Under the pieces are notes generated by a model, which did no database searches, was not told the DNA's origin, and worked only from the letters and a program-made list of their open reading frames with translations. Below, in pieces: positions 1-36,023 of a stretch of 36,023 nucleotides of DNA (the stretch's first letter is position 1; every line of letters starts with the position of its first letter). A program made the translations under genes and the position numbers. Source of the stretch: a virus (lineage: Duplodnaviria > Caudoviricetes); IMG/VR virus record IMGVR_UViG_3300012943_000021, positions 1 through 36,023 of that record. One strand, written 5' to 3'.

Positions 1-123
1 CTGCTGGTAGGCTTGCAAAGGCTACAACTGGCACAGAAGCGGCAATGGATGCCGTTCCGGTCAGATCGCCCGTAACATCGCCTGTCACGTTGCCGGTGAG
101 GTCTCCGGTCACGTTACCAGTGA
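1..123. repeat. Terminal direct repeat, copy 1 (circular assembly overlap)
   Basis: Identical to 35901-36023. Confidence 0.97.
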
Positions 124-328
124 CATCGCCTGTCACGTTGCCGGTGATATCTCCAGTGATGTCTCCGATGATGTCGCCTTCTACCTCGAGGTCACCCTCG
201 ACAAGCATTGCGACATCACCAGGCGTTCCAGTTACGGTGATCTTTTCAGGATCACCGTAGAGGGTCGTCCCAAAGGCGTTGCGGCCGAAGGACGATGGGT
301 TGGTGCTGTACTCAGTGTTGACTGGCAT
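1..328 (-). CDS. 5' part of a 146-aa head decoration/fibre-like protein spanning the circular junction (continues at 35788-35900)
   Basis: ATG at 328, just after the coat stop; MPVNTEYSTNPSSFGRNAFG...; G[DN][VIL]T tetrapeptide repeats; in frame with 35788..36012 through the overlap. Confidence 0.8.
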   Translation of the reverse strand, partial: MPVNTEYSTNPSSFGRNAFGTTLYGDPEKITVTGTPGDVAMLVEGDLEVEGDIIGDITGDITGNVTGDVTGNVTGDLTGNVTGDVTGDLTGTASIAASVPVVAFASLPA

Positions 329-336
329 GGGACACC

Positions 337-1590
337 TTATGCGTAGATGATGCGTGCGCCGAGCTGCTCGTACAGAGTTGCAGTTGCAATGAACGTGTCG
401 AAACGGTCAATGAACTGGTTCGTGCGAACGTCCCACGAGCGGACGTAGCGGACGCCGATGCCGGTGTCTGGGTCAACCTTGTAGTCAGCGAACTCGACCG
501 AGCTTCCCTTCGGGATCTCGAGCTCCTTGTTGGCGAGCATCAGGGCATCTTCGTGGAAGATGACCGACTGACGTGCAACCGAAGAAGCAGCGCCGAGGAA
601 CACGATTGGGTCAGATGGGGCTGGCAGAGCAGACACGTTCTGGAATGGACCAGAGTTCACGAGAGCTGGCGAGATCGTCAGGGTCAGCGAGGTTGCGCTG
701 TTGACGGTTACACCGAGGACCGTGATCTGCTGAACGTAGCCGAGGTCGCCCTTGTTCTGTGGGTTGACTGCATTGACACCAGCAATGGTGAAGATGTCGC
801 CAACGTTTGGAACCTGGCCGGAGGTAACCGTGACAGCCAGCGTACCGCTCATGGTGTTGCCATCAGTTGGGCTGGTTGGGGTTGAAGTTACCGTTGCGGA
901 ACCGGTTGCTGCGACCGTGCCGTTCGTGTGGGTTGGGACGAGCTGGTTCAGGAACTGGTAGGTTCCGTTGTACTCACCCTGGAGACCCTTGAGGTACTGC
1001 TCACCGATCTGCTTCTGTGGGTTGAAGATCGTCTGACCCTGGAGGGCGAGGATCTTGTTGAAGGCAGGAGTGTTGAACTCGCTGAGCTTCATGTCACCGA
1101 CTGGAGCGTCGTTGTTGTAGAGCAGGGCAACTGCGTCAGAGACGGCGTCGAGGGCGTTGGTCTTCGTCAGGGCGGTGCCTGGTGCGCCAACGGCGTTGTA
1201 GAACTTGTTGGTCAGTGCTGCAACCTTGCCTTCAACGTAGTTGGCGATGCGGATCATCGCTGGCTCGATCTCACGGGAAGCGAGGTCGTCGAACGACATC
1301 ACGAGTTCCTGCGAGGTGAAGCTGAGGTCGATGCCGTATGGCGTGTCGAACGTCAGTGGGCTGTAGGTTTCAGTCTGGGCCTGAATGTTGACCACGTTGC
1401 CCTCACGGACATCGTAGCGGGCTGGGCGGCGGACGTTGATCGTCTGGCCGATCTTTGCACCCTTGACCGCGAAGTCCTGGTCCCACTTACGTGCGACGCG
1501 ACGGGCCATGGTGAGGTTGTTGGAAAGAACCTGTGCGCTCTCAGGAGTGATCATCGAGATCGTCTGGAGCTGGTTTGATGGTGCTGGCAT
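337..1590 (-). CDS. Major capsid protein, P22 coat (gp5)-like, 417 aa
   Basis: AGAGGA RBS before ATG 1590 (MPAPSNQL); KIGQTINVRRP and C-terminal RFD motifs typical of P22-like coats; follows the scaffold gene. Confidence 0.9.
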   Translation of the reverse strand: MPAPSNQLQTISMITPESAQVLSNNLTMARRVARKWDQDFAVKGAKIGQTINVRRPARYDVREGNVVNIQAQTETYSPLTFDTPYGIDLSFTSQELVMSFDDLASREIEPAMIRIANYVEGKVAALTNKFYNAVGAPGTALTKTNALDAVSDAVALLYNNDAPVGDMKLSEFNTPAFNKILALQGQTIFNPQKQIGEQYLKGLQGEYNGTYQFLNQLVPTHTNGTVAATGSATVTSTPTSPTDGNTMSGTLAVTVTSGQVPNVGDIFTIAGVNAVNPQNKGDLGYVQQITVLGVTVNSATSLTLTISPALVNSGPFQNVSALPAPSDPIVFLGAASSVARQSVIFHEDALMLANKELEIPKGSSVEFADYKVDPDTGIGVRYVRSWDVRTNQFIDRFDTFIATATLYEQLGARIIYA

Positions 1591-1619
1591 TGTAGTATCC
1601 TCTATGTCGGGCGATGGCC

Positions 1620-2429
1620 TTAACGCTTCAACCCCATTTTCTTCTGCCAACGCTCTCGACGGGCTCTCATGAACGCGTCTGGATCGCTTGCAGCCAGTTC
1701 TGAACCAGTAGTTGCTGGTGCTGAACCGGTAACCGGGGTGAGCGGCTTCGGCGGTTGTTTCTTGACCACAGGTGCAGATGCACTTGCAGCCGTCAGTTTG
1801 TCTTCAAGCTTCCCGAGCTCCTTGATCTGTCCGACCGGGGAGAGACGAGAAATCCTGTTGTACTCTTTCAAGTTGGTTGCGAGAAAGTAGGCTACCTGAG
1901 GACCGACTTCACTCTCGAGAATAGCAGTTGCAAGAGCTTCTGGTGCCGCAACCTGATCGAAGAACTTCATCTTTTCGTAGAAGTCCGGCGTCTTGGCTGC
2001 TTCGGCCTGTGCGCGAACTTGATAGTTGCGTGCGCTTGCCTGGCGTTCAAAGTCTGCCTTTGCCTTCTGCTGCGTCCAAGCTTCAAGGTCCTTCTCAAAC
2101 TGAGCAGGGTTAGAAGCGTAGTCAGCAAGAACCGGCTTTGGCGTAGCAGCTACCTGGGTGGCTGGAGCTTGACGGTTGGCCTGCGCCTTCCAGAACTCTG
2201 CCTCTTCCTGTGCTGCAACCGTAGCTGCATCTCGAGCGTCTCGGTCTCGCTTAAGGCGAGCTTCAACGATCCCGTTCAACTCTTCTTGAGTAAACGTTTT
2301 GCCTGCTTGACCCTGTTCAGTGCTCTCATCTGAACCTGGTGCACCTTCAGTTTCCTGTCCGGCTGGTGCTTCGTTGTTGCCCGCGTCAGCAACCTGAGTA
2401 TCGCCCGCGTTTGAGCTAGAGTTTTCCAC
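1620..2429 (-). CDS. Capsid scaffolding protein
   Basis: Between portal and coat; acidic N-terminus, helical core, AILESEVGPQVAYFLATN and IKELGKLE motifs, basic C-terminus; GTG start with GAGG RBS. Confidence 0.82.
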   Translation of the reverse strand: MENSSSNAGDTQVADAGNNEAPAGQETEGAPGSDESTEQGQAGKTFTQEELNGIVEARLKRDRDARDAATVAAQEEAEFWKAQANRQAPATQVAATPKPVLADYASNPAQFEKDLEAWTQQKAKADFERQASARNYQVRAQAEAAKTPDFYEKMKFFDQVAAPEALATAILESEVGPQVAYFLATNLKEYNRISRLSPVGQIKELGKLEDKLTAASASAPVVKKQPPKPLTPVTGSAPATTGSELAASDPDAFMRARRERWQKKMGLKR

Positions 2430-2480
2430 AATCGCCTCTTAATAGAGTGTACCCTCACGAGGTGGCGTGAGTGCCATGCC

Positions 2481-2494
2481 GTATTTACGTACGG
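2481..2494 (-). promoter_or_regulatory. Putative late promoter (CCGTACGTAAATAC)
   Basis: Intergenic; 13 nt identical to 7005-7017; TAAATA core recurs ahead of - strand genes. Confidence 0.6.
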
Positions 2495-2504
2495 TCGAGA
2501 TTTC

Positions 2505-4775
2505 TTAGAACGGTCCGTCGCCTGGACCGTTCAGGTTTGATGTGCCTTCTACCTCAACGCTGTCAAGGTCAGGGACCGACGGGACCTCAACTGACGCTGA
2601 CTTCAGGTCAGCCAGCTTGTCCTCACGGTCTTCCTTGCGTGCCTTGTGGTGCTGATCCTGCATCTGTTCGGTTGCCTTGATGCCGGCGAGCTGAACTTCC
2701 ATCTCGAACTTGCGCTCGGTCAGTTCAAGCTCACGCTCCTGAAGCTCAAGCTCAACGCGCTTGACCTCCATTTGTGCGATCAGGGTCTCCTGCTGAACCT
2801 GAAGCTCGGCGCGCTTGAGATCAAGCTCTGCCATCTTCTCCTGGTGGGTCAGCTTGATCTTGGCTGCCTCAAGCTCGTTGTCGTTCTTGGCGACGGCGTT
2901 CTCGAAGGACAGCTTCTGGATCTGCGTCTTGTCAGGGAGGACCTGTGCCTCCATCTCCTGGACCTGCTGCGTCAGGCCCTGGACCTGCTGCTTGAGGTTG
3001 GCGATCTGCTGAGGACCTTCCTCTACCTGGTCGTCGGTTGCGGCGAGCACGTTTGGTGGGACCGCAGCGCGAAGACGGGCTGCAATCTCCTGCGCACCTG
3101 GCCAATCGGCGTTCTGCGCGATAAGGTCGGCAATCAGAGGGGCGGCTTCTGGGTAAACGCCGATCAGCTGCATGCCGGCGTCCATGGCTGCCTGGCGCTT
3201 GGTTGCGTAGGCACCACCTGTTTCGACGGCGACCTTGAACTTGGCATTCTCCAGTTTGGTCTCAATGCTGTTGTTCAGCACGAAGGTCTGCTGGTCGCCG
3301 TTCTGCTTGGTGCCGATGATGGAGCGACCTGCCTCACCATAGAACACTGGGATGGCCTGCACGAGGACGAGACCCACCTGCGCGATTGACTGGCGGATGT
3401 TGTGCTGACGGTGGAAGTTGGAGATGCGGGCCTGCTCGACGCGAGTAAGCAGGGCGCGCCCGCTCTCTGCGTTCTGAGGACCATTCTCACCCATGTCTGG
3501 GGCCTGCTGACCAGAGACCGCCTTAAGCGCCTCTGTTGCGTTGACGAGCATGACCTGAGCTGACTGGATTGGGAGCTCAGCGACGTCGCGCTGAGGAGGG
3601 GCGCCGCCGTTGGCAGGGTCTGGCTTGTAGGTGATGTACGCCTGGTGAGAGGTGTGGAGCGTTGCCCACTCAGCCTGGTTGTCCTCGAACTGCTTCGCGG
3701 TGCCGATGTATGGGGCCTTAGGGGCCAGCATCAGCATCTCAAGCTGGGTGTTGTTGATGTAGTCAATGCGGCGCTGGCTGTCGCGCAGGTCGTAGACCAT
3801 GCCCTTCAGGACGCGCTCGTCCTGAGGGTTCCAGAACTCTTCACCCTTGAAGGCGATGATCGGGATGTACTCACCTGGCCACTCGGTCTCATCAAGGATC
3901 TCGCGATCATTGAGGACGTAGTGCTTGATCACAGGCTTCATCGCAACGCGCTGGTCGATGATCTTGGTGCCAGCTGGTGGCTGCTCGAACACGAGCTGCT
4001 CATAGCCGGCTGGGTTCCAGATCTTCCAGAGCTTCTGCTCGTAATATTCCTTGACGTAGTACTCCATCACGCGAATGAACTTGGTGGTCAACCACGAGTT
4101 GGTGTCGTTCTTTGTCCAGCCCTGGAAGCTGTTCTGATTGATCACCTCGGCCAGCTTGGAGCGACCATACTTGCGGAGGTACTCGTCATGCGTCATCTCA
4201 ACGACGACGAAGGCGTACTCAGCGTCAGCGCCCGTCAGGGACTGGTGGTTAGGGTCAAGGAGGATGGTGAATGGGTTGACGACGGCGTCAATCTTCAGGC
4301 GCTGCTCGAAGCTGTCAGTTGAGACGTACTCAGAGTTGACGCGGACATAGCCGAGACCTGTGACGATGCTGTACCAGCCGGCCTTGCCGTAGGCGACCTT
4401 GGCGTGGCTGTCCTGCTCGATCGTCCTGATCATGTCCGACATGTTGTCGGCAAACTCTTCGTCGGTGTTGTCGTCGGCCGGCGAGATCTGAATGGCTGGG
4501 ATGCTCTCGAGGAACTGGTTGGTCTCGTGCGCGACCATCTTTGGGATGCGGTCCTCGGTCAACGCTGGAAGGGCGTTGGCCTCCTGGGTAGCTACCCAGC
4601 TGGACGGCATGTAGTCGCCTTCGACGTACTTGAGGCAGTCCTTCGCGTCATTGGTGTACCTGCGCCAGCCCTGCATGGCAGCATTGTAGTTGGCCTTAGC
4701 CGACTTGATCAGGCGCTGCTCAGGGGAGAGGCTTGGGGTAAGCTCGTCAGCGGCGAGCGGGACTTTCTTAGGCAT
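2505..4775 (-). CDS. Portal protein, P22 gp1-like, 756 aa
   Basis: Follows terminase; ILLDP, WPGEYIPII, LRDSQRRID and ESGRAL motifs; long C-terminal coiled coil like the P22 portal barrel. Confidence 0.92.
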   Translation of the reverse strand: MPKKVPLAADELTPSLSPEQRLIKSAKANYNAAMQGWRRYTNDAKDCLKYVEGDYMPSSWVATQEANALPALTEDRIPKMVAHETNQFLESIPAIQISPADDNTDEEFADNMSDMIRTIEQDSHAKVAYGKAGWYSIVTGLGYVRVNSEYVSTDSFEQRLKIDAVVNPFTILLDPNHQSLTGADAEYAFVVVEMTHDEYLRKYGRSKLAEVINQNSFQGWTKNDTNSWLTTKFIRVMEYYVKEYYEQKLWKIWNPAGYEQLVFEQPPAGTKIIDQRVAMKPVIKHYVLNDREILDETEWPGEYIPIIAFKGEEFWNPQDERVLKGMVYDLRDSQRRIDYINNTQLEMLMLAPKAPYIGTAKQFEDNQAEWATLHTSHQAYITYKPDPANGGAPPQRDVAELPIQSAQVMLVNATEALKAVSGQQAPDMGENGPQNAESGRALLTRVEQARISNFHRQHNIRQSIAQVGLVLVQAIPVFYGEAGRSIIGTKQNGDQQTFVLNNSIETKLENAKFKVAVETGGAYATKRQAAMDAGMQLIGVYPEAAPLIADLIAQNADWPGAQEIAARLRAAVPPNVLAATDDQVEEGPQQIANLKQQVQGLTQQVQEMEAQVLPDKTQIQKLSFENAVAKNDNELEAAKIKLTHQEKMAELDLKRAELQVQQETLIAQMEVKRVELELQERELELTERKFEMEVQLAGIKATEQMQDQHHKARKEDREDKLADLKSASVEVPSVPDLDSVEVEGTSNLNGPGDGPF

Positions 4776-4792
4776 GGTGTCCTCGGTAGGGT

Positions 4793-6319
4793 TCAGTATT
4801 TACGGTGAATGTATGACCCAGTGGATTGGATCTTAGGTCCCGGCTCAGTGATTGCAATCCCCTTGACCTTCTCGGTCATGATCGCGTACCGAAGGGCGTC
4901 AACCAAGTGGTCGTTTTCCTTGATGATCCTACCCTTCTCGTCTCTGCGGTAGTTGGCCATCTCTGAGAAGAGAGGCTGGTTGTTTGGGCAGTTCATCACC
5001 TTAATGTAGCCTGAGCGGATGCCCATCCAGACCTCGTTCAACCCGGCCTGCACCTCATTGACCGCGTTGGTCAGCTCCAGGCCGAGGTCGCGATACTGCT
5101 GCATCAGCGCCTCAGAGCCTGATTGACCGCGACCATTGGCAGCAGGGTCGATGGCGCCTGGGATCCAGATGCCGTGGTCTCTCATGATCTTGGCGTGGCC
5201 GACAGGTTCAGTCTCACCCTGCTTGTAGCTGTCGTAGATGTAGCGGATGCCGGTCTGTGGGTCGATGGCAAGCCAGACGGCCGCCGTCCAGTTCCAACCA
5301 ACGTCGAGGGCGAAGCAGCGCTTCCAGTTCTTTGGGATCTCCATGTACTGGACGGTGTACGTCTTTGGGTCGTCTGGGTAGATGGCACCACTGCCAATGT
5401 TTGGCTTGCCCAGAAGGCGGGCTTCCCTGACGTGAGGGTGGTATTGGTTCTCAAGGAGCTCAAGCTTCTCCTTGGTGATGTGTGGGACCTCGTAGGCCGT
5501 GATGTTGGTGAACCAGCGGCCTGTGTTCTTGCCGTTGTGCATGATAGGCCCGCAGTAGCCAGGGCCAGGCCAGCCGCCAGGGCAGAAGTTCAAGAAGGTG
5601 TCGGTCACCCCCTTGTTTGGGGTGAATGTCATGATCAGCATCAAGTTCGGGTCTGAGGTGGTACGGGCGACGCACTCCTCATAGATCTGCAGGTCTGGTT
5701 CCTCGTCAAGCCAGATGTTTCTCGGAAGACCCTGGAAGCTCTCACGCCCTGCCTCGTACGACTTGAAGGTAACGTGGGAGTAGCCGTCAAAGTTGCCGTC
5801 AGCATCGAAGTGCCGGACGCGGAAGGATGGGACAAGGGTCTCAACGCGGTCCGTCTTCGTCATGCTCTCGAGGTCGAGGCAGTCGTAGCGGATAAGACCT
5901 GATCCAAGCTCGCCGACCTGGCCAATCAGGCGCTCCTGCATGATTTCTCTGACGTCCTTCCAGCTCTCACCTGCGATCCACCAGCGGTTGGGTCCGCTGA
6001 GGCGCTTGCCTGTCCAGTCATCTGGGTACAGGCCGGTCAGGTGGAGGGATACCTCATAGGCGACGCCTGAGGTCTTGCCGACCTGGTTGGCTGCGTCGAG
6101 GAAGCGGTAGGTGTACGTGTTGCCTGCTTCCCAGAACTGGACCAGCTTTGGGTAGAGCTCCTTGGCGAAGTACTGCTTACCGAGGAACTCATGCGTCTCC
6201 TCAGGGTACCAGTGGTCGATCATGTTGCGCTTCTCGCGGCTCATGATCTCCTTGTTCAGGCGGACGAGCTCCTCATAGTCAGCTGCGTCGAAGAACTCTT
6301 GGAGCTGGGTATCGCTCAC
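4793..6319 (-). CDS. terL: Terminase large subunit, P22 gp2-like
   Basis: Walker A ANQVGKT, Walker B IWLDEEP, coupling motif TFTP, RNase H-like ALDVGW and DHLVDALRY; likely GTG start at 6319 overlapping the upstream TGA (ORF is open to 6409). Confidence 0.95.
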   Translation of the reverse strand: MSDTQLQEFFDAADYEELVRLNKEIMSREKRNMIDHWYPEETHEFLGKQYFAKELYPKLVQFWEAGNTYTYRFLDAANQVGKTSGVAYEVSLHLTGLYPDDWTGKRLSGPNRWWIAGESWKDVREIMQERLIGQVGELGSGLIRYDCLDLESMTKTDRVETLVPSFRVRHFDADGNFDGYSHVTFKSYEAGRESFQGLPRNIWLDEEPDLQIYEECVARTTSDPNLMLIMTFTPNKGVTDTFLNFCPGGWPGPGYCGPIMHNGKNTGRWFTNITAYEVPHITKEKLELLENQYHPHVREARLLGKPNIGSGAIYPDDPKTYTVQYMEIPKNWKRCFALDVGWNWTAAVWLAIDPQTGIRYIYDSYKQGETEPVGHAKIMRDHGIWIPGAIDPAANGRGQSGSEALMQQYRDLGLELTNAVNEVQAGLNEVWMGIRSGYIKVMNCPNNQPLFSEMANYRRDEKGRIIKENDHLVDALRYAIMTEKVKGIAITEPGPKIQSTGSYIHRKY

Positions 6320-6558
6320 GTGAGCTGCCAGTCCAGCAGGACTGCGTTGTCCCACTCGTAACGATTGCGGTGCAGTTTGGCTACAGCGAACCTGATGCGC
6401 AGCTTCCAAATGTTGAAGATGCGCTGAAAGCGGACGTAATGGACACCCTTGGCCTCAGGTGGATATGGCTGAAGCGCCGCGTGCTCTGGTGGGCAAATGT
6501 GCCCAGATGCCAGGGTGGTGTAGCGGCTCGTTGGGAAGCGCTTGAGGTGGATCTTCAT
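6316..6558 (-). CDS. Hypothetical protein, 80 aa
   Basis: ATGA/GTGA coupling on both sides; AAGGA RBS. Confidence 0.65.
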   Translation of the reverse strand: MKIHLKRFPTSRYTTLASGHICPPEHAALQPYPPEAKGVHYVRFQRIFNIWKLRIRFAVAKLHRNRYEWDNAVLLDWQLT

Positions 6559-6929
6559 GATTGGTCCTTGGTGAGCTTCTGTGCGATCTGGAGGGCGCGG
6601 GCCTTGAGCTCTTCCTCTGACATCTCCTCTACCTCGTCTACCTTCTGGATCTTCTGGACCTGTGGCAGAGGCTCAAGCATGCGGGACCCGAGGAACATCA
6701 TCAGGTTCACGTAGGTCTGCTTGTCGAGGCGCTTGCCCTTCTCGTCGACGTCGAAGTAGTCCTGTCGAGAGGCCTCAAGCAGCTCTGCAAGGGCCTCTTC
6801 GTATGAGACACCAAGGGATTTTGTGATTGCTTGGGCGAGTTGACCTACTTTAATGTAGGTGCCCCGTTGACCGGGGTTACGGCCGGGACCGGCCTTGTAA
6901 TTGGAGGTTTTGTTTGGAACGAGCTTCAT
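6555..6929 (-). CDS. Putative terminase small subunit, 124 aa
   Basis: Upstream of TerL; N-terminal GPGRNPGQRG basic motif, helical body, C-terminal EEMSEEELKAR; suitable size. Confidence 0.6.
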   Translation of the reverse strand: MKLVPNKTSNYKAGPGRNPGQRGTYIKVGQLAQAITKSLGVSYEEALAELLEASRQDYFDVDEKGKRLDKQTYVNLMMFLGSRMLEPLPQVQKIQKVDEVEEMSEEELKARALQIAQKLTKDQS

Positions 6930-7004
6930 GCCTTCCCCGTGGAAGTGTACCCAGGGAAGTCGGTCCCAGTGCCGCAGGACCTTTTGTTCTCAGGTCCATG
7001 CGGC

Positions 7005-7017
7005 TATTTACGTACGG
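7005..7017 (-). promoter_or_regulatory. Putative late promoter (CCGTACGTAAATA)
   Basis: Intergenic, upstream of the putative small terminase; identical to 2482-2494. Confidence 0.6.
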
Positions 7018-7019
7018 GT

Positions 7020-7967
7020 CTAAGTCTGGTAAGGTCGATGATTGGGCCTGTCAGGTGAGATTGGTGGGTGATTGGGAACCAGGCAGGTGTGGTAGAAGCT
7101 GTATTGGCTGAACAGTGATGGAACCTTACCGTGCTTGACGTACAGCTCATAGGCGAAGGTCATCCAACCTTCGCCGTACTTGCGGGCGGCCATGATGCGC
7201 TGTCTGTCGCTTAGGGGGATTTTGACCCACTGCTCAATGTGGATACCCAGCTCGGCGCTCATCACCTCGAAGTTTTTCCACTTGCGGGAGGTCCTGAGAA
7301 GCATCAATGGTGGGTGACCTTCAAACAGACACGTGCTCGACCGCGCGTTGAAAAGAGGGCCGGCACGACCTGTCTTCAGGTAAACCTGGTATGAGAACTT
7401 ACACCAGTCCTTGCCACCTTTAGCGTGATAGTCTGTGATGTACGCGCGCTGTTCAGGTGGTATCTGAGAGAACTCCTCAAGGGACATACCGAGGACGGCA
7501 GCTGGCTTGATGCTTCTCTCAGAGCTGTTGTTCAGCAGGTTGACTGACGTTGAGACCCAGCGCAGGTTGGGGGCGCGGTTGTCCGACTTGTCTCGGTTGA
7601 TGTGATCAACGACCATGCCAGGCTTGTGCCCAGGGACCCTGACGAGGGCGACTGCCTGGTGTTGGTAGAGCGGTTCAGGGCCATTACCGCGAGAGATCGA
7701 GGTGATCAGGTAGCAGTCGTCTGGGTTCTTCTTGTCAACTGGGCACATCTTGAGAGGCCTGCCGGTCTTGCCGATGATCACGTCCTGCTGTGTCAGGTAG
7801 TAGCCTGGGTAGCCAGGGATGGGCTGCCACTCACTTTTTCTGGCAAGATCAGCGATCTTGGACATCATCGTCTTGACCTGCCTGCGCCGACCTTTGGTGA
7901 TTGACCTACCATGCTCTTCGTTGCGTGGGTACATACCAACGTAGTTTCCTACTCTGTTCTTCTTCAT
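7020..7967 (-). CDS. NUMOD4-HNH homing endonuclease-like protein with a duplicated C-terminal domain
   Basis: WQPIPGYPGYY (NUMOD4-like) and VVDHINRDKSDNRAPNLRWVSTSVN (HNH); start 7967 by ATGA overlap. Confidence 0.88.
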   Translation of the reverse strand: MKKNRVGNYVGMYPRNEEHGRSITKGRRRQVKTMMSKIADLARKSEWQPIPGYPGYYLTQQDVIIGKTGRPLKMCPVDKKNPDDCYLITSISRGNGPEPLYQHQAVALVRVPGHKPGMVVDHINRDKSDNRAPNLRWVSTSVNLLNNSSERSIKPAAVLGMSLEEFSQIPPEQRAYITDYHAKGGKDWCKFSYQVYLKTGRAGPLFNARSSTCLFEGHPPLMLLRTSRKWKNFEVMSAELGIHIEQWVKIPLSDRQRIMAARKYGEGWMTFAYELYVKHGKVPSLFSQYSFYHTCLVPNHPPISPDRPNHRPYQT

Positions 7968-8602
7968 ACGAGCCAGGCTCCTGGGCGTGTGCGGTAGCAA
8001 AGGGTGGGTTGGTAGGTGCATCCGACTGCACCATATGTGGTGTACACCTCATCAGAAAAAGTTCGGCCGCCTGGTGCTGGTAGAGATAGGTTCCAAGCGT
8101 GGGCGAACTGCACGGCTACCTTTGTCCTGAACAACCAGCATGAGGTGTCGGTAAAGAACTCACCTTGGTAGTTTGACTTGGGGCCGCAGCTATCCATCAG
8201 GTCGTCCTTGATGAACTTTCCGTCCTGATCGTAGAGGCCGCGGTAAGAGCAGGCGATGCCGGCCTTGAGGTTCAGCAGGCTTTCGAGGTGGTCTGGCTGA
8301 TACCAGTTGTCCTCGTCAAGGTAGGCGATGTGCTCGGTGTTGACGAGGTGGGTGAAGGCGGCGTGGATGCGGTGGCCGAAGTGGACGCCTTGGTGGGTAT
8401 TCTCAGGGAGGACGGTCAGGTTGATGCACTCAGCGCCGCGCTCGTCCCAGATGTCGCTGATTGCTGCATTAGAGGCGGTGTGCCAATGCTCCTCGCCGTC
8501 AACGATGACCCATGGACGAGCCTCAACTGACTGATCCAAGACTGACAGGATGGCCTGCTTGAGGTGCTTTGTACCGATTGTGGGAATGAGAACTGTGATC
8601 AT
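7964..8602 (-). CDS. Glycosyltransferase family 2 (GT-A fold)
   Basis: ITVLIPT...LKQAILSVLDQ...VIVDG N-terminus and IAYLDEDNWY DxD motif. Confidence 0.88.
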   Translation of the reverse strand: MITVLIPTIGTKHLKQAILSVLDQSVEARPWVIVDGEEHWHTASNAAISDIWDERGAECINLTVLPENTHQGVHFGHRIHAAFTHLVNTEHIAYLDEDNWYQPDHLESLLNLKAGIACSYRGLYDQDGKFIKDDLMDSCGPKSNYQGEFFTDTSCWLFRTKVAVQFAHAWNLSLPAPGGRTFSDEVYTTYGAVGCTYQPTLCYRTRPGAWLV

Positions 8603-8721
8603 TTACGCGCCTTGATGGCTTCTACGAGGTTGTCGATGGCACACCCAATGCCAATCAAAAATAACCCAATAAAGAATAGCTCGACGCAAATGATCCCCTG
8701 AGTGATGTTCATGATGTTCAT
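8599..8721 (-). CDS. Small single-pass membrane protein, 40 aa
   Basis: ATGA overlaps on both sides; one hydrophobic segment. Confidence 0.55.
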   Translation of the reverse strand: MNIMNITQGIICVELFFIGLFLIGIGCAIDNLVEAIKARK

Positions 8722-9368
8722 GCTCTTCCCCTGAAAGTGTAAGTGCCCGTGTGGTTCAACTGGGCGGGCAGGATGGTCATGTCGATCCCAACTTCCCGGC
8801 ACAGGTGGTTGAAGTAGTAGTCCTCTGAGAGCTCGATGTTGTCTACTCGCCCTGTCTGGTAGAAGTTCGTAATGACCTCCTTCTCCTGCGGCTCATAGGC
8901 AGATGAGACAACTGGCTTCAGCTTCTCGAAGACCTCTCGCTTGATCAGCTGAAAGCCGCCCTGAAGGTACAGTGGGTCGGTGTCATAGCTGGCAGCTGCG
9001 AGCTCAAGCTCTCTGGCGGTGCTGTCAGGCTTCTTCTGGAGCTGCGCCTTAACGCCGTCCCAGTTGATGTTCTTCTTTGGGTAGCGGCAGCCGATCACCG
9101 GCTTGTCGGCCTTCAAGAGATCGAGGATGAGCGTAGGGTCGCCTGAGACGTCGGCGTCAAGGAAGAAGAGGTGGGTGAAGCCTGACTTGAGGAAGTTGTG
9201 CACGAGCCGGTTGCGCGCCCTGGTGATGAAGCTCTCGCCGCCGATGAACTGGCAGGCGACGTCGATCTTGTTGTAGAAGCAGACGCCCTGAATACCGAGA
9301 AGCGTCGAGGTGGTGTTGATCGTCAGCTGGTGCGAGTAGCACGGCATGCAGATCAGAACTGATGTCAC
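8718..9368 (-). CDS. GT-A fold glycosyltransferase-like protein
   Basis: VLICMPCY, ESFITRARN, THLFFLDADV, GFQLIKREVF and LSEDYYF motifs; GTG start with GGAGGAG RBS and GTGA overlap. Confidence 0.82.
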   Translation of the reverse strand: MTSVLICMPCYSHQLTINTTSTLLGIQGVCFYNKIDVACQFIGGESFITRARNRLVHNFLKSGFTHLFFLDADVSGDPTLILDLLKADKPVIGCRYPKKNINWDGVKAQLQKKPDSTARELELAAASYDTDPLYLQGGFQLIKREVFEKLKPVVSSAYEPQEKEVITNFYQTGRVDNIELSEDYYFNHLCREVGIDMTILPAQLNHTGTYTFRGRA

Positions 9369-9568
9369 GACAGCTCCTCCGAGCCAGGTGCCTGGACCTT
9401 TGAAGCCTCGCAAATACATCTAACTGAATGCTCCATCTCACCAAATGCCCACGCATAATGAGGTGCTCTCCACGGTCGAGATGACACGAGAGGACCAAAA
9501 CTATCTATGACCTCAATAGCGGCACGGCCGCACATTGATTTAGGTGTGTCAAATGGTAGGATTTTCAC
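9365..9568 (-). CDS. Hypothetical protein, 67 aa
   Basis: 4-nt overlaps with both neighbours. Confidence 0.5.
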   Translation of the reverse strand: MKILPFDTPKSMCGRAAIEVIDSFGPLVSSRPWRAPHYAWAFGEMEHSVRCICEASKVQAPGSEELS

Positions 9569-9906
9569 GGCAGTTCAGACCCTTCAGATGGCGGCGTGGA
9601 AGCGTTGAGCAACGCAACACCTTTGTCTGTCAACCAGCCAGTGCGCAATGACACACCGCTCTCTGCCAAACCTTTGTTATGCACTCGCTCCATTGCTCGG
9701 AAAGCAACCTTTTCGCTGCACCCTGTTTCTGTAGCAAGCGTCTCATAGGGGAATGGGTGTTCTTCACCTTGTGCAGAGAAGTAGTCGAAGAAGGACTGCC
9801 CTGACTTCTGCCACTTGTCATGTATTTCACGTGTCTTCGTTGCATACGCATGAATGTGCCGGCATACGAGCACATCTGAAAGGTCCTTGGTTTGCAGCGC
9901 ATTCAT
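9565..9906 (-). CDS. Hypothetical protein, possible winged-helix DNA-binding domain
   Basis: YETLATETGCSEKVAFRAMERVHNKGL...WLTDKG resembles a wHTH; coupled to neighbours. Confidence 0.55.
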   Translation of the reverse strand: MNALQTKDLSDVLVCRHIHAYATKTREIHDKWQKSGQSFFDYFSAQGEEHPFPYETLATETGCSEKVAFRAMERVHNKGLAESGVSLRTGWLTDKGVALLNASTPPSEGSELP

Positions 9907-10181
9907 GGTGCCTCCTGCTCCGGTGGGCGCTTGGAAGCGTCTCTTGCTGCTCTCAATGCATACTGAAGTGTTCGCTGGACAGACTGCCCAAACTCTGCGC
10001 GTGCTGGGTTCTGGTATTTCTCCATCAACTCGTTGAAGAGCACGTGGTCAGAAGGTCCTTCACTGAACGGGCGTCCAGTGGCAATGCGTTGACCGCACTC
10101 TTGACCGGTAGTGAAAGCCTTCTGTCGAGTTTCCTCTAGTTGCTCAAGTGTGTAGAGCCCAAAGAAGTTGAGAAGTCTCAT
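9903..10181 (-). CDS. Hypothetical protein, 92 aa
   Basis: Part of the ATGA-coupled chain. Confidence 0.6.
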   Translation of the reverse strand: MRLLNFFGLYTLEQLEETRQKAFTTGQECGQRIATGRPFSEGPSDHVLFNELMEKYQNPARAEFGQSVQRTLQYALRAARDASKRPPEQEAP

Positions 10182-10396
10182 ACTGGCTCCACCGTTGGGG
10201 CGGGCTCTTGGTATGGCTTTGCTCCTGGGCGAAGCATCATCCTCATGTGAGGTCCTGCCTTCGCGTAAGGATGAGTACAGTCTTCACCGCGTGGCTGGAA
10301 GTAGACATCGTCGTAGTGGAAGAATGCACCATAGTCGATGAAGTAAACCTTGCCCAGCAGGCGAAGTTGCTCAATGTGGTCGTAAACAGACTTCAC
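10178..10396 (-). CDS. Hypothetical protein, 72 aa
   Basis: GTGA/ATGA-coupled chain. Confidence 0.6.
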   Translation of the reverse strand: MKSVYDHIEQLRLLGKVYFIDYGAFFHYDDVYFQPRGEDCTHPYAKAGPHMRMMLRPGAKPYQEPAPTVEPV

Positions 10397-10548
10397 TTGT
10401 TCACCTTTCTGCGCTTTTGGTTGGCGATCACTGTGGTTCCTAGTAGAGGACCCTTCTTCTTGAAGATTTTGTCGAAGTTGTCCCGGTAGGCCTTCGAGTT
10501 CTTCTTGGACTGGATGGTGTCTCCAGTATGTTCGTTCTTAGCTGCCAT
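10393..10548 (-). CDS. Small basic phage protein, 51 aa (not in ORF track)
   Basis: Manual translation MAAKNEHTGDTIQSKKNSKAYRDNFDKIFKKKGPLLGTTVIANQKRRKVNK; fills the gap; its stop overlaps the next start. Confidence 0.7.
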   Translation of the reverse strand: MAAKNEHTGDTIQSKKNSKAYRDNFDKIFKKKGPLLGTTVIANQKRRKVNK

Positions 10549-10918
10549 ATCTTGACTTCATTGCCTGTTTGTGCGACGATGTTCCAAGCTTGGTCTTGAC
10601 GCCTGCTCGCCCGTTGGTCTTCCACTTTGTCCCCGGCTGCCACACCAGGTTCTTGACTGAGTTGTTCTGCCAGTCAAAGTCCTTGTGGGCAAGCGTGCAC
10701 GTGCTGTCGTAACCTGGTACGAAGATGCGCGCGATCGCCCAGTCAAGGTACAGCATCTTGTGCTTGCCGTCAATGCAGGCGCAGCACATCAGCCGCTGGC
10801 CTCGGTTGTTTGGGACCAAGGACATGTACCGCTTGGACTTTTCAGACCAGATCTTCCAGCCCTTGGCGTGTGAGCCATCGAGCAGGTACTTCGGGTAGCC
10901 AGGTATCTTGTGCATCAT
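10538..10918 (-). CDS. Short NUMOD4-HNH-like protein, possibly degenerate
   Basis: IPGYPKY and AIARIFVP...LAHKDFDWQNNSVKNLVW; final HNH residue not evident. Confidence 0.72.
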   Translation of the reverse strand: MMHKIPGYPKYLLDGSHAKGWKIWSEKSKRYMSLVPNNRGQRLMCCACIDGKHKMLYLDWAIARIFVPGYDSTCTLAHKDFDWQNNSVKNLVWQPGTKWKTNGRAGVKTKLGTSSHKQAMKSRYGS

Positions 10919-10921
10919 ACC

Positions 10922-11482
10922 TTAGGGACCGGGGTGGGTAAACTGGGCGAGCGTCCTGCAGGTAGAGCAGGTTCCGCATGGTTGATTGTCAACAGGTGTG
11001 CGGCATGACCACGTCAGATCGAAGAGTTCCTTCGGAAGGGTCTGCGCCGCTTCAAATTTCGTCAGATGGCGAACTGGGAAGAGCAGCCGTGTCTCTGAAC
11101 TGAATGAAGAGAAGAGCTTACGGCCGCGGATACGGCGGTAGTCGTTGATCCCGATCTCATCGTCCTTCGTTGCGCCAAAAGCTACGCGCTCATATTTGCC
11201 GTTCTTCGCGAGTGCTCCGGCCACAAACATTGTTATGTCGCTGTCCCATAGCAGGTTGTCGCCAGGGACAGCGACCACACTGCCATCTGTCAGTGGGAAG
11301 TTGTAGCCGTGAGCGCTCATCCACTTAAGAATGTCTTCTACCGCCTTAGTCTCACGCTCATCTCTACCCTCACGGTTGATGATGTGAACGTGGTGAACAT
11401 GGACGTTCTCGTCCTTGAGCGCCCACAGGGCAGCCGTGCTGTCCGCGCCGCCAGAGAGCATCAAGAGGATTGGCTTCTTCAT
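10922..11482 (-). CDS. QueC-like PP-loop ATPase (7-cyano-7-deazaguanine synthase family, divergent)
   Basis: LMLSGGADS PP-loop and TWSC-x8-C-x2-C-x2-C zinc site. Confidence 0.85.
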   Translation of the reverse strand: MKKPILLMLSGGADSTAALWALKDENVHVHHVHIINREGRDERETKAVEDILKWMSAHGYNFPLTDGSVVAVPGDNLLWDSDITMFVAGALAKNGKYERVAFGATKDDEIGINDYRRIRGRKLFSSFSSETRLLFPVRHLTKFEAAQTLPKELFDLTWSCRTPVDNQPCGTCSTCRTLAQFTHPGP

Positions 11483-11979
11483 TTGGTGAAGATCAACACA
11501 ACGATTGGAGCAAGGCCTGGTTCATCAGACGGAGCCTCAATTGCCAGCTTCGCGTAGCTGAAGCCATTCTCAAACGCAAGCAGGCAGAAATCATGAGGTG
11601 AGAGCTTGCTCAGCAGCCGAGGGGTTTCGATAGTGCACTTGTCTGTGTAAAGTCGAACCCTGAACTGACCATCTTTTGATAACGCCTTATGACAGCGCTC
11701 GAGAACCGTTGGATAATCCTCGACAGGGAGGCAGTTAAATGAGCCGTCGGCGATGATGTAGTCGTAGTAGTTCTCTGGCATGTCCATCAGGCGCCAATCC
11801 TGGATAACATCCCCGCTCTCGAAGTCTACGACGGTAACGTTCACAGGCTTGACGAGGTGCAGTCGTGAGCGCCCGAGGTGGAGGATCTCTGGGTAGAGAG
11901 CCCTGCGCTCCTCATCGTTGGCACGAAGCCGTGGATCGAGAACTGGGTTGTTCTCCCATAGGTGCTTGGTCTCGATCAT
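11479..11979 (-). CDS. Class I SAM-dependent methyltransferase-like protein
   Basis: ILHLG, VVDF, DWRLMDMPENYYDYIIADGSF and LERCHKALSKDGQF follow the class I MTase motif order. Confidence 0.72.
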   Translation of the reverse strand: MIETKHLWENNPVLDPRLRANDEERRALYPEILHLGRSRLHLVKPVNVTVVDFESGDVIQDWRLMDMPENYYDYIIADGSFNCLPVEDYPTVLERCHKALSKDGQFRVRLYTDKCTIETPRLLSKLSPHDFCLLAFENGFSYAKLAIEAPSDEPGLAPIVVLIFTK

Positions 11980-12383
11980 TCTACAACCATGTTTACACGG
12001 TGGTCTTCTACCATGAAGTAGTTCTGACCGTCAACTGAAAGTCGCTGGCCCGCCTTCTCGTATGAGACGATAATGTCTCCAACCTTGCACTTGTTTGGAA
12101 TGCGGTTGCCATGTGAGACAGTCTTTGGGAACTTGCCAAGCTCTGGGTAGTAGCCCTTGCCTGAGGAGACGACGATGGCGACAACTTCCCTGTTTGGGTT
12201 CTTGTCTACCTCGACCAGCTGGAACCCTGGGATGTTGAACTCCTCGTCTACTGGAACGCAGACAAGCCAGCACTCGTTGGCGCGCAGGCCGCAGACATGG
12301 CCCTTGAGCTCCTTCTGCATCTTCTTGGCGCGCTTGACGGTCAGCTCGTTGACGCCTGGTCCTGGGTTTTCTTTCTTGCTCAT
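11976..12383 (-). CDS. groES: GroES/Cpn10-like co-chaperonin
   Basis: AIVVSSGKG...KVGDIIV...AGQRLSVDGQNYFMVEDHRVNMVVE matches the Cpn10 pattern. Confidence 0.8.
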   Translation of the reverse strand: MSKKENPGPGVNELTVKRAKKMQKELKGHVCGLRANECWLVCVPVDEEFNIPGFQLVEVDKNPNREVVAIVVSSGKGYYPELGKFPKTVSHGNRIPNKCKVGDIIVSYEKAGQRLSVDGQNYFMVEDHRVNMVVE

Positions 12384-12769
12384 GTTGGCTCCAGGAATGC
12401 CTTGCGCATCGCGTGGAAGTCGGCCGACTTCTTGGTGATTGCGGCGTTCTGAACGTGCTTTGGGATCAAGTGCAGCTCAGGGAAGACGCCAGGGCCGTAG
12501 CCGACAAGGTGGCGAAGGATAGCTATCTCTAGCGCAAGCTTGAGAAGGTCCTGCTCGGTTGGCTTCGAAACCTCGAGGCGGCGCTTGAGCTCGGCCTTGA
12601 CGTCCTTCATCGTATGCGAATGAGGGTTGGTTGGCCAGTATTTGACTGGCACCTCTATCACGTCAGCCAGCTCTTGGTTGGTGAAGTCGGGCAGGCGCTT
12701 TAGCAGGATTGCTGCTAGCGCTTCCTTTGGGTCTGGAAGGGTTTCCAGCTCTGTTTGTTCTTCAGTCAT
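12380..12769 (-). CDS. Hypothetical protein, 129 aa
   Basis: ATG 12769 with GGAG RBS; ATGA overlap downstream. Confidence 0.65.
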   Translation of the reverse strand: MTEEQTELETLPDPKEALAAILLKRLPDFTNQELADVIEVPVKYWPTNPHSHTMKDVKAELKRRLEVSKPTEQDLLKLALEIAILRHLVGYGPGVFPELHLIPKHVQNAAITKKSADFHAMRKAFLEPT

Positions 12770-12941
12770 TCGTCTTCTCCGATGGAGCTGCCGGCATCTT
12801 CTCGATCTCAGTGATCGCTGAACCGACATACTGGCCAATCTTGATGAGCGCGCCTTCGCCGTCAAAATATTGAAGGCCGCTGATCTGCAGGCCGGTTTCT
12901 GTTACGAGCTCAAGCTCGATGCGAACGGTCTTGATCTTCAT
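12762..12941 (-). CDS. Hypothetical protein, 59 aa (not in ORF track)
   Basis: Manual translation MKIKTVRIELELVTETGLQISGLQYFDGEGALIKIGQYVGSAITEIEKMPAAPSEKTND; AAGGA RBS; ATGA overlap. Confidence 0.6.
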   Translation of the reverse strand: MKIKTVRIELELVTETGLQISGLQYFDGEGALIKIGQYVGSAITEIEKMPAAPSEKTND

Positions 12942-13093
12942 AGTGATTTCCTTTTTAGTTCTGAAAGGTCCCAGCGTATCTCGTCAATCACAGTCAGGCG
13001 CTGGGACCAGGCTGAGTAGGTGCAAAAGTCTATGGCAAAAGCGATCGGCAGGCTGATCAAGTCCAACAGGAGCTTAACAAGTTTACCAATCAT
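12938..13093 (-). CDS. Small hydrophobic protein, 51 aa
   Basis: GGAGGA RBS before ATG 13093 (MIGKLVKLLL). Confidence 0.6.
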   Translation of the reverse strand: MIGKLVKLLLDLISLPIAFAIDFCTYSAWSQRLTVIDEIRWDLSELKRKSL

Positions 13094-13136
13094 AGTTCCT
13101 CCATTCGATGGAATATTTATCCACCGAGGACCTGGC

Positions 13137-13164
13137 AAAGAGAAGGGGCTCATTGAGCCCCTTT
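13137..13164 (-). terminator. Intrinsic terminator of the tRNA array
   Basis: AAGGGGCTC-AAT-GAGCCCCTT hairpin followed by CTCTTT on the - strand. Confidence 0.7.
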
Positions 13165-13182
13165 GCGCCTTACGGCATCGGC

Positions 13183-13205
13183 GTGTTCCACCCGTCCTGG
13201 CTGAC
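13183..13205. repeat. 23-bp inverted repeat, copy 1 (tRNA-Gln 3' end plus trailer)
   Basis: GTGTTCCACCCGTCCTGGCTGAC is the exact reverse complement of 14160-14182. Confidence 0.95.
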
Positions 13206-13273
13206 CTCGTAGGGCTCGAACCTACACCTCAGCGTTCAGAGCGCTGCGTCCTGCCAGATTAGACGAAAGGTCA
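13198..13273 (-). tRNA. trnQ: tRNA-Gln (CUG)
   Basis: Cloverleaf; anticodon arm CAGCG-CT CTG AA-CGCTG; GGTTCGAGCCC T arm; encoded CCA. Confidence 0.93.
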
Positions 13274-13283
13274 AAAATCGAAA

Positions 13284-13343
13284 GGGTCGTCAGGAGGGAC
13301 AATGGAAATGCACCCTTGCGGTCCTTACGGATACCACCGACCC
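13284..13343 (-). ncRNA. Candidate structured small RNA between tRNA-Arg and tRNA-Gln
   Basis: Closing stem GGGTCG/CGACCC, two GNRA hairpins (TCC-GTAA-GGA, CC-GCAA-GG), CATTGTCCCTCCT tract. Confidence 0.5.
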
Positions 13344-13347
13344 AAGC

Positions 13348-13422
13348 TGGCACCCTCGAGTGGAGTTGAACCACCTTTCCTGACGTTCGTAGCGTCTGGC
13401 CCAGTAGACCGCTGGCGAGGGT
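13348..13422 (-). tRNA. trnR: tRNA-Arg (ACG), non-canonical D-arm region
   Basis: Acceptor ACCCTCG/CGAGGGT, anticodon GACG-CT ACG AA-CGTC, GGTTCAACTCC T arm, GCCA end; lacks U8. Confidence 0.82.
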
Positions 13423-13425
13423 AGA

Positions 13426-13544
13426 TGACGTGTGAAGGTTAGTTCCACCTCCGCGGGAACCACTTAAGGTTTACCCCCTTTCTTCGTCCGCAAGGCTTTA
13501 TTGTCCTACACGGGCTGGCGGTATGCTCGTTACACTACACGTCA
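13426..13544 (-). ncRNA. Candidate 119-nt structured RNA between tRNA-Pro and tRNA-Arg
   Basis: Ends pair (TGACGTGT/ACACGTCA); internal stems CCGC/GCGG, AAGG/CCTT, GGTTCC/GGAACT; nearly fills the spacer. Confidence 0.55.
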
Positions 13545-13549
13545 AAAAC

Positions 13550-13625
13550 TGGTCGGAATGACAGGGCTCGAACCTGCGGCCTCAACGTCCCAAACGTCGC
13601 GCTCTACCAACTGAGCTACATTCCG
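13550..13625 (-). tRNA. trnP: tRNA-Pro (UGG)
   Basis: Canonical: CGGAATG acceptor, TAGCTCAGTTGGTAGAGC D arm, TT TGG GA loop, GGTTCGAGCCC, ACCA. Confidence 0.96.
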
Positions 13626-13630
13626 ATCGG

Positions 13631-13638
13631 GTATTTAC
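13631..13638 (-). promoter_or_regulatory. Putative promoter GTAAATAC for the tRNA array
   Basis: TAAATA core 6 nt upstream of the tRNA-Pro 5' end. Confidence 0.55.
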
Positions 13639-14093
13639 ACACCATCGAGCAGGACTGGGGCGAAGGTCGCTCGGCGGCGCGCCACCCGTGCGGTTGATGG
13701 TGTTTTTACCTGGACGACCCCGCTTCGAGTTGGCTTGCCAAGGTTGTGCTTCTTGCGGAAAGCGCGGATGTCGTCAGCAAGCTCCTTGGGGTGCAGCTTG
13801 TTGGGGGACGTGTAGATCGGGGTGATGGGCTTCCAGCTAAGGACGTGGTGGCGACCTGGTTGATCAACGTTGATCACGGAGATGCGGGACTTGCCGTCAA
13901 AGTAAGCTTGGAACCGGTTCAAGCCGTCCTTTTTGATCTTGGGAGGGTTGACCTCCTTGGTTGCCTGGCGTCCAACCTCACGGCCGGTGATCACTGCGCA
14001 GTTCTCGAAATGCCAGCGGCGCATCACCTGACCGGCACCAGTCTTTTCACAGTGAGGGCACTTGATCTGCTTTACGTTGTACTGACGGGTCAT
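13635..14093 (-). CDS. Basic zinc-finger protein, 152 aa
   Basis: CPHC-x12-H-x3-C motif (CPHCEKTG...MRRWHFENC) of the kind attached to phage homing endonucleases; GGAG RBS. Confidence 0.7.
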   Translation of the reverse strand: MTRQYNVKQIKCPHCEKTGAGQVMRRWHFENCAVITGREVGRQATKEVNPPKIKKDGLNRFQAYFDGKSRISVINVDQPGRHHVLSWKPITPIYTSPNKLHPKELADDIRAFRKKHNLGKPTRSGVVQVKTPSTARVARRRATFAPVLLDGV

Positions 14094-14449
14094 CTCTTGC
14101 TCCTCTGCTTGCGGAGACGCAGGCTTCTCTTCTTGAGGCGGGCAACCTTCTCCTCATGCGTCAGCCAGGACGGGTGGAACACCCCTGATGGGTTGTCGAG
14201 GTGGTGCTTCAGGTAGGCGGACAGGCCCATCAGGAAGAGGTGAGGTGATGGGGTCCGCTTGGCGGCCCGTTCAACCTTGCCCAACATCCAGTTGCAACCT
14301 GAACAGAGGACGGCACGTATCTGCCCGTTTTCATGTGAGTGATCAAGGCAGGCACGAGCCGGTTGCTTCCCGCAGAGGAGACAAATCCCTCCCTGTTCCT
14401 TTAGAAGAGCTTCCCTTGTTGGCTTGACTTGGGTTGGTTTCAATCTCAT
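14090..14449 (-). CDS. Recombination endonuclease VII-like (His-Me finger) nuclease
   Basis: QGGICLLC...CLDHSH..GQIRAVLCSGCN..LGKVE and HPSWLTHEEK tail. Confidence 0.88.
   Translation of the reverse strand: MRLKPTQVKPTREALLKEQGGICLLCGKQPARACLDHSHENGQIRAVLCSGCNWMLGKVERAAKRTPSPHLFLMGLSAYLKHHLDNPSGVFHPSWLTHEEKVARLKKRSLRLRKQRSKR
14160..14182. repeat. 23-bp inverted repeat, copy 2 (inside the endonuclease VII gene)
   Basis: GTCAGCCAGGACGGGTGGAACAC; reverse complement of 13183-13205. Confidence 0.95.
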
Positions 14450-14519
14450 ACATCTACTTAACCATTCACCAACCAGGAGTATGCTGACTTCTGAGGAGAC
14501 GCCCTGCGCTCTCCTCATA

Positions 14520-14700
14520 ATCAGTAAACGCCGTCGGATGACGCGCAGCGGCAGACGACCGCGATGTCAAACTTGCTTTTTAAAGTAGTAAGAACATAGC
14601 AGCGCCCGAAAGCAAGTGGGACACAACATCCAAAAGCAAGTCAACAGGTCGCTTGCTTTCAATACATAGTTTACAGATAAGCAAGTCAGGGTGTAAAATG
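14520..14700. promoter_or_regulatory. Divergent control region with five AAGCAAG boxes; candidate operator or origin
   Basis: AT-rich strand-switch point; boxes at 14571-14580 (-), 14609-14617 (+), 14632-14641 (+), 14652-14659 (-), 14679-14687 (+); TAAAAT at 14694-14699. Confidence 0.6.
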
Positions 14701-15150
14701 GCTGAAGTGATCAAGAAGAAATGGGGCGGTAAGCGTCCCAACCAGTCTGGCCGTCCCCGTAAGGCATGGCCGACCAGAGAAGAGTTCGTTAAGGAGTGCT
14801 GGTATCCTGCCATCAAGCGCGCGCGCGCCCGCAGGGATGTTCCAGATCAGGTTGAGTTTAGCATCACAGACCTGCGCAAGGTCTATGGTGCTGAGAACAT
14901 GAAGCTCTGGTGGAAGGTCTTCCGCAAGTCCAGGCAGGGTCGGTGCTGGGCTTGGGTTGACCCCAAGACTGGTCGCTTCAGCAAGCACAAGAACGTGGTC
15001 TCAGCCTTCGAGCTGTACTATCACATCGAGGAGATCATCACGTGCGTGGCTGAGGAGCTTGGCCACACAATTGCCGATCTGAATGCCAGCGACTGGCCGA
15101 CTGCCAAGATGCTTGAGCGCATCAAGAACATGAAGGAAAAGACAAAATGA
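14698..15150 (+). CDS. Putative DNA-binding early protein (AT-hook-like N-terminus)
   Basis: WGGKRPNQSGRPRK motif; first gene of the + strand operon; start is ATG 14698 or GTG 14707. Confidence 0.7.
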   Translation: MAEVIKKKWGGKRPNQSGRPRKAWPTREEFVKECWYPAIKRARARRDVPDQVEFSITDLRKVYGAENMKLWWKVFRKSRQGRCWAWVDPKTGRFSKHKNVVSAFELYYHIEEIITCVAEELGHTIADLNASDWPTAKMLERIKNMKEKTK

Positions 15151-15575
15151 ACCCATCAAAAGCAGAGATCACCCGCGCCCTCAAGACCCTACCGAAGGAT
15201 GGCTTGTTTGCTATCTTGATCGCCACCCCTGAGTTTACCCAGCTGAACGCGATCAAGTTCGACAGCATCCCTGAGATCCTGCTCGACACGGAGAAGTTTG
15301 ACGACAAGCGCTTCTGGGACCTTCTCGAAAACCCACCAGTTGGGGCGCCAGATGACGAGTTCGACATCATCGTCCAAGGCGTGCTTTCGATCGCGATGAA
15401 CCAGGGGATCAAGATCAACCCAGGCACCATCCTGGTCGCCGGCATCCAGACGAACATCTTCGTCGAGGAGCTGACCGTAGATGAGGCGGCCAGCGTCCTG
15501 TCCAAGACCTCCGGGGTTGAACACCTCTGGGACCCGGAAGGGCTGGGCGAGCGGTCATTTGCCACAATCCACTGA
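15147..15575 (+). CDS. Hypothetical acidic protein, 142 aa
   Basis: ATGA overlap with the upstream gene; codon style like the other phage genes. Confidence 0.75.
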   Translation: MNPSKAEITRALKTLPKDGLFAILIATPEFTQLNAIKFDSIPEILLDTEKFDDKRFWDLLENPPVGAPDDEFDIIVQGVLSIAMNQGIKINPGTILVAGIQTNIFVEELTVDEAASVLSKTSGVEHLWDPEGLGERSFATIH

Positions 15576-15618
15576 AATAATCCAAGTGTTAAATGGGCAA
15601 CACTTTTCAGTTTAGATA

Positions 15619-15631
15619 GTGTACAATGGCT
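15619..15631 (+). promoter_or_regulatory. Putative sigma70-type early promoter -10 (GTGTACAATGGCT)
   Basis: AT-rich intergenic gap; differs by one base from GTGTAAAATGGCT at 14691-14703. Confidence 0.5.
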
Positions 15632-15655
15632 CTAGGTTAGAAATGGAGTACACAA

Positions 15656-15784
15656 ATGATTTTCTTGATGTTTTTCGGATACCCCCTGCTGATCATTCTG
15701 GTCGCGATGTACCGTTGCGACAAGAGCCTGCGCGCAAGAGAGAAAGCCCATCTTGAGAAGATGGCTCGTCGGGCGTTCGCATGA
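15656..15784 (+). CDS. Small membrane protein, 42 aa (not in ORF track)
   Basis: GGAG RBS; MIFLMFFGYPLLIILVAMYRCDKSLRAREKAHLEKMARRAFA; ATGA overlap with the next ORF. Confidence 0.62.
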   Translation: MIFLMFFGYPLLIILVAMYRCDKSLRAREKAHLEKMARRAFA

Positions 15785-15930
15785 ACCGCATTGAAGCCAA
15801 CCAGAAGCGACGCAAGAGGCACGAGCGCCTGGTTCAAGCTGTCAAGAACTTGGACTACGGCGACCCTGAGCGTCGCAAGATGCTTCAGGCCCAGAAAACC
15901 ATTCGAACTTTGAAGAGGAAATGCAAATGA
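15781..15930 (+). CDS. Small basic protein, 49 aa (not in ORF track)
   Basis: MNRIEANQKRRKRHERLVQAVKNLDYGDPERRKMLQAQKTIRTLKRKCK; ATGA overlaps on both sides. Confidence 0.62.
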   Translation: MNRIEANQKRRKRHERLVQAVKNLDYGDPERRKMLQAQKTIRTLKRKCK

Positions 15931-16223
15931 TCAACGCGCTACACTTCGGTCTGATCTTCATCATGTGGATCCAGCTGCTTCGGTTGGCATATCTTGACTT
16001 CAGGGTTGATGGTTTCGTCCAAACAGTGTACACATACGGCGCGATATTTGCTGTGCTGTTCTACCTGAACAAGTCAACGCATATTCCAGATGCTATCGAT
16101 CGGTCCGTCGGCATCAGTAATGGCAATGGGTCAGTGCTCGCGATCATCGTTTCACTCACTATCAACGTGTTGTTGTCAATCTGCATCACGCGAAAGCAGA
16201 AGAAGCTGGAGGCGCTGTCATGA
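15927..16223 (+). CDS. Membrane protein with three hydrophobic segments
   Basis: GAGG RBS, ATGA overlaps, hydrophobic stretches. Confidence 0.68.
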   Translation: MINALHFGLIFIMWIQLLRLAYLDFRVDGFVQTVYTYGAIFAVLFYLNKSTHIPDAIDRSVGISNGNGSVLAIIVSLTINVLLSICITRKQKKLEALS

Positions 16224-16477
16224 TCAGCGACGATCACGATTTCTGCGACGAGTGCCCGGGCTGCCAACCTGCCATCATTGATCCTGAGACCGGCAAGCTG
16301 ATGGCTGACGATCATCCGACCGCAATCGAGATCAACAAGTGGTGGAAAACCAAGACCACCTACCTGGAGCGCAAGGCGATGATCATCGTGTGGCGCAATC
16401 GCAAGCAGCCCATCGAAGAGAGATGGCGCGCCATCAAGGCCATGGCGCGCATGAAGACTGAGATTGAGGCATCGTAA
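16220..16477 (+). CDS. Hypothetical protein with N-terminal C-x2-C-x2-C
   Basis: GGAGG RBS; HDFCDECPGCQP. Confidence 0.72.
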   Translation: MISDDHDFCDECPGCQPAIIDPETGKLMADDHPTAIEINKWWKTKTTYLERKAMIIVWRNRKQPIEERWRAIKAMARMKTEIEAS

Positions 16478-16483
16478 GATCAT

Positions 16484-16572
16484 GGTGTCGTGGCTGAGCG
16501 GTCAAAAGCAGTCGTTTTATGAACGACCACGGATGCGCCTGAGCGCAGGTTCAAATCCTGTCGACACCTCCA
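16484..16572 (+). tRNA. Class II (long variable arm) tRNA with UAU anticodon; nominally Ile, identity uncertain
   Basis: GGTGTCG/CGACACC acceptor, GTCGT-TT TAT GA-ACGAC, 17-nt variable region, GGTTCAAATCC, TCCA end. Confidence 0.85.
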
Positions 16573-16577
16573 ATTTT

Positions 16578-16666
16578 GGAACCATGGCTGAGAGGTCAAA
16601 AGCACCCGCCCCAAAAGCGGGTGTGGGTGCGCCCACGCGGGGGTTCAAATCCCTCTGGTTCCTCCA
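16578..16666 (+). tRNA. Class II tRNA with CAA anticodon; nominally Leu, atypical (C33, U73)
   Basis: GGAACCA/TGGTTCC acceptor, CCCGC-CC CAA AA-GCGGG, V arm GTGGG-TGCG-CCCAC, TCCA end. Confidence 0.85.
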
Positions 16667-16695
16667 ACTTTCGTTCCTCAACTAAGGAGAAGTTA

Positions 16696-17400
16696 ATGCA
16701 GCTTTCAGCAAACAAAGATATCCAACGCGTGGCCGATCGGGTTATCTCGCTCGGCCTGGCCAAAGGCGACAAGACAAAGGCCAATCATGGTCGCCTCATT
16801 CCGACAGATCGTTCTAAACCAATCTTGGTTTTTCCATCAACACCATCAGATCATCGAAGTGTGTTGAACTTCTTCGCTGATGTTAAGCGAACTTGGGGGC
16901 CCGAATGGGATAGAGACCCAGACAAGGAATACGTTCCCATCATCGATGAGACCAAATACGCTGAGAACACCGTGGTGGACCCAGCAGAAACGATGGCTCT
17001 CGATGATCTAGAAGCACAGCTGCAGAAGCTGCAAGGTATCCGCAACAAGCGTGTCGCAGAGGCACGTGTTCAAATTGAAGCTGAACTTGGGCGGGCTGAA
17101 GCAGATTGGCGGTCAGCTCAAGAAGATGTGCGCGCAGCTGAAGCGCTCTGCGCTGAAGCTCGCCTCCGCGTGTATCGCTTGAAGGAACGCCTCGGCCACC
17201 GCGATCCTGTTGAGCGCAAGATCACCAGGAACCTACCAGATAACATTCTTGAGCTGTACAATAAGACGAAGAGCTCGTGTATTGCCACGCGTGGTCGTAA
17301 CCCTGGTGAGTTCTCGTGCAGGTCTTTCGCGGCTATGCATAAGCTCGATTACAACAGCGTGCTTGCATGGTACGCGGCCAACAGGAACACATTGAGTTAA
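16696..17400 (+). CDS. HicA-like N-terminal domain plus coiled coil and possible C-terminal HTH, 234 aa
   Basis: AAGGAG RBS; NHGRL...ILVFPSTPSDHRSVLNFFADVKR resembles the HicA-like dsRBD-fold family. Confidence 0.65.
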   Translation: MQLSANKDIQRVADRVISLGLAKGDKTKANHGRLIPTDRSKPILVFPSTPSDHRSVLNFFADVKRTWGPEWDRDPDKEYVPIIDETKYAENTVVDPAETMALDDLEAQLQKLQGIRNKRVAEARVQIEAELGRAEADWRSAQEDVRAAEALCAEARLRVYRLKERLGHRDPVERKITRNLPDNILELYNKTKSSCIATRGRNPGEFSCRSFAAMHKLDYNSVLAWYAANRNTLS

Positions 17401-17462
17401 GGGCGGACGAAGCCGTAAGGCCCGTCAAGGTCTTCCAGAAACACCTAAACCTCGCCCTGATC

Positions 17463-17496
17463 AGGCCCTCTATCTCGCCAGGTGGAGGGCCTTTTT
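17463..17496 (+). terminator. Intrinsic terminator at the convergence of early and late transcription
   Basis: AGGCCCTC...GAGGGCCT hairpin followed by a T run. Confidence 0.8.
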
Positions 17497-17929
17497 ACTG
17501 TCTGATGCCCGTGCGGGTCTGAACAGACAGACGGGTAGCTCTGCCCTTTACCTGCTCTGCCCACTTGGACTTGAGCATGTTGGCTGCAGCGCCCTCAAAG
17601 TTCTTGGCCTTGAACATCCCTAGCGTGTTGACGAACTGCAGAAGCTTGTCACCCATGTTGAAGTACATGTTGATCAGGACTTCCTGTCGGACCTGGTCGA
17701 GCGAGCACACCCATGGAAGTTTGGTCGTCAACAGGGCGGTATGCTTAGCGATGTCTCCATCGAGCATCAGATCGCACTGCTGCTGGGTGATCTTGTATCC
17801 CTTCCACTTTGTTTCGCTCGCCGGCCCAAGCCAATGGCCAACACCGATCGTCCAGTACCCGAGAGTATCCTGGTAGGCGGTCAGCTTGACCCCCTCATCT
17901 CGACAGAGCTGTTCGCGGAGTGAGTTCAT
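17495..17929 (-). CDS. Endolysin, T4-lysozyme family (GH24)
   Basis: Catalytic E-x8-D-x5-T (DEGVKLTAYQDTLGYWTIGVGH); NMYFNMG; SKWAEQVKGRA. Confidence 0.95.
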   Translation of the reverse strand: MNSLREQLCRDEGVKLTAYQDTLGYWTIGVGHWLGPASETKWKGYKITQQQCDLMLDGDIAKHTALLTTKLPWVCSLDQVRQEVLINMYFNMGDKLLQFVNTLGMFKAKNFEGAAANMLKSKWAEQVKGRATRLSVQTRTGIRQ

Positions 17930-18414
17930 CTGGTTTCACGTGCCCACTTACGCCACAGAAGCTCTGCGTCAAGGGCATCTCTGCCGATTGTCAGCGCGTC
18001 TCTGAGGACGAAGGCGTCGAGGCTGGCAGTTGGTCCAGGAGCTGCTGCAGGCGGGCTTTCGCTTCCTGAAGCTCCTGGTCCGACGGCTGGGTCACCAGGC
18101 TTGCAGGTGGTTCCGCCGGGCGTGGACAGATTGATGGTCGGACGGTCGCGCAGCCGCTTGCTGAGATCAGCAATAGTGCCGCCACGGGTATCAGCCAGTT
18201 TCTTGTAGTCATCTGCGATTTCCTTCTTTACGTATTCGTTGTCGCGCTCGATCTCGTCAACCCGTTTCTGGTCAGCCTTCGCCTGGATGGTTAGCTCTGC
18301 CTTGAGGATGTCAAACTTGCGCTTGCCATCGTAGTGCCCTTTGAAGTAGGCACCAACTACCAGGAGCAGGGTGGCTCCTGCAATCACAAGGTACTTGTTA
18401 GGAACCGGAAGCAT
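17926..18414 (-). CDS. Rz: Inner-membrane spanin (Rz-like)
   Basis: N-terminal TM segment, periplasmic coiled coil, adjacent to endolysin, contains an out-of-frame lipoprotein ORF. Confidence 0.82.
   Translation of the reverse strand: MLPVPNKYLVIAGATLLLVVGAYFKGHYDGKRKFDILKAELTIQAKADQKRVDEIERDNEYVKKEIADDYKKLADTRGGTIADLSKRLRDRPTINLSTPGGTTCKPGDPAVGPGASGSESPPAAAPGPTASLDAFVLRDALTIGRDALDAELLWRKWARETR
17991..18212 (-). CDS. Rz1: Outer-membrane spanin lipoprotein (Rz1-like), embedded in Rz
   Basis: Signal peptide with lipobox ASG-C; Pro-rich mature part; fully nested in another frame. Confidence 0.82.
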   Translation of the reverse strand: MTTRNWLIPVAALLLISASGCATVRPSICPRPAEPPASLVTQPSDQELQEAKARLQQLLDQLPASTPSSSETR

Positions 18415-18652
18415 CTTTACCGGCCTTTCCGTCGAGGAACTTGGAGAGCAGCCCGTGACCAGCAGCGGATGCAAGGTAGGCGGTGAAGTACTCAACCCCA
18501 AATCCGCCCATGATGATCAGCTTCCAACAGAACAGAGTGCTAAAGATGAACGCCCAGAAGGTGATCGTCTTGGACAGGGACTTGCGCCCGCTGTCGTCGG
18601 TCGTCAGCTCAACGATGTAGGACTTCGTGTCCTTAATTGGGCACCAGCTCAT
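18398..18652 (-). CDS. Holin-like membrane protein, 84 aa
   Basis: Two hydrophobic segments, in the lysis cassette, AAGGA RBS. Confidence 0.65.
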   Translation of the reverse strand: MSWCPIKDTKSYIVELTTDDSGRKSLSKTITFWAFIFSTLFCWKLIIMGGFGVEYFTAYLASAAGHGLLSKFLDGKAGKDASGS

Positions 18653-18653
18653 G

Positions 18654-18815
18654 TTAGTCCTTTACTACCTTCTTGGTCTTGAAGTACTCGTAGATGCGAA
18701 TGCTGTACCAGATGATCGACAAGCCCGCTGCGATGTATGGCAGCAGCTGAAAGATGGCCAGGACCGCGGTTACTGCCGCCCCTGCGTCTGCTGCTGCTTT
18801 GATTGGCTCACTCAC
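18654..18815 (-). CDS. Small holin-like protein, 53 aa (not in ORF track)
   Basis: AGGAG RBS, GTG start; MSEPIKAAADAGAAVTAVLAIFQLLPYIAAGLSIIWYSIRIYEYFKTKKVVKD. Confidence 0.68.
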   Translation of the reverse strand: MSEPIKAAADAGAAVTAVLAIFQLLPYIAAGLSIIWYSIRIYEYFKTKKVVKD

Positions 18816-19125
18816 TTGCTTGTCTCCTGCGGAAGGATGTCATTCTCTGGGCTGGTGTCTGGCCGTCTGATGGGAACCAACCGCGCTTGCGGAGGGTAGC
18901 TTCAGACTGCTTTTGATCTGCGGCAGGCTCATCGTACTGGACAGCACCCTTGTCGACGGCGCGATAACCAGTTCCAGGCTCATAGACTGCCATCAGGTCT
19001 GGATGGTTGCGCCAGCTTGGTGGGGGTACAGCTTCCTGGACGTTCTTGAAGACGCGGAGATTACCCTTGATGCGCGTTGGGTCAACGATGATGTTTCGGC
19101 GTCCTGCGCCTGAGATGATTGGCAT
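18808..19125 (-). CDS. Hypothetical protein, 105 aa
   Basis: AGGA RBS; between the fibre gene and the lysis genes. Confidence 0.7.
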   Translation of the reverse strand: MPIISGAGRRNIIVDPTRIKGNLRVFKNVQEAVPPPSWRNHPDLMAVYEPGTGYRAVDKGAVQYDEPAADQKQSEATLRKRGWFPSDGQTPAQRMTSFRRRQASE

Positions 19126-19129
19126 AGCG

Positions 19130-21841
19130 TTATCCTACAATCCAGTTGGCACCGTCATACCAGACAGGCGTCTTTGCCGAACCACCACCAACCACGGTTG
19201 CACCGAACGTTGGGGCAAGTGCGTCATTTGCGAATGCCCTTGCGTACGTTGGCATCGTGAGGGCGTTTAGAGCCGTCACCGTGTAATCAGGGAACACGAT
19301 CGGCATGTTCACCGCGTGCAGGTGATCATCATGGATGTTGAGGGTTGCAGCGCCGCCGTGGATGTTCAGGATGATTGGTTCAGGGCTGAGGGCAGGCGTT
19401 CCTGATGCGTCCGTGTAGTAGAGCTTAAATCCAGCGCCAAGTGAGAACGCCGTCGGACTTGAGTACTGGCGACCCGAGTGCATGTAGAACTGAAGGTTGC
19501 TCTTGTCCGAGCCGCTTGCCATCGTTGCCTGGTCGGTCGAGTTGACGTTTAGACCTACGGACTGGTAGGTGCCCGTTGTTGGGCCGCCAGTTGGCTGTGG
19601 TGGGAAGTAGTTGATTGTCAGGTTTGGCTGCGACTGCGTCTCATCAACGTCATATGCGCCCACGGTGTCAGTGCCGAACTTGTGCAGCAGCTGGCGGTAG
19701 TGCAGCTCAACGTTCGGGTTGGTCGTTGAGGCGGTGCCGACAGTTGGGTCGAACTTCAGCCAGTCGTGGGTGCCACCAGCGTCGAACAGGAAGAACTTGC
19801 CAACGTTGCTTGTCAGTGTACCCGAGGTGTTGAGCGTCAGGTTGCCAGACGACGTGATGCCGAACGTTCCAGTTACACCAATGCTTGAGTTGCTCGTGTA
19901 CGTATGCGTTGCGGCAGCTGCGTTGATGTTCAGCGCTGACGATGTTAGGTTCAGCGTGCTCGAGGTGGCTGTCAGGCTCATCGCGCCAGAAGAGGTTACA
20001 CCAAACGTGCCCGTTACACCAATCGTGCTGTTGCCACCGTAGGTGTGCGTTGCGGCACCCGACGTGGTCCAGCCCATCGTTGACAGGCTTGAGGTCAGCG
20101 CGCCTGTTCCGGAGATTGAGAGACGCACGGTTCCAGCAACACCGCCAGTGCGGAGGTTGACTGAACCGATGGTTGAGCCACCGCCAGATTGCAGGAACGT
20201 GTTTCCTGAGGTTCCATTGGTTGCGCCAGCAGAGCCGATGGTGCAAGCACCAGAGCTGCAGCCCGCTGTGCCAGATCCGGCGCCCGATGTGATTATCAGC
20301 GAGCCACCAGTACCCGTGCCCGTTGATGTTCCACCTGCAAGAGTGACCGCACCACCCGCCTTGTCAGTTCCCACGCCGTTAGCGCCTGAGATGCTTACTG
20401 CACCACCAGCACCATCTGTTGGGGTTCCGCCTGCGAGCGTTACAAGACCGCCAGCCCCAGTTCCAGAATGTGCAGCGCCGCGAATGGTCAGAATGCCGGC
20501 TGTGCCGGACGAGACAGTCTCGCGCACGATGCGGAAGGTGGTGGAGCTGTCCGTGCCGATAACAAGGTGGTTGTTCGCGGTGTCAATCTTGTAGCCGGTG
20601 TTCGCACCCATGGCACCAGCGTTGTTGTACTGGATTTCCATGTTAGAGCCGGCTGGGGCACCAACGATGGTTGCTGGGTCGACCCATGTTGGGTTTGTTG
20701 CAGATCCCTGAGACTTGAGAATATAGCCTGAGGTGCCAAAGTTTGTACCAGAAGAGCCGTAAGACCATGCGCCCGTTGAGTTGACGCGCGCCATCTCGGT
20801 TCCGCCGGAGAACTGGCGGATTATAAGCTTGCCCGGGGTTGAGCCACCTACTGGGACGTCGAGGTAGATTGAGCCATCAGCCACAGCACCGTTACCACCG
20901 CGAATGATGACGTCAGCACCAGTTCCACCGGTGCCAGTCGCTGAACCGGCTACGAGCGTTACGTTACCGCCGGCATTTGCCGTGGCTCCAGCGATTGAGC
21001 CACCGAACAGGTTGACGTCTACACCGTCGTGCGTGGCGTCGCCTGAGTTACCCCACAACGTGAACGCACCGCCAGCCGCACCAAGGTACAAGCCGGGCAT
21101 GCCATCAATGTAGGTCAGCTTGCTGTTGCCAGCCAGCGAGCCTGAGCTGTTGTACTGCACCTGCGTATCTGAACCACCAGCGGCAGATGTCCCGTTTGCC
21201 CATGTAGGCGGTGAACCAGAGCCGTTAGACTTAAGATACTGTCCCGACGTGCCTGCTGAAGCGGAGCCGTCATACAGCACGCCGTTCATGTTAAGGCGAG
21301 TGTTGACCGTGGTGGTCGCGAGAACCGAGGTGGTGATGCTCAGCGTGCTCGTGCCGCTGTTGTAGGTAGCCGAGCTGATGCCACCGAATGCACCAGAGTT
21401 GTTGTACTGTAGCTGGGTGTTAGAGCCGCCCGGGGTGCCCGTAGGCGTCTGCCAGGTTGGAACACCAGATGAACCTGCTGATGTCAGAACCTGTCCTGAC
21501 GTACCTGCAGAGCTGTCGATTGCAAGAGCACCATTTGAGTTGATGGCGTATGAGTGAGAGCCCATCGACATCGTAACGCCGGAAGAACCACGAATGGTTA
21601 CTACGTTGGTGGTGTCGTTGATTTCGATGGCGCATGAGCCGCTGCCTGAAGCAGCAGCACCTAGCTGCAGACCCGCGCCTGCCGCATCTCTTATGCGTAC
21701 TAGGGTGGTAGTTCCATCAAGTGCAAGATTGGTGTCAAAGTTGAGACCATAGTCTGCGCTCTCTGCACCGGCCGTGAGCGTTAGCTGAGCAATAGAAAAC
21801 TGGTCCCACTGCGTGCCATCAATGTTGAGCTTATTCGTCAT
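19130..21841 (-). CDS. Long tail fibre-like protein, 903 aa
   Basis: G/S/T-rich; three GT.GQ.L.S.G....PTW plus GGS.TQ.QYN..G modules; GG.V.(I/L).GG beta-helix-like repeats. Confidence 0.8.
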   Translation of the reverse strand: MTNKLNIDGTQWDQFSIAQLTLTAGAESADYGLNFDTNLALDGTTTLVRIRDAAGAGLQLGAAASGSGSCAIEINDTTNVVTIRGSSGVTMSMGSHSYAINSNGALAIDSSAGTSGQVLTSAGSSGVPTWQTPTGTPGGSNTQLQYNNSGAFGGISSATYNSGTSTLSITTSVLATTTVNTRLNMNGVLYDGSASAGTSGQYLKSNGSGSPPTWANGTSAAGGSDTQVQYNSSGSLAGNSKLTYIDGMPGLYLGAAGGAFTLWGNSGDATHDGVDVNLFGGSIAGATANAGGNVTLVAGSATGTGGTGADVIIRGGNGAVADGSIYLDVPVGGSTPGKLIIRQFSGGTEMARVNSTGAWSYGSSGTNFGTSGYILKSQGSATNPTWVDPATIVGAPAGSNMEIQYNNAGAMGANTGYKIDTANNHLVIGTDSSTTFRIVRETVSSGTAGILTIRGAAHSGTGAGGLVTLAGGTPTDGAGGAVSISGANGVGTDKAGGAVTLAGGTSTGTGTGGSLIITSGAGSGTAGCSSGACTIGSAGATNGTSGNTFLQSGGGSTIGSVNLRTGGVAGTVRLSISGTGALTSSLSTMGWTTSGAATHTYGGNSTIGVTGTFGVTSSGAMSLTATSSTLNLTSSALNINAAAATHTYTSNSSIGVTGTFGITSSGNLTLNTSGTLTSNVGKFFLFDAGGTHDWLKFDPTVGTASTTNPNVELHYRQLLHKFGTDTVGAYDVDETQSQPNLTINYFPPQPTGGPTTGTYQSVGLNVNSTDQATMASGSDKSNLQFYMHSGRQYSSPTAFSLGAGFKLYYTDASGTPALSPEPIILNIHGGAATLNIHDDHLHAVNMPIVFPDYTVTALNALTMPTYARAFANDALAPTFGATVVGGGSAKTPVWYDGANWIVG

Positions 21842-21921
21842 TCGTACCTCAAAGTGGCGACGCTCGACTTATGCTGGGTAACAAGGCCAGCGGCGAGCGT
21901 CCTTAGGGGCTCCCTAAGACT

Positions 21922-22632
21922 TTACAGGATCGTTGGGATGCTGTAGTAGACGTCAATGAAGCCAGCACCTGCAGCCGAGCTGTCAGCGGTGTACGTGGCA
22001 ATCAGCGCCTGTGGCGAACCCGACGTTGCGACCCTGCGGCAAGCCGTTACGCCGTACGAGCCGACAACCTTGAGGTTGACGTCAGAAGCGGCGGTGAACT
22101 TCGAGGTGTTGCCTGAGATACCAACGGTAATCTGCGGGGCGGTGCCGTCAAAGGCGGTGTTGACGAGAACGTCCACCTGGTTGACAACTGCGTTGGCTGG
22201 CAGCGAGAACAGCGCGATTGGTGAGCTGTCACCGAAGGCGATCGCCTTGCGAGCAATCAGAACACCGTTTGCAGAACCGGCTGATGGGGCTTCCCAGGTT
22301 GCAACACCATCGCCAGCAAGCGTAGTCAGGACGTAGCCTGGCGAACCATTGTCTGGTGGAAGCGTGAACTGAACTGCTTCAGTTGGCGAGGCAGCTGAGG
22401 AGATCGTGGTTGGGTAGGTGCCTCCACTGTCCAGGACTACCTGGTCAGCGGTGCCTTCAAGCACGAGCTCAAGGGCGGTTACCTTGACCGCATCACCAGC
22501 AGCGTCAACAAGCTTGAGGTCGCCGCTGTCATTTTGGATGGCAGGACCGCCGTTGTTGGCATCAATCTGGAAATCCGGCTTGGTTGTGCCGGTCAGGTCA
22601 AGTTCATTCTTTGGGGTTACGAGAGCGGTCAT
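21922..22632 (-). CDS. Putative structural fibre/spike protein, 236 aa
   Basis: GGAGGA RBS; TLP..NG..GYVLTT...G..TW fibre motif; C-terminal beta domain shared with 22666-23535. Confidence 0.65.
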   Translation of the reverse strand: MTALVTPKNELDLTGTTKPDFQIDANNGGPAIQNDSGDLKLVDAAGDAVKVTALELVLEGTADQVVLDSGGTYPTTISSAASPTEAVQFTLPPDNGSPGYVLTTLAGDGVATWEAPSAGSANGVLIARKAIAFGDSSPIALFSLPANAVVNQVDVLVNTAFDGTAPQITVGISGNTSKFTAASDVNLKVVGSYGVTACRRVATSGSPQALIATYTADSSAAGAGFIDVYYSIPTIL

Positions 22633-22656
22633 GTGGATATTCCTCCAGGAAGTTTA

Positions 22657-22666
22657 GTATTTACGT
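22657..22666 (-). promoter_or_regulatory. Putative late promoter (ACGTAAATAC)
   Basis: Intergenic, about 25 nt upstream of ATG 22632. Confidence 0.55.
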
Positions 22667-23535
22667 CAAGCCTGCGTCCGGATGACTGCGTATCCCGAGC
22701 CGGCGGACGCACCAGACCCTGGGGTAATGTAGAGGTTCACGACAGTTGGGCTGCCATAAACGTGAGATGGTGTCGAAGAGTAGGTTCCAACCGCTGCTGG
22801 GTTATTCTGAACCGTGGTCATCAACCTGTCAGTATCGCCTGCATCGCCAACCGTCAGGGCTGGCGAGGTTCCGTTGAATGGTGTCGCGATGATCAGCTCC
22901 ACGCCGAAGACAATCTTGCCTGCCGGCACAGTGAAAAGCGGGAAGGTTGAGATGTCTGACCAGGCGAAGGCGACGGTAGTTACCGTCTCACCTGGCGGCG
23001 CGCCGCTCGAGGCAGCGGTTACAAGCCCCTTGGCGTTGACCGTGATGTTTGCGTTCGTGAACGAGCCAACGTCAGAGTTGACGGTCGCAAGCGTGGTTGG
23101 GATTGAGCTCGTGCCTGAACCTGTAACGTCGCCCGTCAGCGTGATCACGCCTGGAACGATTGATCCTGACCCGTCGAATACCTGCCAACCAACATCGATC
23201 TGAAAACGAAGAGCCCAGCCCTGCTGAAGCACGACTGGAGCCGTCAACGGAACGACTGAAACTGAGTTGTCCTTGACGACGGTAACCGTTACATCGTCTG
23301 AAGAAGCGTTGACAAATGAGACGAGAACAACGTTGCGGCAGACATTATCGGCCGGCGCGAGCATCACGGTGATCGTTGCTGCTGAGGCCTGGTTGCCCTG
23401 CTGGGCGTACTGACCGATCGCGACGCCTGGTGGGGTCGTGGTGTCAGTGGCGTTGGTCATCCAGCCAAGGTTGACCGTACCGCCTGAAGCGACGATCGCC
23501 TTGAGAGATGAGCCTGAGCCGATAAGGTTGATCAT
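22666..23535 (-). CDS. Putative structural fibre/spike protein, 289 aa
   Basis: LTGDVTG...NANITVNAKGLVTAASSG fibre module; beta-rich. Confidence 0.68.
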   Translation of the reverse strand: MINLIGSGSSLKAIVASGGTVNLGWMTNATDTTTPPGVAIGQYAQQGNQASAATITVMLAPADNVCRNVVLVSFVNASSDDVTVTVVKDNSVSVVPLTAPVVLQQGWALRFQIDVGWQVFDGSGSIVPGVITLTGDVTGSGTSSIPTTLATVNSDVGSFTNANITVNAKGLVTAASSGAPPGETVTTVAFAWSDISTFPLFTVPAGKIVFGVELIIATPFNGTSPALTVGDAGDTDRLMTTVQNNPAAVGTYSSTPSHVYGSPTVVNLYITPGSGASAGSGYAVIRTQA

Positions 23536-24371
23536 GCGATCCCCATGCAGTGGAAGGCCATTGGGTTAGGCGCGTACTGCCACACTGGCGGCAAACCTGG
23601 TCCACGGCTCGTGATTGACTGGTACTCGACGCCAGGGTCGGTCCCTGCAAGGTTCCAAGCTCCATCCTCATCGAATAGAATATTTACGCTGCCATCGGTG
23701 CTCAGGGAAATGACCTGCCCCTCAAGCGAGAGCTCATTCTCTGCGCGGATGCGGGACTGATTTGGTCCAAGCAGGTCAATCAGCGGACCATCGTTCTGGT
23801 CTGGGGCGCCGATCGTCAGCGTCGGTCTGAAGGCGGCGGTGTCGTCATACTCGAACTTGAAGATTTCTTCGTTACCTTCGAAGGTGCCTGGGTCCGTGCC
23901 GGCAAACTGGACGGCGCCAGGACCACCAACAGAACCTGCACCACCGCCACCAGAGCCATCCTCTGCATAGGTGATGCGACCCTTGGCGTCAACCGTAACG
24001 TTGGCGTTGAGGTACGTGCCAGGGGTGACGCCTGTTGGCGAGAGCTCGGTGACCGTGCTGTGGACTGACGTGGTGACGTCGCCCGTCAGGGCAGGGAACA
24101 TCGCGCGCCAGGTGCCAGCTACGTTCTGGTAAACCAGCCCAGTGTCGGTAGCGAAGTACAGGTAGCCGTGCTCACCTGAGCCCAGGCTTGAGGCGAGCCC
24201 CTGAAAGACGGTCGTTGGACCGTAGCTCTCAGCTGAGCCGTCATAGACGAAGCCGACGCCTGAGCTGTTGTCCTCACCGCGCAGGTAGTAATACCATGGG
24301 TTGGTCAGGCGGCCATTCTTGTCGATGACCGGCGTTGTTTGCAGCGGGATCAGACCACGTGAGACTGCCAT
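23532..24371 (-). CDS. Putative tail needle/fibre protein, about 279 aa
   Basis: N-terminal PVIDKNGRLTNPWYYYL; LTGDVT...NVTVDAKGRIT module; GGAGG RBS. Confidence 0.62.
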   Translation of the reverse strand: MAVSRGLIPLQTTPVIDKNGRLTNPWYYYLRGEDNSSGVGFVYDGSAESYGPTTVFQGLASSLGSGEHGYLYFATDTGLVYQNVAGTWRAMFPALTGDVTTSVHSTVTELSPTGVTPGTYLNANVTVDAKGRITYAEDGSGGGGAGSVGGPGAVQFAGTDPGTFEGNEEIFKFEYDDTAAFRPTLTIGAPDQNDGPLIDLLGPNQSRIRAENELSLEGQVISLSTDGSVNILFDEDGAWNLAGTDPGVEYQSITSRGPGLPPVWQYAPNPMAFHCMGIA

Positions 24372-24380
24372 CAAGCCTCC

Positions 24381-25820
24381 TTATGCGATCTTCTGGAACA
24401 TCACGCTGACCCAGGTGTTCTGCGCGCCACCGAAGGACGTAGCAGTTTCACCGTGCGCGTTTGTGCCAGTGTTGGCGTCGATCGACTGTACGGCGATGTT
24501 GGCTGGGGAAAGCAGGATGAACACTCCCTGGAAGTAGTATGGGACGTTGTTGCGACCGTCACCGCCACGGTTCCAACCGGCATTGCTGTAGCAGATTGTC
24601 GACCCGGCGGTGACGTTCTGCAGGCGCGTCTTGTGGTCGTCGTTCGCGAAGAAGACGGTGTAGCCGCTGGCAATGTATGTGCCAGCAGGCAGGGTAACCA
24701 TGTTTGCAGCAAGCGAAGCGCCAGAGATCGTGTTGATCTGCACCGAGTTCAGTGGGCGGGTGGTCCATGACGTCGTACCGTTGCCGCCGTTGCCGGACGT
24801 GCTGTGGTGAGCGATCATCACCGAGATGGCGATTGGTGGATCTGGTGGTGGGGGTGGAACGGCGCCAGCGATGACCCAGTCGGTGCCGTCAAACAGCACG
24901 CGCGTGGACATGCCCGCGAAGATCACGGCTGGGATGTAGGTGTTGTCGTAGTCGATCTGGTAGATGCCGATATCGCCAGTTCCTGAGACGTTCAGGGTTG
25001 GGGTTGCTCCACCATCCGTGTCGAAGGTGACGTCATAGCTGTCGTTGACGCCAAGCGTTGCTGCTGGATCTGGGGTCAGGACGAAGGCGCCTGCAGTGCC
25101 AACAGCCTCATAGACCGTGTTGCGGTCCAGGATAGCCACAGCACCGTTGGCAACGGACGTCTGGAGGGCGTTGATGCGACCGCCGGCCGTGTCCAGGTCT
25201 GAGTAGTTGAGCGACTGAGTGTAGGCAACACCTGCGGCGTCGACCGTTGCACCGGCAGCCGTGTTGACGGACCAGTAGGCCTCCTCAATCGTGTTGATGA
25301 TGGCATCGCCGTAAATCGTAACGTAGGTGATGTCTGAGATGACCGTAACGGCGGTCACCGTACCATAGGTCGTGCCACCCTCGCCGGAGTTGACAAGCTT
25401 GACGCGGTTGCCCACGGCAAACTCTACAGAGTGGTTGTCCTCAACTGAGAACTGGGTTGCCGAGATGAAGGTTGGTTCACCTACAAGGTTCCAGACCGTG
25501 TTGGCTGGACCTGAGCCGGCTACCTGCGATGGCTGGATGCCGATGATGTTCTCACCAACCTGGATCTGGTTGCCATTGACGTCGAGGAGCTCAAAGTTGT
25601 ACGCAACGCCCTGGTCGAGCCAGATAGGAGTGCGGTTGTAGCCGCTCTCATCCAGCTCGATTGGGTTGGAGTTTGGAACATCGCCGTCCTGGTCGCTGTA
25701 CGTTGTCCCCTCAACAGACCACGAAGGGTACAGGTAGGTGCGGATCGTGCCGTTGGACACGATGTTGTTGTTTGTGTCGAAGAACTGTTCGGCGTTCCAG
25801 ATTGGAGAGTAAAACTTCAT
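24381..25820 (-). CDS. Tailspike/tail fibre with head-binding-type N-terminal domain, 479 aa
   Basis: QFFDTNN...NGTIRTY...TYSDQDG..PNSNPIELDESG N-terminus typical of P22-like particle-binding domains. Confidence 0.8.
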   Translation of the reverse strand: MKFYSPIWNAEQFFDTNNNIVSNGTIRTYLYPSWSVEGTTYSDQDGDVPNSNPIELDESGYNRTPIWLDQGVAYNFELLDVNGNQIQVGENIIGIQPSQVAGSGPANTVWNLVGEPTFISATQFSVEDNHSVEFAVGNRVKLVNSGEGGTTYGTVTAVTVISDITYVTIYGDAIINTIEEAYWSVNTAAGATVDAAGVAYTQSLNYSDLDTAGGRINALQTSVANGAVAILDRNTVYEAVGTAGAFVLTPDPAATLGVNDSYDVTFDTDGGATPTLNVSGTGDIGIYQIDYDNTYIPAVIFAGMSTRVLFDGTDWVIAGAVPPPPPDPPIAISVMIAHHSTSGNGGNGTTSWTTRPLNSVQINTISGASLAANMVTLPAGTYIASGYTVFFANDDHKTRLQNVTAGSTICYSNAGWNRGGDGRNNVPYYFQGVFILLSPANIAVQSIDANTGTNAHGETATSFGGAQNTWVSVMFQKIA

Positions 25821-25829
25821 GCAGCTCTC

Positions 25830-26855
25830 TTATGATGGGCGGTAGCGAACAAGCGCTCCACCAAGGAAGTAGAAGGTCGTGCCAGGGGCAAACTGGTTGG
25901 CGTAGAACTTGAAGCCGGTCAGTCCTGCTTCGGATACGTCGTACACAAACTCAGTCGAGCCGCGCACGAGCGGGATGTCAGCGTAGGTTCCCCAGTCGTC
26001 CAGCGGTGCCCAACCGTTGACTGTCCAGCCAGCCGCGGTGTTTGTTGGCTGGTAGGAGTTGAACGTTCCCTGTAGGGTCCAGTTCAGCAGCAACGTGCCA
26101 TATGCGCCGGTTGGGAACTTGACCTGGGTCTTCCACCAGGTGTCCTCTTCCTCAGGCTGATCTGCGCCAATGTAAAAGCTATCACCAGAGCTGCGGCTGC
26201 CCATGATCGCAAACTGGGCCTGAATGCAGAACGCGTCGCCGTCGTTGAAGTAGTCGCCGTTGACCCAGCGGCTCCAGTTTGGAGTGAAGATCGTGGAGCC
26301 CGAGTTGTTACCCATGATGACCGTCGTTGGGTAGATCTCAAGCGTCTCAGCCGTACCGACTGGAGGACCAGACCAGTACTGCATCGTCGGATTTGGGTCC
26401 TCACCACCGTGGATGTGCAGGCGGAGCCAGGCATCATCTGGGTCGATCTCGTCGTCAACGACTGATGGTACACCACCAAAGGTGCCGTCATCATTGAACT
26501 GCAGGTCTGGGGTGTCGCCACCAGGGGTAGCACCACCACCACCACCTCCACCTGAGGATGGAGAGCCGACGCCGTTGACGTTCTCGAGGTCGAACTGCCA
26601 GACACCGTGCACATCGTACACGGAGAAGTTGTAGCCGCCATCAGCCTGCCAGATTGGGTTCGTCAGCAGGCCATCTGGGGTCAGAGGAACAGGGTTTGGG
26701 TTTGCAGGATCATCGTCAGCCTGACCTGTGTAGGTGTTCTTCTGCTCAGACCACGAAGGGTAGGCGTAGGCCTCGATGTAGCCATTTGCTAGGACCTGAC
26801 CGTTGCGGTTGGTCAGGCGCTGGCCGTTGAATGCTGGTGACAGGTAGCGGGACAT
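25830..26855 (-). CDS. Second tailspike/fibre with a paralogous head-binding-type domain, 341 aa
   Basis: NGQVLANGYIEAYAYPSWS..NTY...NPNPVPLTPDG; TAATG coupling to the upstream gene. Confidence 0.78.
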   Translation of the reverse strand: MSRYLSPAFNGQRLTNRNGQVLANGYIEAYAYPSWSEQKNTYTGQADDDPANPNPVPLTPDGLLTNPIWQADGGYNFSVYDVHGVWQFDLENVNGVGSPSSGGGGGGGATPGGDTPDLQFNDDGTFGGVPSVVDDEIDPDDAWLRLHIHGGEDPNPTMQYWSGPPVGTAETLEIYPTTVIMGNNSGSTIFTPNWSRWVNGDYFNDGDAFCIQAQFAIMGSRSSGDSFYIGADQPEEEDTWWKTQVKFPTGAYGTLLLNWTLQGTFNSYQPTNTAAGWTVNGWAPLDDWGTYADIPLVRGSTEFVYDVSEAGLTGFKFYANQFAPGTTFYFLGGALVRYRPS

Positions 26856-28207
26856 TATTTTCTCCACACCTGGTCTAGGTAGCGGCCGATGACACTATTT
26901 AGTCCCAGCGGCTCCTGGGACTGGGCTGACAGAATTGGGGTTGCTGAAGCTGCGTTCTGCACGTAGTTCTGCGCGCCTGGGTTTGCCGCGTACGTCATCG
27001 CGCCGCGGTTGACGGCACCCTCAAACATGTCACCAGCCTGCTTGGCTCCGGTGGCGATACCACCGCCGAGGCCACCAATGATGGTTCCGGAACCTGGGAT
27101 GACGGCATCTGCCGCATTACCAAGCACAGCACCAGCGACGGCGCCAGGGGCACCATGCGTAACAGTGCTGACAGCATCGCTACCAATCTCGCCCCACGTT
27201 GGTGCAAACGTATTCTCGACTGCCTTGCGGTCCTGCTGAGTGACCAGGTCCTTGACGCGCTGCGCATATGCTGGGAGCGGCTTACCTGCGTTTTCAGGCA
27301 GGTCCCACACCCATTTGCCCTTGCCGGACATTCTGCCGAGCATGTCCTCGGCCATCTCTACAGCTTCCGCTGGAGTGGTTGCCTTGCCCTTTTCACCTAC
27401 GGTTGGAAAGGCTTCCTTGAGCTTCTTCACGGCCTCGCGGCTTGCGACCTTGTCGCCTGAGCGAGCCTTGGTGATCAGGTCGCTAAGCGTCTTGTTGATC
27501 TGGTTCTTGCCGAGCTTGGTGATCGCGTAGTCAAAGGTCTTTAGAACTCCAGCTGCTGCACCAGACAGTGCGCCGCCGATGACTGCTCCCGTAGCTGCGC
27601 CAGCGACTGCCTCGCCAGGGGTAGTTCCCTCAGCGGCACCTGCAACCGCTCCCATGCCGGCCCCTGTTCCGATGATACCAGGAAGGGACTTTGCTCCTCC
27701 TGCAGCGACGCCCTTAACTGCGGCTCCGAGTGAGGTAACTGCGGGAACAGCTGCTCCTGTGATGTAGGCGCCAGGGTGTTCATTGAATGCGGTGGCATTG
27801 GCTTCCTTCTCTCCCTTGACTTCAGCGAGAACACCTTCCCACGTGAATGGGCGGTTCATCTGGTTGGCGGCGGACTGCACGCGGTCGATTGGCTTACCGA
27901 CGCGCTTCTCCTTGAAGCGCTGGCCACCAAGCGAGCGGGCAGAGGTCTTTGGGTAATCCTTTGAGTACGTCGTGGTCGTGTCAGACGAGCCCATGATCAG
28001 CTCAGCTGCAGCATCACCTGCCCCGTGCGACAGCGCCTTGAACCACTTGCCTGTTCCCAGGGAAGCGGCGTTGGCGAAGCCACGGCCGAAGGCCTCAGAG
28101 CGAGAGGTCTTCTGACCTTCTGGTGCTGCTGCCTGGGTAATGCTTTCGTCCTCACGCCAGTCAGTCTTGACCGGCACGAGGCTGTCGTCGTCTTTCCAAT
28201 CGGCCAT
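26855..28207 (-). CDS. Putative DNA ejection (internal virion) protein 3, 450 aa
   Basis: Ala/Gly-rich hydrophobic helices; RGFANAASLG motif; third in the ejection-gene position. Confidence 0.68.
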   Translation of the reverse strand: MADWKDDDSLVPVKTDWREDESITQAAAPEGQKTSRSEAFGRGFANAASLGTGKWFKALSHGAGDAAAELIMGSSDTTTTYSKDYPKTSARSLGGQRFKEKRVGKPIDRVQSAANQMNRPFTWEGVLAEVKGEKEANATAFNEHPGAYITGAAVPAVTSLGAAVKGVAAGGAKSLPGIIGTGAGMGAVAGAAEGTTPGEAVAGAATGAVIGGALSGAAAGVLKTFDYAITKLGKNQINKTLSDLITKARSGDKVASREAVKKLKEAFPTVGEKGKATTPAEAVEMAEDMLGRMSGKGKWVWDLPENAGKPLPAYAQRVKDLVTQQDRKAVENTFAPTWGEIGSDAVSTVTHGAPGAVAGAVLGNAADAVIPGSGTIIGGLGGGIATGAKQAGDMFEGAVNRGAMTYAANPGAQNYVQNAASATPILSAQSQEPLGLNSVIGRYLDQVWRK

Positions 28208-29658
28208 TACTGTACCTCTACGAGACCGCGGGCCTTGGCTTCAGCGACCTCATTTGATGGAACGTCGTAGGTCTTTCCACCTGGCGACTTCATCTTGGTC
28301 GTGCGAGGACCAGATGGAGCTGCACCGGCGGCAGCACCTGCGCCAGCGATGGTTGGAGCTGCACCGATCTTGACGCCGCGCTCGATGATTGGGTCGTACT
28401 GAGCTGACTGCGTCTTGAGGTCCTGCATCAGGGCAGACATGGACATCTGGGTCCAGGTCTTGTCTGGGTTGGACTGGGTGATGCGCTCATACGCCAGCTT
28501 AGCAGCAACGAAGTCAGGATCGTTCATGAACTTCGAGGCCATCTGCGAGAAGAACACGGATGGACGGGACTGCATGCTGGCAGCGTCGACGCCGGTCAGC
28601 TTGCTGTTGAAGCGGTTGATCGCGTTGATGCCATTGTCGATCACGCTCTTCTGGTTGTTGGCCGTCAGGGCCGCGGTTACTGCAGCCGCGCGCTCGGACT
28701 GTGGGTTGATGATGCTGGTCAAGTACGTGCTTGCGACAGGGTCCTGCATCAGCTGTGCCGCAGACATACCAAGGTAGCGCTTGTCGCCAGCCGCTTCCGC
28801 GACACGAGCGCCGAGGGACTTCGAAAGGTCTGAGTTAGGGTCGCGACCGGCAGGGCCGAAGTAGGTGGCCTTGTCCTGGGCGAGCTTCTCCTGGGCGGCT
28901 GCATCTGAAGCAGCAAGCTGCCAGGCAGCACCCTCAGCCGGGTTGTAGTGGTAAGGAGCTGGAACCATCTGGCCCTGCTCATCACGCTCCATTCCTGGAG
29001 GTGGTTCACCAACGATGGCGGTTACCTGGAGGGACTTGCCGAACTGGTCCTGCAGGCCCTTGAGGTTCTTGGCATAGAAGGTGTCAAGCATCTTCTGCTG
29101 GTCTGGCGTTGGGGCCATGCCGATACCGTTGTTGACGCGGTATGCTTCCATGATGTTAGACAAGTGACCGCGCGCGGAGACTGCAAGGTTGCCTGCCGCC
29201 TCGTCATTGCTGATCTGCATCTGGCGCTGGAGCAGCTCGGTCGTTGCAAGACCCATTGCTGACTGCTTGTTCTGCAGGGCCTGCGCCTGGTTGGCAAGGT
29301 CGTGGGCAGCGACGGACTGTGCTTCCTCATAGAAGCCAGCCTTGGCTGCAGCTGCTGCGTAGCCGACGGTATCGATGACCATCTGTGGCTTGGCGACCTC
29401 GGTGTTGCTGAGCTCATCGAGCGTCTTGCTCTTGAGGTCCTTGAGGTCGGCGCCAACTGGCTCGATCTCATGCACGTAGTGCTCTGAGTTGTTCGTCTGC
29501 CATTCCTTCCACTTCTGCTGACGCACCTTGAGGGCGGTGTCAGCCTGGATGCCTGGCAGCTCGGCCATGGTACGGGCAAGGTTCGCGTACTCGGCGAACT
29601 GGTTGATGACTGGCTCAGCTGGCTTTACGCTCAGCGAGATTGACGGGTCGATGGCCAT
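28207..29658 (-). CDS. Putative DNA ejection protein 2 (P22 gp20 position), 483 aa
   Basis: MAIDPSISL N-terminus; Ala/Gln-rich helical; TAATG coupling. Confidence 0.68.
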   Translation of the reverse strand: MAIDPSISLSVKPAEPVINQFAEYANLARTMAELPGIQADTALKVRQQKWKEWQTNNSEHYVHEIEPVGADLKDLKSKTLDELSNTEVAKPQMVIDTVGYAAAAAKAGFYEEAQSVAAHDLANQAQALQNKQSAMGLATTELLQRQMQISNDEAAGNLAVSARGHLSNIMEAYRVNNGIGMAPTPDQQKMLDTFYAKNLKGLQDQFGKSLQVTAIVGEPPPGMERDEQGQMVPAPYHYNPAEGAAWQLAASDAAAQEKLAQDKATYFGPAGRDPNSDLSKSLGARVAEAAGDKRYLGMSAAQLMQDPVASTYLTSIINPQSERAAAVTAALTANNQKSVIDNGINAINRFNSKLTGVDAASMQSRPSVFFSQMASKFMNDPDFVAAKLAYERITQSNPDKTWTQMSMSALMQDLKTQSAQYDPIIERGVKIGAAPTIAGAGAAAGAAPSGPRTTKMKSPGGKTYDVPSNEVAEAKARGLVEVQ

Positions 29659-30968
29659 TACACTGGGCCTCCAAGTTGTGGTGCTGGTGCGACGCGGTTC
29701 AGGTACTGGTAGCCAAGGTAGCCGCTGATGCCCTGGCCGATTGCGCCAGAGACCGCATTAGCAGCACCCACAGTTCCAGCTGCCGAAGCTGCAGCACCTG
29801 CCGTGTTGTAGCCAGTTGCAGCACCGATACCAGCCATGGTGTTTGCTGAAATGTTCTGACCAAGGCCCGAAGCAGCCGCGTTGGCGTTGTTGGTGGCACC
29901 GTTACCGGCGAGCTGCATCAGGTTCGAGATGTTCGACTGCTGCTGCGTCAGGTAGCGGGAGAACGCGTCGTTGTAGAACGTGTTGGTTGTGTTGAGGGCG
30001 AAGCTTGTCTGGTCGCGTGAAGCCTGGCCACCTGAGATGCCGTGTGCAGCATTGTAGTTGGCAAGCGACTTCGACCCCTGGTTCATGATGAAGTCGTACG
30101 ATGGGTCGACGTTCTGTGCCCACTTGTCTGGACCGAACGAGGCGATCAGGCTGCCTGGCGAGTAAGAGCCTGCTGCCTGGTCGAGCTGGTCCTGGGATGC
30201 GCCGTAGTTGCGTGGATCGACGTTGCCGATGCCAGAGATGTTAAGGCCTGCTGGAGGCGGGGTAGCCGCATCTCCTGCACCTTGAGCACCGCCCATCACA
30301 GCACCTGCTACGCGGCCAAGCATTCCGCCTGCGCCGCGGCCACCAGAGTTGTGAAGGTCGCGGTAGCTGTCAGCGCCCGTAACAGGGTACAGGCTTGGAT
30401 CTGCTTGACCAGCTGGAAGAAATTCCTGCAAACCACCTGCGCCTGGGCGGACTGAGCCGTCTGGCTGAACGTTCATCTGCGGCATGCCGCGTGGGTCCAT
30501 CTTTGGACCAGACGACATTCCCTGTGCGTTGACCATTGGTGGTGTGCCTGGGGTCTGCACCCAGCCCTGACCACCTGGGCCTGGCTGAGCGCCTGCGCCG
30601 CCGGTCGTTGGGGTTCCTGGAGGAGCCTGAGGACCGGTCTGTGGTGCCGTCATGCGACCGAGGCCGAGACCAGACATAAGCGCCGACATGGCCGCCTGCT
30701 GCGTCTGCAGCTGCGGCGAGAGGTTGGTCATCTGCTGCTGGTAGAGGGCGTAGTTGAGAGCGTTCGTCTCACGGGTTGCCTGAAGCGTGGTGTCAGCTGC
30801 CTGCCCGGCTGCCTTCTTCTGCTTCTTAGCGGCTGAGCTTGATGCTGCAGCGCCTACACCTGCTGAAACGACGGCTCCACCGATGACGGCTGCAGCGACG
30901 AAGCAGTTAGACTTCGGCTGAAAACCTTCGTAGATGAGCTTGCGGATGGCCTTGTCAATCTTGTTCAT
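29658..30968 (-). CDS. DNA ejection/pilot protein (P22 gp7-like), 436 aa
   Basis: VAAAVIGGAVVSAGVGAAASSSAAKKQ hydrophobic N-terminus; DPSYDF..NQG......AA.G..GG motif; follows the GNAT gene. Confidence 0.75.
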   Translation of the reverse strand: MNKIDKAIRKLIYEGFQPKSNCFVAAAVIGGAVVSAGVGAAASSSAAKKQKKAAGQAADTTLQATRETNALNYALYQQQMTNLSPQLQTQQAAMSALMSGLGLGRMTAPQTGPQAPPGTPTTGGAGAQPGPGGQGWVQTPGTPPMVNAQGMSSGPKMDPRGMPQMNVQPDGSVRPGAGGLQEFLPAGQADPSLYPVTGADSYRDLHNSGGRGAGGMLGRVAGAVMGGAQGAGDAATPPPAGLNISGIGNVDPRNYGASQDQLDQAAGSYSPGSLIASFGPDKWAQNVDPSYDFIMNQGSKSLANYNAAHGISGGQASRDQTSFALNTTNTFYNDAFSRYLTQQQSNISNLMQLAGNGATNNANAAASGLGQNISANTMAGIGAATGYNTAGAAASAAGTVGAANAVSGAIGQGISGYLGYQYLNRVAPAPQLGGPV

Positions 30969-30975
30969 AGTACCT

Positions 30976-32046
30976 TCATACGATCTTGGTGAAAGTCAAC
31001 TCGGTTCCCTTGTAACCGAGGCTCTCAAGCAGCTTTGAGTGGTTCAGGTGCAGCTTGGTAGCTGTGATGATCTTGACTACCCCGAGTTCCTTCATGGAAG
31101 CCTCGGCGAACTTGAACATTTCTACCCCGATCTTGGACTTGCGGTGCTCAGGCTTAAGGTAGTACAGGTCGACGATGCCGTGTAGTGTATTTACGTAGTG
31201 AAGCATCGTTCGAACGAGCGAGATGTGGTAGCCAATCAGCTCCCCGTCCTTTCTGACGGTAACCGTGTGCAGGAAGCCATCGTTGTCAAGCTTCTCATAC
31301 GACGCATAGTCGAGGGCAACAGGGACGTCCTGGTGGTCGAGCCCAAGCTCTTCCCAGTGGGGCTGGATGAAGGGCTCAAACTCCTTGACGATGTCATTCC
31401 AGTGCTCAACCTGGTAGGAGATACCTTCAGGATAGACTGGTTCGTAGACCTCTGGTTCAGGGCGGAAGGTGCCTGGCTTGAGCTCCTCAATGCGAAGGTC
31501 GATGACGATGTGGATCCGGTCCTTGTCTGAGTAGTTGATGACCTCATGCTCGAGCTCATTCCTGAAGAAGAAGACGTCTCCAGTCTGGAAGTTCTTCATC
31601 TCATTACCGCACCAGAAGTCCACCTGCCCTTCGGCGGTTACAACCACGTGGAAGCGGCACCAATACCAAGCGTGGGCTGGCGTGTCGGCGTGGCGGTAGA
31701 TGCGACCGCCTGCCTTGACGCGGTTGATCATGATCCGACCGATCCTTGTAGCGCCAACCGTGTTGGCCAGCGCGAGCGCTACCGTCCTTGCCTCAGGAAA
31801 CTTGAAGGAAATTGGCTGCCAGACGCTCTCGTGCTGGTCAATCGACGACAGGTGCTTCTTCAGCTCATGTTCGGTCTGCTTGACAGAGCGAGGTGGGAAG
31901 CGGAGGATGATGCTGTCGGTTTCGCCGAATGGTCCCTGAGGGTAGTCCCGAAGGTAGGTGTCGTCCTGCCAGGCGGTGTGGTTTGCTTCAAGCTCGGCGG
32001 CAAGCCGAGAGGTGTCAATCTTGGAAAGGATCGAAAAGTTGTTCAT
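30976..32046 (-). CDS. Fusion of an aspartyl/asparaginyl beta-hydroxylase-like 2OG-Fe(II) oxygenase and a GNAT acetyltransferase
   Basis: N half: GGRIYRHAD...RFHV...EHEVIN.SDKDRIHIVID; C half: YYLKPEHRKSKIG...LLESLGYK. Confidence 0.85.
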   Translation of the reverse strand: MNNFSILSKIDTSRLAAELEANHTAWQDDTYLRDYPQGPFGETDSIILRFPPRSVKQTEHELKKHLSSIDQHESVWQPISFKFPEARTVALALANTVGATRIGRIMINRVKAGGRIYRHADTPAHAWYWCRFHVVVTAEGQVDFWCGNEMKNFQTGDVFFFRNELEHEVINYSDKDRIHIVIDLRIEELKPGTFRPEPEVYEPVYPEGISYQVEHWNDIVKEFEPFIQPHWEELGLDHQDVPVALDYASYEKLDNDGFLHTVTVRKDGELIGYHISLVRTMLHYVNTLHGIVDLYYLKPEHRKSKIGVEMFKFAEASMKELGVVKIITATKLHLNHSKLLESLGYKGTELTFTKIV

Positions 32047-33587
32047 GCGTTTCCTACTTCACTGTCGAGCACCGCGTAGACGATGTCGGCCTTGACTGGG
32101 TCGGTAACCGATACCCTGAAGACGCGATCGCGGGCTACCCCAAGACGGGACCAGCGGACGCGCTGCAGGTAGCGACCAATCTTTCCAAGGAACGCCTTGA
32201 TTGGTGGACCCCAGGTCAAGCCGCCATCGTTCGAGCACTCAAGGGTCGCTGATGGGTTTACGGCGTTACTAGGATTTATGCCGTCGTTAACCAGGCCTTT
32301 GCCGACGTCGAAGTCAACCTGAAGCAGCTTGAAGAAGATGTTGTTCATGTTCTCAGAGACATGCGGGGACTGACGGACGCGGCGCAGCATGCGCCCGTTG
32401 TCGGTGAAGGTCGCTGCGTCCAGGGTGAACATGCCAATGCCTGAGGTTGAGCCGTTGCTGCCGCCGAAGATGTGCTGACCATTCAGGTAGCAGACGTGCT
32501 TTGGCAGCCAGCGGCCCTGTGATCCGCTCTCGTAGGTCGACTGGAACTCAAGCCACAGACCTGGCTGCTGGGCGGTCGATGAGACGCCAGCCATGTCATA
32601 GACGAAGGTCGTGTTCAGCTGTGGAACGTTCAGCGCGTAGAAGTAGTGTCCCTCGTACTGGAAGGCCAACGCCGACGCAGATGACAGGTCGCCAGCCTTA
32701 AGGAGCTCATTCTCGATGTAGTTAGTGCTGATGCGCGATGGGACGTAGCCGTCCATTGAGTAAACGATGGCTCCGCCCTGTGGGTTCTGACCCAAGAAGA
32801 GGATGGTGCCGGCGAGCTGAACGACGGTCTGCGCTGAGACGCAGCCAATCTGGAAGTTCTTACCGTCCTGGCGCTGGAATGGGAACACGGCTGATGCGCC
32901 TGAGTTGTACCACCACTCACCTGTCTGCTCACCGAGAACGAGCAGTTCGCGCGCGTTTGAGATCACACTAACGGCGTTGTCTGAGTAGCCCTGCTTGATA
33001 CCATAGTTGTCTGGGCCGAAGGTGATTGGACCACCACCGCCTGGACCCTGTGGGGCAGAGTTCTCAGAGCAGAAGATCACGCTCGTGCCTGGCTGCACGA
33101 ACAGGAAGGTGCCGTCCTGGTAGGTTACCACGAACGAGCCGTAGTAGTTAGGGCTCGTCAGGTTCTGAAGGGTGGTGTCGCCGATTGCGAAGGTGTAGTA
33201 CGTCTCAGTGCCGTCAACGATGATCACGTACCCGGCGTTGTCTGAGATTGCGACAGGGCCGGTGCTGGTGTCAAGCTGGCCCTCAAGCTGGGTCAGCGCG
33301 CCATTCGCACCTGACGTAACGTAGACCAGGTTATCGATGACGACGACGGCCTGGGTGCCGATCGACAGGGTGTACTCGCAGCGCAGGTTCTGACCGACGG
33401 ACTGGTCAACTCCAGGGCATGGAAGCAGGCCTGGGCGCTGCAGGAAGGCTGAGATCTGCCTGTTCTTGGCAGAACCAGTGAGTGAGGCCTGGGTGTAGTA
33501 GTTGATGGTGCGCTGGTTGTCATAGCGTGGGTTGTTGTCCACCCACGAGCCGCCAACGAAACCTTCAAAGGCTTGCTTGTTTTCCAA
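32043..33587 (-). CDS. Tail hub / DNA stabilization protein (P22 gp10-like), 514 aa
   Basis: RTINYY, RPGL, RIST..IE, YEGHYFY, TFVYD, SNDGGLTW and GKIGRY..RV.W.RLG..RDRVFRV.VTDPV motifs; TTG start. Confidence 0.88.
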   Translation of the reverse strand: MENKQAFEGFVGGSWVDNNPRYDNQRTINYYTQASLTGSAKNRQISAFLQRPGLLPCPGVDQSVGQNLRCEYTLSIGTQAVVVIDNLVYVTSGANGALTQLEGQLDTSTGPVAISDNAGYVIIVDGTETYYTFAIGDTTLQNLTSPNYYGSFVVTYQDGTFLFVQPGTSVIFCSENSAPQGPGGGGPITFGPDNYGIKQGYSDNAVSVISNARELLVLGEQTGEWWYNSGASAVFPFQRQDGKNFQIGCVSAQTVVQLAGTILFLGQNPQGGAIVYSMDGYVPSRISTNYIENELLKAGDLSSASALAFQYEGHYFYALNVPQLNTTFVYDMAGVSSTAQQPGLWLEFQSTYESGSQGRWLPKHVCYLNGQHIFGGSNGSTSGIGMFTLDAATFTDNGRMLRRVRQSPHVSENMNNIFFKLLQVDFDVGKGLVNDGINPSNAVNPSATLECSNDGGLTWGPPIKAFLGKIGRYLQRVRWSRLGVARDRVFRVSVTDPVKADIVYAVLDSEVGNA

Positions 33588-33596
33588 AGGTGCCTC

Positions 33597-35417
33597 TTAG
33601 AAGTTGGAGAAGGTGCCGAAGTTTCCCGTGATCCAGTTGAAGAAGCCGGAGTTGCGCGAGAGACCGCCGTCGCCCATCTTGAACTGTGGGGCCTGGTTCT
33701 GCTGCTTGAGCTGATCCTTCGCCTCCTGTGCGATGCGAAGCACCTCAGGCGTGACAGTCTTGCCATACTCAGGGGCGAGCTCAATGGCAAGGTTGTATCT
33801 GAAGGCGCGCTCATACCCAGGTGGGTAGTCAACTGGCAGGTCCAGGTTCTCGTACGACGCGTCAATCAGCGGCATTCTCAGCCACAGGCGAAGCGGTACG
33901 CTGTTCGTTGGCACTGGGAAGACCGTGATGGTCCTGACCGGGTAGTTGCCGTTGTCGTACAGGCCGAATGGGAACGTTGACGGCGTGTTCTTGACGGATG
34001 CAGCAGCGTACTGCTCCATCGTCAGGAGCTTGATCGGGATGTCGACTTCCTGCTGCCCGCTGTTCCAGATGGTGTAGGCAGCCTCAATCTTCATCGGGCG
34101 CTCAATCACCCAGTCAGTCTGTGAAACGACTGAGCATGGCGAGAAGGTGAACGCGGTGTTTGCTGGCGTGAACGAGATCGTGTACTGCTGACCTGGGGTC
34201 CAAGGGGCCTGGCCGTATGGATCCCATTCCCAGTAGGTATCGCAGCCGCCGCCGGTGTAGTCGGCGTCAGCTGAGTTGAACGTGCCAACGCCCTCGAAGG
34301 TGACCGTCGTGAAGATATCCTGCTGGTAGCCGCCGTTGAACGCCAGCACGAGCTCATTGGTCGCCGGGGTCAGGTATGCCTGACGGAGGCTGATTGAGCC
34401 TGGTGAGGAGATGACGCTGCCCCAACCGCCTGGGCCGTCATAACCGAAACTTGCCGTCGGTGAGTTGAAGTGGAAGGTTACCGTCTGGTCACCAGTGAAC
34501 GCTGCACCGATCGCAGGGTCAAGGGTGTCCCAGTAGAAATAGTAGTTGCCGTCGCCGCCGACGCCAGCCTCAACGATGTCGGCAAAGTGCAGCGTCTGCG
34601 TGCCGCCCGAGGTCGTGATGACGACTGCCTCAGGAACGTTTTCCGTCGTGCTTGAGCCATTTAGACCGATCAACAGGTGGTCATCATCGCTTACCGCGAT
34701 GGCCATGATCTGGCGGCCGCCGGACGAGTTGTCAATGTTTCCGCCATCTACGCCGGCGAAGGTGGACCAAAATCCACCGAACAGGGTTGCGACAGCGTTA
34801 GACACGTAGGTAGCAGCGCAGAAGCCGTAGGCGCCGCTCTGCGGACCAAAGTTGTTGGTGATGTTGATGTCCGCATCAGGCGGATCAGAGCTGGCAGCCT
34901 CGATGACGAATGGACCTGGCAGGCTGTCAGACGCGAATGGGATCTGACCGGTGTCGACCGTCAGGAGGTCGCCTACCTGGTAGTTGATGCCTGGTGAGAC
35001 TATCTGGATGTCGACTATGGAGCCAAGGTTGACGGTAACGTTTACGACCAGGCCTGTGCCTGCGCCAGCAGCGCCGACGTATGAGGCGGTAACGTTCGGG
35101 TAGTAGCCATCAGCGTAGCCTGAACCTGGGTTGCCGGCTGAGTTGCAGCAGCTGTCGCCAAGCGGAAGGCAGATGGAGGTAACGGCGCCTGGATTGGTGC
35201 GAGCTGGGCCAAGCGTGTACTGCTTCTGGCCTGCAACGCAACAGAAGATGTATGGGTTGATCGAGTAGATCATCAGCTTCTCGTTCGACCAGCTGTCCGT
35301 CATGGTGTCGAGAGCGTAGAGACCAGCTTCAAAGTCTTCAGGCGTCAGAGGGGAAGCCTGTCCACCTACGTTGATCAGGCGCATGGCGCCCTTGATGAGT
35401 TCGCGAACCGTGTTCAT
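33597..35417 (-). CDS. Head-to-tail adaptor (P22 gp4-like) with a large internal insertion, 606 aa
   Basis: TVRELIKGAMRLI...GLYALDTMTDSW N-terminus and PPGYERAFRYNLAIELAPEYG C-terminus; precedes the gp10-like gene. Confidence 0.8.
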   Translation of the reverse strand: MNTVRELIKGAMRLINVGGQASPLTPEDFEAGLYALDTMTDSWSNEKLMIYSINPYIFCCVAGQKQYTLGPARTNPGAVTSICLPLGDSCCNSAGNPGSGYADGYYPNVTASYVGAAGAGTGLVVNVTVNLGSIVDIQIVSPGINYQVGDLLTVDTGQIPFASDSLPGPFVIEAASSDPPDADINITNNFGPQSGAYGFCAATYVSNAVATLFGGFWSTFAGVDGGNIDNSSGGRQIMAIAVSDDDHLLIGLNGSSTTENVPEAVVITTSGGTQTLHFADIVEAGVGGDGNYYFYWDTLDPAIGAAFTGDQTVTFHFNSPTASFGYDGPGGWGSVISSPGSISLRQAYLTPATNELVLAFNGGYQQDIFTTVTFEGVGTFNSADADYTGGGCDTYWEWDPYGQAPWTPGQQYTISFTPANTAFTFSPCSVVSQTDWVIERPMKIEAAYTIWNSGQQEVDIPIKLLTMEQYAAASVKNTPSTFPFGLYDNGNYPVRTITVFPVPTNSVPLRLWLRMPLIDASYENLDLPVDYPPGYERAFRYNLAIELAPEYGKTVTPEVLRIAQEAKDQLKQQNQAPQFKMGDGGLSRNSGFFNWITGNFGTFSNF

Positions 35418-35431
35418 TTGGTCTCCAAATC

Positions 35432-35467
35432 AAAAAGGCCCCGCCCGTTTGTGCGGGAAGGGCCTTT
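35432..35467 (-). terminator. Intrinsic terminator after the capsid genes
   Basis: AAAGGCCC..CCCG-loop-CGGG..GGGCCTTTTT on the - strand. Confidence 0.8.
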
Positions 35468-35486
35468 AGTTAGCTCACTGAAGAGC

Positions 35487-35768
35487 TTATGACGAAGCGA
35501 TCAGGCCAAGCTGCTTGAGAGCCTTGACGATGTCGCCGACCGTGTATGCCTTGGTGCCAACGTCACCAGTGAAGGTGCTGTCAGACTTTGAGGCGGTTCC
35601 TGAACCGGCGGTGAAGCCAGTCGTGGTTCCGGTCGTGCTGTACTGCGCGATACCGGCCTCGCCATAGAACCCGACTGGGTTCGCTGGGTCGTTGCCGACG
35701 ATCGCTCCAAAGGCGCCGCCAGATACGACATCCGGGTTAGCGCTGTACTCAGTGTTTGGTGCTGCCAT
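35487..35768 (-). CDS. Putative capsid decoration/cement protein, 93 aa
   Basis: In the capsid transcript before the terminator; VGFYG and IVKALKQLGLI motifs; N-terminus paralogous to the junction-spanning gene. Confidence 0.68.
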   Translation of the reverse strand: MAAPNTEYSANPDVVSGGAFGAIVGNDPANPVGFYGEAGIAQYSTTGTTTGFTAGSGTASKSDSTFTGDVGTKAYTVGDIVKALKQLGLIASS

Positions 35769-35787
35769 GTGAAATTACTCCAAGAAG

Positions 35788-36023
35788 TTAGTCGGTTACT
35801 GGTGCGCCGGTCAGAACATCGATCCAGTTCGTGCCGTCTGCGAAGCAGAGCGCTGGGTCTGGAGCTGCATCGCTGCAGAACAGAACACCGCCAGCAGTTG
35901 CTGCTGGTAGGCTTGCAAAGGCTACAACTGGCACAGAAGCGGCAATGGATGCCGTTCCGGTCAGATCGCCCGTAACATCGCCTGTCACGTTGCCGGTGAG
36001 GTCTCCGGTCACGTTACCAGTGA
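35788..36023 (-). CDS. 3' part of the junction-spanning head decoration/fibre-like protein
   Basis: GDLT/GNVT repeats, then VAFASLPAATAGGVLFCSD...FADGTNW tip motif. Confidence 0.8.
   Translation of the reverse strand, partial: TGNVTGDLTGNVTGDVTGDLTGTASIAASVPVVAFASLPAATAGGVLFCSDAAPDPALCFADGTNWIDVLTGAPVTD
35901..36023. repeat. Terminal direct repeat, copy 2
   Basis: Identical to 1-123. Confidence 0.97.

Follow-up and report, generated by a model that had tools for sequence, protein, structure and literature searches.

RNase III processing stems and lambda sib retroregulation both rely on downstream sequence in the same transcript: cleavage of the helix lowers the output of an upstream gene or frees enclosed structural RNAs. 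RNase III can cut duplexes of about two helical turns. Phage genes subject to RNA-structure control include T4 gene 49, which encodes endonuclease VII. In T4, the nuclease genes gene 49, I-TevI, segB and mobE are all described as being under such control, with a helix covering the start region in the case of gene 49 (PMC3014915). The leuZ 3′ ETS of Escherichia coli, a tRNA 3′ trailer of ∼50-60 nt, has been proposed to base-pair after its release from the precursor (Lalaouna et al. 2015, as presented in the review PMC8166272). Theta ribozymes, which are self-cleaving HDV-like pseudoknots, represent a structured element located directly behind a phage tRNA 3′ end (PMC10879173).

We compared these systems to a locus in an uncultured phage genome (Caudoviricetes; IMG/VR record IMGVR_UViG_3300012943_000021), the 35.9-kb stretch of DNA analyzed here and referred to as the window. 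Its ends overlap by 123 nt, and the genome is classed as having direct terminal repeats and as 100% complete. PHROGs and Pfam scans revealed P22-like capsid, portal, terminase and tail genes, with the best capsid matches being 25-36% identical and originating from phages with proteobacterial or unknown hosts. No integrase, recombinase, reverse transcriptase or DNA polymerase was recognized in the 44 ORFs by PHROGs and Pfam, several small ORFs being without annotation. The P22-like genome looks complete without a recognizable replication, recombination or integration gene, and the five annotated capsid relatives differ in this respect. A cluster of glycosyltransferase-like, QueC-like, methyltransferase-like and GroES-like genes is located upstream of the terminase (7964-12383, minus strand).

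The locus is a leftward block on the minus strand, in which a promoter-like site is followed by the endonuclease VII gene, a zinc-finger ORF, tRNA-Pro, three tRNA-shaped or hairpin-rich stretches, tRNA-Gln(CUG) and a terminator-like hairpin (13163-13143). The sigma-70-like promoter candidate for the leftward transcript (14668..14697) scores 9 of 12 and is weak; two such sites were found, with 1.0 expected by chance. In the divergent intergenic region 14572-14686, a 7-nt core (AAGCAAG) occurs five times in both orientations, out of seven copies genome-wide; these copies could be operators or repeats of an origin, and they surround divergent promoter-like sites that overlap each other. The endonuclease VII gene (14090..14449, ∼119 aa) precedes a zinc-finger ORF that resembles a homing-endonuclease module (13635..14093) and that matched only itself in a protein homologue search. 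This ORF and tRNA-Pro(UGG) (13550..13625) both fall inside the loop predicted below. Folding then suggests a tRNA-shaped RNA with a long insert (13426..13544, z -1.45) and a CCA-bearing cloverleaf that resembles tRNA-Arg(ACG) but has an atypical D arm (13348..13422), neither of them called by ARAGORN or Rfam, and, as a weak prediction, a small multi-hairpin spacer with GNRA loops (13284..13343, z -1.3), which both programs missed as well. The tRNA-Gln(CUG) with its encoded CCA (13198..13273) reads the codon used for 95% of the Gln residues in 13 structural genes. Its trailer has the layout of a discrete-looking unit: an antisense block is followed by a small hairpin with a GNRA tetraloop (13167..13176) and by a 9-bp G+C-rich hairpin with a weak U tail (13137..13163), which is terminator-like by eye and received no terminator call from the scan tool. 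The GNRA hairpin CC-GTAA-GG recurs in non-coding sequence at 13168 and 13323 (minus strand) and at 17413 (plus strand), in two cases shortly before terminator-like hairpins, and could be boxB-like. On the plus strand, two 89-nt tRNA-like genes with long variable arms (16484-16572 and 16578-16666) have a 20-nt D-arm stretch in common. They were called Ile(UAU) and Leu(CAA), both carry a U discriminator and the second a C at position 33, and they may not decode normally. The ORF directly after this pair (16696-17400, plus strand; phrog_2089) has 70 N-terminal residues that resemble a HicA-type fold in its predicted structure.

The initial annotation had reported 13183-13205 to be the exact reverse complement of 14160-14182, and direct comparison of the two segments bears this out. 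The trailer-side arm (13183..13205) is made up of the last 8 nt of tRNA-Gln (13198-13205) and the first 15 nt of the 3′ trailer (13183-13197). The gene arm encodes VFHPSWLT on the minus strand, so both arms are transcribed from the same strand, and it precedes the start of the zinc-finger ORF (14093) by 67-89 nt. These details agree with the earlier description, as does an imperfect extension of ∼6 nt, in which 13176..13182 complements 14183-14190 with 6 matches, 1 mismatch and 1 gap. Random sequence equalled this extension in 2.6% of 1,500 trials (p ∼0.026). The target in the endonuclease VII coding sequence is exact over 14160-14182 and imperfect to 14190, with a 5-bp palindrome located within 14160..14190. 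The genome contains no exact inverted match longer than these 23 nt, and the runner-up among distant ones measures 17 nt. Whole-genome self-BLAST, a check suggested at the outset, found the match to be unique (E 4e-5), and the expectation that it would be unlikely by chance is reinforced by 60 order-4 Markov genomes, none of which reached 23 nt (longest 22, palindromes included). No degenerate third copy of the 23-mer is present in the genome, where the next best site has 7 mismatches; a multi-copy operator or iteron was rejected for this reason. A single Logan contig (35,930 nt, depth 30.7) spans positions 12000-16000 gap-free, with no difference to the window and no inversion joint. Its run is the only public one with the region, no RNA run being among those listed (which says nothing about expression), and may be the window's own source, so that it counters mis-assembly but does not represent an independent sample. 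The repeat is also shorter than the 31-letter words of the index. Although only a single source run is known, we thus regard chance or mis-assembly as a negligible explanation: the 23-nt inverted match is real, unique and beyond chance.

We next considered the gene arm in its protein context. The window protein matches PF02945 (Recombination endonuclease VII) with 50.4 bits, against a curated cut-off of 23.6, and phrog_423 with an E value of 2e-28, and the profile of alignment A5 matches T4 endonuclease VII structures (E 2.7e-17). Residues C23, C26, D36, H37, H39, C52 and N53 are invariant in A5, and the window protein also contains C49. With its zinc cysteines and DHxH/N active-site residues in place, the enzyme looks catalytically intact. 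The protein probably comprises 119 aa and starts at about 14449 rather than at 14518, since homologues align from about 14449. The gene arm corresponds to the conserved [FL]HP[ST]xLT motif (HP[S/T]) of the family, which is visible in T4 endonuclease VII as well, and its codons are ordinary for this phage. The same VFHPSWLT stretch is found in P0159, save for a His in place of the Trp. The codon of this Trp faces the CCA of the tRNA; among 153 distinct motif sites in the fetched loci, only the window has Trp, the others containing His (123), Phe (16), Tyr (10), Thr (2) or a blank (one). Trp is also present in 2 of the 19 other proteins of A5 (P0003 and P0005), P0003 being the closest other protein with this residue. 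The tree is compatible with one origin of the Trp as well as with several.

Because the gene arm encodes a conserved family motif, the alignment shows the 15 trailer bases to have been copied from the gene into the trailer, which makes the trailer the derived arm. The 8 tRNA bases represent an ordinary phage tRNA-Gln end, shared by several unrelated tRNA-Gln genes among 111 viral loci; this 8-mer occurs five times in the genome and corresponds to the Trp-Leu-Thr codons. Either a Trp codon was already in place and offered the microhomology from which copying began, or it was the gene that became adapted to the tRNA; the tree fits both. The trailer copy likely stems from a polymerase template switch, which is the simplest origin. 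Template switching yields perfect inverted repeats from short seeds in phages and bacteria and was first described in phage T4 (PMC5941160). Our locus shares with this quasi-palindrome mutagenesis the perfect inverted repeat and the short seed, but the process is described in PMC5941160 for short, close repeats, whereas the arms here are ∼950 nt apart. The combination of a perfect core and a decayed distal part is a hint that the copying event was not entirely recent. The trailer could alternatively be a captured cDNA, with the tRNA 3′ end priming reverse transcription at its 8-nt complement in the mRNA and the product recombining behind the tRNA gene. The geometry is exactly that of primer and extension, as the copied part starts right after the CCA and proceeds toward the mRNA 5′ end. 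Yet we find this scenario hardly credible, given that no reverse transcriptase was detected in the 44 phage ORFs scanned, that the 8-nt duplex is weak (-14.8 kcal/mol) and half locked in the acceptor stem, and that a DNA template switch reaches the same product more simply.

The initial annotation had also raised the option that the arms are DNA recombination sites inverting 13183-14182. The arms are indeed inverted, and one of them covers the 3′ end of a tRNA, where attachment sites are often located; inverting the segment would leave the tRNA intact, place a stop codon just past the shared stretch and remove the basic tail of the enzyme. This option is nonetheless very improbable: no recombinase or integrase was found among the 44 ORFs (PHROGs, Pfam), the contigs of one run, which drop rare variants, contain a single orientation and no inverted joint, and the gene is family-like on both sides of the arm, which a past simple inversion would not leave behind.

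No close relatives were found, all compared endonuclease VII loci being at most 50% identical. With endonuclease VII as the query, viral contigs yielded one weak locus and the protein collection nothing but the query itself, and neither the 23-mer nor a degenerate HPSWLTxEEK pattern had a match in viral contigs. Among GenBank phages and plasmids, matches were confined to the tRNA body, and none extended to the trailer. Profile scans for relatives returned distant genes, and none of 29 loci of terminase relatives (34-49% identical) contains a tRNA. Altogether, 260 loci were examined, 233 of them with an endonuclease VII match, including the window itself (L110); an inverted match of more than 15 nt to the endonuclease VII gene is present in 0 of the 232 others. 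In a duplex screen of 153 distinct motif sites, the window scored -58.7, compared with a mean of -27.4 (sd 4.6, best -39.1) for the 152 others, whose loci are at most ∼50% identical and mostly without tRNAs. Comparative evidence is absent rather than negative, and the distant loci neither confirm nor refute a function. We also surveyed tRNAs in 111 viral loci chosen by a similar tRNA end, a redundant set with full flanks for 80 loci only. Among 1,053 tRNA calls, including the window's 4, no match of this kind of at least 18 nt was found in the ∼1,049 others, the next-best matches measuring 17 and 16 nt. A search of mainly open-access literature brought up no report in which the trailer of a phage tRNA is antisense to coding sequence.

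Distant inverted repeats as such are not confined to the window. Five exact ones of at least 20 nt are present in 303 non-redundant loci out of 403 (2.77 Mb), none of them obviously of this kind, and they reach at most 20 nt in five annotated P22-like phages, 28 further viral and 28 prokaryotic loci (the 20-nt cases being L396 and L399). The one long record with a nuclease of the same subfamily (G001) contains no tRNA and no antisense to its nuclease. A 24-nt repeat in L094/G001 was rejected as a second case, as its motif is present in six exact copies and involves neither nuclease nor tRNA. In G001, a 14-nt motif occurs in six exact copies at C1:9518-11906 and 26227-26324 (L094, L442, L443). 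A 95-nt intergenic stretch of the same record is an inverted copy of both the start of a spanin-like gene (81%) and the interior of an unannotated 358-aa gene (47 nt, 94%), and the two proteins contain a nearly identical in-frame peptide. Directly behind the endonuclease VII gene of G001, a perfect 22-bp stem encloses 49 nt with a T-loop-like motif (C1:9374-9466; L094 6436-6528).

The simplest origin, which had been missed by the initial annotation, is a one-off gene-to-trailer copy, which may have no function. A single template switch would have added 15-22 nt of gene sequence in a place after the tRNA that tolerates insertions, and no selection would have acted on it. The feature is a singleton among all loci examined, and a pre-existing 8-nt microhomology suffices for its formation, considering that the tRNA end is ordinary, that the 8-mer is found five times in the genome and that Trp is also seen in P0003 and P0005. 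Perfect inverted repeats are made by template switching in phages and bacteria (PMC5941160), and exact distant ones of at least 20 nt were seen in 5 of the 303 non-redundant loci. We consider a neutral scar a serious possibility, nearly as likely as the antisense function discussed below. It would, however, have to accommodate a 950-nt spacer that appears long for the short-repeat template switching of PMC5941160, a distal part that has decayed around a perfect core, and the absence, as judged by inspection, of any case among the five background repeats in which a tRNA trailer is matched to a unique coding motif. In addition, a very stable predicted helix would bury the CCA of a tRNA reading the preferred Gln codon, which makes strict neutrality doubtful.

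We modeled the RNA pairing between the two arms. The predicted duplex energies are -51.6 kcal/mol for 23 bp, -42.3 kcal/mol for 19 bp with the tRNA folded, -31.4 kcal/mol for the trailer only (15 nt) and -14.8 kcal/mol for the mature tRNA end only, and opening costs amount to ∼7-14 kcal/mol (∼9.7 for the target, 8.8-13.9 for the precursor). The mature tRNA alone would thus bind poorly, so that any effect should come from the precursor or from a released trailer. In a modeled 1.36-kb transcript, each of the 23 pairs reaches a probability of 0.98 or more and the acceptor stem no longer forms; when the acceptor stem is enforced, 19 pairs stay at ∼1, at the price of 12.3 kcal/mol in ensemble stability. 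These are equilibrium two-dimensional fold models, which ignore ribosomes, tertiary structure and co-transcriptional processing. The predicted helix therein ranges from 19 bp with the tRNA folded to 23-30 bp with the acceptor stem opened, and closes a loop of ∼950 nt. In trans, a released trailer of ∼60 nt is predicted to pair over 15-22 bp. Provided that the two arms share a transcript, an inert helix is unlikely, because pair probabilities are ∼1 and forcing the target open costs 35 kcal/mol in the modeled transcript.

The antisense or long-range-helix reading of the initial annotation is plausible in these models: pairing between precursor and mRNA is strong (-51.6 kcal/mol) and is predicted in a read-through transcript. 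Pairing does not require the tRNA to unfold: 19 bp can form with the acceptor stem intact, although the CCA end would be buried. The 19-bp helix with an intact cloverleaf still covers the discriminator G73 together with the CCA end. It is conceivable that the helix mainly controls tRNA-Gln maturation, by burying G73 and CCA or by opening the acceptor stem until ribosomes or RNase III free the tRNA, much like rRNA processing stems. The 12.3 kcal/mol gained upon full pairing in the two-dimensional model, the position of the arms on either side of the whole tRNA block, and the rarity in the family of a Trp codon complementing the CCA (1 of 153 loci) would fit such a role. We nevertheless judge it to be quite unlikely, as the model leaves aside tRNA tertiary stability and co-transcriptional cutting, and as just one CCA end in the tRNA cluster has such a complementary partner.

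Our leading, still tentative proposal is that the mirror copy in the tRNA-Gln trailer pairs with the endonuclease VII mRNA and thereby restrains the nuclease in the manner of an antisense brake. Copying would have been seeded where 8 nt of the tRNA end match the Trp-Leu-Thr codons, and a polymerase template switch would have brought the gene stretch into the trailer. The trailer may then pair in cis, across the ∼950-nt loop, or in trans after its release, and the duplex may be cut by host RNase III or hinder ribosomes, leading to less full-length nuclease and to a freed tRNA block. Cleavage there would leave a nuclease mRNA that ends just short of the part encoding the basic tail. With 19-23 perfect pairs, and up to ∼29 including the extension, the predicted helix has the length of about two helical turns typical of RNase III processing stems. 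The brake is favored by a match beyond chance, a strong predicted duplex, an enzyme that looks catalytically intact, a trailer with the appearance of a discrete unit and the rarity of the configuration, and also by the perfect core with its decayed distal part (p ∼0.026). The restraint of T4 gene 49 by an RNA helix provides a precedent (PMC3014915). The proposal is weakened by the singleton nature of the locus, in which no compensatory change is demonstrable, and by the mid-gene position of the target: the nearest start codon is 67-89 nt away, and the helix may be removed by passing ribosomes. Both co-transcription and the terminator are predictions, the latter without a scan-tool call, and template switching alone gives perfect inverted repeats (PMC5941160). 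The RNase III of E. coli acts on duplexes within one RNA and between two, with sequence preferences (PMC6212723), and this selectivity also counts against the brake. In a bolder version, the tRNA precursor itself would be the antisense regulator: the trailer was copied from the nuclease gene, the gene swapped its usual His for Trp to pair with the CCA, and one helix couples tRNA-Gln release to endonuclease VII silencing. We consider this version unlikely.

If the antisense brake operates, a single copying error behind a tRNA gene would be a cheap route to a gene-specific antisense RNA that borrows the transcription and processing of the tRNA. RNAs from tRNA trailers, known as sRNA sponges, would then also control a coding sequence directly, and the RNA restraints described for phage nucleases would gain a long-range variant. 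Even a neutral copy would be a clear record of template switching over a long distance at the end of a tRNA.

How, then, does the locus relate to the described systems? As in the leuZ 3′ ETS, the pairing segment is located in the 3′ trailer of a tRNA precursor. However, the leuZ trailer is reported to sponge the sRNAs RyhB and RybB with Hfq (PMC8166272), whereas the predicted partner of the phage trailer is a coding sequence on the same predicted transcript, with 23 nt of perfect pairing that include the tRNA's own CCA, as seen in the DNA sequence. The only strong complement of the trailer within the phage genome is in fact the endonuclease VII coding sequence, and an sRNA partner of the leuZ type did not emerge there. 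As in T4, a phage DNA endonuclease would be restrained by an RNA helix on its mRNA, but the T4 helices described are local hairpins over the ribosome-binding site (PMC3014915), and the helix predicted here is long-range, mid-gene and contributed by a tRNA trailer. The location of a structured element directly 3′ of a phage tRNA is reminiscent of theta ribozymes (PMC10879173). In a rough test over the offsets tried, no full 7-bp P1 partner was found downstream, the best candidate having 6 of 7 pairs, mostly G-U, and there was no Rfam match. A downstream arm that forms a predicted helix with an upstream gene on the same predicted transcript is also a property of the lambda sib and RNase III stems. 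In contrast to lambda sib and rRNA stems, one arm here is part of a motif that codes for protein, the other extends over the end of a tRNA, and cleavage is our proposal. Cis-antisense RNAs and type I antitoxins, which are encoded opposite an overlapping target or pair over its translation start, differ from our locus, where both arms are on the same strand, ∼950 nt apart, with the target located mid-gene, and the cognate recombinase that a site-specific inversion system would have nearby was not found among the 44 ORFs. The feature would work like a cross of the leuZ 3′ ETS and the nuclease-restraining helices of T4, yet it is a member of neither group, nor does it belong to the cis-antisense RNAs, theta ribozymes or inversion systems.
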